Below are positions 1-64,000 of a stretch of DNA of 64,000 nucleotides, piece by piece (the first letter of the stretch is position 1; the number at the start of each line of letters is the position of its first letter). The DNA is from Polypterus senegalus (lineage: Eukaryota). The position numbers were made by a program, and so were the translations under genes. Where the stretch lies: contig NC_053155.1 of assembly GCF_016835505.1 (NCBI RefSeq), forward strand, positions 74,660,088 through 74,724,087, in the 5' to 3' direction. The notes beneath the pieces were generated by a model. That model saw only the letters and a list, made by a program, of their open reading frames with translations. It made no database searches and was not told where the DNA came from.

Positions 1-61
1 TGGTTTATACTGTAGTTCCATCAAATGAATATTACTCATCTGTTACACTTTTTTCCAACAG

Positions 62-220
62 GTCAAGAGGAAGAAGAAAGAGCTGATTTTTTCTTCCACT
101 TCAGAAGTAGCTTTGAGATCATTTGGATTCTTCATGAAGAATCTTCAAAAAGATGGATTTGTTTTGCAGAAAAAGCTACCAGCTGCTGTGAAATTATTGG
201 CTTCTGAGAAACTGCAAAAG
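62..220 (+). CDS. PARP4: PARP4 exon (helical region upstream of catalytic domain); encodes VKRKKKELIFSSTSEVALRSFGFFMKNLQKDGFVLQKKLPAAVKLLASEKLQK
   Basis: AG acceptor at 60-61 and GT donor at 221-222, phase 0 in and out. The translation in this frame aligns with human PARP4 ...ENYIEELKKQGFLLREHFTPEATQLASEQLQA. The supplied ORF 25..207 is a different frame and does not match. Confidence 0.7.
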
Positions 221-2917
221 GTTGGAAAATATGCCAGTATTTACAGCTGTCTGAATATGTTGAGACCCTTATTCACACTCTAAAAAACTGCCAATAAACA
301 ATTCTATAGTATCACAAATAAACACCTAACTTCACCTGGGACCTGGGCCAAAAGAAAATGTACAGTATATTAAAAACAATTCAGCAAACACATCAAACAT
401 TCTTACAGTCAGGTAATCCTTAGTGAAACCGTACTGTGTAAGCACCTCTCTGTCTTACTATATTTCTTCTTCATTTCTTTCAAAATGTTGTAATGAAATC
501 TGTATCATTTGAAGAACCAGGAACAGGGAGAGTCAGTTCAGAACTTGGAGCTCTTCCAAGAAAAATGTCTTAATTTTAATTTCAGTTTCTGTTAGTACAG
601 TATGAAAGCGTGCTTGGTCAGAAACATCAGCTATAGGATATGAATGTTTGAGATCATTTTCTGTGTTTCCAGTAAAAAAGGACCCTGCACCAATCAAATT
701 AAAGACAGTAGTAGTTTTTGGACACATGAGATTAATGTCAGGGTGCAAAATATGGGTTAACCCATTTTAAATAGCTCATTACCTAGTGCTGGGTTTGTGA
801 GAAGGTGTTCTTGTAGCTGGTGATCAGCTATTCACAGGAAGGACAGGAAGGAATCTATCTACTGTTGCTTTACTGCCTGGGCAGGGCTACGTTTGTTAGC
901 TAACAGCAGCACATCGAGCAAGGAAGGTGAATATGTCCTTTGATTAGCCTTGTGAGGATTCAAGAAAGAGGGCTGAAGCTTTCATGTTAAATATATACAT
1001 AGAAGTTTCATACAGACGTTGTTGTTTGTCTTGGTCTCAGTGATGCTGAAGAGTATGAAAAAGGTTGCTGGAACCAGGATACCAACAGTCTTCACATTGT
1101 AGGGGTACAGCATGAGGCTAACCCTTCCTTGTTCCTAGCTCTTCATTTTTGTTCTAGAGGCATTTCCTGTAGCCCATAACAACAGGAAGGTGATGCATTT
1201 GGACTCATTACTCTGTCAGAGTATGGTGTTGTTATTTATCATTGTTCAGTAGTCAAGCCAGCTACTGAGTTGAACTCCTATTCAGTGTGTACCTCAGTCA
1301 TCCCAGTGTTCACTACATTATGCTCAAATACAAAATCTGAAAAAGGTAATTGTTTAATTACCTTTTAATTTTATTTTGCTTTACCCTTTAAATACAATTG
1401 CTCTGCCTTCCTTAATAACTTGAGCTGTAGCATTGGTCTGTGGCAAGTTGTAAAACTGGTTTACTAAAAATAAGTATCCTAATCCGCATGATGAGATAGC
1501 CACACAGCGTCCAAGTCCTTAAGTCTCATGAAAAGTGCTATTCTTTGTGATGTTGGAAAGAAGCAGACAGTGGTGTGGCTTTGGTTAGCAGATTGAATAT
1601 CCACATATGATGTAATTCATCCACTTGATGTGCATATCCTAGCTGATAGCAGTCTTCATAGCTAATTTGTCGTATATTCCATAGTAACGTGCAACATCTA
1701 ATATGTGACCTACATTTTTTCAAAAATCACCTTGCTGTTGTTTGTTTTCATTTCATATAACACATGGTTAAAAATACTCAAAATGACACAGGTTTAATTT
1801 TCAGTCACTATTGGGAATAAAATCCTAGTACCCAGTGGTAACCACTACATTAACATACTGTCCAAATTTACATTGGTTGCATTGTTTATTAAGTATTTTG
1901 TGTTTTTGTATTATGTTAATTTACGTAGTTTATTTAGATGTCTGCCATGTTTCCCTTATTTAAAGCAGGAGCTATAGCCACCTGACCATACAGCTGGGGA
2001 ACTGCCCCACCTAGTAATTAAAGAGTAGTTCCATTGAAACTGGAGCTTAGACATTGTCTTTTGGTTTAGAGATTCTTGGTTTTGTTCAAATTTAGGTTTT
2101 GCTTTTTTGTTCTCGTCTAACTTTTTTGTGCAATTTTAAGTTTATATTGTATGTTTGTTTCACTGTCCTTTGGAACCAGGGGTTTTCCCCTGAGTGTGCA
2201 GTGCAGTGTTTTTCTGTTAATCGTGCTGTATGAAAGAGAAGATTTTCATGGTGACAAATGATCTTAAGGGAGGAATTTGTAGCCTTTCTTGCCAGATACA
2301 ATTCATGTTCATGTGTAAGGTGAGAATAAAAAAATGTTTTTAAAAGATACTGAATGAAATGAGAATTGCACTGTCTGACTTGTCACACTGTTTCCGAATG
2401 TTACTGAACCGTACTCGGGCTCACCTCTTCCAAGTGGACCAGGGAAAGCTACAGTTGGCCCGGCACAGAGCAATTACACTAGTTGAACAAACTAGACTGT
2501 CGGGTTACATGCGGGCAAACGTGCCAGTGTGAGTACATCCCTAAGTTTAGGGTGACACTGCCTGGGGTGAAACCTGTGTAGATTACAAGTCTGGCTTTTT
2601 TTTGTCTTATTTTGAGGCCTGCACTCATTTGTGAAATTTATATAGGACAGTGATAACAACATATCGGAAACAAGACCTACTGAATGGTTTATACATGACA
2701 CTGAGGAGGGATGTGCATTGCTTCTTTAATTTAAATGGCCCTCGTTTCTTTTTGTATTTCCACCCTTTGCATATATTTAAAGGCTACAGCCAAGACATCT
2801 TTGAAGCAAAAGTATATCAGACAGTTATTATACTGCATGGTCATATTTTGATTAGTCTTTTTCTTTTTAGATTCATTATAATTATCATATTTTCCTTTTT
2901 ACCATTTCACTTGGCAG

Positions 2918-3055
2918 GTGCTACTTGAAGAAGCCTTGAGCAGCAGTATTATCTCTCAAGAAGTAGGAGTTTTTGTTGAATTGATTTGGACAGCAGCACA
3001 TGGATGCCTTAATGAAGTGCTTTCTTGTCCCATCAACAGTATCAGCCCAAATGAT
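2918..3055 (+). CDS. PARP4: PARP4 exon; encodes VLLEEALSSSIISQEVGVFVELIWTAAHGCLNEVLSCPINSISPND
   Basis: AG at 2916-2917 and consensus donor GTAAGT at 3056-3061. Aligns with human LLLEEVMNSSTLSQEVSDLVEMIWAEALGHLEHMLLKPVNRISLND. Confidence 0.85.
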
Positions 3056-3602
3056 GTAAGTTTGCTATGTACAAATCAAAATCCAACATTGACATACAAC
3101 CTGTGTAAATGTTATGTTGTTTGTTTTCAGTATAGAACTGATTTAATAAATTATATAAATTATTAGCCTGACTTTCTCTTTTTGTATATTGTTAGTAAAA
3201 ACAGATTGTAAATGCTATTATTAAAGAGATCTTTATTAACGTATACATTTTGAGATAATGAAAGGATTGCCAATACACATACTGACTTTAGAATTTGTGC
3301 TTTTTGACATACTTATTAGTACCTTATATTTGCAGCTACATTACAGCTAGGCACTATGCAAGTGTGAAATAGCAAAAAAATAAATAGATAAGCAGCGTAA
3401 TTATTTGTTAACAGCTTGCTGATTTGGTGGCCTTCACCTAAAGTGATGTTACCAACCCCCAGCACACCACAGAGTAAAAAAATCACAGTTACCATCACAG
3501 AGTTATAGAAGATATGAAGGAAGTCATATTAAAGGAATGTAGTGTCCTAAAGAAGAAGAGTTGACTCTGCCCTTTCTTATATAGTTACTCTGTGTTCTAA
3601 GA

Positions 3603-4130
3603 CTAGTCCAACCTGTCACTGATGTGGACCTCCAAGTACTTGTAGGAGTGCACCACTTCCACTCCCTCAATAATGACCAGAAGCTCTTTGGTGTTGTGAA
3701 AGTTTATAACCGGTTCCTTGGTATTTCTGATATTTAGGTGCAGACAATACTTTTTTGCACCAAGAAGTAAAATTCTCCACCTAATTACTTTACTCTGTCT
3801 TATTCCCTTATCAATACACCCCATAACTGCAGAATCATCTAAGAATTTCTGCAAGTGAAATGACTTGATGTTATATTTATAGTTTAAGATGTACAGTGTA
3901 AAGAGAAAAGGAGATAGGACTGTTGCTTGTGGTGCTCCATTGTTGCTCACATCCATATCAGAAGGACAGTTCTTGAGTCTCACAAACTGCTGTTTGCCCA
4001 ACAGATAATCAGTTATCCAAGACACCATAGGCTTATCCACCTGCACATCTCTGCATATCTGCATACCTGCATATTTCAATATACCTTGATGTTGAATTAA
4101 GAGCCTGTGGTATGCTTGACTAGAAGGCAC
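3603..4130 (-). mobile_element. LINE (L2-clade-like) reverse-transcriptase fragment; degenerate
   Basis: The minus-strand ORF encodes ...GAPQATVLSPFLFTLYI...FLDDSAV...NTKELLVIIEGVEVVHSYKYLEVHISDRLD. This is an RT palm region with a degenerate FADD box, and it parallels the copy at 22334-22935. Confidence 0.7.
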
Positions 4131-4605
4131 ACTCTCACTCCTTCAGATGTTAATCTGTTGGGCCATTTAGAAAAATTGTGACCACATGAAGTATGTAACA
4201 TTGATAATCCTATTTGCATTTCCATTTAGCTCAGTTAGTGGAACTCTCAATTGCATTTTTTTATCAGACATAGTAGACATCACACTGAGCCCATTCTGCA
4301 AAAGAATGATCTAATCTTATAATTCTGTGTAATTATTCCATGTTTCTATACATAATTCCATGCATACAGTTGGCCAAAATAACTATACTGAAATGGATTT
4401 TAGCTCTTTTAGTGCTACAATCCTGCTTATATAGTGACTTGTCTATATCTAATGGCCTTAGAGCAATCTTTGCCACTAAAAACACACAGCTGCACGATTT
4501 AGATCCATATTTCTTTTAAGGAAGATATAAACAGCCATTGCACTAATTTTCTGTTGGCATTACCACTATAAGTAGTATTTAATGGTGTATCTTTCATTTC
4601 TATAG

Positions 4606-4779
4606 GTAATCAGAGCAGAAGGGGTTCTTCATCGTGCACGAAAAGCTATGGAAAGTAGTTGCAGTTTTTCTGACCTGAAAATCATCATGTCTGAGTTCTT
4701 CCGTATCATCCCACATAAATGTATTGCTGAACCATTCATCAACATGAGGACAATTTCACAGAAGCAGGACCTATGTCAG
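4606..4779 (+). CDS. PARP4: PARP4 exon; encodes VIRAEGVLHRARKAMESSCSFSDLKIIMSEFFRIIPHKCIAEPFINMRTISQKQDLCQ
   Basis: AG at 4604-4605 and GT at 4780-4781; 174 nt in phase 0. Aligns with human VSKAEGILLLVKAALKNGETAEQLQKMMTEFYRLIPHKGT...KKADLCQ. Confidence 0.85.
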
Positions 4780-5148
4780 GTAATAATTCTATACCCACCA
4801 GTGCGGACTGCTCACGCTGATACCCATCTTAATGTGGTTAAACTGAATCACTCTCCGTGTGTCAAACTCTAATTTGCAAATAGATCTTTCAATAAATCTG
4901 CGTTTTTGTAATATAAGAATACACACAGAAAAGAGGAAACAATGCACTAAGTCGGGTTGTTTGTTTAGTTAACAAGCAGGTTATATCATTATCTCATCAA
5001 ATCATTTCCTTCACATTGGTACAGCATCAACTTTAGAGCAAGAAGATTGGCTTACAGATGCGGAAAACCTAGTAATTTCTGTTGCTATTTATCATCTGTA
5101 AATGTAAGTTTTGTGATGTAATTTGATTTTCTTTTTTTACCTCATCAG

Positions 5149-5309
5149 TTAATTAGGGATATTGTCAATGTAAGTGAATCCACTTTCTGGAGCCCTACAC
5201 CCTCATCACTTGCCAAATACCGAGCCCTGAGGTGCAGCATTGAACATTTAGAACCAGAAACAGAAGAATACTTTAACCTTACAAAACTTTTAACACCACA
5301 TGGTAAAAG
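5149..5309 (+). CDS. PARP4: PARP4 exon; encodes LIRDIVNVSESTFWSPTPSSLAKYRALRCSIEHLEPETEEYFNLTKLLTPHGK(S)
   Basis: AG at 5147-5148 and GT at 5310-5311, leaving phase 2. Aligns with human LIRDMVNVCETNLSKPNPPSLAKYRALRCKIEHVEQNTEEF...HHSK. Confidence 0.85.
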
Positions 5310-5504
5310 GTAAACAAGCTTTGTCACATTTCGGACTGTTTTATCCAGATCAAGAATGAATGGGACTGAGGCTCTTGTCCGAGATGCCTCAGAGACAGAA
5401 TTGCCAGATGTATATATTATTTTTTAGATTTTATCTCTCTCTCATTGCTATTAACATAATAATTATTTTTTTGTTGCTTTCGTTTATGAGGATATAGAAT
5501 AGCC

Positions 5505-5826
5505 TCACAGTAAGGAGACTGGGTTTGAATCATGGGTGTTCCCAATGTGGTGTTAGCCTCTTCTCCCCGTGTCCATATAAATTTCCTCTGGGTGCACCAC
5601 CTTCCTCCCACCTTTTAAAGACATGCAGGATAGGTGAATTGGCATTAATAAATTGGCTCTAGTGTGTGTGCGTGTCTGTGTGTGTGTGTTCACCCTGTCA
5701 TGGACTGGTGACCTGTGCAGGTGTTGTTCCTCTCTTGTGCCCAATGTCTGCTTCAGGTTCCAGCTTCCCCACAACCCTGTTCAGGATAAGTGAGCTTGAA
5801 GATGGAAGAATGGATGGATGGATGAA
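5505..5826 (+). mobile_element. SINE-like interspersed repeat (tRNA-related head, conserved ...TCCAAAGACATGCAGG... core, (GGAT)n tail), copy 1, diverged and 5'-truncated
   Basis: It shares the core and the ...gataagtgag...ggatggatggatg 3' end with the copies at 9692-9995 and 55611-55906. Confidence 0.65.
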
Positions 5827-7086
5827 TATGAAATATGGCTTCCTGCATTACTTACTACTGTAAAATATATATATATTTTTTAATAAAACACAAAACATTA
5901 CTTATGTATGTTTAATTTCGTATGCATCCAGAGGCTTGAATTTTTACACACTTGGTGAACAGATGCCACAGTGGCACCTGCACACTTAGCAAAACCCTTT
6001 AATCCCAGCTCTCCTACAGGAAAAGCTAGACCCTGACACACAACATGACACACTGCCCTGCAAAGCAGACCTGGCCAACCAGGCAAGACAGAAGCTATGG
6101 CAAACAGTAATAAAATAAGATATATATTTATTTAATGTTCACAATTTTAAAAGTCTATATCCAGAAAGGAGCAAATACAAAATCCAGTAGAACAAAATAT
6201 AACAGCAGAGATATCCAACTAGACTCGAGCCAAATAGCAAGTCCAAAAAGAGGAAAAGAACATAAGTTCAAAAATGTTGTGTCACCCAGCAATGGAAGGA
6301 CCAAAAGATAAACAGCAGTCAAAATAAGGAAGCTGAAACCGAGAGATAGAAAAGTACCTAGTATTCAGAGTTTAATTGTGATCCAAACTTGAAGTTGAAA
6401 GAATAACTAAGAGATTCAACTGCCAAGAACTTAAAAAAGGACACAAACTAACTTTGTTTCCTTTTCTTTTTGAACAATTCTTAAAAGTCAGACAAGGAAA
6501 TGACCTCAGGGTTCAATCTTTATACCCCGTGAACCCTGACATCACTTTCTTTGTTAACCTTGATGCTACCATTTGCAGCTGCATAGCAACTGCCAAACCA
6601 AACCACTCAAAATGGAATCTCCCAATGGAACCAAAATGAGTCGGGGGAGAACACAAAATAAATAATAAACATTAAAACAATGATGAAAAACAGCCTTCAA
6701 AATTGATTAAACAAACCCCCAAAACATAGAGGGAGAGAAAAATAACGTTGAAACCACTAGTAATCATGACAAAAACAAATAATCAAAATGCATAAAGTGA
6801 GCTTGGCTAAAGTCACTTACAGTGACAGAATCCAAAATACATGAGTAACCTGTTTCTCTCCTGCTCCCCCTTTTATTAATTTGCCCCTGCCATCATGTTG
6901 CTGCTGTTTGATTAATACTCAAGGCAACAAATACAGGTAGGTGCCAATGGCAGTGAAAGACAAAAGGAGTGACTACTGTGGAACCCTAGAGACCTTCTGA
7001 CAGGAATACTCAGAATAAAACTGAAAACCAGTTAAGTATAAGTCCCAAGGCCCACAGAAATCTTGGATTGGAATTATTAGGGAAGA

Positions 7087-7131
7087 TAGATAGATAGATA
7101 GATAGATAGAGAGAGAGATAGATAGATAGAT
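7087..7131. repeat. (GATA)n microsatellite
   Basis: gatagatagatagatagatagatagagagagagatagatagatagata. Confidence 0.95.
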
Positions 7132-7253
7132 ACTTTATTAATCCCAAGGGGAAATCCACATACTCCAGCAGCAGCATACTGATAAAGAACAATATTAAAT
7201 TAAAGAGTGATAAAAATCAAGGTATAACAGACAGACAATAATTTTGTATAATA

Positions 7254-7766
7254 TTAACGTTTACCCCCCGGAGTGGAATTGGACAATGACAGCAGTCTGT
7301 CGCTGAAGCTGCTCATCTGTCTGGAGATGATCCTGTTCAGTGGATGCAGTGGATTTTCCATTATTGACAGGAGTCTGCTCAGTGCCTGTCGCTCTGCCAC
7401 GGATATCAAACTGTCCAGCTCCGTGCCTACAATACAGCCTGCCTTCCTCACCAGTTTCTCCAGGCATGAGGCATCCCTCTTCTTTATGCTGCCTCCCCAA
7501 CACACCACCGCGTAGAAGAGGGCACTCGCCACAACCATCTGATAGAACATCTGCAGCATCTTATTGCAGATGTTGAAGGACGCCAGCCTTCTAAGGAAGT
7601 ATAGTCGGCTCTGTCCTTTCTTACAGAGAGCATCAGTATTGGGAGTCCAGTCCAGTTTATCATCCAGCTGCACTCCTAGGTATTTATAGGTCTGCACCCT
7701 CTGCACACAGTCACCTCTGATGATCACGGGGTCCATGAGGGGTCTGGGCCTCCTAAAATCCACCAC
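7254..7766 (-). mobile_element. LINE (L2-clade-like) RT C-terminal fragment
   Basis: The minus-strand ORF encodes VDFRRPRPLMDPVIIRGDCVQRVQTYKYLGVQLDDKLDW...QSRLYFLRRLASFNICNKMLQMFYQMVVASALFYAVVCWGGSIKK. It is about 90% identical at protein level to the copy at 22486-22935 on the opposite strand. Confidence 0.85.
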
Positions 7767-9392
7767 CAGCTCCTTGGTTTTGCTGGTGTTCAGCTGTAAA
7801 CATGTGCATTTCTGTGAGATGTTTCTCTCATTAAATTAAGCCACTTGCTTAATTGGATCGAATACGCAAGACTAATATTTGTGCACTTACTTGTATGGCT
7901 TAATAAAGTAAATTACATTAGTAGTAATTGTTCTTTTTCATGCCTTTTTAAAGTTTGTTTTAATTTTGCTTGTGTTTGTCCTTTTTTGATATTTCTCTAT
8001 ACACTGTGCTCTGCTATGGATCAGAGTTTTCAAGTAACATTCTGCATAAACGGCAAGTATTACATAAAACAAAACGATTCAAAACATTTGAACATAGTTT
8101 TTAAAAATGTTTCAAAAGTGTCAGGTGTAATGTTTCACATGGGAACAAAGCATCACTTGTTTTATGCATGATTACACTTGCTTTGCTAAGGCATGAAATA
8201 ATCTACACAGGCTTCATGTACAGAGAAGGAACCTTCTATACTTTTATCTTTTAAGGAATGTTTCAGGAGACTTTGGAAAGAATGCAGTAGAAGCCAAGCA
8301 CAGCCTGGTTCCTAGTTTATGAATTAAAAAAAAACATTTAGATGGTGATCCTTCTTTATATAAACTATTGTGCTGCTGTGATACCCCCGTAGCCATTGTT
8401 ACAAGACCTAGTAGTTCATGAATCAAGGTGGACTAGGGCAAGTTAAGAGACAAGAAGAAGTGTTGGTGCAAAAATGCATATTTAATAAAATAAAAGTGCC
8501 CAAGTGCAGTTATAAAATGTCTTCAATAAATAAATACTTCCATAAACACAGTGCTCAATGGTCTTCAATAAATAAATTAAAATGCAGTATCCATCTAGAA
8601 AACTTCCTGTCTCCTCTCCTTTCCACTTGGTTATTAAGCAGAAATGAGACACTACTGAATGTGGTCTCCTCGGCTCTGTAACAGCTAACTCTATTGGTAC
8701 CCGCAAAGAGTCCTCTCGAGCCCGGTTCTCTCTCCCTGCTACCTCCCTCGGTCACCACAGTAACTCTTCACGAGCCCTCAGTCTCCCCTGCTCTATACTG
8801 TTCCTTAGCAGGTTCGACTCATCTATCTAGAACAGCATCTCATGCTCTCCTGGAGACCTTCACCTGACCAGTCCAAACTTCTGAGCGTATTCTTACTCTT
8901 CCTGGTTGTCCCAAAAGTTCTCAGATTTCTTATTTTTACATATTTCTTTTACCCTTTTCTCTATTTACTCAGACCTTTTATAGAATAGTGTAGGCACGGG
9001 GGCTGCTAATGAGAGATGGTTGTGCTGATCTTTGTCTTATGTGCATACTGAATTAGCCAATTCCCTCATTAACGCTAGTCCTTGCCTCATGTATGCTACC
9101 GATATGAATCGCCGCTTTCCAAACTAAAATTTAACACCACTGTTTTCCAACAGAGCCATGAAATGGAGTATTGCAGCGGTATTTATAGCAATACTGTCTT
9201 GTGAATATATTGTTTCAGTTTATTTGCTCTGATTTTCCTCAGGAGTTATTCTGTTGTCTGTTATACTTTTTTTTAATGTGTATCCTTGCAGGCTACCCAG
9301 AACACATAGTGTTCGTAACTGTTGTCTTTGATTGTCTTCAAAGCAATAAAGAAAATGCACTGAAATATTATAATATGTTCCTCCTCTTTCAG

Positions 9393-9530
9393 TTTTCTTC
9401 CAGTGACTCTTCACCGTATTTTCCACGTTAGTAGAGTGGATGAAATGCTTGACTTCCAGAGAAAGCTCGGCAATGTGCAGCTTCTGTTTCATGCATCTTC
9501 CTTGAGCAAATTTGTTGGTATTCTGTCTCG
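9393..9530 (+). CDS. PARP4: PARP4 exon, start of PARP catalytic domain; encodes (S)FLPVTLHRIFHVSRVDEMLDFQRKLGNVQLLFHASSLSKFVGILS(R)
   Basis: AG at 9391-9392 and GT at 9531-9532. The phase-2 junction with the previous exon gives ...HGKSFLPVTLHRIF, matching human ...HHSKSPVDVLQIF...LGNVRPLLHGSPVQNIVGIL. The supplied ORF 9403..9588 begins at a GTG inside this exon. Confidence 0.85.
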
Positions 9531-9691
9531 GTTAGTAGTTATGATAATTTTTTATTGCTGTATACATTTGAATTTGGGATTCCTATAGGCTAGGGTTGCT
9601 AATTTTTATTAATTCTTTTTGTTGTTTTTTTTTTTTTTGTTGTTTTACACAAAAAAGTACAGCTTGAATTAAAAGAAATAAATGAATCATC

Positions 9692-9995
9692 GCAGCACAG
9701 TAAGGAGACCTGGGTTTGCTTCCCAGGTCCTCCCTGCGTGGAGTTTGCATGTTCTCCCCATGTGTGCGTGGATTTCCTCCAGGTGCTCCGGTTTCCTCCT
9801 GCAGTCCAAAGACATGCAGGTTAGGTGCATTGGTGATCCTAAATTGTGTGGGTGTGTGTGTGTCCTGCGGTGGGCTGGCACCCTGCCCGGGATTTGTTCC
9901 TGCCTTGTGCCCTGTGCTGGCTGGGATTGGCTCCAGCAGACCCCCCCGTGACCCTGTGTTAGGATTTAGTGGGTTGGACAATGACTGACTGACTG
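9692..9995 (+). mobile_element. SINE-like interspersed repeat, copy 2
   Basis: cagcacagtaaggagacctgggtttgcttcccaggtcctccctgcgtggagtttgcatgttctcc...gtccaaagacatgcaggttaggtgcattggtgatcctaaattg...ggctccagcagacccccccgtgaccctgtgttaggatttagtgggttggacaatgactgactgactg. The ORFs 9583-9988 on both strands lie inside this repeat and are spurious. Confidence 0.8.
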
Positions 9996-10176
9996 AAATT
10001 AATCATCATGTGAACCTTTTTTTTTTTAATTAACATGTTTTTGTGTAGTGCTTAATAGACCATTTTTTGTTGATTTTGAATTTATTCTCTCAACCTGCTC
10101 TCTATTTTTAGTATACTAATCAAACTGTATATACAGTTTTTTTGAGCTGATCCAGTGTTTTTCTGATTTTTAATAG

Positions 10177-10275
10177 TGGTTTGCTGTTGCCAAAGGTAGC
10201 AGTTGAACAACATGGAATTGCTAGAACAGATGTTGGTAATCTTGGAAGTGGCATATACTTCAGCAATGACATAAG
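10177..10275 (+). CDS. PARP4: PARP4 exon, catalytic domain; encodes (R)GLLLPKVAVEQHGIARTDVGNLGSGIYFSNDI
   Basis: AG at 10175-10176 and GT at 10276-10277. Aligns with human CRGLLLPKVVEDRGVQRTDVGNLGSGIYFSDSLS, including the conserved GSGIYF nicotinamide-stacking Tyr motif. Confidence 0.9.
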
Positions 10276-11857
10276 GTTTGTGGTTATGATATCCTTAAAT
10301 CAATCAATAAATATAAAGTAAGGGTTTAAAAAAATTCAAATAATAAAGCTTACTTGAATACTTGTTATTTAAGCTACTATGATTGTTCTATGACCCTCTT
10401 CTGTGCTAACTTTTGAACTAATCTTGCCAGACAGACTCAAGGAGACTTGTATAAATAATGCTGAAAAATAATAATTGTAATTATCAGTTTATATTAGTTA
10501 TCTAAGCAGTTTATGTGACTAAGGCCGATAAGAAAAATCAATGATTAAAGTTGCTGCTTCATAGAGGATCTAACTCAAAGTTGAATTAGGCATCGACTTG
10601 TGTTAAGAAAGATATACAGAGGTAGGTCATGGTAACATAAAAGTGCAAGGTTAGAGGTGTTCATGAGTATAGGAAAATCAACTAACCTACAAATAACAGA
10701 CATCCTTCCATGTTGATCTGAATGTTGACTCTGATACCACTGAATTAGTAGTTACCTGTGAACTACTCCATCCAGAAAAATCATAAAATGATAGTGTAAA
10801 TCTCAGTTCTTAGATAAATAAACACATAAACTAAGGTAGACATGTTAAACATTATCTGTGTTGGAAAAAAGGTAAGGTTGCCAATTCTGGAAGACTAATG
10901 TAGTACATGTTGTACATTATGTGGCACAAGCGATTGGCTGGTCTTTCATAAAGTTCTTTCTTTGTTGTGCCCAAGTCTAGCTAACATTGAGCATATCAGA
11001 ACATTTAATACATGGCTCATATTTTGGTTTAAGAGAGAGAAGCATTGGTGTATGGGATATTGGGACACATTTTATATTAGATGGCACTTGTAACCTCAAG
11101 ACAGTTTCCATTTGATTCAGAGAGGTTCTGATATATTCTTTCTACTTTCTAATTTTTGTCTCCAGAATTGCCCAAGGAAACATTGCTTATTTAGGATAGG
11201 CTTTTTAATGATTTTGCAAGATTTCTGGCCTATTAGCCAGTTAAATGTGTTAAATATGTTTCGCATAGCATCGCAAGAAAAGAATGTAACTCATAATTGA
11301 CTCTCTAGCTGACCTTATACTGATGCCAAAAGTACTAAAACGAAGACTAATTTTCCTAAATAGACTAAAGCTGAACAGTAAAATTTACAGGCATGCTCGT
11401 AGTAAATCAATACAGGTGAAATCGAAATATAACAAAATAATTTGGCATACATTTTTCTGGCATGGCTTTAGCTGTATTTTTTTGCATTTTATTGTAGCTT
11501 TACAACAGTTTCCCTTGGCTTGTTGTTCTTGATGTTTATTTATTATTATTAAGTTTGCTCTAAATAAAGTACTAGAAACAGATCTCATTAGATTAGATTA
11601 AAAAGAACTTTGTTTGTCCCAAGAGGGAACTTTTGCTTTGTATGGAAGCTCAGTAAATAAATACATGTATAAATATTTCAGTTACAGACAAATACTTCAC
11701 CATAAGAGGCCATTGTTCCATCTAATTTATTAAAATTATTATTTTCAGTAGGAATGCAGGTTATCTTGTAAATCTAAGAGATTTTAATTAGAAAATATTT
11801 ATATTTTTCTCTCATGTATAAACCTCATCTGTAAAATATTTTATTTTTGATTTGCAG

Positions 11858-12041
11858 AACAGCCATGAAATATTCGTCACCTAATGAAATAGATGGAACG
11901 TGCATACTGGTGGTTTGTGAAGTGGCACTGGGTCTGTGCAAGCAACTAACCCAGAAAGATTGTAGTTTGACAAGTGCACCAGATGAATACCACAGTGTGC
12001 ATGGAGTCCGTAACACACCACAGAAACCCACTGAATTTGAG
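11858..12041 (+). CDS. PARP4: PARP4 exon, catalytic domain; encodes (R)TAMKYSSPNEIDGTCILVVCEVALGLCKQLTQKDCSLTSAPDEYHSVHGVRNTPQKPTEFE
   Basis: AG at 11856-11857 and GT at 12042-12043. Aligns with human TSIKYSHPGETDGTRLLLICDVALGKCMDLHEKDFSLTEAPPGYDSVHGVSQTASVTTDFE. Confidence 0.9.
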
Positions 12042-24944: not shown

Positions 24945-27100
24945 TTGCCCTACAATTTATTTGCGTATAGCCCAAAATCACACAAGGAGTGCCACAATGG
25001 GCTTTTACAGGGCCTGTCTTTTGACAGGCACCCAGCCTTGACTCTCTTAAGAAGACTAAAAGAAAAAACTCAAAAAAACCCTTATAGGGGAAAAAAATAC
25101 AAGAAACCTTGGGAAAGGCAATTCAGAGAGAGTCAAAAAAGGGAGTAAATACAATACAATACACAGAACAGAACACAGTAATCCTCAATACAATACATTA
25201 GCACAATAGTAATATCACTAGTACAGAGCAAAATGAAGGAGTAGATGATATCAGATAATGCAATTCAGATTTGTTCAGAGTCCTGGAGGCCTCGGCCATC
25301 AAGCTGCCTCCCTGCCACTGGCCAATCCACAACTGAGTCAGTGGCGGGCCAGCCAGTCTGATGAAGGCCCCTTCTACCCTATGATTCCAGTGCATCTCTG
25401 TCAGAGATGACTTTTCCTTACGTAGGCAAACAACTTGGCAGTAGGGCAGTGGCAGCAAGTGCCACATTTGAGTTCCAAGAAGAGAAACAGAATGGGTGAA
25501 GTTTAGTAACAAATTATAACTATAATATTCCTTATGTTTTAGTGCTAATGACTAACAAAAGAGATGGGGTATGCACAGTTAATTAGCAGTTGTAGTCTGG
25601 GTATGCTAAATGGAATTGAGTGTTTAGCCAGGACTTGAAAGTATAGTAGCAGGCAGACCATCCCACAGTATAGGGACCCTGTAATTAAAAGCGTGACCTC
25701 CCACTGTTATTTTATTAATCTTTGGAGTCACAAGCAGACCAGCACCTTGAGATCTTAATGTGCGTTCTGGTTTGTAAGTAGTGATAAGTTCGAATAAGTA
25801 AGCTAGACCTTTGGGATTTAAAGTTTTATATGTTAAAAGTAGGATTTTGAAACCTGCCCTTAACTTAACTGGGAGCCAGTGTAAGGATTTAATGTGTTTG
25901 TATTTTCTTGTTCTTGTAATAATTATTTCAGCAGCATTTTAGATTATCTGGAAGCTGTATAAAGAACAATTTGAACATCTATTGAACACTGCATTACAGT
26001 AGCCAATCCTACTAGAAACAAATGTTTGACTTAAGTATCCTGCATATTTAGAAAATGCCTTAATTACCCAACATTTTTAAGATGGAAGAAACTTGTTTTG
26101 GACAGTTTTGTAATGTGCGCTTCAAATGACATAATAGAGTCAAAGATAACACCTAGATTGCAGACTGATTCAGTTAAAGAACGTCAAAATACTGTTGCGA
26201 TCAGCATCATTCCCTCCAATAATTAACAACTCCGTTTTATCTGTGTTTAAAGACATGTAGTTTTCATCCATCTACTCCTTTAATTCACTAACACAAATAA
26301 TTGAAGACAAAATCAGAGAAACTTAATTTGGCCTAAAAGAAAGGTATAAGTGGGTGTCATTTGCATATGAGTGAAGATTAACATTATGTTTTCTAATGAT
26401 TGATCTCAGTGGAAGCATGTAAAGTGAAATCAGTAAATGTACCTAGCCTTGCTGGATGCCATATCTCACTTCTGTGTATAACGATGGAATACTGTCAGCA
26501 CATTTCTGTACATACTAGAATCAATTTCATAAATAAAAACTAAACCAGGCAAGGACTTTGTCTGTGAGCCCAGTGTCATTTTCCAGTGTGTATGGTAAAA
26601 TAGAATTGTGAATAGTGTCAAATGCTGTGCTTAAGTCTAACAACATAATTACAATGGAGTTTCCTTCATCAGATGATATCAGAATGTCATTTATAACACG
26701 CATTTGTGCCATTTCTCTACTTTGACCAGTGCGGAAGCCACACTGGAATTTCTCAAATAAACTGAAGCAGATTAGTGACTATTTTTTCATGTATTTTATA
26801 GAGAAAGGACAAATTTAATATGGGTCTATACTTATACTATACATATTATAATTTGATGTTAATTGATCTAAATTGTTTTCCATGTTCCACATTTACATTT
26901 GATGTTAACTGATCTGAATGGTTTTCTACAATTACACTTGACTTACTCAAAGTATCTGTAAATCGTGAAGCAGAATTACAATCTAGATGTTGCACTCCCT
27001 TAGTGTTTTGGTAAGGGCAAAACCAAATAAAATATAATTAAGTAGTGATCAGAAATAACTTTATTTAATGGAGTAATATTTAAATTTTGAACTTCAACTT
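24945..27100 (-). mobile_element. LINE family B, 5'-truncated and degenerate copy, with the 3' end at 24945
   Basis: It is colinear at nucleotide level with 60370-62900. For example caatttatttgcgtatagcccaaaatcacacaaggagtgccacaatgggc matches cagtttatttttgtatagcccaaaatcacacaggaagtgccgcaatgggc. The RT remnant ORF 26527-26712 (-) has MLLDLSTAFDTI. Confidence 0.8.
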
Positions 27101-27552
27101 TAGTACTAGGGTGTTGTGCCGTGTTAGCCATAATGAATGTAGTGACAAGTTAAGCAAAATGACTGAGGAGTCAAAATGAGTGAGGAGGGCCCTGTCCTCC
27201 TCCCTGCAGCCCAATGAGTCTCTTTCAGATTCACGCTAATAAATTGGTACCGCAAGCGAACTATGATACTTACCACAATGAGAAAGTCGCAAAATCAACG
27301 GAATGTTCAAGCAAATTATAGGGAAAAACCCGATCTAAATGTGTTAAGTAGTTCTCTCCTGAAAAGCAGACAGACATACAAACAGCTCTAAAAAACTATA
27401 AGAAATTTTGCTCTTGGACCACAAAATTTTTAAAACCGTTTTTTAGCGAGCACCTATGGGCCAAGGTTAACCTACATTCCAAATTTCACGTCCCAAGTCC
27501 TCAAGGTTCAGGAGATTTCATGATGAGTGAATCAGTGGTATTTGGCTTTTAC

Positions 27553-29095
27553 AGTGCATCCAGAAAGTATTCACAGCGCATCACTTTTTCCACATTTTAT
27601 TATGTTACAGCTTTATTCCAAAATGGTTTAAATTCATTTGTTTCCTCAGAATTCTACACACAACACCCCGTAATGACGTGAAAAATGTTTACTTGAGATT
27701 TTTGCAAATTTATTAAAAATAAAGAAATTGAGAAAGCACATGTACATAAGTATTCACAGCCTTTGCCATGATTTGATGTTTCCCCTGATCATCCTTGAGA
27801 TGTTTCTGCAGCTTAATTGGAGTCCACCTGTGGTAAATTTAGTTGATTGGACATGATTTGGAAAGGCACACACCTGTCTATATAAGGTCCAGTTGACAGT
27901 TGATAGTTCATGTCAGAGCACAAACCAAGCATGAAGTCAAAGGAATTGTCTGTAGACCTCTGAGACAGGATTGTCTCGAGGCACAAATCTGGGGAAGGTT
28001 ACAGAAAAATTGCTGCTGCTTTGAAGGTCCCAATGAGCACAGTGGCCTCTATCATCTGTAAGTGGAAGAAGTTCGAAACCACCAGGACTCTTTCTAGAGC
28101 TGGCCGGCCATCTACACTGAGCGATCAGGGGAGAAGGGCCTTAGTCAGGGAGGTGACCAAGAACCCAATGGTCAACCCGAAGGACAACCATCTCTGCAGC
28201 AATCAACCAATCAGTTCTGTATGGTAGAGTGGACAGACTGAAGCCACTCCTTAGTAAAAGGCACATGACAGCCCATCTGGAGTTTGCCAAAAGGCACCTG
28301 AAGGACTCTCAAATCATGAGAAACAAAATTCTCTGGTCTGATGAGACAAAGATTGAACTCTTTGGTGTGAATGCCAGGCATCACGTTTGGATCACCAGGC
28401 CAATACCATCCCTACAGAGAAGCATGGTGGTGGCAGCATCATGCTGTGGGGATGTTTTTCAGCAGCAGGAACTGGGAGACTAGTAAAGATGACTGCAGCA
28501 ATGTACAGAGACATCCTGGATGAAAACCTGCTCCAGAGCGCTCTTGACCTCAGACTGGGGCGACGGTTCATCTTTCAGCAGGACAACGACCCTAAGCACA
28601 CAGCCAAGATATCAAAGGAGTGGCTTCAGGACAACTCTGTGAATGTCTTTGAGTGGCCCAGCCAGAGCCAAGACTTGAATCTGACTGAACATCTCTGGAG
28701 AGATCTTAAAATGGCTGTGCACCAATGCTTCCCCTCCAACCTGATGGAGCTTAAGAGGTGCTGCAAAGAGGAATGGGCGAAACTGGCCAAGGGTAGGTGT
28801 GCCAAGCTTGTGGCATCATATTCAAAAAGACTTGAGGCCGTAATTGCTGCCAAAGGTGCATCGACAAAGTATTGAGCAAAGGCTGTGAATACTTATGTAC
28901 ATGTGATTTCTCAGTTTTTTTATTTTTAATAAATTTGCAAAAACCTTAAGTAAACTTTTTTCACATTGTCATTATGGGGTGTTGTGTGTAGAATTCTGAG
29001 GAGAAAAATGAATTTAATCCATTTTGGAATAAGGCTGTAACATAACAAAATGTGGAAAAAGTGATGCGCTCTGAATGCTTTCCGGATGCACTGTA
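27553..29095 (+). mobile_element. Tc1/mariner transposon (family B), copy 1; the transposase is frameshifted and treated as a pseudogene
   Basis: The TIRs are CAGTGCATCCAGAAAGTATTCACAG... (27553-) and ...CTGTGAATGCTTTCCGGATGCACTGTATATG (-29095). The transposase is split across ORFs 28021-28227, 28229-28483 and 28387-28875 (HGGGSIMLWGCF...DNDPKHTAK...). Confidence 0.9.
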
Positions 29096-29400
29096 TATGT
29101 ATAGATTTACTTATTTGTTTTATTTCATATTGCTTACATCACCTACTATTCAACACAAAATGTATGCATATAAAAATTTCTTTCAAGGGCTAGTTTATTA
29201 AAAATGTTATGTTTATAGAATGACAGTAGCATTCACAGACTTTCAAGCAGCACTTTTCCTGGGCTGGGGCCTGCACTTCTATGTACATGTATTTTAAAGC
29301 TGTTTATTGCCTTGTGATATAGTGTCTCATACAGAAGACTTGTAGTAAAAGCTTTGTTTACTTCTAATATGTATAATGTTTTTGTTTTTATCTTTTTTAG

Positions 29401-29444
29401 GACACATTAGAGAAAGTTAAAGTTAGTGAATTTCAGAAGGAAGG
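29401..29444 (+). CDS. PARP4: PARP4 micro-exon; encodes DTLEKVKVSEFQKE(G)
   Basis: AG at 29399-29400 and consensus donor GTAAGT at 29445-29450, leaving phase 2. Aligns with human DTVEKICIKEIGTKQ. Confidence 0.8.
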
Positions 29445-30400
29445 GTAAGTATATTTATTATACACTGATTCCCTGAGACTCTGAAATAGGTAAGGAGGCT
29501 AGTTGGCAGATGGATAATACTTTTTCATGAGGCCTTGATTGATTATAAAAACAACTTGCTTGATTCTCATAGCATTTTTGACTTATCTAAAAAAAAATCT
29601 TTGTGTCTGAAGTTAGTCATCTGGTTTCATCTTCAAAATCCTCTTTATTCCTATTTGCCCGTTACACTGAAGTCTTTTTTCACTCAGTGTAACAATATAG
29701 TTTTTAGTAAATTGCACATTTTCTTGAAACAAGAATAAAAAAATGCAATCACAGTATTATATAAGCGAAATTATAGAGTACAGAATGGAAGACTTATGTA
29801 AGCTTTCCATTTTCTTGGGAGGCTTAAGCCAAGATCATTTGAGTGCCCTTTTCCCAAAAACATCTATTGTTCAGTTTGTGCATTGTTTTTCTTAAATTTG
29901 TTACATTTTAAGTAGCATGTTCTATTCTCAGTACCCTCCATTAGAAAGAGAAAATGAAACAAACCATTAGGTATGCATCTCCAGGTCCCAGTTACATGTA
30001 ATGGCTTCAGCTTGACCTCACTGACAAGTTGTACAACTGAAATGGCTGTAATGGATCCCTATATGTACAGTACTGTATGTTCAGTTCATAGGACCAATAG
30101 ATCGTCTCTAACATCCAGTGCCAAAAAATAAAAATGGGAAACGAGCTGGCCAGCTTTTTTATTTAATCTGTACAGCAGATATAGCAATTCTGTATTTTTG
30201 ATTACTGTTTAACAGTATTTGTTAAAAATATGTTATTACTTATGTCTAAAGTACAAAGTATATTATATATGCTAACAGTATATGCAGTATATACATAATA
30301 AATGTAATGTTTATATCCTATTAAATTCTGAAACCATCTGATGTTGTTAAATGTGTGTATTAAAAAAATAATATTGAATCATATTATTTTGTCTTTCAAG

Positions 30401-30482
30401 GGGGTTTATGTTGGATATGTCTGTTGAAATGCCATATGAAATCCAAGAGATCTGGTCTGAAACACACAATATTGATCTTAAG
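30401..30482 (+). CDS. PARP4: PARP4 exon; encodes (G)GFMLDMSVEMPYEIQEIWSETHNIDLK
   Basis: AG at 30399-30400 and GT at 30483-30484. Aligns with human SFSLTMSIEMPYVIEFIFSDTHELKQ. Confidence 0.85.
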
Positions 30483-30994
30483 GTATTGTATATAGTATCA
30501 ATTAACTTTACAGAACCTACTGCTTGACTGCATTTTTGTTTTTGTAGGCACTAAATGAATGGAACTAAACTTATTTACTCTTTATAAATTCTATGTACAT
30601 TCTAAGATTTTCTTTCTTGGAAAAAAATAAGTCTGAATTCTTCCTAATACTGAGATTTTTGGGTTAAAAATACAGTTTATTGCACAATTTTAGCACTTAG
30701 AAAGAATTTAGTAATAAAACAAAAATATAATAGTGTGCTGTCAATGTTTGATGATATGGATTAATTTTGAACCACTTTATTTTCGGTACACTTTTATTTA
30801 CCGTAGCACATTTGAAATTTGCATCATACTACTGCCTGTAATTTTGTCAATTTTAAATACAGAATGTCAAACACTCACACATATAAACATGTTCACATTA
30901 AGATTCCACCCTTTTAAAAATTTTCTTTCTGTCTAGTTGCTTTGCTGAAAGAGGAAATTATATCAGAACCAAATGTTTGTTCTTTACTTTTCAG

Positions 30995-31132
30995 AAAACA
31001 GAGTGTAAAGCTGTCATTAGAACCAAGGAGGGCAGTTCTTTAGGATCTGATGGTTTCAGCCTCAGTGTTCGCTTGTCTGAATTATACCTGCCTAGGATGT
31101 GGGTGGAGAAGCACCCAGACAAAGAGAGTCAG
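30995..31132 (+). CDS. PARP4: PARP4 exon; encodes KTECKAVIRTKEGSSLGSDGFSLSVRLSELYLPRMWVEKHPDKESQ
   Basis: AG at 30993-30994 and GT at 31133-31134. Aligns with human KRTDCKAVISTMEGSSLDSSGFSLHIGLSAAYLPRMWVEKHPEKESE. Confidence 0.9.
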
Positions 31133-31602
31133 GTAAAGCTAAAGAAAGGTCAGGAATGTATTTTGGTAATGCTTCACTTAACACATGCTGTGACAGTAGC
31201 AGAAAAAGACAAACGAAAATATGTTTTTTTTTTTATATTTATACTACAAGAATAGGATATTCAATGCTGTTCACTTAACTTTTGCAAAAAATCCAGTCAA
31301 GATAATCGTCAAAGTACTACTGTTTACAATACTGCTTTTTAACTGTTTGCATATGTTATTGGTACTCTGTGTGAAGAAAACCTACTAACCTTTAACCAGC
31401 TCCCTGATTTGTTCATAACAATGTCATATACCTCAATTTATTTTTTCATATTTTAAATACTTATTTCATTTTGTCTCTTTGTAAATATTCCTAGTTTTAG
31501 TTTTTATATATTGTATATACTCCAAAACATGGCGAAACATATTATCCCCATGATTAAATTACTTCTACCCATTGATTATAATAGAATATATTTTGAAATA
31601 CT

Positions 31603-33024
31603 ACAGTGCATCTGGAAAGTATTCACAGTACATCACTTTTTCCACATTTTGTTATGTTACAACTTTATTCCAAAATGGATTAAATTCATTTTTTTCCTCA
31701 GAATTCTACAAATAACACCCCATAATGACAACATTAAAAAAGTTTACTTGAGGTTTTTGCAAGTTTATTAAAAATAAAAAAACTGAGAAATCACATGTAC
31801 TGTACATAAGTATTCACAGCCTTTGCTCAATACTTTGTCGATGCACCTTTGGCCGCAATTACGGCCTCAAGTCTTTTTGAATATGATGCCAGAAACTTGG
31901 CACACCTATCCTTGGCCAGTTTCGCCCATTCCTCTTTGCAGCACCTCTTAAGCTCCATCAGGTTGGAGGGGAAGCATTGGTGCACAGCCATTTTAAGATC
32001 TCTCCAGAGATGTTCAGTCAGATTCAAGTCTTGGCTCTGGCTGGGCCACTCAAAGACATTCACAGAGTTGTCCTGAAGCCACTCCTTTGATATCTTGGCT
32101 GTGTGCTTAGGGTCGTTGTCCTGCTGAAAGATGAACCGTCGCCCCAGTCTGAGGTCAAGAGCGCTCTGGAGCAGGTTTTCATCCAGGATGTCTCTGTACA
32201 TTGCTGCAGTCATCTTTCTCTTTATCCTGACTAGTCTCCCAGTTCCTGCTGCTGAAAAACATCCCCACAGCATGATGCTGCCACTACCATGCTTCACTGT
32301 AGGGATGGTATTGGCCTGGTGATGAGCGGTGCCTGGTTTCCTCCAAACGTGACGCCTGGCATTCACACCAAAGAGTTCAATCTTTGTCTCTTCAGACCAG
32401 AGAATTTTGTTTCTCATGGTCTGAGAGTCCTTCAGGTGCCTTTTGGCAAACTCCAGGCAGGCTGCCATGTGCCATTTACTAAGGAGTGGCTTCCGTCTGG
32501 CCACTCTACCATACAGGCCTGATTGGTGGATTGCTGCAGAGATGATTGTCCTTCTGGAAGGTTCTGCTTTCTCCACAGAGGACCTCTGGAGCTCTGACAG
32601 AGTGACCATCGGTTTCTTGGTCACCTCCCTGACTAAGGTCCTTCTCCCCTGATCGCCAGCTCTAGGAAGAGTCCTGATGGTTTCGAACTTCTTCCACTTA
32701 CGGATGATGGAGGCCACTGTGCTCATTGGGACCTTCAAAGCAGCAGAAATATTTCTGTAACCTTCCCCACAAACCTTTGACTTCATGCTTGGTTTGTGCT
32801 CTGACATGAACTGTCAACTGTGGGACCTTATATAGACAGGTGTGTGCCTGTGAATACTTATGTACATGTGATTTCTCAGTTTTTTATATTTTTAATAAAT
32901 TTGGAAAAACCTCAAGCAAACTTTTTTCACTTTGTCATTATGGGGTGTTGTGTGTAGAATTCTGAGTAAAAAAATGAATTTAAAAACTGATGCGCTGTGA
33001 ATACTTTCCGGATGCACTGTATAT
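31603..33024 (-). mobile_element. Tc1/mariner transposon (family B), copy 2, in inverted orientation relative to copy 1
   Basis: The TIRs are CAGTGCATCTGGAAAGTATTCACAG (31604-) and ...GTGAATACTTTCCGGATGCACTGTATATG (-33024). It is more than 90% identical to copy 1 across the TIRs and transposase. Confidence 0.9.
31827..32807 (-). CDS. Tc1-family DD34E transposase ORF of 326 aa, open but with in-frame deletions relative to copy 1
   Basis: The uninterrupted ORF reads MSEHKPSMKSKVCGEGYRNISAALKVPMSTVASIIRKWKKFETIRTLPRAGDQGRRTLVREV...HGSGSIMLWGCF...[12 protein letters not shown]...EWPSQSQDLNLTEHLW.... It lacks the ELSVDLRDRIVSRHKS-like segment and RPSTLS that are present in copy 1. Confidence 0.85.
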   Translation of the reverse strand: MSEHKPSMKSKVCGEGYRNISAALKVPMSTVASIIRKWKKFETIRTLPRAGDQGRRTLVREVTKKPMVTLSELQRSSVEKAEPSRRTIISAAIHQSGLYGRVARRKPLLSKWHMAACLEFAKRHLKDSQTMRNKILWSEETKIELFGVNARRHVWRKPGTAHHQANTIPTVKHGSGSIMLWGCFSAAGTGRLVRIKRKMTAAMYRDILDENLLQSALDLRLGRRFIFQQDNDPKHTAKISKEWLQDNSVNVFEWPSQSQDLNLTEHLWRDLKMAVHQCFPSNLMELKRCCKEEWAKLAKDRCAKFLASYSKRLEAVIAAKGASTKY

Positions 33025-34039
33025 GTGCTAAAGAGACAAATTTCTATTCTGTGGTTAAAAACTATAGTTAACTGCTTAAGTTAAATGTTAAGTTGTTCAG
33101 ACAGTCTTCAGTGAGCTGATATTAAACTGTGACCTTTTAACTGCAAAGATGTTCCATTCATAGAGCAAAAGCAATGGGACTCTGTTTTATATTTTGATTT
33201 ATAATATATATACTAATAAAAGGCAAAGCCCTCACTGACTGACTCACTGACTCATCACTAATTCTCAGAGTTCCCGTGTGGGTAGAAGGCTGAAATTTGG
33301 CAGGCTCATTCCTTACAGCTTACTTACAAAAGTTGGGCAGGTTTCATTTCGAAATTCTATGCGTAATGGTCATAACTGGAAGCTATTTTTCTCCATTTAC
33401 TGTAATGGAGTTGAGCTGGATGGCCGTGGGGGGCTGAGTTTCGTGTGACATCATCACGCCTCCCACGTAATCACGTGAACTGACTATCAACGCAGTACGT
33501 AGAAAACCAGGAAGTGCTCCAAAAAGCGCTAAAGAAAACATGCATTATATAATTGAGAAGGCAGCGAAACAATAAGAAGCGAGCGACTGACATTTACAAC
33601 CATATTCATGAGTGCTGCTACTTCGGAAACAAAGCACGGTGTAAACCTAAAGTTTAAATTAAGTTCATAGACACGCTGCCGCTGGCGTTTGTCATGCCCA
33701 CAGCTAATGCGGGATACAAGTTTAATGAGAGGACGCAGGATATAAACGAGTTTTGATCACTTTGTAATTAAGTTAAAATTGCAGGTTAAAGGCTGTATTT
33801 ATGCAAATTCCGAGAGACTGTGTTTGTGGGGGATTGACAGTTAAGGTGGGTGGGGGAGTCACATCATCATCTCCCCTCCCATTCACCTCATTTGGTGAAG
33901 GACTGTGCTTATGCAGACGAAGATGAGATGGTCAGGGTGGTGTTTGGCAGAAACTGTGCACAGACAAAATGTCAACTCGATCTGAATTGCGCGATCACAT
34001 TCGAAAGCATACATCTTTTCAACTTCTATTTAATCAACA

Positions 34040-34830
34040 CTTAGCATATTCATATGTAAGGCTGCTGCGCAACTCAGCACACCTCCCATGTAATTGACTG
34101 CCTGCCCATATAAGGCCGTTCTTCGCTGTGGCGTGTTCATTCATTTCCTTGCTTTGCCAAAGAAGCAGCCTTTTCATAGGTTCTCCATTGTTTTAGCATA
34201 TGCATAGGTGCAGCTGCTGTGGAAATCAGCACGCCTCCCATATAATTGACTACCTGCCCATATAAGGCCATTCTTCGCTGCGGTGTCTTCATTCGTTTCG
34301 TTGCTTGAACAAGGAAGCAGCGTTCTCACAGCTTCTGCGCTGTTTTATAAACAAACGACATATATTTTTCCTTGCTTCGCCAACGAGGCAACCTTTTTAT
34401 TTAATCCACGGGTTCTGCGCTGTTTTATTGTTCATTTGTTACGATTGTTATACTTATTGTGTACGTATTTTACACTTAGTTTACTGTTCAAGTACCCATT
34501 TCCTTTATTTAATCCGCGGCTTTTCTGCTATTGTTTTGTTCGTTTATTACGTTTATGCTTATTTCATTCACTTTCTTTGCCTGACTGCCTGCCCATAGTA
34601 GGCGCTTAGCAGTTTTTTTGTGAAGCAGCTTTCTCACAGCTTCTGCACTGTTTTATAAATGAACGACATATAAGAAAGTCCTTTTCCTTGCTTCGCCAAC
34701 GAGGCAACCTTTTTATTTAATCCACGGGCTCTGCGCTGTTTTATTGTTCATCTGTTATGATTGTTATAGTTATTGTGTAGATATTTTATACTTTTTTTAC
34801 TGATCAAGTACCCATTCCCTTTATTCTTCC
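34040..34830. repeat. Tandem repeat of about 2.7 units of roughly 270 bp (...cctcccatataattgactacctgcccatataaggcc...ccttgcttcgccaacgaggcaacctttttatttaatccacggg(t/c)tctgcgctgttttattgttcat...)
   Basis: Direct repetition is visible at 34040-34150, 34205-34520 and 34560-34830, with about 90% identity between the second and third units. Confidence 0.85.
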
Positions 34831-34848
34831 AACTGTATCCCTATTAAA

Positions 34849-35622
34849 ATGTCTATTGACGTAATCACCATCAATCAAAGAACTATCACTTACCGAGTGT
34901 TGTCCATGCCCAGAGATGGCGCCTGCCTTTTCCATTCTCTGTGTTACATATTGCATGGCCATATCAGGTTCACTCTTGATATCCAGAGGAACATTGTCTC
35001 TTATGTATTGAATGACTGGGACAGGTTCAAGGTGTGGACTGATGATGGTACAGGAGATAATTATACTGCACAGGAGCACTAGAAGAGTGAAATGCTTAAG
35101 CCCTTCACCTATGGTTCTGCATGTGAGTTGATGGCTGCCGCTGAATTGTTCGGTTGTCGCTTTCAAGTGTACCGAAATGGCCAAATATTTTACACCTTTC
35201 GACAACTGCCAGTGCCTCTTAAACATCTTAGACTCACAGGTGACGATTTCAGTAGTGGACACTTTGATGTTTTTGAATGTTTAAACTCTCAAAAGCTGGA
35301 TGTGAAGTTATCGATGAAACCGGTTGTATGCTTACAACGCTTAACAGATGCCGAATGTCACTTCAACACAAGTCCTACAAATACTGTCGTAATTGAAACA
35401 AACCATGAAACTCAAACGATTATGACAGCAGCAATCCAAGCTGTGAGATTTGAAACAAGATTACTGTTCACATGGCCTACTGTACGTTGCATGCTCAAGA
35501 GTAAGCTCAGCGTACAGCTTGGTCATATTACAACTTGGAGGGCCAAACTCAAAATGTGGTATACAAAGAGATCCTTAACAAATAATTATTGGTATATTTT
35601 CCCTCAGTTTAAAAAGGTTTAA
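34849..35622 (+). CDS. OTU-like cysteine protease ORF (Cys box ...PRDGACLFHSL..., His box ...SSGHFDVF...), interrupted by one in-frame TAG at 35083-35085
   Basis: ORF 34849-35082 and ORF 35092-35622 are in the same frame and separated only by a TAG. The combined translation has OTU hallmarks: DGxCLF(H)SL, then ...YGSACELMAAAELFGCRFQVY (the W/GG..E..A.S...I.V region), then GHFD. Confidence 0.6.
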
Positions 35623-38600
35623 TTTTCTTCTTAATAAAAATTTTAAGGCAGTACTTGCCTGAAGCTGGTATTTTGCTAGTTTTTAATAAGTGTTATTTTG
35701 CATTAAACTTATGTAATTGGTCTGCATGTCTTGGCTGATTGATGTAATAAAGTAATACAAGGCACCTAGTGTGGGCAGATTGCTATTTCTTTCCCGCAGT
35801 ATTAGTGACTAAGACAGGAGTGCCTCCAGTAGTGAGAAACATGGGAAGAAATAGTATGCCATTGATAAATGTCAATAAATAAGATGCATAAGCATCAAGT
35901 GACTAGGGGACACCCATATGCTCAACCCAAAGCTAGCGAGTCCTTATCTAGAGTACTGAGGAGTAACAGGCTATGCAGGGATCACTTATAATCAGTGCTC
36001 AAATGTGTGTATGTTTGGATTGTGTGTGTATGTTCATTTTAAACCACACGAGAGTAGTCCAACCCGTAACAAATATAGTGAGCCTTGCTCACCCTATGAT
36101 ACTACACTAGGTTAAAAAATACAATAAATGATTTCATCACTGAACTCAAGCTCCTGAGCTCCACTATGTGTATCCCTGTTTATTAATTAACTTTACCCTC
36201 TAAATTAGCTTTTTTGTTAATGTTTAAAGCTATATATTGACATCATTATTCACTTGGGAGTATATATCAAGCACCTAGTGTAATATTACTATCCTTTCAT
36301 CTTTCTTGTGGAACTCAGATGTCCTTACTTGAGTCATGGCTCATATCCTATTTGACACAAAATCTTATCTGAAAATGTAATTGACAGACAGCCACATTTT
36401 CTGATTTTTCCTAACTTTTCTAAATAACATGTCCCATGTAATATTATTTTTATTTCTTTATCATTAACATTTCCAAAAACATCTTACTGTCTTCAGAATT
36501 CAGGCAAATTTAACAAATGTGTTAAAGTTAACCGTCTGGAAAACAAACAGCAGTATCAAGTTATGTAACCATTGCTGGTTATTAATATGAATATATCAGG
36601 AGTTCTTAAACATTTTAATTTGATTACCGAAATAAGAAAATCAGTACTATACTGGGACCCAGAAAGAGGACTATTACCATAACGACAGTAAAGCTATACA
36701 TAGAAAAATAACAATGGCCATACAATAAACACAGTAAAGGTTTTTGCTTCCCTTCAAGCTAATTTCTCACATAAGTATTACTAAAAGAAAAAAGTGAAAA
36801 CCAAGCATATTGTTGTTAAATCAATAATTAATATTCAAAACTAACAATGAATTTCAGAGATATATCTTAGCCAGTGTAAATATTTAGTGTGAGCTTTAGT
36901 TAGGCAGAAAGAAAAAAATTCTTCTTTATACCAGGGGCAGCACTAGGTTAAGATGGTTTTCTTAAAGCAAAGTACGAAACTTAACTTAATCTCTCAATGC
37001 ACCAATTAAGCAATAAAATAGTCCAAAAATAATTCATTTATGCCATTTAGTTACCTTGTCTTTGGTAATTTTTTTATATTATTTTTCAGATGAGTTCCAC
37101 CTTTAACAATATCTCTGAATGAGTTGAATTCCACCAAAGTCCACTCTGCAGCCTGTCTTTCCCTTTTGATATTTTCTACTGCTCATGCAGTTCTCAATGG
37201 TCCAACAAACACATCCTTTACACTATCAGTAGATTGACATTAATTGAACCACTTTTAAAAAGTGTTAAGAGAAGAAATTTGTCCTTTGTTAAGCATGTTA
37301 TACTTAACGCAAAATCTTCATTACATGTGTGTTACAGATTTGGATACAATGGATACCACAAGATAATTTTTTCAACCCACACAATAGCTCAGTTTGGTGA
37401 AAAAAAACATCTGGCAACTCTTGGCCAGAGTCCCTTCCCTTCCCTGATTCTTTGGAATGACTAGAAAGAGATCTCTCAATTAAAATTTTTAAATGTCCTC
37501 TCATAGAATTTATTCTAGTTTAGTATGGGCCAAGCACACCACAATTCAACTAAAAATGATTAATATATCACATACATCTTGTTTATGTGTAAAATGTACG
37601 CAGGGAAAGATTTAACCTGGAAGTGTTGTCATCGAGAGTCTACATTGCTAGGCTGTATTTTTTACGAATGCCCTAAATCTAAATCATTTTGGGCAGAGAG
37701 TTTTGCAAATTTCTTGGGTTATCTTGGACATTCACTCCTAATGCATTGATGGCAATATACTATGAAAAATCAGCTGTAATATCCTATCAGCTGGTAGTAT
37801 TTCAATCTGCCTTCTGTAACTCAGTGGAAAAGCTATGTATTATTTTATCTTAAATTCGAAAAAATCTCTTTACGGGGATTTGTTCTGAGCCTTTTCAAAA
37901 CATAACATGAACTCATAAATATAATATTTATAATCCTAAACTATGCATGTTGTGTCTGTGCTCACGTTTTGAGCTCTGTTTGCTTTTTTATCATATATTA
38001 AGCACTGTTGATGGAAAGAAGTAGATTACTGTTCGTAATGGATGAATGCTGAATGTTAGGATATGACATACACAAGCTCACATATTCAGTATATGTGCTA
38101 ATAGCATGGCAACAACATGCATATTTGTAAAATATGAAACTTACAAATGGTGCTGGTAATAACACTACTGTTAGAATCCTTCAAACCCTTAAAAATAAAT
38201 CAAGGACAAAATATCAAAATCAATTAACACCTGACATGTACCACATAAGATCAAACATGATGTTGTTAATATAATGGTCAATTTTGGTCCAGTGAACACA
38301 ACTGACCAAACAAACTTTAAAGCAAAGCTGAAACAATGAAATAATTAATTTCTAAATGTAACCTTCAGAATTCTGGTAGGTGGAATCTTCTCAGTTTGTT
38401 GAGTAGAAAAGCCAACATACAGTATTATTGCAATCCCAATAGTCTATTTTGGTCATTTTAACACCTGACATGAAGTACAAAATACAAAGCATTAACTATG
38501 AGCTCCACAAGCTACAGGTATGGATACTGTTTTGGAGAAAATAAATCATATATACCTTCTTATTTTTTAACTGTATGCATAGACCTTTCTTATGTATATA

Positions 38601-38641
38601 TTTATCAGTTTACTTCAAGATTCCGTACTTCTTTTTTTCAG

Positions 38642-38825
38642 GCTTGCATGTTAGTATTTTGCCCAGCGTTTGACTCCAACAGCTTGCCTGAAGGTAGTGA
38701 AGTTGTGATCCTCTTGGACAATTCCAATTCCATGAAAGGGTCAAAGCTGCAGGAGGCCAAACAAATTGCAGTCCTGGCCTTGGAGGCACTTGAATGCAAG
38801 ACTAATGTTATCATGTTTGGAACAG
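38642..38825 (+). CDS. PARP4: PARP4 exon, start of VWA domain with MIDAS-like DxSxS motif; encodes ACMLVFCPAFDSNSLPEGSEVVILLDNSNSMKGSKLQEAKQIAVLALEALECKTNVIMFGT(G)
   Basis: AG at 38640-38641 and GT at 38826-38827, leaving phase 1. Aligns with human ACMLVFQPDLDVDLPDLASESEVIICLDCSSSMEGVTFLQAKQIALHALSLVGEKQKVNIIQFGTG. Confidence 0.9.
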
Positions 38826-39717
38826 GTTTGTAGTGCTTTTTTACCTTCAAAGTTTCACATACAATACACATGTTTGAGATTAATACGACAAACTATATTA
38901 AAATTATAAGATTCCATCTAACAGCTGTGCTCAAATACTCCTCCTGCTGAACAAAAGGGAGCAAAATTGGGAAATAATTAATATAATTAAAATTAATATA
39001 ATCATTCAAAAATGCTTACATATCTGAAAAGTTAACGACTGTTCACTTAATTTTAATTTTTGTTTTCTTATTTTAAGCAAGATAAATCATTTTCTTAAGA
39101 CAGCAGAGCGGTAGGTAGTACTGCTGCCTAATGGTTTAATGTTAACTTTTCCCCCAGACATCATGTGCCTGTTAGCTTAATTTGAAGTTCAAAACAGGCC
39201 CTGTGTGAATGTGGATGTATCCATGAGTGAGCCTTACAATGAACCAATGCCTTGTCCAGGAATTTTTGCTACCTTGTACGCTGTGCTGCTGGGATACACA
39301 TTGGCCCCACGTGACCTTGCTTTGGATTTAGTGAGTCTGAGGCTTCTAAAATGAGCACAATCAACTGGCATTCTAACCTTGTGGCATAAGTTATTCAAAT
39401 AGATTGTTCATTCAGCAATACTGGGAATTATTTTGAATAAATCCAGTGAAGGATTACGGATTGCTGTGGTCCCAAGGCTGGTTTATAATAATCAAACCTT
39501 TTATTCTAAAATGCTTTAAGCAGGGGCTTGTAAACATAAGACCCAGGACATGTTGAAATATTGAATTTGTGTACCTCAGTGTGTATAACCTGCACATTTT
39601 GATAAAAGAGAAAGAAAAAACAATACCATTCTTTTATATAGTCTCAAATGTTAATGGATGAATGTTAACTAAGAAAAATCATTTTACCCTAATGCTGCTG
39701 TTTTGCCCTTTCAACAG

Positions 39718-39788
39718 ATTATAATGAACTTTTTCCCTATCCAGAGGATATTCATACTGGCCTTGCTGCTGCTAAAACATTTATACTT
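39718..39788 (+). CDS. PARP4: PARP4 exon, VWA domain; encodes (D)YNELFPYPEDIHTGLAAAKTFIL
   Basis: AG at 39716-39717 and GT at 39789-39790. Aligns with human YKELFSYPKHITSNTMAAEFIMSAT. This is the weaker match, but phase and position are consistent. Confidence 0.7.
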
Positions 39789-42700
39789 GTAAGCGTACTT
39801 TTAATTATTCAATATCTTACAGAATAAATAAATAAATTAATTTTTTGTCATGATACAAATGTCTAGTACAACTCACAACACACAACACATTAACAGCAAG
39901 TTTTTAAATATAAATGAAAGTTTAATGTGTTTAATCAGACACTTGTAGCAAGTCATTTAATTAAATTTATGATTACAAATAGGAAGGACATTTACAAACA
40001 ATAAATACATAAAACCATGGGAGTAAATCTTTTCAATATTAGAAAATGCAACTGTTTTGTTGCTGTTCCATTTGTAATCGAAAAGGACACTTGGAATTCA
40101 GAAATTGTTAATTGTTGTCAAACACTAAACTGAAAGAATATTCCTTTTTAGAGAACTTGATAAATTCAATATAGTACATTGTGTTTTAATTAATGAGCCC
40201 ACTCATCTACATAATTACACTCACCCTCATATAAAGTTAATTTAGAGCAGCCAATTAATCTGACACACATTAGTAGAGGTGTGAGATTCAGAAAGTCAGG
40301 CTATCTGGAAAATAACCTATGAATATATTGAAAAAATGCAAATTCATCTGCATAACAACATCCAATCACTCTAATGTCTCATCGTATGAACAAGAACAGT
40401 AGTTTGGTAAAGCAGAAGTGGGACCAAATACCACTCCATGTTACTTAAGAGGGATTAAAAAAAATTTGAAAATTATTGCCAAACTGTTTTTGAACAAACA
40501 ACCAAAAATACAGGGGTCAACTTTGCATTCTATGTCTGATTCTGAAGACCATAACAGAGCAATCAGCCCTGTTTGTATCAGGCTTATAAGTGATGAAACC
40601 CTCTCAGACAAAAAGGGCTCAAGGAATGCTTGCACTTTATTTTCCCCTGACCTTTTGCATAGGACAAATGTTTAGCTTCTTCTAATCCAAAATAACTTCT
40701 TTTAGATTGATATGCCGACCCCATTTCTTTCAGATAATATAGGACTGTTGCTATGTAATGCAAATGCACCCCCAGTTGCCAAAATAGATGATGGTCCACA
40801 TCAGGTTTGTGAGGCCTTAGCAGTCTATTGGCCAGTCACTGGGATCTGGCAGGGAGGATGCCTTACAGCAAATACAATCAAGTTTAGAAATTAGTGGGTA
40901 TGAAAGTGTTTCTACTCTCTGATTACAATTTACATCTTGTGTTTCTTTGTTCTAGTTATATGTACCTTTATGGCTTATGACTTTCCACTCTGTTCTTTGA
41001 CTACATTTCTGGCTACATGTCTTGACTTAGTCTTCCCATTTATATTCTCAGTATTCATTTTGGTTCTCTGGGCCCTGTTCTGATTCCATTTTGTCTCATA
41101 ACTTCTGTTGCCTTACACAGCCAGTACACCAATTGCCAGTAGGGCTACTATACACATTTTCCTCCTTTGCAAATTGCTGGCCTTGTGGGTCTACTTTGAT
41201 GTGGAAGAACCTATGGCCAGTGATGATAATAATTTGAAAAGAAGAAATCCAAGCTGGCTTCTGTGTCATCCCCCATGTAAGGATCTGCAGGTGTCATGAC
41301 TGGCAGTAAAAGCCAGATAATCCTATTAGATGACCCAGGGTAGACAGAGTCAAGAAGATGGTGGAAGTGGTGGTGACGGAATATTTATTACACTTTCCCA
41401 GGGTCTCTCTCCAGATCTTTGCAGTGTAATTCTTGTAATAAAATGAACTAATTGAAGAAGGGATTCTTAATGGAGGGACAAATGAAGAAGAACGATCTGT
41501 CAACTGGAAGGAGATTCAAACTGCACCACCTGCCTTCTGGACATTTTCATGGCAGAAAGAGCTGAATAACTGAGAATCACCAGCACAGAGTGTAGATGCA
41601 CCCAGGTGATACATCACTACCTGCTGTCCCCAGACGGAGTAGCATCTGTAGGGTGCCTGTGCCTATGGAAAATGGTACTGCACACTAGTAGTGTATTCCC
41701 CTTGGTCCAAACCATGGGGTGTGATTAATCAGTTAAGGAGCACAGTTTTACTAGACTCTGGGAGCAGTCTTTCATTGCTTTGCAACTTGTACCCTTGTGA
41801 CAGGTATAAAAAGGAAAACAATGCACTTTATAAGTGTTCACACTCACAGGCACTTCAGATTCTAACATTCAACTTCAGTAATGGTTATATATAGAACCAG
41901 GAATGGGGCCAGAATGTGAATCCACTCTCATTCAAACACTATTAGGAAGGCCTGAGTTTCCTCTGCCTTCTTGCAGGATTTCATACCTGAGTTGGAAGTG
42001 TCTCTTTGGTAAAAAAGCTGAAGGAGAAAAACTCCTACAGCTTTTCTTTTGGTTGCCAATTCTTCTAGCATGGTTTGCCATGTGGCCTCCTGGATCTAAT
42101 GTTGCTGTAGCTTCTCTGCTAAGCATCCTGCAATCTCCAGGATTGGCCATTGCTCCGTTGGCTTCAATATCTTTGTTCCCAGTCCTGTCAACTATACAAC
42201 TGTAACAAAATGGCTGTACAACATGTAAAAATGATTGGAGCTCTGAAAATAAATTCCCATTTAATTGCCAGTTGGAAAACAATGTAAAACAAAACTAAAA
42301 CGTATACTCTGGTGCTATCAGTGAAGTTCCTGATTCAGTCATACTAGTGTTCTGTCTTTAGAGGTAGTCCTAATTAACAGGTGACAGATGTGTCTTTGGT
42401 GCTGCGAGAACTGGAAACTGAAAGGGCAGAAGCTTTAGAGGAATCAGTTAACAAAATGGTAAATGTTGGCGCAACTCCCAGATTCTTCACTAGTGTTGCC
42501 TTTAAATCCATTCTTGTAAGGCTCATGATTTTCTCCTGCATGTGACAACTACAAGAACTTAAAAGAAATTTGGGCCAGGTATTGCTGAAGATTATCAATC
42601 CCCCAACATAGTATTATTATGTTAATGAGATGTTATCTGTAATATTAATATGGTAGTAAATAATATAGTATCATTAGTCACTTGAACAATCTTTTCTCTT

Positions 42701-43243
42701 TCTGTCACAAAAAAACAGGATCTATCCCATATCGACATTCACACTTCATTTATTCATTCTGAAGGATAAATTAGAAGGCCATAGCATAGTCCTGACTTAT
42801 TTATTCATTGCTTTATGCTACCATACTATTTTTTCTACTACAATTTTAGCAATACAATCAAGAAAAATATTGAATAAATTGCTTCCATATCCACCTCTGT
42901 ACCTGGCACATCTAACCACATTTTCTGTTTTTTGAAATCACAGAAATTTTACAATGAAAGCTCATGGGGAGTAATTGCCAGATAAGTGAGCATTCCATTG
43001 CTTGGGACCCTGATTCTTTTGAAATTCTTTCTGTTAATTTTGCTTTCTATATCTGTGAGGTCATCCTACATAATATAGTTAGTGATTTCTTTTGCTGCTT
43101 GTCTCAGGTGCTGTTTGAAGCACTGTTTTAATATGGGATCTTAACATGTATTTTATATATTTCAGTATGGTGCATATTATATTAGTTGTTATTCAATTTA
43201 TGATTTATTTAAAAAATTTCTCATTACTTCTTATACTTTACAG

Positions 43244-43431
43244 GGTACACCAGAATTAATGGGTAACACTGATCTGTGGAGACCTTTGCGCAATTTAAGC
43301 TTATTACCTCCATCAAAAGGTCTTCGTAACATACTTTTGATATCTGATGGACACCTACAAAATGAAGGACTTACCCTGAGGCTTGTTACAGAAAATGTTT
43401 GCCACACTAGAGTCTTTACTTGTGGGATTGG
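43244..43431 (+). CDS. PARP4: PARP4 exon, VWA domain; encodes GTPELMGNTDLWRPLRNLSLLPPSKGLRNILLISDGHLQNEGLTLRLVTENVCHTRVFTCGIG
   Basis: AG at 43242-43243 and GT at 43432-43433, leaving phase 2. Aligns with human PTMGNTDFWKTLRYLSLLYPARGSRNILLVSDGHLQDESLTLQLVKRSRPHTRLFACGIG. Confidence 0.9.
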
Positions 43432-44023
43432 GTAAGTTCTCCTAATATTTGATAGGATAGAATTAATGATGTAAGTACAGTAAGATCGTGAAACTTTTCT
43501 AGGTTCCATCAGTTAACTGAATTGACTACTAGTTTTGGGCTACCTATTTTCCTCTTCAGTTGTTCTTAATATAACTGGAGTTCATATTTCATTATAAAAC
43601 CACACTGTAAAGCTGCCTTCTTCAGGTGGTGTCAGCTGCCCTCAGAGTATCTCCATGTGTACCAAAATGTTTCCCTGAATGTACCTGAGGCAGATTAGAC
43701 AAAAATGAGTTCATAACCATCATATGGTTATAATAATAATAATAATATCACAATTAGTTATGAAAATATTTTCATTCAAAAATGCTTTTTTTATAATATT
43801 TTAATCTGAAAGCAATAATGTTTGTAGTGTTTTGTTAAATAAGCAATTCAAGAAGTACCACATAATTTATCAGCTATACGTTGCAAAACTTTTACATGTT
43901 TTTAATGTGTAATTTATTTTATGTACAGGGTTAATGTTTGTAGAATAAGTAATATTTTGTAGTTTTAGAAAACAAGAATTTTGCCAGTAGTTGTTTAATA
44001 ATGTTGGAATTTTCAATATTTAG

Positions 44024-44123
44024 CTCCACGGCAAATCGGCATATGCTTAGAACCTTGGCTCACAGTGGAGGTGGAGCTTATGAATTTTTTGACACAAAAA
44101 CAAAGTACACTTGGAAAGACAAG
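44024..44123 (+). CDS. PARP4: PARP4 exon, VWA domain; encodes (G)STANRHMLRTLAHSGGGAYEFFDTKTKYTWKDK
   Basis: AG at 44022-44023 and GT at 44124-44125. Aligns with human STANRHVLRILSQCGAGVFEYFNAKSKHSWRKQ. Confidence 0.9.
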
Positions 44124-45124
44124 GTAAAGATTGGCATACTCTGCTTGCTTTGAATAAGAATATTTTGCCACACATTTTAAGCTTTCTTGTTCTCCATTTT
44201 GTTCTCTCCTTTTTATTTATTTTCTTATTACGTTCCAGTTTACTTTTTCTGTTTCTTTATTTTCTATAATATGATTACTTCAATTTTGCATCAGGTTTAT
44301 TCTCTCCCATCTTCCATTCTATTTTTAACTTTTATTTAATTTATTTAAAGCATGTAACATTACATACAATCAACTCAAACTTAAAAAACTAAATCCAATT
44401 CAACCCCCACCCATTTTTTTATATTTAGCTTAGATCCTGATGTGTGCCAAAACTATTTTTGTGTGTCTGTTTCCTCTCTTCCTCTTTCATGTTAGGTCCA
44501 GACTGATATGCTAGTCCATTTTTACTGTTCACATTTAACTGCAAGGTTCACTGCTACCGACACATACTCTGCTTCCTTAACTGCGTAACTGCAGTTACTG
44601 CTAATTGAGCTAAAAATGTGCTTTTTGATTTGGGTTCAGAGTAACCTGCTCATTTGACATTCAGTTGAATTTTAAAACACTTTTCCAGTAGCTAACCTGA
44701 AGAGACAAATGTCCATAAAGGGATAAGCTAGACTCTTATGATAGTTTCACTCACATAAAAACGATCTTGATTCAACTTTTTTATATATCGGTATGCTCTT
44801 GTTATGAGTACATTCCATATGCATATGTTAAACATTCTAATGATAGGCTGCATGTACAGTAAATGTTATTTTGAAATTTTACACAGTACATTATTCTTCT
44901 TCCATGGTTGGTTTCATTCTGCCATCTAATGTTGCTGTGAGAAGCTTTAGTCTCACAACCCTGAACTGGATTAGGAAAATTCAAAAAATTCTAAAGGGGT
45001 GGATGGATGGGTGGATGCCTTTCATTGGAACATTGCAATCGCCAGATTATAGTCTGATATCTCTATATGAGTTGATCCAGTATTCTCTTTTCAGTTTTTA
45101 AGCAATGTTAATTTGTTATTTCAG

Positions 45125-45295
45125 ATTTCCTCTCAGGTGAAACGAATGGCATCACCTGCTTGCACTTCTGTGTCTGTAAAGTGGCAGCAATTCAATCAAC
45201 ATAACCCAAAACCTATCCAGGCCCCAGCACAGCTGCACTCTTTATTCAGTGAGAATCAGTTACTCCTTTACGGGTTTGTGCCACATTGCACACAG
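45125..45295 (+). CDS. PARP4: PARP4 exon; encodes ISSQVKRMASPACTSVSVKWQQFNQHNPKPIQAPAQLHSLFSENQLLLYGFVPHCTQ
   Basis: AG at 45123-45124 and GT at 45296-45297. Aligns with human IEDQMTRLCSPSCHSVSVKWQQLNPDVPEALQAPAQVPSLFLNDRLLVYGFIPHCTQ. Confidence 0.92.
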
Positions 45296-46360
45296 GTAAG
45301 TGAAATGGTATTTTGGAGTTAACACCTGTTAACTGAATTACTTTTAGCTATCAGACTAGCCCTAAACTTTCCTTTTTTTCCTTTGGTGACAGAGATAAAA
45401 TCATAATAGCAATGGCTAAAAAATAATGTAAAGATAATGTAATGAAGTGCTAAAGTTATTTTGTCATTAACACAACCAATTAAAGCCCTTTTGTGAAACT
45501 GGGTGAACAGAAGGCCCTTCTAATCTTACATCTGCCCTATTCTGGTTTGACCTCCAGGCATAGGTGTCATACGTACAGAGTTCCCCAATTGAAAGCTGTA
45601 GTAGATCAAGTCACACATAAATTTTGTTTCAATCCTTTTTTGTTGGAGTTTATCAAGCTTCCCATTCACCACATATGGTTCTAGGTGCTTGTTTAACACC
45701 GAGAATATAGCCTTCAAGCTCCTGGCCATCAGTTTTTAAATAGGACTGCTATCCATTAATTCTCACTATGTTGTGCCATTATAGTGTGGCTTTCTATGGA
45801 TTAGAAGCATCACACAGAGATTACTTGCATATATTCTTAGCTATCTTGACAGCAGATTCTTTCTTTCCATTACCAGTAGGGTTCCTTGGAGAAAATGCAA
45901 TGTGGTTGAAATTCCACATTCCAGCTTATGAATTACCGAAATAAAAACTAACTTCCGTTGTTTGTGAGGTCTGAACTGAGATTTTCAGTTTTAATTATTG
46001 CTTCAATTGAGAGGTCCCACAGTCGACAGTCTCACCTGGAAATGAGTATAGTATTTGCCTAACAGGAGGATGTCTTTGCCCACAAGTCTATGCTGATAAT
46101 CTATCATAAGGAAACAGTTTTATCCCTTTCTGTTGTGCAATAACATCCTTGTTACAGTCCAAAGTTCAGTGATTAAGGATTTTAGGATATCTTTTAAACA
46201 ACACACCTTCCTGGACAATTTAACTCTGCCCTGAATGTCCAGTACTCCATTATATGTAAATTTGTCTCCATTTGTATTCTGGCCAACTCTTAAGAATCAC
46301 CGTTTTCAGTACCTGCAGGTGTTCGTCATTCTCTGTGTGTTTCCTGATCTTAAGCAAAAA

Positions 46361-46588
46361 TTACTCTGTCATATTAGAATATCCAGCTTGAAAGAGCATA
46401 CTTTGCAAGTGTTTTGATGCACTTACAACAGGATTATTGAATATGGAAATGAGGAGCTTGACATCAAGTTTCTGCATTAACCTATTGCATCCATACAGGC
46501 AATGGTGGAAACGCTTACATGCAAATACAATGTTGAGACATTCCTTCTCGATATGTGCATAATTCCTCTCTAAGGGAGAGAATGTCAA
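46361..46588 (-). mobile_element. Ty3/gypsy-like LTR retrotransposon pol fragment (RNase H)
   Basis: FSPLERNYAHIEKECLNIVFACKRFHHCLYG resembles the FSPTEKNY..EKE.LAIV.A.KKFR.YL.G RNase H signature. Confidence 0.65.
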
Positions 46589-48275
46589 AGAAGCAACATA
46601 AGCAGTAGTTTTACATTCCTATAGTAGATAACAACGAAAACCATGCAACTGGAATCTCTGTTGATAGAGACAGACTTAGATACATCATAGCATTACAGGA
46701 TATGTATGGACATGTAACAGTCCGGGTCAGCTCCATGGCTGCAGCTGGGAGCCTTTCCAACCCGAAACTGTTGATAGTCACAGACCAAGATGAGCTGGGC
46801 AGATGAAAACACATACTTACAGCAAAGGGTAGATGTAAAGGTGACAAGTTCTTTTATTAAAATCAATCCAAAAATCAGTGTTCTAAAGTGCAGTGCATTG
46901 TCAATAAAGACAATTGAAAGTGGAGGTTAAACAGCTCAATAAATAATTCATTAAAATGAGGTTAAAATCGCAGCAGGAAGCTGTCCCATAAAAGTCACGA
47001 GCCCTAATGCATCCTTCTAAAACCAACGTCTCCTGTGCTTACCCCGCATGGGATCTTGCAGCAGAGGAGATGCCTGACTAACAGGTGCAGCCAACTTTTC
47101 CTCACAGGCTTGGTTCCCGGCAGCCATCATAGGCTCTTGGCAGGGTGCCACGCTGAGCCTCGCCTTGTTCCTTCTTCTCCTCCTGCCAGTCCTTGGTTGA
47201 ATGCAGGAGTCCTCTAAGAGCATCAGGTCACTAAAGCCACCTCAAAAAGTGTTTAGCTGGAGTGACCCTCTTCAGCCACAGAGCGTCTGCCCTACACTTC
47301 TCCTAGGGGCTGTCCTCCCGACTGCCTGCCTCCTCTACTCTGCACCCTGGCATCTCCCAATCCTGCTGCCTCTTTTACTTTCAATTCCTTTTTAACCTCT
47401 GTCTTGCTCTTTCTGTTCTTTCTTTATATTCCTATTTCTGTTTCTCTGGCTGCCATGCTGGCTCCTCTTATATTGGCTTAATTTGGGTGTAGTTGTGATA
47501 TACCGCTACGTCCAGTGTACCATGATATACCCGACTGATCCGCTCACCTTTGCACATGTATGCGCAATCAGCCAAGCACCCCAATCAACCCCTGAGGAAG
47601 GCACACTTACATACACCCACACCCTATTGGAGATGGCACATAATGGGACACGATTATTTATTTAAACGCCTACACAAAAAACAGACCACTTATCACAGGA
47701 TGTCACAGAATGCTTGATTTTCTGCAAAGCTTTGTCATATTTTGGGAGTGAATGGCAGACAGTGTCTTTGGCTCACATACAGTACTTCAGACAGCATGAT
47801 AGGAATCTTGCCAGGAAGGTTACAAATCCAACAGAGGTCTTTACTACTTTAATATTACATGTTTTTGGCATTTCCATCACAGCTCTGTCCTTCTCTCAAT
47901 TTGCTTAAGGAATGTGAGCTGACAGAATAGGATATGAGAGTGCATTTCAGAGACCTTGAATTAAAGCATTTCAAAGCTCAGCCTGAGCTCCATTAGGACA
48001 AGAAGCTCGGGATCATGATTGCGACCTGCCCTCCTGTATTCCTACAGACTTCAGTGAGGATGTTGTCTGCTTTTTGCTCTACACCTCTGATATCTGTCAG
48101 TGGGTTTTACTGTTTTCTCTGAAATACACCAAATGGCAGTTTCTGCCATCTTCTCCTTTCCTGTGGTGCCTAGCATACTGTCAAATAGCTGTTATGCTCA
48201 TCCAGCTTACATTGTAAGAATGTGTCTTTTACTGAAGAGTTTGGCTTTCATGAGCTTGTACTGTATATCACATCT

Positions 48276-48470
48276 TCAAGTGTAGGTATTACTGTATGTA
48301 GTGAGATATCTAAGTGCCTGACTGAGATGTTTGGGATCAGTACAAATCTGTAGCTTGTCTGATTTCTTGACAATCACTATATTGACAATCCATTTTGTAG
48401 TCTTGCTCACAAGTGTAAACCCACAATTACCAAGCTGCTCTTTCACCATAGCTTTCAGGGTCCTAATCAC
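48276..48470 (-). mobile_element. LTR retrotransposon pol fragment (RT N-terminal motif)
   Basis: IVIVKKSDKLQICTDPKHLSQAL resembles the ...V.V.KK.DG.LR.C.DYR.LN.. RT domain 1-2 motif. It may belong to the same degenerate element as 46361-46588. Confidence 0.5.
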
Positions 48471-49964
48471 TAGCCATATCTGTATTAGTTGCTTGCATCA
48501 CGCTGCTTTCTTTTGTTCTTTAGGGATTATTTGAGTGAAGTAATTATATAGTGCCGCTGTGTTTACTCTGTTTCCCATTAACTAGGCAAAGACTTATTTG
48601 ATGGCTTAAATACATGAACACTGTTTATGTTTGAGGTTTCCAGTACCATGAATTTCAGCCTCTTATCTACCAGGAGATCCACATGAGCTCGAAAAACTAT
48701 AAGGAAAGTCAATGTCTAAAACTCAGAGAGGTTGTTGCCAGAGATCATTGAGCTAAATTGTAAGCAAAGTTGAAACAAGGATAATCAGGAGTCATTAACT
48801 AGAAGATGTGTTGTCACTAAAACTATGGAACTAAACCCATAGAAAGATTCAAATAGTAGAATGCCATGAGTCATGAACCAGAATACATAAAATACTAATA
48901 GGGGAAAGACTGAATTAGTTCGAGGGATGAAACCATAATCTTGGATGCTGTATACAATGCAGCATGGAATTATAAAGCTAAGTATCAGTGACATGGTACA
49001 TAATCCTATTTGATACGCAGTCCCTTGCAACTGTGTAGAAGGTCTTAGAAATACACAGAATGACAAAGATACAAAATTGTGATGTTACGCATATATTTTA
49101 ATATTTATAGAGGTTAAAATCTTCCAAGGCCCACAGCAGAGCAACAGGAAAAATCACAACTGGGTGTCCCAGTTCAGACCCCGTGCATGTATTTTTGATC
49201 ACAGTTATCTATATTGTAGACTTATATAATAGACTAACATTTATTTTTCAATTAATCATGCCTGTTTTGTTGTTGGCTCACCCTAATGTGTATTTCACGT
49301 TATGGGTGAATGCAATAGTTTACAGGACAATTCCTACCAATTTGGATGTCAAAATGATGTCTAACTTTCTTACCACTAGTCTAACCTGAAAATGTCTCAT
49401 GAAAAATGGACTTGCCTACTTTCTCCCAAATCACTGTATTCCATATGCCTAAGTGTATAAAAAACCCTTGAACATTCAGTATTTCCTCTCACACTTATGA
49501 CAGAGGTCTCTGCGGCAGCATATAAACTGACTTCACAATACTGAACGTTGTATTAGTTAACTTTGTGGTGCACTGAAGAGAGTTTCTTCCAATACCTTTG
49601 ACTCATATGCCATGCAGTCTGTGCTTGCCTCGTTCTCTTCTCCTGCCACTCCTCCTACTGCAGTGATCACGTTACTATTTCCAATATCATATACAGTGAC
49701 AGATAAGTAATTGCAGTATTTCTGTATTTGCTGTTTTTATCCTGTTCTCTACTGCTCCATAATCCATATCTTCAGCAAGAGGACATTTAATGATAAGACT
49801 TTCTAAATACACAAAATGTTATCTATTAAAGGTGGAGTTCTCTAAATGTATTTACTAAACTTTGAGTTTTTCTTGTTATAGTTCTACTACTTTGATCAAA
49901 GAGATCAATTAAGTGAACTTGGTAAAGTCTATTTTGTTAAGAACAAGCAGGCAATGTTTTGTAA

Positions 49965-52410
49965 TACTGTATTATGTATATTATAGTCATGGGGGACTTT
50001 AATTATCCAAATATTAACTGGGATAACCTTACAGATGGAGGAGCACAAGAGCAGGAGTTTTTAGAAGTAATCAGCGACTGTTTTTTAACACAGCATGTTA
50101 AAGCACCAACAAGGGGTGAAGCCTATCTGGATTTAGTATTCTGTAATAATCAGGATAGAATTGAGGGTGTAGAGGTGATTGAACCACTAGGGTCAAGTGA
50201 CCATAATGTAATACAATTCTCAGTATTTTGTAAGAGTACAGATGCAAAGACTAAAATTGTTAAGTTGAACTTTAGTAGGGCTAATTTTGAGCAGATGCGA
50301 CAAAGTCTAAGTAGGATAGACTGGGATAAGCTTTTAAATGTGGAGACAGTCGAGGAGCAGTGGAACAGGTTTAAAAATGTTTTACATGTAATGCAGGACA
50401 GATACATACCTAAATTTGGAAGTAATAGGAAACTAAAAAATCTCCACGATGGATTAATAAAGATTTAAAAAAGAAGTTGCAAAGGAAAAAACTGCTGTAT
50501 AAGGCATATAAGACTAATGACTGCAAAGAGAACCGTAGAGCGTATGAGAAAATGAGGGCAACCATTAAGAAGGATATCAGAGAGGCTAAAAGACAGTTGG
50601 AGAGGAATATAGCAGATAAGGCGAAAGAAGACCCCAAGAGATTCTTTCAGTATTTTAGTAGTAAAAGAACAGTTAAGGAGGAGGTCAAGTTCATCAGGAA
50701 TAGTAAAGGGGAATTAAAAGATACAGACAATGAAATAGCAGATGCCCTAAACTTACATTTTTCTGAGGTGTTTACAAGTGAGCAAGTGGATAACCTGCCA
50801 GAGGTAAACACAACTACTAAGGAGGTACTGAGGGATTTGGAAATTGTAGAGGGAGAAGTGCTGCTCGGATTAAATAAGATAAAATCAAACAAATCACCAG
50901 GCCCAGATAATATTTATCCTCGTGTTTTTAAGGAGGCTAGTGAGTACATATATAAACCCTTGACACATATTTTTAGGAAGTCACTGTGCACTGAGAGATT
51001 CCAAAGGACTGGAAAATGGCAAATATCATCCCATTATATAAAAAGGGTGACAGGGCAGATCCAAGCAACTATAGGCCAGTAAGCTTAACAAGCATCACAG
51101 GAAAATTAATGGAAGGAATTATTAAGGATAAGATTGAGCAACACATGACAAGGACAGGAGTTATTCTGAACAGTCAGCATGGGTTCAGAAGGGGGAGGTC
51201 GTGTTTTACTAACATGCTGGAATTCTATGAGGAGGCAACAAAGGATACGATCAAAGTGGAGCTTATGATATTATTTATCTGGACTTTCAGAAAGCATTTG
51301 ATAAGGTGCCACATGAGAGGTTGGGCATCAAGTTAAAAGAAGTGGGAATTCAGGGTGATGTTTTTAGATGGGTGCAGAATTGGCTCAGACACAGGAAGCA
51401 GAGGGTGATGGTGCGAGGAACCTCATCAGAACTGGCCGATGTTAAGAGTGGTGTTCCACAGGGGTCAGTGCTAGGGCCGCTGCTATTTTTAATATATATA
51501 AATGATTTAGATAGGAATATAAGTAACAAGCTGGTTAAGTTTGCAGATGATACCAAGATAGGTGGATTAGCAGATAATTTGGAATCCGTTATATCATTAC
51601 AGAAGGACTTGGATAGCATACAGGCTTGGGCAGATTTGTGGCAGATGAAATTTAATGTCAGTAAATGTAAAGTATTACACATAGGAAGTAAAAATATTAG
51701 GTTTGAATACACAATGGGCGGTCGAAAAATCGAGAGTACACCTTATGAGAAGGATTTAGGAGTCATAGTGGACTCCAAGCTATCAACTTCCAAACACTAT
51801 TCAGAAGCCATTAAGAAGGCTAACAGAATGTTAGGTTATATAGCACGATCTGTGGAGTACAAGTCCAAGGAGGTTATGCTCAACCTTTATAATGCACTGG
51901 TGAGGCCTCATCTTGAGTACTGTGTGCAGTTTTGGCTACAAAAGGACATAGCAGCACTAGAAAAGGTCCAGAGAAGAGCGACTAGGCTGATTCCAGGTCT
52001 ACAGGGGTTGAATTATGAGGAAAGATTAAAAGAGCTGAGCCTTTACAGTTTAAGCAAAAGAAGATTAAGAGGTGACATGATTGAAGTGTTTAAAATTATG
52101 AAGGGAATTAGTACAGTGGATCGAGACTTGTATTTTAAAATGAGCTCATCAAGAACACGGGGACACAGTTGGAAAATTGTTAAGGGTAAATTTCGCACAA
52201 ACATTAGGAAGTTTTTCTTTACACAAATAACAATAAACACTTGGAATAAGTTACCAAGTAGTGTGGTAGACAGTAAGACGTTAGGGACTTTCAAAACTCG
52301 ACTTGATGTTTTCTTGGAGGAAGCAAGTGGATAGGACTGGCGAGCTTTGTTGGGCTGAATGGCCTGTTCTCGTCTAGATTGTTCTAATTCTAATTCTAAT
52401 TCTAATAAAG
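49965..52410 (+). mobile_element. CR1/L2-clade LINE, 5'-truncated, with an ORF2 of APE-endonuclease C-terminus plus RT, frameshifted in three places, and a 3' (TTCTAA)n tail
   Basis: ORF 49974-50468 has GDFNYPNINW...SDHN (APE). ORF 51306-52334 has ...LLFLIYINDL...KFADDTKIGG...RTRGHSWKIVKGKFRTNIRKFFFTQ..INTWNKLP (the CR1/L2 RT C-terminus). The microsatellite lies at 52379-52407. Confidence 0.88.
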
Positions 52411-52818
52411 TATTGATATGTATATGTGTTATTCACAACCCTTACATATTGACACTTGTTCATAAATGTTCATTTAAGGTATTTCTTGATAAGAGACATT
52501 CCTGCTAATATGGTAGATTTGTAGATTAATTGCAAACTATTATAGAATTCTGGCAATAATTACCATTATCAAATAAAAGAAAGTAAAATATATCTAACAT
52601 CTCTACATGTTTTGTTCTTGTTTTGCTTAAATGTCAATGGGAAAATGATCTTATTGTGATTTTACTGCATAAAGTATAGGGAGTATTATAGGTTCAACTT
52701 CTTGTATCCTATAAATTACTGTATATACTTCCAAGATGTTTGGTTTAGAAGGTTAAAAAGAACATTATTCAGTGATTAATAGTATTGCCGATTAATAATC
52801 TGTGTTGTTTCAATCAAG

Positions 52819-52899
52819 GCCACACTATATGGAAAAATCAGCAATCAAGAAATTGAGACCATGGTGTCTACCACTGAACTGCAGAAGACTAAAGGGACA
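52819..52899 (+). CDS. PARP4: PARP4 exon; encodes ATLYGKISNQEIETMVSTTELQKTKGT
   Basis: AG at 52817-52818 and GT at 52900-52901. Aligns with human ATLCALIQEKEFRTMVSTTELQKTTGT. Confidence 0.9.
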
Positions 52900-54177
52900 G
52901 TAAGTTCTTCACAGTCTTATAATTACATATGGAAAAATTTGCACTGTATTTAAATAGTAAATAAAAGGTTCCTCTGCAAGTTTCAGTGTTATTTTGTAAG
53001 ATCAAACAAAACTAGTTTTTGTATTTTAATTTTGCTTTCCACCACACTGGTCATTGTGTATCATTTTACATGCAATCATGTAGTTTCTGGTATACTTATT
53101 AAACATTAATTAAAAACGTGCAGTTGGATTAATTAATTAATTTGTGCAGCTGTGTAAGTACCAGTCACAGATGTCCTGTTGTCAATGAGCTGCAGGCAGA
53201 TTTCACCAAACTACAAGGAAAAAATGCTTAAAATATGCCACATGTTACTTTGGAAGATATAGCTAAGTAGTTTGAAAAGTAGAGCCGTGCAGTATTTGTC
53301 AAACTCAAATAGGCAACCCTACATGTCAAAATTCAGTCAGTATTTCCACTGAAAAAAATATCTGTATTCACCAAAGAAGATAGGAATTTCAGCTATGTTT
53401 TGCGTTATTTTTTTGAGCCAACGTTACATGTGTACATTTAGTTTTAATGAGGTTTTATAGTACTTACTCATGTTTCAACACGGTGTCACAGAGTGAGTTC
53501 CTGTCATACTGTCATGATTGTCAGGCTCCATCAATAGAAAATTGTTAGATTGCAATTATCTTAATCTGCTTATAATGCAATGTCACAGTATTGCTAAGTT
53601 TTTAATGCGGTTATGACGTCACCAGGCTGTGTTTAGGAGCTCATCAGCACAGTTATTTCTAAAGTATGTGATTCTGCTCAGGATTTTTTTAGATAAGAGT
53701 AATGTAGCAAATTTGCTCTGTATTGAAATAAAGTCTGGCGACAAATCTGTGGGGAGCAATCTTTCTTTATCTAACATTGCTGTCCTTAACATACTCATCA
53801 GTCGTAAAGCACTAGAACTACCTGATTCATTGAAGGCTGCAATATTGCTTTGTCACACAAAATTAAAAAAAAACCCTTAGGAGTTTCATATTCTAAATGA
53901 GGCATTTTTTGTGAGTGCTTACTATCCAGGGGCATGAAGGTATGGCTAGTTAGACATGATGTGAACATAAACTAATAGCCATTAAATTGTCGATGTCCAT
54001 TCAGTGTATGGCACCATTTCTCCCAGAAAATTGTTGCAATTACAAATGTTTTGGTATGCACATGTTTATTTCCTTTATGTGCATTGGAGCAACACAAAAA
54101 AACAGAGAAAAAAAGCCAAATCTAACATCATTTCACACAAAACTCAAAAACCAGGCTGGACAAAATTATTGTCGTCC

Positions 54178-55218
<1,041 letters not shown>

Positions 55219-55610
55219 GCTTAGTGTGGCACACTCAGACACACAACAGAAAGGTTGAGTCAACTTTTCTCCAAGCCCTGAACCTGGACCTTTTCCAGAG
55301 ACAATGGAGTTCTGCCACAGACAATAAAATTGTTTGTTGATAGGTACAAGTTGAATGATATTCAATTTAGCATCTATAAAGAAAAAGAAAGTGTTTTTAG
55401 TATGCAAAATTGTGTCTTTATACACATTTTTGGTGAGTAATATATAACTAATAAAATATAACAAAAGCTAAAAGTTAATTGCTGAAAAACTAAAACTAAA
55501 TAAAAACTAAAAAAAGAATGAAAAACTATATAAAAACTAAAATTAGAAAATGGCCAAAATCTGAAACAAAAAAATAAAATCAAAAACTAAAATGAAATAT
55601 CTTAAAACTA

Positions 55611-55906
55611 GGGCAGCATGGTGGCTGCGTGGAGTTTGCATGTTCTCCTCGTGTCTGCATGGGTTTCCTCCGGGTACTCCTATTTCCTCCCACAGTCCAA
55701 AGACATGCAGGTTAGGTCCATTGGCGATCCAAAATTGTCCCTAGTGTGTGCTTGGTGTGTGGGTGTGAGTGTGCCCTGTGGTGGACTGGCGCACTGCCCG
55801 GGGTTTGTTTCCTGCCTTACACCCTGTGTTTGCTGGGATTGGCTCCAGCAGACCCCCGTGACCCTGTAGTTAGGATATAGCGGGTTGGATAATGGATGGA
55901 TGGATC
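55611..55906 (+). mobile_element. SINE-like interspersed repeat, copy 3, the most complete, with a tRNA-like 5' GGGCAGCATGGTGGC
   Basis: gggcagcatggtggctgcgtggagtttgcatgttctcc...agtccaaagacatgcaggttaggtccattggcgatccaaaattg...gctgggattggctccagcagacccccgtgaccctgtagttaggatatagcgggttggataatggatggatggatc. It is preceded by an A-rich (AAAACTAAA)-like tract at 55380-55610. Confidence 0.8.
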
Positions 55907-55974
55907 TTAAAACTAGAAAAATAGTGTCTAGGAATGCATGATTTATGTATGTTGAGGTTATACTGACGATGTTC

Positions 55975-56040
55975 TTTTATTTCTCTCTCTCTCTCTGTCT
56001 TTTTCTCTCTCTCTGTCTCACACACACATAAGCACACACT
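55975..56040. repeat. (CT)n/(CA)n compound microsatellite
   Basis: ctctctctctctctgtctttttctctctctctgtctcacacacacat. Confidence 0.9.
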
Positions 56041-57393
56041 TTTACCTTCATCTTCCGAAACTGGAAGAATTTCTGTTTACTGTTGTTTTATCTTGGTAGA
56101 GTAATATATTGCTGTACTTTCCCCTATTGTATTATTAATATGTAGCCTTTGTCAGAATGCCTAATGTCATAGACTTACCACTGTTTATAAGGTATTATTG
56201 TATATAACTTATCCCCACCTTCCCTTCTATATCTATAATCTCAGGCAATTAGATGTAGTAAAAAGACAAGCAGGAGTTAAGTTACACATAAAATAATGTA
56301 TTATTGATAATATTCATAAATAATAACAAAATGCAAAGTACATTTGAATATTGGCAACCATACAACCTGATTAAATGGTGATGTGTAGTTTCAGGCGGGA
56401 CACAGACTTGTTTGTTACTTAATGTCTCTAGCTAAAGCATCATTGTTGCTCAGCTTTCTTCAGAGCAGGCTGTATTGCCTGCCTCAGTATGGCTGCTGAG
56501 CTGTGCTCTTCATTGTGTTGTCTTCATCATCACAGGTTAGCAAGAGAGAGAATGTGGTTGAGAAAGCAGATTTATAGATTATCTGTCCAACCACTAGCCA
56601 ATAAGACATCATGGTATTTAAAGGCCTCTGAGACAAGCCAATTCCAAACAGCCATACCTTAGACCAATGGGGTAATAGAACATCTTAACACCTGCCACCC
56701 CCCAAAACCATATGTTAAACATCCTGGCTTCCTTGCGGGGGTTGAAAGACTTTAACAGAGGTATACTCATCCTCCCCCAACTCTGTCATAAAATTCAAAG
56801 ATACCCATTCCTAAATTGGGGGTAAACACCCCCACTAAATTACATTGCTTTGCCTAAATTACAAACAAAGACATACAAAATATTTATCAAGTTATATGTA
56901 AAATCTCACATCACAACAACTGTCCTGGTGTTTACTTCTAGGAGGTCCCTAAAACCACTTTTAACATCCAAGGTTGCTCTTGAGATCACAGTGCCACAGT
57001 GCCCTCTGATGACTTCTATACAGCATTTGCAGAAGGCCTCCCTTCAGGGCTACATACCCTAGCATGAATTTTCAGAGTCTATGTGTTCAAAGTATTTGCT
57101 GGCAAAGTACTGTAGATCACTGTCCTCCACTAATAACTCAGTTGGGGCAAATCCATATTGAAAAACACCATTTCATGGGATGCACCTTCTGGCAAGACTC
57201 ATTAGCTTATGTGTTAATTGAACATCTCCTTGATATTTTCTCATTTTTTGGCTTTATCCTCCTTTTGTCTGAAAAATGTGTGACTTCATGAACAGCTATA
57301 CAACGTTTCATTTTTATCTGCAAATATGTGCTGCTGTAGTGTATATGAATAATGTATGTCTACATAACCTGCTTGAATTTAATTTTTCTTCAG

Positions 57394-57474
57394 ATGCTTC
57401 ATAAACTTACGGCAAGAGCTCTAATCAGAGACTATGAGGAAGGAATACTACATGCAGATGGTATTGAGCATGAG
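57394..57474 (+). CDS. PARP4: PARP4 exon; encodes MLHKLTARALIRDYEEGILHADGIEHE
   Basis: AG at 57392-57393 and GT at 57475-57476. Aligns with human MIHKLAARALIRDYEDGILHENETSHE. Confidence 0.9.
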
Positions 57475-58635
57475 GTGAGTTACAAAGTGACAAATACCCA
57501 AATGATGTATGAAATGCATCTCTTAACACCCCATACTAGTCTAGTCCTTGTTTTTTTAGCTATGATCTTGTCTTTCTATAATGTTAACATGAAGTACAAT
57601 ATCTTTCTCATGCCAGCTTTGATGTGCCATTAGAGTCATGGCTGTTTCACTCAGGACAGTCAAATGATATTTTTCAGAATTCGGTTCTACGTGTGTATGT
57701 GAATGTAGATTCCAATTCAAGTTGGATAGTCTGACATATCCAGCGACTCAGTCCAACCAGTCTGCGACTCACACCATCAAAATCAAACAGATCTGATTTT
57801 GTCTTAGGTTATAGGGCTGTGGACTCTGTGAGTTAAGAACCTATGAGCATTCAGTCAGATAAACAATGCATGCTACATGGAATAAGCAATGTGTATTTTG
57901 GATCTCACAAATAGTAGAGAGGCTTGTCTATGTGATGTCTCATGTTTTACATACCATGAGGTCTGATTGTGTAAAGCATTCATACTGTATAACCCCAGCT
58001 CTGTCAGGAAACACATTGTTGGCTGTCAGTAAAAGAGGTGAGCTTGTGATGCTTTGGAAATTAAACCTGGGACATTGTCAAGGAATCAATAAAATTGTCA
58101 TCCCCTATGATAATTGTTTGTGTAGTGTGACAAACTCAAGCAACAAAATCTGGAACTGGAGTTGTCAAGTTTGAGGTCCCCTCTGGCTATATGTTGTGTA
58201 ATGTGCCACCAGCCGTAGACACTGCAAATACAGAATTGGGTTGCACTTAGATGATATTTCTCTACTTACTGTATTTTGTATCCTTTAATAATTATTTTTG
58301 ATTATCTATAAGCAATTTACACGTGTTATAGTAAAACATTGTGGCAAAATTGCTCAAATGAATAGGGGTTTCATTCATAAAATGTCTAGCAAAATGTATT
58401 GTTAAAGCATCATTTTGCACATTTAACTTTAAGTACTGCATTTTAAATGTATTACCTTTTTAGTTATAACATTTTAATATCAGTTTTACATGATATATTG
58501 TACAGCTGAAGGTCATCTTAAACTTCATAGCCCCAGATTTAAACTTAATTGAAATTTTTAAATTGTTGGAAAATCCAGTTTTGGCAGTCTTTGACATTAT
58601 TTACGATTATTTTTTTTTTTTTGTTTGTTTTTTAG

Positions 58636-58731
58636 GCAAAGAAATCTGAATTAAAACCATTCATTATTTCACTGAGCAAAGAATACTCCATAGTGACTCA
58701 ATATACAAGCTTCATAGCAGTTGAAAAAAGG
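58636..58731 (+). CDS. PARP4: PARP4 exon; encodes AKKSELKPFIISLSKEYSIVTQYTSFIAVEKR
   Basis: AG at 58634-58635 and GT at 58732-58733. Aligns with human MKKQTLKSLIIKLSKENSLITQFTSFVAVEKR. Confidence 0.9.
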
Positions 58732-59467
58732 GTATGTATTTAAGTAAATTATTTTGTAATAACTGTCCTGGCATGTAGGATTTTCAGAACATTACCTTAA
58801 TGTTTGTATTTAACTTAAGTAAATATTTACATTTGTGACAATTTCATTTAAAATTGTGACTTATTATTGAAATTTAGAAGGGGTGGGGCAGCTTTTACGT
58901 TTCCATATATCACATAGTTTTACCCACATTAGCAGCAGTTAATTAAATTGAACTTGTTTAACTGTGACTGTAAAATAAATGTGTGTCATTTGAAATCTCG
59001 AATTCCCTTCCAGGTGAAGCACCCTCAAGCAATAAATTAATAAATAAAAAAAACTGATTTATAAATGGAATTTTGTAACATACACTGTCTGCAATAACAA
59101 TAATGAATATAATAAACATCTTACAGTTACAGAGCAGCTACATTTGAAAATTTTGAAGGATCAGAATACTTTTTATAAGGTGTAACAAACAGAGGCTACC
59201 AAATATGAGCCCCTACACTGCACCACTGTGTACACTTTGAGCACGTCTCAGAATCGGTGTCATTTCCAGACACTAGGATGGGAATTCTATCTGTACATAA
59301 GTGCTTTCAGTCTGGAAGAAGTTTCTTTACATTAAGTTAGTGCTGTAATTTACAGTACTACAATGACATAATACAGTAAAGGAATATATTCTTTTAGATT
59401 GAATTTTAAATTATTCACTGAAATGGTACAAAACTTGATATATTTCAAATAAATATTTATATTTCAG

Positions 59468-59593
59468 GATGTGGATAAACAACAAGATTTCAGCGAGACT
59501 AATATAACGGAGCTGATCTCACAAGAAGATATTGACTGTTTACCCTATTTAGGTTGGGAACAGGATTTGAAGGCAGCTTCAATTTTCTCTGAG
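59468..59593 (+). CDS. PARP4: PARP4 exon; encodes DVDKQQDFSETNITELISQEDIDCLPYLGWEQDLKAASIFSE
   Basis: AG at 59466-59467 and GT at 59594-59595. Aligns with human DENESPFPDIPKVSELIAKEDVDFLPYMSWQGEPQEAV. Confidence 0.85.
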
Positions 59594-60369
59594 GTATTTA
59601 AGATCATAAATCTGTAATTTTAAATAATTACATTTCTGTTTGAAATACAGGTTTATGTTTATGGGATCATTATTGTCACTTGTACAGAGTATCGTGACAT
59701 TTTGCTTGCACATTCTATTTAATATCTAACATGTTGCCACTCACTAGCACCATCTTTAGCAAGTATAACTATCTTACCTTGAAATTCCTTACCTGAAAAA
59801 ATCTCAGATCAAATAACCTAACAAAAATAAAAATTACACTTTATACCAAAGAGTCTTTTGTATGACTTGTCACCTAAACCTAACTGCAAGTCACGTTTCC
59901 TGTTTGAGTTGTGTCAATAATTCTGTTATGTCAGGCAAGAGACAGCTACATATTGCAAGTGAACAATGTCTAATTATGTGATGCAACGATCAATCTACCA
60001 GAGATCAGTATTTTTAGTTATCAATCCTAATTGGCATTCAGCTTGTACCTTTAAAAAAGTGGAATACTGTGGGAAGTGCTCAAGTTTCTTTTTCTGCCAA
60101 CAGGAAAATTCAGTTTATTGCCTTAAAGTGTACTTCAACAAGCAGTCTCCTTTTATTCCCATTTTACTAAGTGAAAAAAGTCCTTAGTAAAGCAGTAGTG
60201 TGAGATTAAGAAATATTCCTTCTGAGAGCCAAGTCACTTTTTTGGAACCTGATTGCATTAGTTGAGTAAATTGTTTACACAAATTTCATTTCATTTTATT
60301 GTGTAAAGTACTTAAGTAGGTCACTACCTAATGCCACCTGTTTCAGATATTTTCGTTGCTGGGATACAA

Positions 60370-63300
60370 TACAATACAATACAGTTTATTTTTGTATAGC
60401 CCAAAATCACACAGGAAGTGCCGCAATGGGCTTTAACAGGCCCTGCCTCTTGACAGCCCCCCAGCCTTGACTCTCTGAGAAGACAAGGAAAAACTCCCAA
60501 AAAACCTTGTAGGGAAAATGGAAGAAACCTGGGAAAGGCAGTTCAAAAGAGACCCCTTTCCAGGTAGGTTGGGCGTGCAGTGGGTGTCAAAAGTAGGGGG
60601 TCAATACAATACACAGAACAGAACAATTCCTTAATACAGCATAATAATAAAAATTTTAGAAGTATACAGTTTAACAGTAGATGATATGACATAATTAGGT
60701 TTGGATATTTTTAGAGTCCTGGAGACCTCATCCATCTAGCTGCCTCCCATTTGGCCATGCCACGGCTGAAACGTTGCTCGATGAAAGGACCCTCTTTCCC
60801 ATGATTCCTGTGATCCTCCATCAGGGATGACTTTACCATAGGCAGGCAAACAACTTGGCAGGTGGGCGTGGCACCAATGCCACATTTGGGTACCGAGAAA
60901 GAAACAGAATAGGTGAGGGTTAGTATTCAAATATAATTATCATGTTACTTATGTTTAGTGCTAATGACTAACAACAGAGATGCAGTATGTACAGTTAATC
61001 AGCAGCTCTAGTCAGGATATGCTAAACTGAAGTAGTGAGTCTTCAGCCGGGATTTAAAGGCTGAGACTGAAGGGGCATCTCTTATGGAAGCAGGAAGACC
61101 ATTCCACAGTTTAGGGGCCCTGTAACTAAAAGCTCGACCTCCCACTGTTATTTTATTAATCCTTGGAATCCTAAGCAGACCGGCATCTTGAGATCTTAAT
61201 GTGCTCAGGTTTGTAAGTCATGATAAGTTCAGACAAGTAAGCGGACCTTGGCCATTTAATGCTTTATATGTTAAAAGGAGGATTTTGAAATCTGCCCTAA
61301 ACTTAACTGGGAGCCAGTGTAAAGATTTAAGAACTGGGGTTATGTGTTCATATTTTCTTGTTCTTGTAATAATTCTTGCAGCGCATTTTGGATTAACTGG
61401 AGGCTGTATAGAGAACAGTTTGAACAGCCAGTGAACACCGCATTGCAGTAGTCAATCCTACTAGAGATAAATGCATGAATTAATTTCTCACAATCCTGTT
61501 TATTTAGAAAGCGCCTTAATTTCCTAACATTTTTAAGATGGAAAAACATGTTTTGGACGACTTTGTAATATGCTTTAAATGACATGCTAGAGTCAAAGAT
61601 AACTCCTAGATTGCGGGCTGATTCAGTAAAATTAATTGGGATTCCAACTGAGTTAAATGACGACAAAATATTGCTGTGATCAGCGTCATTCCCTCCAACA
61701 ATTAACATCTCTGTTTTATCTGTATTTAAAGACAAGTAGTTCTCATTCATCCATTCCTTTAATTCACTAACACAACTAATTAAAGACAACATCGGAGAAA
61801 CTTCATTTGATTTAAATGAAAGGTATAACTGGGTGTCATCTGCATACGAGTGAAAATTAACATTATGTTTCCTAATGAGAGATCCCAGTGGAAGCATGTA
61901 AAGTGAAAACAGTAAAGGTCCCAGTACTGAGCCCTGCGGACACCATATTGAACTTCTGTGTATAATGATGGAGTACTGTCTGCACATTTCTGTACATATG
62001 GAATCGATTTGATAAATAAGAACTGAACCAAGCGAGCACGGGCCTGTAAGCCCAACATCGTTTTCTAGCCTGTGCAGTAAAATAGAATGGTCAATGGTGT
62101 CAAATGCTGCACTTAAGTCCAACAACATAATTACAGTGGAATTTCCTTCATCAGAGGATATCAGAATGTCATTTACAACCCGTGTTAGTGCGTTTCTGTA
62201 CTATGACCAGTGCGAAAGCCAGACTGGAATTTCTCAAATAAATTGTAATGCGTAAGGTGTGACTGAAGCTGACTGGCGACTACTTTTCTAGTATTTTAGA
62301 GAGAAATGGTAAATTTGAAATAGGCCTATAGTTATTTAGTATGTGTGGGTCTAGGTCTGACTTTTTAAGTAAAGGTTTAATGACTGACACTTTTAGTGCA
62401 TCAGGTACTGTGCCATGCAGTAATGAACTATTGATAATGTTAGAATAGGGCTGCAAGAACATCCATTGCACTTTTACTAGTTTTGTTGGCACTGGATCTA
62501 GGGAACAAGTAGTGGGCTTCATTTTAGTAATTAAAGTTAAGACTTCCTGGTGAGTTACAGGATTAAAATTATTAAAGTGCTGAATGCAATGTGCAGGGTC
62601 TGCTAAGCTAGTATTTGGTTTGTACTGTGATGCTGAGATCTGGGACCTTATATTTTTAATTTTCTCATTGAAGAAGTTCATAAAGTCTGTACTGCTAATA
62701 TCTGTTGGTATTTTGCACTGTTGATCTGAATTCCCATTTGTTAATTTAGCCACTGCTCTAAAAGTACCCTAGGATTTTTATTATTGCTATCTATTAATGT
62801 AGAATAGTATTCTGAGCGAGCTTTAAAGAGGGCTTTTTATATTTATTAACACTCTCTGTCCATGCAATTTGAAAGACATGTAGCTTTGTTGTTCTCCATC
62901 TGCGCTCCAGTTTTCGACACTCTAATTTAAGAGCTCGAGTATTTTCATTAAACCAGGGAGAGTTTCTATGTGCTTTGATCACTTTTGTTTTAGGGGAGCC
63001 ACTGTGTCCAGAGCATCTCTCAAGGTCACATTATAATGTGATATTAGCTGATCTAAATTGTTTTCCACGTTTACATTTGATGTTAACTGATCTAAATGGT
63101 TTTCCACAATTACACTCGACTTACTCAAGGTATCTATAAATTTTGAAGCAGAATTACAATCTAGATGTCGCACTGTCTTTGTTTTAATCTGTGAGTGCTG
63201 GCATGGGCAGAACTAAATCAAATGTAATTAAGAAGTGATCGGAAATAACTACATTTAATGGAGTAATATTTAAATTTTGAATTTCAACTTTGTAAGTTAT

Positions 63301-63850
63301 AATTAAATCTAATGTATGGTTATGATTATGAGTTGGACCTTTGACAATCTGACAAAATCCTACTGAATTTAACAAATAAGTAAAACATTTGCTAAAAGTG
63401 TCAGTTTCCACATCAATGTGTACATTAAAATCCCCATCAGAACTACGTGATCATAATTTATAGCCAAATCAGACAGAAGGTTGCTAAATTCAGTCATGAA
63501 CAATGAATATGGCCCTGGTGGTCTGTAGACTAGCACTATAATTGTGTTGGAATCTGTTTTAATATTTAAAATGAATGCCTCAAAGGATGTAAAGTTGCCT
63601 AAATTTTTAGGAGTGATTTGCATTTTGTTACAATGAATTATTCCAAGGCCTCCTCCTCGACCAGAATCTCTAGACTTATGAAGGAACAGTATCCATCTGG
63701 TGACGCCTCAGCTAGGGAACAGTGTCACATTTACTAAGCCAGGTTTCAGTAAGAAGACACAGATCAGATTTTGTACTTAATATATATCATTTACCAAAAC
63801 AGCTTTAGTGCCAAGAGAGCGAATGTTCAATAAACAGCATTTAAAACTGC
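60370..63850 (-). mobile_element. LINE family B, longer copy with APE and RT ORF2 fragmented by frameshifts; its 3' end at 60370 follows a (TACAA)n tract
   Basis: ORF 61340-62128 (-) reads MLLDLSAAFDTIDH...CPQGSVLGPLLFSLYMLPLG...HSYADDTQLY (RT). ORF 62280-62753 is the RT N-terminus. ORFs 63184-63411 and 63369-63623 are APE-like (...VISDHFLITFDL..., GGGLGII...VLVYRPP). The 5' limit is uncertain. Confidence 0.85.
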
Positions 63851-64000
63851 ATGGTTCTTTCTGAACTGCTGATATATTTTTGTTTTAATTTGAAATAAAT
63901 TTCTATTACAGATGCCCCTGGTGGAGTGTCTGGTTTTATCCCTTGGTCTAATTATACACCTTATTTTTTGGTTATCAATTAATTTATGGTTTGTATCAAG

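Follow-up and report, generated by a model that had tools for sequence, protein, structure and literature searches.

Inverted repeats in the two introns that flank a canonically spliced exon block, such as inverted Alu pairs, serve as reverse-complementary matches (RCMs) that promote back-splicing and exon skipping (PMC8330042). Matches of this kind are also acted on by ADARs (PMC8938519). The locus that we describe has the same layout, with two Tc1 copies in the introns flanking three canonically spliced exons of PARP4; the locus has no other match of this kind, and their predicted pairing is strong. Unlike the usual arms of tens to 300 nt, however, these are DNA transposons of ~1.4-1.5 kb, each with its own internal inverted repeats (IRs) that are able to compete for pairing. 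The human literature also reports circular RNAs derived from PARP4, although the human cases cannot depend on a fish-specific Tc1 pair.

Two further comparisons apply. The elements resemble the Sleeping Beauty-type (IR/DR) DD34E Tc1 transposons of fishes and frogs, with which they share the TA target duplication, the CAGTG termini, IRs of ~215 nt each with two direct-repeat (DR) cores, and a transposase of ~339 aa with paired-like HTH and DDE_3 parts and 34 residues from the second D to E. In contrast to those, the family here is polypterid-specific and both copies are defective. As in arm-to-arm conversion in genomic palindromes and nearby repeats, a sharp-edged tract of identity interrupts inverted arms that have diverged elsewhere, and the tract puts the private mutations of one arm in both. 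The scale is small: the arms measure 1.5 kb, the spacer 2.5 kb and the one tract ~0.3 kb, and nothing points to sustained homogenisation of whole arms.

The inverted pair is a real but ordinary arrangement of known kinds; the gene-conversion tract between the inverted copies is new here. We consider it probable that the locus holds two separately inserted and now dead copies of an abundant polypterid Tc1, inverted in PARP4 introns, which are most likely passive relics without a selected role. Sequence analysis of the locus gave no sign of a selected function for the pair. At present the locus is a by-product to be expected where a single Tc1 family crowds the genome. It nonetheless offers, from a ray-finned fish of an early-branching lineage, a clean, fully mapped natural case in which a pair of DNA transposons, and not of SINEs, forms a very long RCM around an in-frame exon block, and in which two transposon relics in introns show a dated-looking gene-conversion event.

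Two inverted Tc1 copies around three exons of PARP4

The copies were located by repeat search, followed by BLAST and MAFFT alignment. The window, that is, the whole 64-kb stretch of DNA analysed, contains these two members of the Tc1 family and no others (Table 1). An earlier note on this DNA had described two copies of one Tc1 family lying in opposite orientation 2.5 kb apart. Termini, IRs, transposase domains and strands agree with this description, the ends that it gave lie within 3 nt of the measured ones, and the spacer was found to be 2506 nt. It had also judged the copies to be more than 90% identical, and had named a value below about 80% on alignment as the one that would count against it. 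Global alignment gave 95.1% identity over 1336 aligned bases (1271 matches and 65 mismatches), so that the estimate is true for aligned bases; identity is 78% when every gap column of the 11 indel events (294 nt in total) is counted. Relative to copy 1, deletions of 40, 106, 42 and 18 nt were seen in copy 2.

Table 1. Positions in the window of the Tc1 copies, the conversion tract and the neighbouring PARP4 exons
Feature	Positions	Strand	Details	Basis
Tc1 copy 1	27550..29095	+	1546 nt including flanking TA	repeat search, BLAST/MAFFT, ORFs, domains
Copy 1 left long inverted repeat (IR/DR type)	27550..27766	+	DR cores AAGTATTCACAGC at 27565 and 27748	
Copy 1 right long inverted repeat	28876..29095	-	~92% complementarity with the left IR	
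Tc1 copy 2	31602..33021	-	1420 nt including flanking TA	repeat search, BLAST/MAFFT
Copy 2 transposase ORF	31827..32807	-	326 aa; HTH_SB, HTH_Tnp_Tc3_2, DDE_3	
Putative gene-conversion tract, copy 1 side	28485..28792	+	308 nt, 100% identical to copy 2	
Putative gene-conversion tract, copy 2 side	31910..32217	-		repeat search, alignment
PARP4 exon upstream of the block	23801..23965	+	end of VIT domain; human 712-766	
Enclosed PARP4 exon 1 of 3	29401..29444	+	44 nt	
Enclosed PARP4 exon 2 of 3	30401..30482	+	82 nt	
Enclosed PARP4 exon 3 of 3	30995..31132	+	138 nt	
PARP4 exon downstream of the block	38642..38825	+	start of vWA domain, DNSNSM motif; human 855-919	

The gene is assigned to PARP4 by its collinear similarity and by the order VIT-linker-vWA. 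The translation of the five exons aligned with residues 712-919 of human PARP4 (E=7.5e-68), and the joined translation of the three enclosed exons aligned end to end with residues 767-854 (E=1.4e-27). More PARP4-like exons follow the same order along the + strand, between 5.2 and 45.2 kb; single-exon Pfam matches to VIT and VWA score below the gathering threshold. In this assembly the enclosed exons run collinearly with the remainder of PARP4, so the haplotype it represents is not inverted.

The three exons lie exactly at the coordinates given in the earlier note, and each has canonical ag and gt boundaries. Their neighbours abut them in human coordinates (712-766, 767-854, 855-919), which leaves no room for an extra exon hidden between the copies and their flanking exons; exactly three exons lie between the copies. 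The exons sum to 264 nt, from which the earlier note had argued that skipping the block would keep the frame, as a multiple of 3. Both the length and the argument hold, since the block is flanked by phase-0 junctions on both sides. A search of a large protein database with the 88-aa exon block returned no matches; with a 204-aa fragment, the protein database yielded only distant PARP4 pieces of 57-58% identity or less, and no polypterid PARP4 isoforms. An Rfam scan of the whole window returned nothing.

Separate insertions and probable gene conversion between the copies

The flanks of copy 1 and copy 2 do not align, and homology ends exactly at the TA-flanked termini. Indels and substitutions, outside the tract described below, are almost all private to one copy. 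The two copies are therefore separate TA insertions.

Inside the tract, the two copies are free of mismatches, as opposed to about 6.7% mismatch elsewhere. On copy 1, if a 12-nt indel is bridged, the stretch lacking mismatches reaches 363 nt (28430-28792), and the longest such run in 20000 permutations was 261 nt. Derived states were polarised by the protein consensus of 120 relatives and by a short DNA outgroup, which consists of internally deleted relatives, the only family matches of a metagenome scan. Seven residues inside the tract are derived in both copies relative to the family consensus and 0-1 are private, compared to one shared and 22 private residues outside it (Fisher p = 2e-5 to 4e-6). 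For three of these seven changes, comparison with the outgroup elements gave confirmation in the DNA itself. A subfamily signature was also considered for the tract and rejected: copy 2 has eight non-consensus states in this region, seven of them common to copy 1, whereas among the 120 family proteins closest in sequence the most that any one has is three of the eight. The tract shows the signature of non-allelic (arm-to-arm) gene conversion, in which one copy would have overwritten the other. A converted stretch of 308-363 nt would mean that the copies have physically recombined, and by way of this tract a DNA-level interaction between them gains indirect support. Our search of the literature on ectopic conversion between transposons found nothing specific.

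Perfect identity inside a high-copy repeat is a place where assembly or polishing errors do happen, and reads of one copy might have been used to correct the other. We regard such an artefact as unlikely. The tract is unlike the consensus at seven residues, which excludes mis-correction by reads of the thousands of other copies; an error would need cross-talk between exactly these two copies, and both the length of ~0.3 kb and the sharp edges match typical conversion tracts. Instead of two independent insertions of near-consensus elements, the copies could be products of a single inverted segmental duplication, or one could be a decayed element that hopped locally, as they lie close together, are the sole two family members in 64 kb, and belong to the Tc1-type elements, which can hop locally. 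However, the position of the homology boundary, exactly at the TA-flanked termini, and the private state of 22 of the 23 derived residues outside the tract contradict a segmental duplication, and by the latter no decayed ancestor was shared. A single origin of either kind is thus extremely improbable.

Predicted pairing of the copies in the pre-mRNA

In the two flanking introns (23966-38641), the Tc1 pair is the sole reverse-complementary match. The minimum-energy fold of a 5.7-kb RNA contained 1289 inter-copy base pairs with the three exons looped out, and for the 3' 920 nt the inter-copy duplex had a predicted energy of -1713 kcal/mol. The distance from the end of copy 1 to the first acceptor is 305 nt, and copy 2 begins 469 nt beyond the last donor. 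The earlier note had proposed that long inverted repeats in this pre-mRNA could form double-stranded RNA, with consequences for splicing and editing, and that the copies are substrates for inversion in the DNA. The physical preconditions for these ideas are present, namely RCMs in both flanking introns, canonical splice sites and a large predicted duplex; dsRNA, A-to-I editing, back-splicing, exon skipping and an inversion polymorphism would each be a generic possibility for such a pair. What an ADAR substrate requires, a long near-perfect duplex, likewise appears in silico. Pairing of the IRs within each copy, inside a single intron, was predicted at -318 and -215 kcal/mol; it would form first during transcription and could compete with inter-copy pairing.

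Once transcribed, the two copies, one sense and one antisense, could pair into a duplex of ~1.3 kb from which the three exons are looped out. Given the established RCM mechanism, this duplex should favour some back-splicing, giving a 264-nt circle, and some in-frame skipping of the three-exon block; it should also be a target of ADARs. Under the reading that we prefer, that of passive relics, these effects would be by-products and not functions. If back-splicing or skipping does occur in transcripts, the repeat-driven circRNA mechanism would be seen to include Tc1 elements, and in a fish outside the teleosts. A literature search for fish circRNAs with DNA-transposon arms found nothing specific.

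The same pair might instead be a selected regulatory device, producing a functional 264-nt PARP4 circRNA or an in-frame isoform without the 88 residues between VIT and vWA, with conversion helping to maintain the complementarity of the arms. This would agree with the lack of any other reverse-complementary match around the block, the nearness of the splice sites, the very large predicted duplex, the recent tract that restored perfect pairing over about 300 bp, and the frame of the block, whose circle would be an endless frame-0 ORF with four ATGs. Yet the family has thousands of copies, so that inverted pairs are expected by chance; the arms decay freely outside the tract (mismatches plus 294 nt of indels); and the good conservation of the 88 residues with human suggests that the protein needs them. 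We therefore hold a selected device to be improbable, and it is very improbable that the pair is kept in polypterid PARP4 as a working RNA-pairing device that yields a 264-nt endless-ORF circRNA and/or an isoform lacking the 88-residue VIT-vWA linker, with conversion periodically restoring arm complementarity. Engineered Sleeping Beauty sandwich vectors have a comparable geometry, and the outward-facing ends of the pair are both left IRs with recognisable outer DR cores, which would suit a composite transposon whose two outer left IRs jointly mobilise the enclosed PARP4 exons. The chance of this is next to negligible: both elements are old and decayed, the left IR of copy 2 carries the 40-nt and 106-nt deletions, and evidence of a second copy of the enclosed exons is lacking.

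The Tc1 family and the decay of both copies

Both copies have TA on either side, termini of the form CAGTG...CACTG, and IRs of ~215 nt that are 90-93% complementary within each copy. The DR core was found seven times, every time within the IRs and at outer and inner positions, where 0.14 occurrences are expected by chance. With long IRs that bear an outer and an inner direct-repeat core, both copies are assigned to the IR/DR (Sleeping Beauty-like) subgroup. Searching the literature for the IR sequence gave no match.

The ORF of copy 2 matched HTH_SB (3.9e-14), HTH_Tnp_Tc3_2 (1.1e-15) and DDE_3 (5.8e-11), all exceeding the Pfam cut-offs. Its triad has 90 residues between the first and the second D and 34 between D230 and E265, which corresponds to DD34E. 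The family consensus has the catalytic motifs WSDETK, DNDPKH and PIEHLW; in copy 2 the first catalytic D has become E (WSEETK; D139E), and in-frame deletions have shortened the DNA-binding part by ~22 aa. The transposase frame of copy 1 is disrupted by deletions and frameshifts, and the largest remaining ORF has 162 aa (28387-28875). Because the ORF of copy 1 is fragmented, and copy 2 combines the loss of ~22 aa and D139E with the deletions in its left IR, neither copy is autonomous: in neither does an unbroken transposase of full length, its DDE triad intact, occur together with intact IRs.

A protein search returned 3336 relatives at E<=1e-30, and almost all of the best 120 carry the name Polypterus senegalus, besides some from Erpetoichthys. 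Judged from these matches, the family is a very high-copy, polypterid Tc1 of the DD34E IR/DR type.

Extent of the inverted Tc1 pair and its position in PARP4

The inverted matches found by repeat search in 26000-34500 assemble into two elements of one Tc1 family, copy 1 and copy 2, which are separated by a spacer of 2506 nt. When copy 1 was globally aligned with the reverse complement of copy 2, we obtained 1271 matches and 65 mismatches (39 transitions, 26 transversions), i.e., 95.1% identity over aligned columns, or 78% when every gap column is counted (11 indel events, 294 nt in total). In both copies, homology ends precisely at TA-CAGTG...CACTG-TA and the flanks do not align; BLAST with either copy revealed no further members in the whole window. 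Since repeat search, alignment, termini and BLAST agree, the pair around the PARP4 exons is real and was accurately described in the earlier note, with coordinates, sizes and orientation right to within 3 nt and the identity correctly put at more than 90%.

Each PARP4 exon between the copies is bounded by ag and gt, and joined they form an open frame of 88 codons that aligns over its full length with human PARP4 767-854 (E=1.4e-27). Exactly three exons are enclosed, because the flanking exons were mapped, 31133-37500 yielded no PARP4 match, and the five-exon translation is collinear with human PARP4 712-919 (E=7.5e-68). Copy 1 sits in a 5435-nt intron, its end 305 nt upstream of the acceptor, and copy 2 in a 7509-nt intron, its start 469 nt downstream of the donor. 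Both boundaries of the exon block are in phase 0, and therefore skipping of the block would keep the reading frame (...NEKTQ-ACMLVF...), as had been claimed. Judging from the sequence, the PARP4 gene looks intact here, since further PARP4-like exons are collinear on the + strand from approximately 5.2 to 45.2 kb of the window.

Features of the window and MITE-like relatives of the Tc1 family in ENA metagenome contigs
Feature	Position	Strand	Remarks
Copy 1	27550-29095	+	Tc1 element
Copy 2	31602-33021	-	Tc1 element
Transposase ORF of copy 2	31827-32807	-	326 aa; HTH_SB, HTH_Tnp_Tc3_2, DDE_3 domains
PARP4 exon upstream of block	23801-23965		human 712-766; ends ...NEKTQ|gtaatg
PARP4 exons of block	29401-29444, 30401-30482, 30995-31132
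PARP4 exon downstream of block	38642-38825		human 855-919; vWA domain starts here
Microsatellites, PARP4 introns	16983-17068; 7084-7132		(TA)43; (AGAT)12
Tc1-like transposase remnant	54214-55143	-	40% protein identity to the pair's family, E=3e-62
Tc1/mariner-like fragment, distant	14682-15150	-	23-31% aa identity; at the window's GC maximum (14-16 kb, GC 0.49)
Tandem repeat, intron downstream of copy 2	34041-34347		152-nt unit, 2 copies ~81% alike
OTU-like cysteine-protease reading frame	~34800-35620	+	over two frames; weak human OTUD3 match, E=0.26
Strongly purine-rich strand	50001-52000	+	GC skew +0.28, AT skew +0.18; long reading frame resembling LINE reverse-transcriptase N-terminal region (…SPGPDNIYPRVFKE…)
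Dispersed repeat, two copies	~26300-26450; ~61780-61930	+	near-identical translated strings (…LTLCFLM.D.SGSM…), met in vWA-motif search
MITE-like relative	L001 1041-2040		ERZ506946
MITE-like relative	L002 660-1208		ERZ506189
MITE-like relative	L003 2157-2383		ERZ506812

A mismatch-free tract shared by the two copies

Mismatches are unevenly spread along the alignment: the interval between 28429 and 28793 is free of them (363 aligned nt, of which 308, at 28485-28792, lie right of a 12-nt indel), versus approximately 6.7% across the remainder. In 20000 random placements of 65 mismatches, the longest mismatch-free run was at most 261 nt. Both copies were then compared, codon by codon, with a 339-aa family consensus built from the best 120 of 3336 related proteins. 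Inside the tract, seven derived residues are shared (L>F, P>Q, P>L, I>T, R>Q, R>C, E>K) and at most one, at a boundary codon, is private or different; outside, one is shared and 22 are private or different (Fisher's exact p = 2e-5; 4e-6 without the boundary codon). Three shared changes (CGA>CAA, CGC>TGC, GAG>AAG) were borne out at the DNA level against the internally deleted metagenome-contig relatives.

The tract holds 7 derived residues in 103 codons, a density equal to that of a single copy elsewhere (approximately 10 in 172), as expected if the decayed sequence of one copy overwrote the matching stretch in the other, from one inverted arm to its partner, i.e., by non-allelic gene conversion. 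A subfamily signature as the origin is disfavoured: seven of the eight non-consensus states of copy 2 in this region are common to copy 1, and no protein among the 120 closest to it in the family has more than three of the eight. Reads from the many other family copies could not have produced the tract by mis-polishing, since it is not consensus-like; only cross-correction between copies 1 and 2 in the assembly could account for it. The earlier note had regarded the copies as substrates for inversion. The tract indicates that they have interacted at the DNA level, which bears out that point on recombination in part, although the present haplotype is not inverted. It is a small, solid addition to the finding of the pair.

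Decay and abundance of the Tc1 family

The inverted repeats span approximately 215 nt in each copy (repeat search), and the core AAGTATTCACAGC gave seven matches, at outer and inner positions (0.14 expected). Sleeping Beauty-like Tc1 elements have the same IR/DR layout, i.e., long inverted repeats, each with an outer and an inner direct-repeat core. In the transposase of copy 2, 34 residues separate the second D from the E; compared with the consensus, approximately 22 residues of the DNA-binding region are missing and the first catalytic D is replaced by E. The frame of copy 1 is interrupted at several places. Both copies are non-autonomous.

The 3336 transposase relatives came from a protein search with a cut-off of E<=1e-30. 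Among the best 120, at 80-89% identity, almost every one is annotated 'Polypterus senegalus', and a few Erpetoichthys calabaricus. These matches point to a polypterid as the source of the window. The family is very abundant in the polypterid, and with thousands of copies in the genome such inverted pairs can be expected to arise by chance. In the ENA metagenome contigs, the short MITE-like relatives, which have internal deletions, carry inverted repeats 80-95% identical to those of the window copies; these samples therefore contain family-bearing fish DNA. The remnant at 54214-55143 represents a separate Tc1 family within this gene region.

Pairing potential in the pre-mRNA

Within 23966-38641, no inverted matches besides those of the pair were found. 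For the 417-nt near-perfect arms, a duplex of -866 kcal/mol is predicted, and for the 3' 920 nt one of -1713 kcal/mol; where the inverted repeats within a single copy pair with one another, the values are -318 and -215 kcal/mol. In the minimum-energy fold of 27450-33120, 1289 base pairs join the two copies, and just 59 and 21 pairs form inside them. In this model the three exons are looped out at equilibrium, because copy 1 pairs with copy 2; during transcription, the within-copy hairpins precede inter-copy pairing.

Where reverse-complementary matches sit in the introns on either side of exons, they are known to promote back-splicing as well as skipping of those exons (PMC8330042), and they are also targets of ADARs (PMC8938519). 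The modelled duplex may, as a potential only, favour either outcome for the block or be acted on by ADARs. The consequences on which the earlier note speculated are reasonable as potential and of a well-known kind, and the locus is a fresh instance of known phenomena. Were the three exons circularised, the 264-nt product would have a stop-free, endless frame 0 and four in-frame ATGs. The intronic OTU-like frame probably belongs to a further mobile element.

What the first reader, a model, noticed from the sequence alone, without database searches (positions are those of the whole stretch)
33200..35640. CpG-rich composite element of about 2.4 kb with no recognisable TE hallmarks
There is a sharp compositional discontinuity. 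The unique 5' segment is full of CpGs (cgctgccgctggcgtttg, cacgtaatcacgtgaac, gcgcgatcac). A tandem-repeat block follows, then the OTU ORF, then an AT-rich tail. No TIRs, LTRs, poly-A tail or target-site duplication were evident by eye. It lies directly next to the Tc1 copy that ends at 33024. The structure of a subterminal tandem array plus a single protein ORF is reminiscent of Helentron-type or other rolling-circle non-autonomous derivatives, or of an endogenous viral fragment. I cannot assign it to either from sequence alone.
Basis: partly seen in the sequence, partly recalled or inferred. Interest (0 to 1): 0.65.

Follow-up and report, generated by a model that had tools for sequence, protein, structure and literature searches.

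The report
Internally deleted Helitron carrying OTU gene
The CpG-rich 2.5-kb block is a relatively young, internally deleted copy of a rolling-circle transposon (a canonical Helitron) that kept its protease-like OTU gene but lost its transposase, so it is an ordinary mobile-element insertion in a bichir-type fish genome rather than something new.

Summary
Window 33207-35668/35679 is sharply CpG-rich (observed/expected 0.72, against 0.27 for the window) and is built as described.

The claim of "no TE hallmarks" is wrong. The block is a non-autonomous canonical Helitron. Evidence:
- Its first ~100-160 bp are homologous to the left ends of Helitrons in a frog, an aphid and two metagenome contigs. 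All of these start A|TC.
- The OTU ORF is 48-49% identical to the N-terminal OTU domain of OTU-Rep ORFs (Pfam Helitron_like_N) in the frog and in a Logan contig.
- Just after the OTU linker lie the last 43 codons of a Pif1-type Helitron helicase, frameshifted. They are 60% identical to the aphid element's helicase C-terminus, and the stop codon sits two codons beyond the aphid one.
- A short hairpin followed by CTGG|T and CTAG|T lies 80-95 bp further on.
- At least 29 Polypterus senegalus gene models on about 15 chromosomes contain the same OTU exon. Three of them carry the same deletion-junction peptide, so the deleted derivative itself was amplified.

No Helentron features were found: no subterminal inverted repeats above chance, no T|T target, no endonuclease. 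Exact ends still need genomic copies. This is a new member of a known kind, of low interest.

The parts
33207..33366 (+). Left terminal sequence (LTS) of the Helitron. The 5' end is TATATACTAATAAAAGGCAAAGCCCTCACTGACTGAC..., preceded by host A at 33206.
   Evidence: Gapless 82% match over 98 nt to metagenome contig L025, whose element starts A|TCTATACTTATAAAAGGCAAAGCCC. 67-78% matches to the frog element L003, which starts A|TCTATATAAAGACGAAAGCCC. 17/17 match to the start of L001. Multiple alignment. This copy reads T-A where all four relatives read T-C.
33367..34040 (+). CpG-rich unique 5' segment between the LTS and the tandem repeats. By inference it is the promoter or 5' UTR of the element. 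It contains CACGTG-type motifs and a motif (33447-33471) that recurs in the tandem units.
   Evidence: CpG observed/expected 0.74 for 33200-34040. Repeat families D7 and D8 link it to the 152-bp units. No Rfam match near a gathering score. No similarity to L001-L004. The function is inferred, not shown.
34041..34347 (+). Tandem repeat, 152-bp unit x 2.
   Evidence: TRF period 152, 2.0 copies, 81% matches. Family D2 at 82%. Self-BLAST.
34314..34825 (+). Second repeat block: a ~200-bp segment present twice at ~310-bp spacing (34314-34509 and 34622-34825), with a 51-bp sub-repeat present three times.
   Evidence: Self-BLAST 88% over 204 nt. Families D1, D3 and D4. CpG observed/expected 0.89 for 34041-34848. 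Relatives also carry tandem arrays between the LTS and the OTU ORF: frog 147 bp x 6.3 and x 8.9, and a ~60-bp array in L001.
34849..35300 (+). OTU-like cysteine protease domain, which is the N-terminal domain of the ancestral OTU-Rep ORF. It is a pseudogene here, with an in-frame TAG at 35080-35082. The catalytic Cys (DGACLF) and His (SGHFDV) motifs are retained.
   Evidence: 48% identity over 144 aa to the N-terminus of the frog 1008-aa OTU-Rep ORF, E=9e-39. 49% identity to P0016, E=6e-41. Pfam and PDB matches.
35301..35446 (+). Linker remnant after OTU (…ETNHETQT / DYDSSNPSCEI), with a 1-nt frameshift relative to other copies near 35420. The internal deletion junction lies at about 35443-35450.
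   Evidence: The linker motif ETNHE aligns with P0016 and P0017. P0001, P0002 and P0003 read ...ETNHETQTDYDSSNPSCEI or its one-residue variants (CEK in P0002, SINPSCEI in P0003), which is frame 1 of the window at 35421-35460. The helicase alignment starts at 35446/35447.
35447..35585 (+). C-terminal remnant of the Pif1-type Helitron helicase (DLKQDYCSHGLLYVACSRVSSAYSLVIL / GQTQNVVYKEILNK*). It has one frameshift at about 35540. The ancestral stop codon region is retained.
   Evidence: 26/43 identical to the last 43 residues of the aphid element's helicase, pairwise BLASTP E=5e-18. tblastn E=1e-7 against a 3.2-kb target. 64% nucleotide identity to the frog helicase end.
35586..35679 (+). AT-rich 3' UTR and right terminal sequence. 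The hairpin AGGCA-gtact-TGCCT lies at 35646-35660. There are two candidate termini: CTGG|T (35665-35668|35669) and CTAG|T (35676-35679|35680).
   Evidence: The pattern 'perfect 5-bp or longer stem, then 2-12 nt, then CTRR, then T' occurs only 5 times in 128 kb of both strands, and once in 33-37 kb. 35666-35680 aligns with the relatives' GGGTAWWTCAGCTAG|T with 4 edits in 16; 30-40 such hits occur in 128 kb, so this is weak. The hairpin is weak: -4.4 kcal/mol, z = -1.0.

Best explanation
Window 33207-35668/35679 (+ strand) is a non-autonomous, internally deleted copy of a canonical (Helitron1/HLE1-type) Helitron. It belongs to a lineage whose transposase ORF begins with an OTU cysteine-protease domain.

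The ancestral element had this order: left terminal sequence, tandem-repeat-bearing 5' region, OTU-linker-Rep(HUH)-Pif1 helicase, short 3' UTR, hairpin, CTRR. A deletion of roughly 4 kb or more fused the post-OTU linker to the last ~45 codons of the helicase. That deleted derivative was then amplified across the chromosomes of a polypterid fish, most likely Polypterus senegalus.

The following is inferred from the Helraiser experiments, not shown here. Such copies are mobilised in trans. A RepHel from an autonomous relative nicks the top strand at A|TC of the LTS. The helicase peels the strand 5'->3'. The 3' hairpin/CTRR acts as terminator. A circular intermediate forms and is inserted into an AT dinucleotide without target-site duplication.

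The high CpG content reflects a relatively recent insertion that has not yet lost its CpGs by methylation-driven decay, unlike the surrounding DNA and the neighbouring Tc1.

This particular copy is dead. It has a stop codon in OTU, frameshifts, no Rep, and T-A instead of T-C at the 5' end.
For: 1. LTS homology. 33205-33302 matches L025 at 82% without gaps, and L025, L050, L003 and L004 all begin A|TC at the aligned position.

2. The OTU ORF matches OTU domains that are physically fused or adjacent to Helitron_like_N Rep. In L001 the OTU gene is followed by Rep at E=5.5e-60. The frog L003 has a single 1008-aa OTU-Rep ORF. The aphid L004 has OTU+Rep followed by PIF1.

3. Those relatives are true Helitrons. 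They match Helraiser (PDB 7LCC) at E=3.7e-117 (Rep part) and 1.5e-128 (helicase). Their ends are TC...hairpin...CTAG|T.

4. The helicase C-terminal remnant is 26/43 identical, E=5e-18, with the stop two codons beyond the aphid one.

5. A 3' hairpin plus CTRR|T lies 80-95 bp after that stop. The pattern is rare in the window.

6. It is a dispersed family. 29 P. senegalus proteins at 61-100% identity over the parts they cover (mostly 81-91%) lie on contigs of 15 different lengths. Three share the junction peptide.

7. 14 of 21 copies have Tyr at the OTU catalytic Cys. Amplification therefore did not need an active OTU in cis, as expected for trans-mobilised copies.

8. The CpG step coincides with the inferred ends.

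9. Mechanistic facts are from PMC4778049. OTU upstream of RepHel in HLE1 is reported in PMC11417382.
Against: No second genomic DNA copy from the same genome could be fetched, so the ends rest on cross-species homology and motif logic, not on copy alignments or an empty site.

The 5' dinucleotide here is TA, not TC.

The 3' hairpin has only 5 perfect base pairs, and its folding energy is not better than shuffles.

Two CTRR|T candidates 11 bp apart cannot be told apart.

No autonomous OTU-RepHel partner from Polypterus was seen among the protein hits.

The 'young insertion' reading of the CpG excess was not tested against methylation data.
Confidence: 0.88

Rival explanations
1. It is a Helentron/Helitron2 (HLE2) non-autonomous derivative (HINE/DINE-like). 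Such elements typically carry central tandem repeats and are the classical carriers of OTU genes.
For: The literature associates OTU and tandem or minisatellite arrays mainly with Helentrons/HLE2 (PMC4067079; PMC12001565). A 12/14 inverted match exists between the 5' end (33206-33219) and 35586-35599, followed by a palindrome. This superficially resembles the subTIR + 3' palindrome layout.
Against: The 12/14 AT-rich match is one of five comparable hits in a small search space, so it is at chance level. The flanks are A and T, not T/T. The closest full-length relatives end TC...CTAG, insert at A|T, stop right after the helicase with no endonuclease domain, and match Helraiser strongly. HELIANO reports OTU upstream of RepHel in HLE1 too.
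Confidence: 0.05
2. It is an endogenous viral fragment. An OTU protease from a virus, integrated with some flanking viral sequence.
For: OTU domains occur in several virus groups; a viral RNA polymerase chain (6dx2) appears among weak PDB hits. More distant OTU homologues of 580-920 aa carry a region matching Pfam Nucleo_P87, a baculovirus capsid protein.
Against: The best homologues are Helitron-linked at 48-49% identity. A Helitron helicase remnant, LTS and RTS flank the ORF. The unit is dispersed on about 15 chromosomes with the same internal junction. The LTS 16-mer had only 3 exact matches in the viral contig collection, and none showed extended similarity.
Confidence: 0.02
3. It is a host feature. 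Either an unmethylated CpG-island-like promoter with an OTU-domain host gene or pseudogene, where the CpG richness is maintained by hypomethylation rather than youth, or a single-copy captured segment.
For: CpG observed/expected is 0.72-0.89 over about 1.6 kb upstream of an ORF. Many P. senegalus gene models include the OTU sequence as an exon.
Against: G+C is only 41%, below usual CpG-island criteria. The ORF carries a stop and frameshifts. The gene models are chimeras with unrelated host domains such as LRRK2, bromodomain and TauD. The flanking non-coding sequence is homologous to Helitron ends in other phyla.
Confidence: 0.04

Closest known systems
Canonical Helitron (Helitron1 / HLE1), experimentally represented by Helraiser/Helibat and its non-autonomous HelibatN families
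   Same: A left end of the form TCTATA...AAAAG..., a 3' hairpin followed by CTRR, A and T flanks, and no TIRs or TSD. Relatives' RepHel matches Helraiser at E about 1e-117 to 1e-128. The non-autonomous copies greatly outnumber any autonomous ones seen.
   Different: The lineage has an N-terminal OTU protease domain in the transposase ORF, which Helraiser lacks. It has tandem arrays in the 5' region. This copy has TA instead of TC and a very short hairpin.
OTU-bearing HLE1 elements reported by HELIANO (PMC11417382)
   Same: The OTU domain lies upstream of RepHel in elements with HLE1 features. This is exactly the arrangement seen in L003, L004 and L001, and inferred for the ancestor of this copy.
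   Different: That paper does not mention Polypterus (0 occurrences). Whether this family is among their predictions could not be checked.
Heli1Xen1-b, a horizontally transferred Helitron1 family with full copies in Polypterus senegalus and Erpetoichthys (PMC12001565)
   Same: Same host lineage and same superfamily. TC...CTAG ends and a TA-rich LTS start (TATATAAA).
   Different: The RTS hairpin reported for Heli1Xen1 (CCCGTTA...TAACGGG) is absent from 35586-35680. OTU is not mentioned in that paper. This is probably a different family.
Helentron-associated interspersed elements (HINE/DINE-1) and Heli2Xen minisatellite carriers
   Same: They are non-autonomous rolling-circle derivatives in which tandem repeats make up a large part of the element. 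OTU occurs in the autonomous partners.
   Different: Those have subterminal inverted repeats, T|T targets and partners with an AP endonuclease. None of these is found here.

Membership tests
Canonical Helitron (HLE1) | 5' end begins with TC | tested here: not met
   At the position aligned with TC of L025, L050, L003 and L004, the window reads TA at 33207-33208. This is most simply a C>A change in a dead copy. The family consensus could not be obtained.
Canonical Helitron (HLE1) | 3' end is CTRR | tested here: met
   CTGG at 35665-35668 and CTAG at 35676-35679, each followed by T. Which one is the true end is unresolved.
Canonical Helitron (HLE1) | 16-20 nt palindrome about 11 nt upstream of the 3' end | tested here: inconclusive
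   A 15-nt hairpin (5-bp stem) at 35646-35660 lies 8 or 19 nt from the candidate ends. Energy is -4.4 kcal/mol, z = -1.0. The combined hairpin+CTRR+T pattern is rare, 5 in 128 kb. Relatives L003 and L004 also have short hairpins, 12 nt from the end.
Canonical Helitron (HLE1) | Insertion between A and T, with no target-site duplication and no terminal inverted repeats | tested here: met
   A at 33206; T at 35669 or 35680. No flanking direct repeat and no TIR above chance. No empty site was available to prove the point.
Canonical Helitron (HLE1) | RepHel transposase; for non-autonomous copies, remnants of it and termini shared with an autonomous element | tested here: inconclusive
   A helicase C-terminal remnant is present (E=5e-18). 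Rep is absent. The LTS is shared with autonomous elements of other species. An autonomous partner in the same genome was not found with the tools available.
Helentron / Helitron2 (HLE2) and HINE | 11-18 bp terminal or subterminal inverted repeats | tested here: not met
   The best end-to-end inverted match is 12/14 in AT-rich sequence, one of five similar chance-level hits.
Helentron / Helitron2 (HLE2) and HINE | Insertion between T and T | tested here: not met
   The 5' flank is A (33206).
Helentron / Helitron2 (HLE2) and HINE | AP endonuclease fused after the helicase in the autonomous partner | tested here: not met
   The helicase reading frame stops after ...NVVYKEILNK*, two codons beyond the stop in L004 (...NVVYREIL*). 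No endonuclease gene was called downstream in L004.
OTU-like cysteine protease (Pfam PF02338) | Profile match above the curated cut-off, with catalytic Asp/Cys and His motifs | tested here: met
   The window copy scores 15.5 bits, below the cut-off. The family consensus scores 25.7 against 23.3. Relatives score 36-45 bits. DGxCLF and GHFD motifs are present. OTUD3 matches at E=5e-4. Enzyme activity was not tested. 14 of 21 copies have Tyr at the catalytic Cys.
Heli1Xen1-b (PMC12001565) | RTS hairpin CCCGTTA...TAACGGG and at least 80% identity to the family consensus | tested here: not met
   No such hairpin in 35586-35680. The consensus was not available, as the supplements are not held, so the identity criterion could not be tested.
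CpG island | G+C at least 50% with CpG observed/expected at least 0.6 over 200 bp or more | tested here: not met
   Observed/expected is 0.72 but G+C is only 0.41.

The most novel reading that the evidence does not exclude
This is a hitherto undescribed OTU-carrying Helitron1 family. Its left terminal sequence is unusually conserved across very distant hosts: bichir, frog, an unidentified eukaryote in a soil metagenome (82% over 98 nt) and, more weakly, an aphid. That would point to recent horizontal transfer into polypterid fishes. Its OTU-retaining deletion derivative may have been repeatedly exonised into host transcripts, rather than the roughly 29 or more chimeric gene models being mere annotation artefacts.
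Probability: 0.2. Interest if true: 0.4.

Novelty: new member of a known kind. Interest (0 to 1): 0.2.

Why it matters
The main value is for annotation. It shows that an apparently hallmark-free CpG-rich block is a deleted Helitron. It also shows that dozens of 'partial' Polypterus senegalus gene models in GenBank contain this transposon's OTU exon.

It adds a fish example to the recently noted OTU-bearing canonical Helitrons. It documents a left-end motif (TCTATAC[TC]TATAAAAGGCAAAGCCCTCACTGAC) shared across phyla, which could serve as a search handle for this lineage and for horizontal-transfer studies.

It does not open a new mechanistic question.

Tried and rejected
- Fetching other Polypterus copies by exact protein look-up (P0001, P0002, P0005, and the window's own 176-aa ORF): none is on record. 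Copy alignments and empty sites were therefore impossible.
- Self-BLAST of 33100-35800 against the window found no second copy and no paralogous empty site. The RTS and LTS motifs are unique in the window.
- A PDB search with the 45-aa helicase remnant alone gave no hit at E<=10. The remnant was validated instead against the aphid element's helicase.
- An Rfam scan of 32900-36000 gave only one sub-threshold chance match.
- A scan of metagenome and viral contigs with the 16-mer AAAGCCCTCACTGACT returned more than 120 loci. Only L025 and L050 showed extended similarity; the rest are chance matches.
- A search for Helentron-style inverted repeats between the ends found chance-level matches only.
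- The middle region 33360-34860 was compared with L001-L004 and showed no meaningful similarity. The unique segment and the window's tandem units are lineage-specific.
- Long proteins among the OTU hits were checked for an autonomous Polypterus RepHel. They are host-gene chimeras or OTU+P87-like proteins.
- The Heli1Xen1 supplementary sequences are not held.
- L002 (a Rep-only contig) gave nothing useful.

Full report
**Observation**

Over 33200-35640 there are 73 CpGs, giving observed/expected 0.72 at 41% G+C. The whole 64-kb window has 0.27, the adjacent Tc1 0.27 and the next 780 bp downstream 0.16. In a 400-bp scan only one bin outside the block (27201-27600, 0.68) reaches the 0.69-1.12 of the four consecutive bins from 33201.

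The internal layout matches the description. There is a unique CpG-rich segment, then a 152-bp unit repeated twice (34041-34347, 82%), then a ~200-bp segment repeated at ~310-bp spacing (34314-34509 / 34622-34825, 88-92%). An ORF follows at 34849-35622, interrupted by one in-frame TAG at 35080, and then an AT-rich tail.

The ORF is a weak but genuine OTU match. It has DGACLF and SGHFDV motifs. Pfam OTU scores 15.5 bits for this copy and 25.7 bits (cut-off 23.3) for the consensus of its paralogues. OTUD3 in the PDB matches at E=5e-4.

The neighbouring Tc1 is confirmed, with TIRs at 31602-31641 and 32982-33021 and a 326-aa transposase ORF with HTH and DDE_3 domains. It ends at 33021, about 185 bp from the element.

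**Host and copy number**

A protein search with the OTU ORF returned 31 hits. Of these, 29 are 'partial' Polypterus senegalus GenBank proteins, mostly 81-91% identical over the part they cover (range 61-100%). They sit on contigs of 15 different chromosome-scale lengths and are fused to unrelated host domains (the extra chimeras scanned came from the representative search and were not assigned to a species).

The window therefore comes from a polypterid fish, most likely P. senegalus, and the OTU sequence is part of a dispersed repeat. P0001, P0002 and P0003 lie on three different chromosomes. P0001 ends ...ETNHETQTDYDSSNPSCEI, and the other two have one-residue variants (CEK in P0002, SINPSCEI in P0003). 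This is the window's frame-1 reading across 35421-35460, the junction discussed below. The same rearranged unit was therefore amplified.

**What the OTU belongs to**

The two closest non-Polypterus homologues led to the answer.

- P0016 (49% identity) lies on a Logan contig (L001). It is followed immediately by an ORF with Pfam Helitron_like_N at E=5.5e-60.
- Searching with that Rep found more than 3,000 relatives in frogs, insects, spiders and other animals.
- In the frog Eleutherodactylus coqui (L003), a single 1008-aa ORF starts MSIEFI... with an OTU domain. It is 48% identical to the window ORF from the first Met (E=9e-39) and continues into Rep. The helicase lies downstream of a hAT insertion.
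- In the aphid Metopolophium dirhodum (L004), an OTU+Rep gene is followed by a 775-aa PIF1 helicase gene.
- The frog OTU-Rep ORF and the aphid helicase match the solved Helraiser transposase (7LCC) at E=3.7e-117 and 1.5e-128.

**Helicase remnant and deletion**

The aphid helicase ends ...GIDVREDCFSHGQFYVACSRVSMPTNLVILAPTGKTSNVVYREIL*. In the window, right after the OTU linker, frame 3 reads DLKQDYCSHGLLYVACSRVSSAYSLVIL. After one frameshift, frame 1 reads GQTQNVVYKEILNK*.

The joined 43 residues are 26/43 identical to the aphid C-terminus (pairwise E=5e-18; tblastn E=1e-7). The DNA is 64% identical to the frog helicase end.

An internal deletion therefore joined the post-OTU linker (about 35443-35450) to the last ~45 codons of the helicase. 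All of Rep and almost all of Hel were removed, about 4 kb by the aphid element's coordinates.

**Left end**

Window 33195-33366 aligns at 67-78% with the frog element's 5' region, including AAAGCCCTCACTGACTGACT. The frog element begins ...tttata|TCTATATAAAGACGAAAGCCC. A metagenome scan with that 16-mer gave mostly chance hits, but two contigs showed extended similarity:

- L025 is 82% identical to 33205-33302 without gaps and starts ...gtta|TCTATACTTATAAAAGGCAAAGCCC.
- L050 carries two such starts, each A|TC.

The aphid element starts gta|TCTCTATATATAAGAGAAAG. In the multiple alignment the window's 33207-33208 (T-A) align with TC, and 33206 is A. The 5' end is therefore 33207, with a C>A difference at the second base in this copy.

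In the frog, the unit homologous to window 33258-33400 is expanded into 147-bp tandem arrays. L001 also has a ~60-bp array upstream of OTU. Tandem arrays between the LTS and the ORF are thus a recurrent trait of the lineage, though their sequences differ.

**Right end**

The relatives end with a short hairpin, then 12 nt, then CTAG|T:

- L004: CCCGgcaacgaCGGGtaattcagCTAG|t
- L003...gcgaagccgggtatatcagCTAG|t

In the window, 60 bp after the helicase stop, there is AGGCAgtactTGCCT (35646-35660). It is followed by GAAG-CTGG|T (end 35668) and, 11 bp later, CTAG|T (end 35679).

The pattern 'perfect 5-bp or longer stem, then 2-12 nt, then CTRR, then T' occurs 5 times in 128 kb. This is the only instance in 33-37 kb, giving roughly a 3% chance of one falling within 500 nt on the right strand.

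The stretch 35666-35680 aligns with the relatives' GGGTAWWTCAGCTAGT with 4 edits in 16. That is common enough (30-40 hits per 128 kb) to be only weak support. The hairpin itself is weak, at -4.4 kcal/mol and z = -1.0.

I cannot decide between 35668 and 35679 without other genomic copies. Both candidates are flanked by T, and no TSD or TIR is present.

**Helitron versus Helentron**

The literature ties OTU and tandem arrays mainly to Helentron/HLE2 (PMC4067079). The HELIANO study, however, found OTU upstream of RepHel in HLE1 as well (PMC11417382). All testable discriminators here favour HLE1:

- A|T rather than T|T flanks.
- TC/CTAG ends in the relatives.
- No inverted repeats above chance between the ends.
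- A helicase ORF that stops where the aphid one does, with no endonuclease.

A known Helitron1 family of P. senegalus, Heli1Xen1-b (PMC12001565), has an RTS hairpin CCCGTTA...TAACGGG that is absent here.

**How it works (inferred)**

By analogy with Helraiser (PMC4778049), a RepHel supplied in trans would act as follows:

1. It cleaves the top strand between the flanking A and the LTS.
2. It unwinds the strand 5'->3'.
3. It terminates at the hairpin/CTRR.
4. It forms a circle joining the two ends.
5. It inserts into an AT dinucleotide.

In that system the LTS is essential and the RTS only modulates efficiency.

Among the Polypterus copies, 14 of 21 have Tyr at the OTU catalytic Cys, 6 have Cys and 1 has Ser. 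The most prolific subfamily therefore carried a dead protease. This fits passive, trans-mobilised amplification in which the OTU ORF is a passenger.

The window copy belongs to the Cys-retaining minority. It has a stop at codon 78 and is 92% identical to the family consensus.

The CpG excess, confined to the element, is best read as incomplete CpG decay in a comparatively recent insertion. Hypomethylation was not excluded.

**Verdict**

It is a new member of a known kind and of low interest. The remaining uncertainties are the exact 3' terminus, the TC/TA issue and the identity of the autonomous partner. All three could be resolved by a copy search in the host assembly.

Noticed in passing
window 31602-33021 and 27550-29100: A Tc1/mariner element with 40-bp TIRs and an uninterrupted 326-aa transposase ORF (HTH_Tnp_Tc3_2, HTH_SB, DDE_3). 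A second copy of the same family, about 85% identical, lies in the opposite orientation about 2.5 kb upstream.
   Followed up: partly
Polypterus senegalus proteins P0001-P0031; unassigned chimeras P0033, P0036, P0038, P0151: Dozens of GenBank 'partial' gene models named after host genes (ANX10, ARTN, MCE1, CLPX and others) contain this Helitron's OTU exon fused to unrelated host domains. This is either widespread annotation contamination or exonisation.
   Followed up: partly
OTU codon 26 (window 34924-34926) across paralogues: 14 of 21 Polypterus copies have Tyr in place of the OTU catalytic Cys, 6 have Cys and 1 has Ser. The dominant subfamily carries a catalytically dead protease.
   Followed up: yes
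P0063, P0100, P0106, P0128, P0130, P0137, P0139, P0140, P0144: More distant members of this OTU family are 580-920-aa proteins. Their C-terminal part matches Pfam Nucleo_P87 (baculovirus capsid protein P87) at E down to 1e-16, and they have no Helitron Rep. What these are, and whether they sit in Helitrons, is unexplained.
   Followed up: no
L003 5158-7659 and 13585-16104: In the frog locus, two Helitron 5' regions lie head-to-head, each with a 147-bp tandem array (8.9 and 6.3 units) homologous to window 33258-33400. A hAT transposon (zf-BED + hAT dimerisation domain) has inserted between Rep and Hel.
   Followed up: partly
L050 860-960 (minus strand): Two Helitron left ends lie 60 bp apart. 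Each is preceded by the same 13 nt (ctaataataatca|TC...), and the first is truncated after about 20 nt. This looks like a tandem or aborted re-initiation at the LTS.
   Followed up: no
L004 14850-14940: The aphid element's 3' UTR contains three direct copies of TTATTATATA[CA]CTATTAAA (the third has AACT for ACCT). The motif resembles the lineage's LTS start (TCTATACCTATAAAAGG). The sequence is AT-rich, so this may be chance.
   Followed up: no
window 14001-14400: This bin has the highest CpG count in the window (17 CpGs, G+C 0.58, observed/expected 0.51). It may be an exon or a CpG-island edge. It was not examined.
   Followed up: no

Follow-up and report, generated by a model that had tools for sequence, protein, structure and literature searches.

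A reading frame without introns that carries the signature blocks of an OTU-type cysteine protease lies inside an apparent intron of the bichir Polypterus senegalus, and the questions raised by this locus are where such a frame came from and whether it still encodes a protein. We addressed them within a window of 64,000 nucleotides (the whole stretch of DNA that was analysed, to which all positions refer), starting from a sequence-only reading that had taken the frame for a recent insertion and had listed Helitron Rep-Hel-OTU proteins and viral polyproteins among its possible origins. As argued below, positions 33211-35679 (plus strand) very probably hold a degenerate member of a P. senegalus Helitron family that is canonical (HLE1-type) and non-autonomous.

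The two open reading frames from which the analysis departs (34849-35082, 77 amino acids; 35092-35622, 176 amino acids) lie in a common frame with one TAG between them (35083-35085), and their conceptual translation (34849-35622) holds the DGACLFHSL, YGSACELMAAAELFGCRFQVY and SSGHFDVF blocks, so both the joined frame and the three OTU signatures stand as the sequence-only reading had described them. Along the plus strand the coding part is composed as follows:

34849-35082, plus strand: N-terminal part of the OTU reading frame, including the Cys box DGACLFHS (Cys26 codon at 34924-34926).
35083-35085, plus strand: TAG nonsense codon, private to the window copy, at a family Tyr codon (Tyr in 21 of 22 sister copies, Asn in 1 of 22).
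35086-35418, plus strand: OTU reading frame continued, with the YGSACEL...FQVY block, the His box SSGHFDV (His138 codon at 35260-35262, Asp140 codon at 35266-35268) and the linker up to ...ETNHETQT.
35417-35453, plus strand: 1-nt deletion (about 35417-35419), junction peptide DYDSSNPSCEI in the +2 frame and family stop TGA (35451-35453).
35447-35585, plus strand: last ~45 codons of a Helitron PIF1-type helicase, in two frames (DLKQDYCSHGLLYVACSRVSSAYSLVILQLGG and GQTQNVVYKEILNK, the latter followed by the stop) with the switch at about 35541 and the stop TAA at 35583-35585.

The in-frame TAG was correctly recorded at the outset as the single one, but a second lesion had been missed. The sister copies P0001 and P0003 end in ...NHETQTDYDSSNPSCEI followed by a stop (P0002 has the same peptide up to ...SCE), and frame translation of the window places the same ...NHETQTDYDSSNPSCEI ending, with its stop at 35451-35453, in the +2 frame; the window copy must therefore have lost one nucleotide near 35417-35419. 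Given the TAG and this deletion, the 258-aa read-through protein that had been put forward as the product is not a real one: the family ORF has 201 amino acids, and the window copy is frameshifted with respect to it. Compared with the family consensus it differs at 16 of 201 residues (the TAG included), in addition to the frameshift, and a copy burdened with a nonsense codon, a frameshift and 15 other amino-acid changes encodes nothing functional. Likewise, the domain-less tail of about 110 residues that had been noted after the His box consists in fact of a linker of ~55 residues, predicted to be disordered (pLDDT <50 in the model of P0002), and of the out-of-frame remnant of the helicase C terminus.

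The assignment of the ORF to the OTU-type cysteine proteases is confirmed at the family level. Taken alone, the window copy matches the Pfam OTU profile (PF02338) with an E-value of 0.025 and 15.5 bits, which falls below the curated gathering score of 23.3 bits, whereas the Polypterus family consensus (25.6 bits) and the nearest non-Polypterus relatives (P0015, 35.9 bits; P0016, 43.3 bits) all exceed this cut-off. The profile search proposed by the sequence-only reading is thus passed by the family consensus, while the single copy alone is marginal. When the window copy was compared with the sequences of solved structures (PDB), all five matches were OTU domains (OTUD3, E 1.4e-3; OTUD5, two sequences; the OTU of a viral polymerase (L) protein; OTU1). 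An exhaustive HMMER search, for which a small profile was made from the in-frame pieces and relatives, returned 1,226 representatives at E<=1e-3; the OTU profile was matched in 23 of 30 long relatives, and in an alignment of 50 of the 1,226 F28 never varies, while conservation is 90% or higher at D23, G24, C26, L27, G137 and H138. The window copy keeps D23, G24, C26, H138 and D140, and its Cys box (D-G-x-C-L-F) precedes its His box (G-H-x-D).

For the fold, the AlphaFold2 model of the sister copy P0002 (84% identical) was used in place of the window copy. The model is confident over the OTU domain (pLDDT 91-98), and the best 50 Foldseek matches in the PDB were all OTU domains, headed by OTUD3 (4bou; E 2e-8, TM 0.78, 2.2 A). 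The family consensus above the Pfam cut-off, the conserved catalytic columns and the OTU fold of P0002 together bear out the original call of an OTU-type cysteine protease, probably a deubiquitinase in the autonomous ancestor. No transposon OTU has been assayed for activity as yet (PMC9741609), and the consensus domain (~150 residues, with a confident model) would provide a handy substrate for the first biochemistry on such a protein.

The ORF belongs to a repeat that is scattered over the P. senegalus genome in many copies. Chimeric P. senegalus gene models accounted for 33 of the 35 database matches to the ORF (mostly 80-92% identical), and two more were found separately, with a total for the species of at least 35 gene-model fragments carrying the ORF, on at least 15 chromosomes, to judge by the 15 different lengths of their contigs. 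The matches also mark the window itself as bichir DNA. These models bear the names of unrelated host genes (ANX10, ARTN, MCE1 and others); the element was, in other words, built wrongly as coding exons into at least 35 GenBank gene models of P. senegalus, and should be masked.

The identity of the repeat emerges from its nearest relatives outside Polypterus, OTUs of 44-53% identity, every one of which is linked to a Helitron. An ORF with the Helitron_like_N domain (PF14214, E 5.5e-60) comes directly after the OTU gene of contig L001, and contig L002 shows the same OTU-then-Rep layout (Helitron_like_N, E 4.7e-10) up to where the contig edge ends it. The frog Eleutherodactylus coqui (L003) has a single unbroken OTU-Rep ORF of 1,030 amino acids with helicase ORFs further downstream. 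Between its OTU and the bichir consensus the identity amounts to 53% (tblastn E 4e-48), and residues 22-166 of the OTU-Rep ORF match window positions 34846-35277 directly (48% identity, tblastn E 1e-37). The start-codon context of the OTU (AAAATGTCTATTGA) is the same in bichir and frog, and in the frog element the stretch from the 5' end to the OTU ORF contains tandem arrays with units of 147 and 116 nt. Two aphid proteins, P0126 and P0174, hold OTU and Helitron_like_N within one polypeptide, and downstream of the gene for P0174 (locus L125) lies one for a PIF1 helicase. With the OTU of the relatives lying upstream of Rep or fused to it, Helitron Rep-Hel-OTU proves to be the correct one of the origins that had been listed for this ORF.

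The window retains a trace of the same architecture. Searched by tblastn against the whole 64-kb window, residues 312-354 of the 356-residue frog helicase matched the remnant downstream of the OTU ORF (E 1.25e-5), as did residues 733-775 of the 775-residue aphid helicase (E 2e-6); other Rep or Hel segments had no match anywhere in the 64 kb, and the 40-aa remnant alone had no match in Pfam. The absence of Rep and the presence of only the last ~45 helicase codons make this copy non-autonomous: about 1,600 codons of Rep-Hel have been lost by internal deletion, with the OTU ORF retained whole. The junction peptide is common to P0001, P0002 and P0003, which lie on three different chromosomes, and one deletion junction at three chromosomal sites means that the deletion derivative itself was amplified, that is, that it constitutes a non-autonomous family. 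Among the Polypterus sequences examined there was no autonomous copy with OTU, Rep and Hel. This nature of the element, an internal-deletion derivative unable to move autonomously, had gone unrecognised in the sequence-only reading.

The exact termini were placed by cross-species comparison with the frog and aphid relatives, of which the former offers clear 5' and 3' ends and the latter a clear 3' end. The element and its non-coding parts are as follows:

33211-35679, plus strand: whole non-autonomous Helitron copy, ~2.47 kb (5' boundary about +/-3 nt).
33211-33313, plus strand: left end, with a TA-rich start (TACTAATAAAAGGCAAAGCCC), an CTCACTGACTGAC... run and the motif TAGAAGGCTGAAATTTGGCAGGCTCATTCCT (33283-33313), collinear with the frog element L003.
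34041-34825, plus strand: repeats in the 5' non-coding region, namely a 152-nt unit present twice (34041-34347) and a pair of ~200 nt (34314-34509 and 34622-34825, 88% identical).
35646-35679, plus strand: right end, with the palindrome AGGCA..TGCCT (35646-35660), then GAAGCTGGTATTTTGCTAG; CTAG at 35676-35679, host T at 35680.

The left end of the frog element, from its position 6637, reads A/TCTATATAAAGACGAAAGCCCTCACTGAC... (in a fuller reading A/TCTATATAAAGACGAAAGCCCTCACTGACTCACTGAC...GTAGAAACATGAATTTTGGCA; here and below the slash marks the boundary with the flank), and the window is collinear with it from about 33211 (TACTAATAAAAGGCAAAGCCCTCACTGACTGAC...GGGTAGAAGGCTGAAATTTGGCA). Local alignment of this left end scored 52, whereas none of 500 shuffles exceeded 29, and gave a unique best site in the window. 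Nucleotides 1-17 of L001 are identical to window positions 33284-33300, and the 19-mer AAAGCCCTCACTGACTGAC is present once where 0.02 occurrences are expected. The 5' dinucleotides differ, being TC in the frog (A/TCTATATAAAG...) and TA in the window as aligned (A/TACTAATAAAAG..., with the boundary known to about +/-3 nt). A 16-mer of the left-end motif, AAAGCCCTCACTGACT, was also found at 120 loci in metagenome contigs, none of which had extended family features, and we regard these as chance occurrences.

At the other extremity the window reads ...GAAGCTGGTATTTTGCTAG/T, with CTAG 94 nt past the helicase stop, and the right ends of the relatives share the form ...CGGGTAWWTCAGCTAG/T (frog ...GCCGGGTATATCAGCTAG/T, aphid ...GACGGGTAATTCAGCTAG/T). 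The right end was scored by an edit-distance scan with the terminal consensus of the two species (CGGGTAWWTCAGCTAGT); on the plus strand of the window, the closest match to this consensus has an edit distance of 3 and ends at 35680. Such a match is found in 7 of 2,000 random 700-nt sequences (p ~0.004) but in ~70% of random 64-kb sequences (both strands), and the support for the right end is therefore positional. Plain local alignment gave no significant match in the window for the last 45 nt of the frog element (score 16, which 222 of 500 shuffles attained), and the IUPAC pattern GAAGCYGGKTATWTYNGCTAGT, with 3 mismatches allowed, had no match in the window, because the window end differs from it by indels. 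Near 47519 the terminal consensus also has a match on the minus strand; it lacks CTAG and was discarded as chance. The 3' hairpin of the window has a 5-bp stem (AGGCA/TGCCT, 35646-35660) and is weak (z -0.78 against shuffles); that of the frog is weak as well (z -0.04) and that of the aphid modest (z -1.81).

The bases flanking the element are A (33210) and T (35680), which gives ATATATA/TTTTTAAT as the reconstructed empty site. No target-site duplication was found at the flanks (the longest word common to both is a non-adjacent 7-mer), nor was there a poly-A tail near the 3' end (no A-run >5) or any terminal or subterminal inverted repeat of the element. Within its non-coding parts, the ORFs of the 5' region had no Pfam match above the curated cut-off, the antisense ORF at 34804-35262 had none either (best 16 bits, E 0.01), and no Rfam family matched the element. 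No second copy was found in the 64-kb window.

The CpG content separates the element from its surroundings. The observed/expected ratio is 0.72 inside 33211-35679 and 0.21 outside; it amounts to 0.53 in the ORF and 0.80 in 33200-34848, as against 0.21 in both flanks and 0.27 in the neighbouring Tc1 ORF. The contrast between a CpG-rich ORF and a CpG-poor intron is thereby upheld, with the count in the ORF corrected from about 15 to 17. The higher CpG content shows that the insertion postdates both the intron around it and the Tc1 element nearby, as had been proposed, but it is not brand new. That Tc1 element, upstream at 31827-32807 on the minus strand, encodes a transposase of the Tc1/Sleeping-Beauty type; the element described here is an inserted mobile element of its own, neither a host exon nor part of this Tc1, as had also been supposed. 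The next plus-strand exon downstream matches residues 870-920 of human PARP4 (E 6e-5), which is consistent with the PARP4 intron that had been named as the setting, and the element sits in it in sense orientation. This orientation within a host intron also explains how gene predictors came to exonise the sister copies.

The class to which the Helitron belongs was weighed between the canonical HLE1 type and Helentron/Helitron2 (HLE2). OTU domains were first described in Helentrons (PMC4067079), and the 5' dinucleotide of the window is not the canonical TC, both of which would suit an HLE2 origin. The frog element, however, is bounded by A/TC...CTAG/T and the aphid element ends in CTAG/T; the helicase ORF of frog, aphid and window remnant alike stops right after ...NVVYKEIL (the last helicase motif), with no AP-endonuclease domain after the helicase in the frog and aphid relatives and the same stop in the window; the insertion site is A/T and not T/T; inverted repeats, terminal or subterminal, are lacking; and the Rep of L001 matches Helitron_like_N over its full length (203 bits). 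From the ends of the relatives, the missing AP endonuclease, the A/T site and the absence of terminal inverted repeats, we place the family with HLE1 and consider an HLE2 origin very unlikely.

A further question concerns the retention of the OTU ORF in the deletion derivatives, which could mean that they were kept as a functional gene family, with a stand-alone OTU protein from which the transposon family or the host would benefit. In several sister copies (e.g., P0002) the 201-aa ORF is indeed still intact, Cys, His and Asp included, and the start context shared by bichir and frog points in the same direction. On the other hand, the window copy has both a stop and a frameshift, and the catalytic Cys26 position is replaced in 11 of 17 sampled copies (Tyr in 9, Ser in 1, Ile in 1; Cys in the remaining 6). 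A Tyr variant common to 9 of the 17 implies that a large subfamily multiplied although its active site was dead, and this speaks against selection for the OTU of the deletion derivatives. The sample, drawn from gene models, is moreover skewed towards copies that retain the ORF. We thus judge such a functional family highly improbable, and read the retained ORF as part of a decaying non-autonomous Helitron.

Viral OTUs deserve mention, since nairovirus vOTUs appear among the sequence and fold matches and the N-terminal OTUs of baculovirus VP80 reach 32-42% identity with the Polypterus consensus (on a par with the OTUs of aphid Helitrons), so that the locus could be pictured as an endogenous viral element, whether its source was the polyprotein of an RNA virus or a large DNA virus (for instance a VP80-type protein of a baculovirus). 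The element holds no other viral coding sequence, the window has no match to the C-terminal region of P87/VP80, and the nearest relatives (those with 44-53% identity) are all Helitron-linked. The helicase tail and the Helitron termini exclude the viral-polyprotein origin that the sequence-only reading had kept as an alternative, and leave endogenous viral elements at large extremely improbable. Bringing these two themes together, one may speculate that the N-terminal OTU of VP80 and the OTU of the HLE1 lineage form one clade and that the Cys-bearing subfamily of the OTU-only derivative persists because it still expresses a deubiquitinase on its own, to the benefit, in trans, of the transposon or the host; we hold this joint proposition to be unlikely. 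A single VP80/Helitron OTU clade, if real, would imply gene exchange between insect DNA viruses and Helitrons.

A processed retrocopy or stray exon of a host OTUD deubiquitinase gene, which the intron-less ORF and the host-type OTUD3, OTUD5 and OTUD1 among the best solved-structure relatives might evoke and which (as a poly-A retrocopy) the sequence-only reading had set against its own interpretation, has practically no standing beside an identity of ~16-19% to OTUD proteins (versus 44-53% to Helitron-linked OTUs), the missing poly-A tail and target-site duplication, the Helitron helicase tail and termini that flank the ORF, and dozens of dispersed copies.

Helitrons move by rolling-circle transposition in which the left and right ends are recognised, and their derivatives can be mobilised in trans. 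Returning to the non-autonomous HLE1-type family, we propose the following history. The autonomous ancestor would have encoded one long protein in which an N-terminal OTU protease and a linker preceded the HUH Rep endonuclease and the PIF1-type helicase; the OTU may have served to shield the transposase by deubiquitination or to modify host chromatin or repair factors. An internal deletion of ~1,600 codons would then have joined the OTU-plus-linker to the last ~45 helicase codons while both terminal sequences were kept. To go by Helitron biology, this derivative would have been copied in trans by the Rep-Hel of autonomous relatives, and would have spread by rolling-circle ('peel-and-paste') transposition via its left and right terminal sequences, inserting between A and T without target-site duplication. 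The copy in the PARP4 intron has since acquired its TAG, its frameshift and its 15 other amino-acid changes. The biological importance of one more non-autonomous Helitron family is limited; what it adds is a vertebrate OTU-bearing canonical (HLE1) Helitron to a group recognised only in 2024.

Among known systems, the host proteins OTUD3, OTUD5 and OTUD1 and the nairovirus vOTU have the OTU fold and the Cys/His/Asp triad in common with the bichir ORF, but they are only ~12-20% identical to it and are cellular or RNA-virus proteins, not transposon-borne ones. Helentrons (HLE2) come nearer. OTU ORFs have been reported from them (Poulter 2003; Kapitonov & Jurka 2007, as cited in PMC4067079 and PMC9741609), and, as far as these citing accounts go, they are likewise rolling-circle elements with an OTU-like cysteine protease in which all catalytic residues are conserved; they differ by their AP endonuclease, T/T site and subterminal inverted repeats, none of which occurs in the bichir family.

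The host genome itself harbours full copies of Heli1Xen1-b, a horizontally transferred Helitron family of bichir and toad (Mob DNA 2025, PMC12001565) with canonical TC...CTAG ends and a TA-rich (TATATAAA-like) left end, in whose description an OTU domain is not mentioned. Identity with Heli1Xen1 was considered and rejected, as neither the element nor L001, L002, L003 or L125 contains its hallmark right-end hairpin (CCCGTTA...TAACGGG); the bichir OTU element and Heli1Xen1-b are probably different families. In the searchable literature we found no description of the bichir family or of the left end that it shares with the frog element (AAAGCCCTCACTGACT...).

The closest counterparts are the OTU-bearing HLE1 Helitrons. 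The HELIANO survey (Nucleic Acids Res 2024, PMC11417382) recorded OTU domains upstream of Rep-Hel in HLE1 as well as in HLE2, and found the OTUs of the two to be phylogenetically distinct. As in the relatives described here, the OTU of these elements lies N-terminal to or upstream of Rep-Hel, the Rep is of the Helitron_like_N type and the helicase of the PIF1 type; the ends are shared (TC...CTAG with the frog relative, CTAG with the aphid relative and the window), and so are the A/T site, the lack of a target-site duplication and the habit of non-autonomous derivatives to keep the ends of the autonomous element. The window copy departs from them in its aligned 5' dinucleotide (TA) and in having lost Rep and nearly all of Hel, yet keeping the whole OTU ORF. 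Since OTU-carrying HLE1 and HLE2 elements have already been described, the type of element is a known one, and the bichir family is a new member of that group.

The catalytic cysteine of the OTU domain (Cys26), whose codon lies at 34924-34926 in the window, is unevenly conserved among the sister copies of the bichir Helitron: residue 26 is a tyrosine in 9 of the 17 copies sampled and a cysteine in six, with the window copy among the cysteine-bearing ones. The family thus comprises two or more subfamilies, and one of these multiplied with an inactive OTU. Pieces of the element's OTU ORF are annotated as coding exons in at least 35 Polypterus senegalus GenBank gene models (named ANX10, ARTN, MCE1, SCFD2, TFF3, PEX16 and others; proteins P0001-P0014, P0017-P0035, P0037 and P0039). 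These models are annotation chimeras, created because the Helitron repeat was left unmasked.

Two annotated features of the window lie on either side of the Helitron, and a third set belongs to a related element in the frog Eleutherodactylus coqui (contig L003):

~31600-33021, minus-strand transposase ORF at 31827-32807: Tc1/Sleeping-Beauty-type element
~38690-38833, plus strand: exon, start of a vWA domain (VVILLDNSNSMKGSKL...)
L003 (CM069425.1) ~5158-7660: paired Helitron left ends, head-to-head around 6636

The Tc1/Sleeping-Beauty-type element, whose terminal sequence at 33000-33019 is ...cagtgcatccggaaagtatt (reverse complement), encodes an uninterrupted transposase of 326 aa with HTH_Tnp_Tc3_2, HTH_SB and DDE_3 domains. 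Its CpG o/e is 0.27, which implies a greater age or heavier methylation than that of the adjoining Helitron. On the opposite side, the 500-600 bp directly 3' of the Helitron (35680-36300) are still richer in GC (0.36-0.39) and in CpGs, of which they retain a few, than the intron past ~36200; they also carry a sequence that is directly repeated, near 35759 as AAGGCACCTAGTGT and near 36270 as AAGCACCTAGTGT. This segment may represent a separate, older repeat, into or next to which the Helitron inserted. Further downstream, the top match of the vWA exon is human PARP4 (residues 870-920, E 6e-5), which supports, at the level of sequence similarity, PARP4 as the host gene.

In the frog contig, both left ends are followed by arrays (8.9 and 6.3 copies) of a 147-nt unit that includes the GAAATTTGGCA motif, whereas the window holds a single copy of that unit. 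The OTU-Rep linker of the autonomous relatives (P0015, P0016, P0036 and the L003 ORF at 8744-11833) contains a basic patch, KRKRTKRKGRFSN.PRLKQLR, a putative nuclear localisation signal, followed by tandem 'AVAKYTQxNPEVxRA' repeats; in the window linker only faint traces of patch and repeats are left (...RLTDAECHFNTSP...).

Among 30 long relatives of the bichir Helitron OTU, 13 have an OTU at the N-terminus and a PF07267 (P87/VP80) region at the C-terminus (among them P0099, P0129, P0137, P0139, P0141, P0142, P0146 and P0152). The two whose source was checked, P0146 and P0142, are baculovirus VP80 capsid proteins (from LdMNPV and EupsNPV). We found no paper in the searchable literature that brings 'vp80' and 'OTU' together. 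Viruses and Helitrons may have exchanged genes here. The VP80 OTUs share 32-42% identity with the bichir Helitron OTU consensus, which puts them at the same distance from it as the aphid Helitron OTUs.
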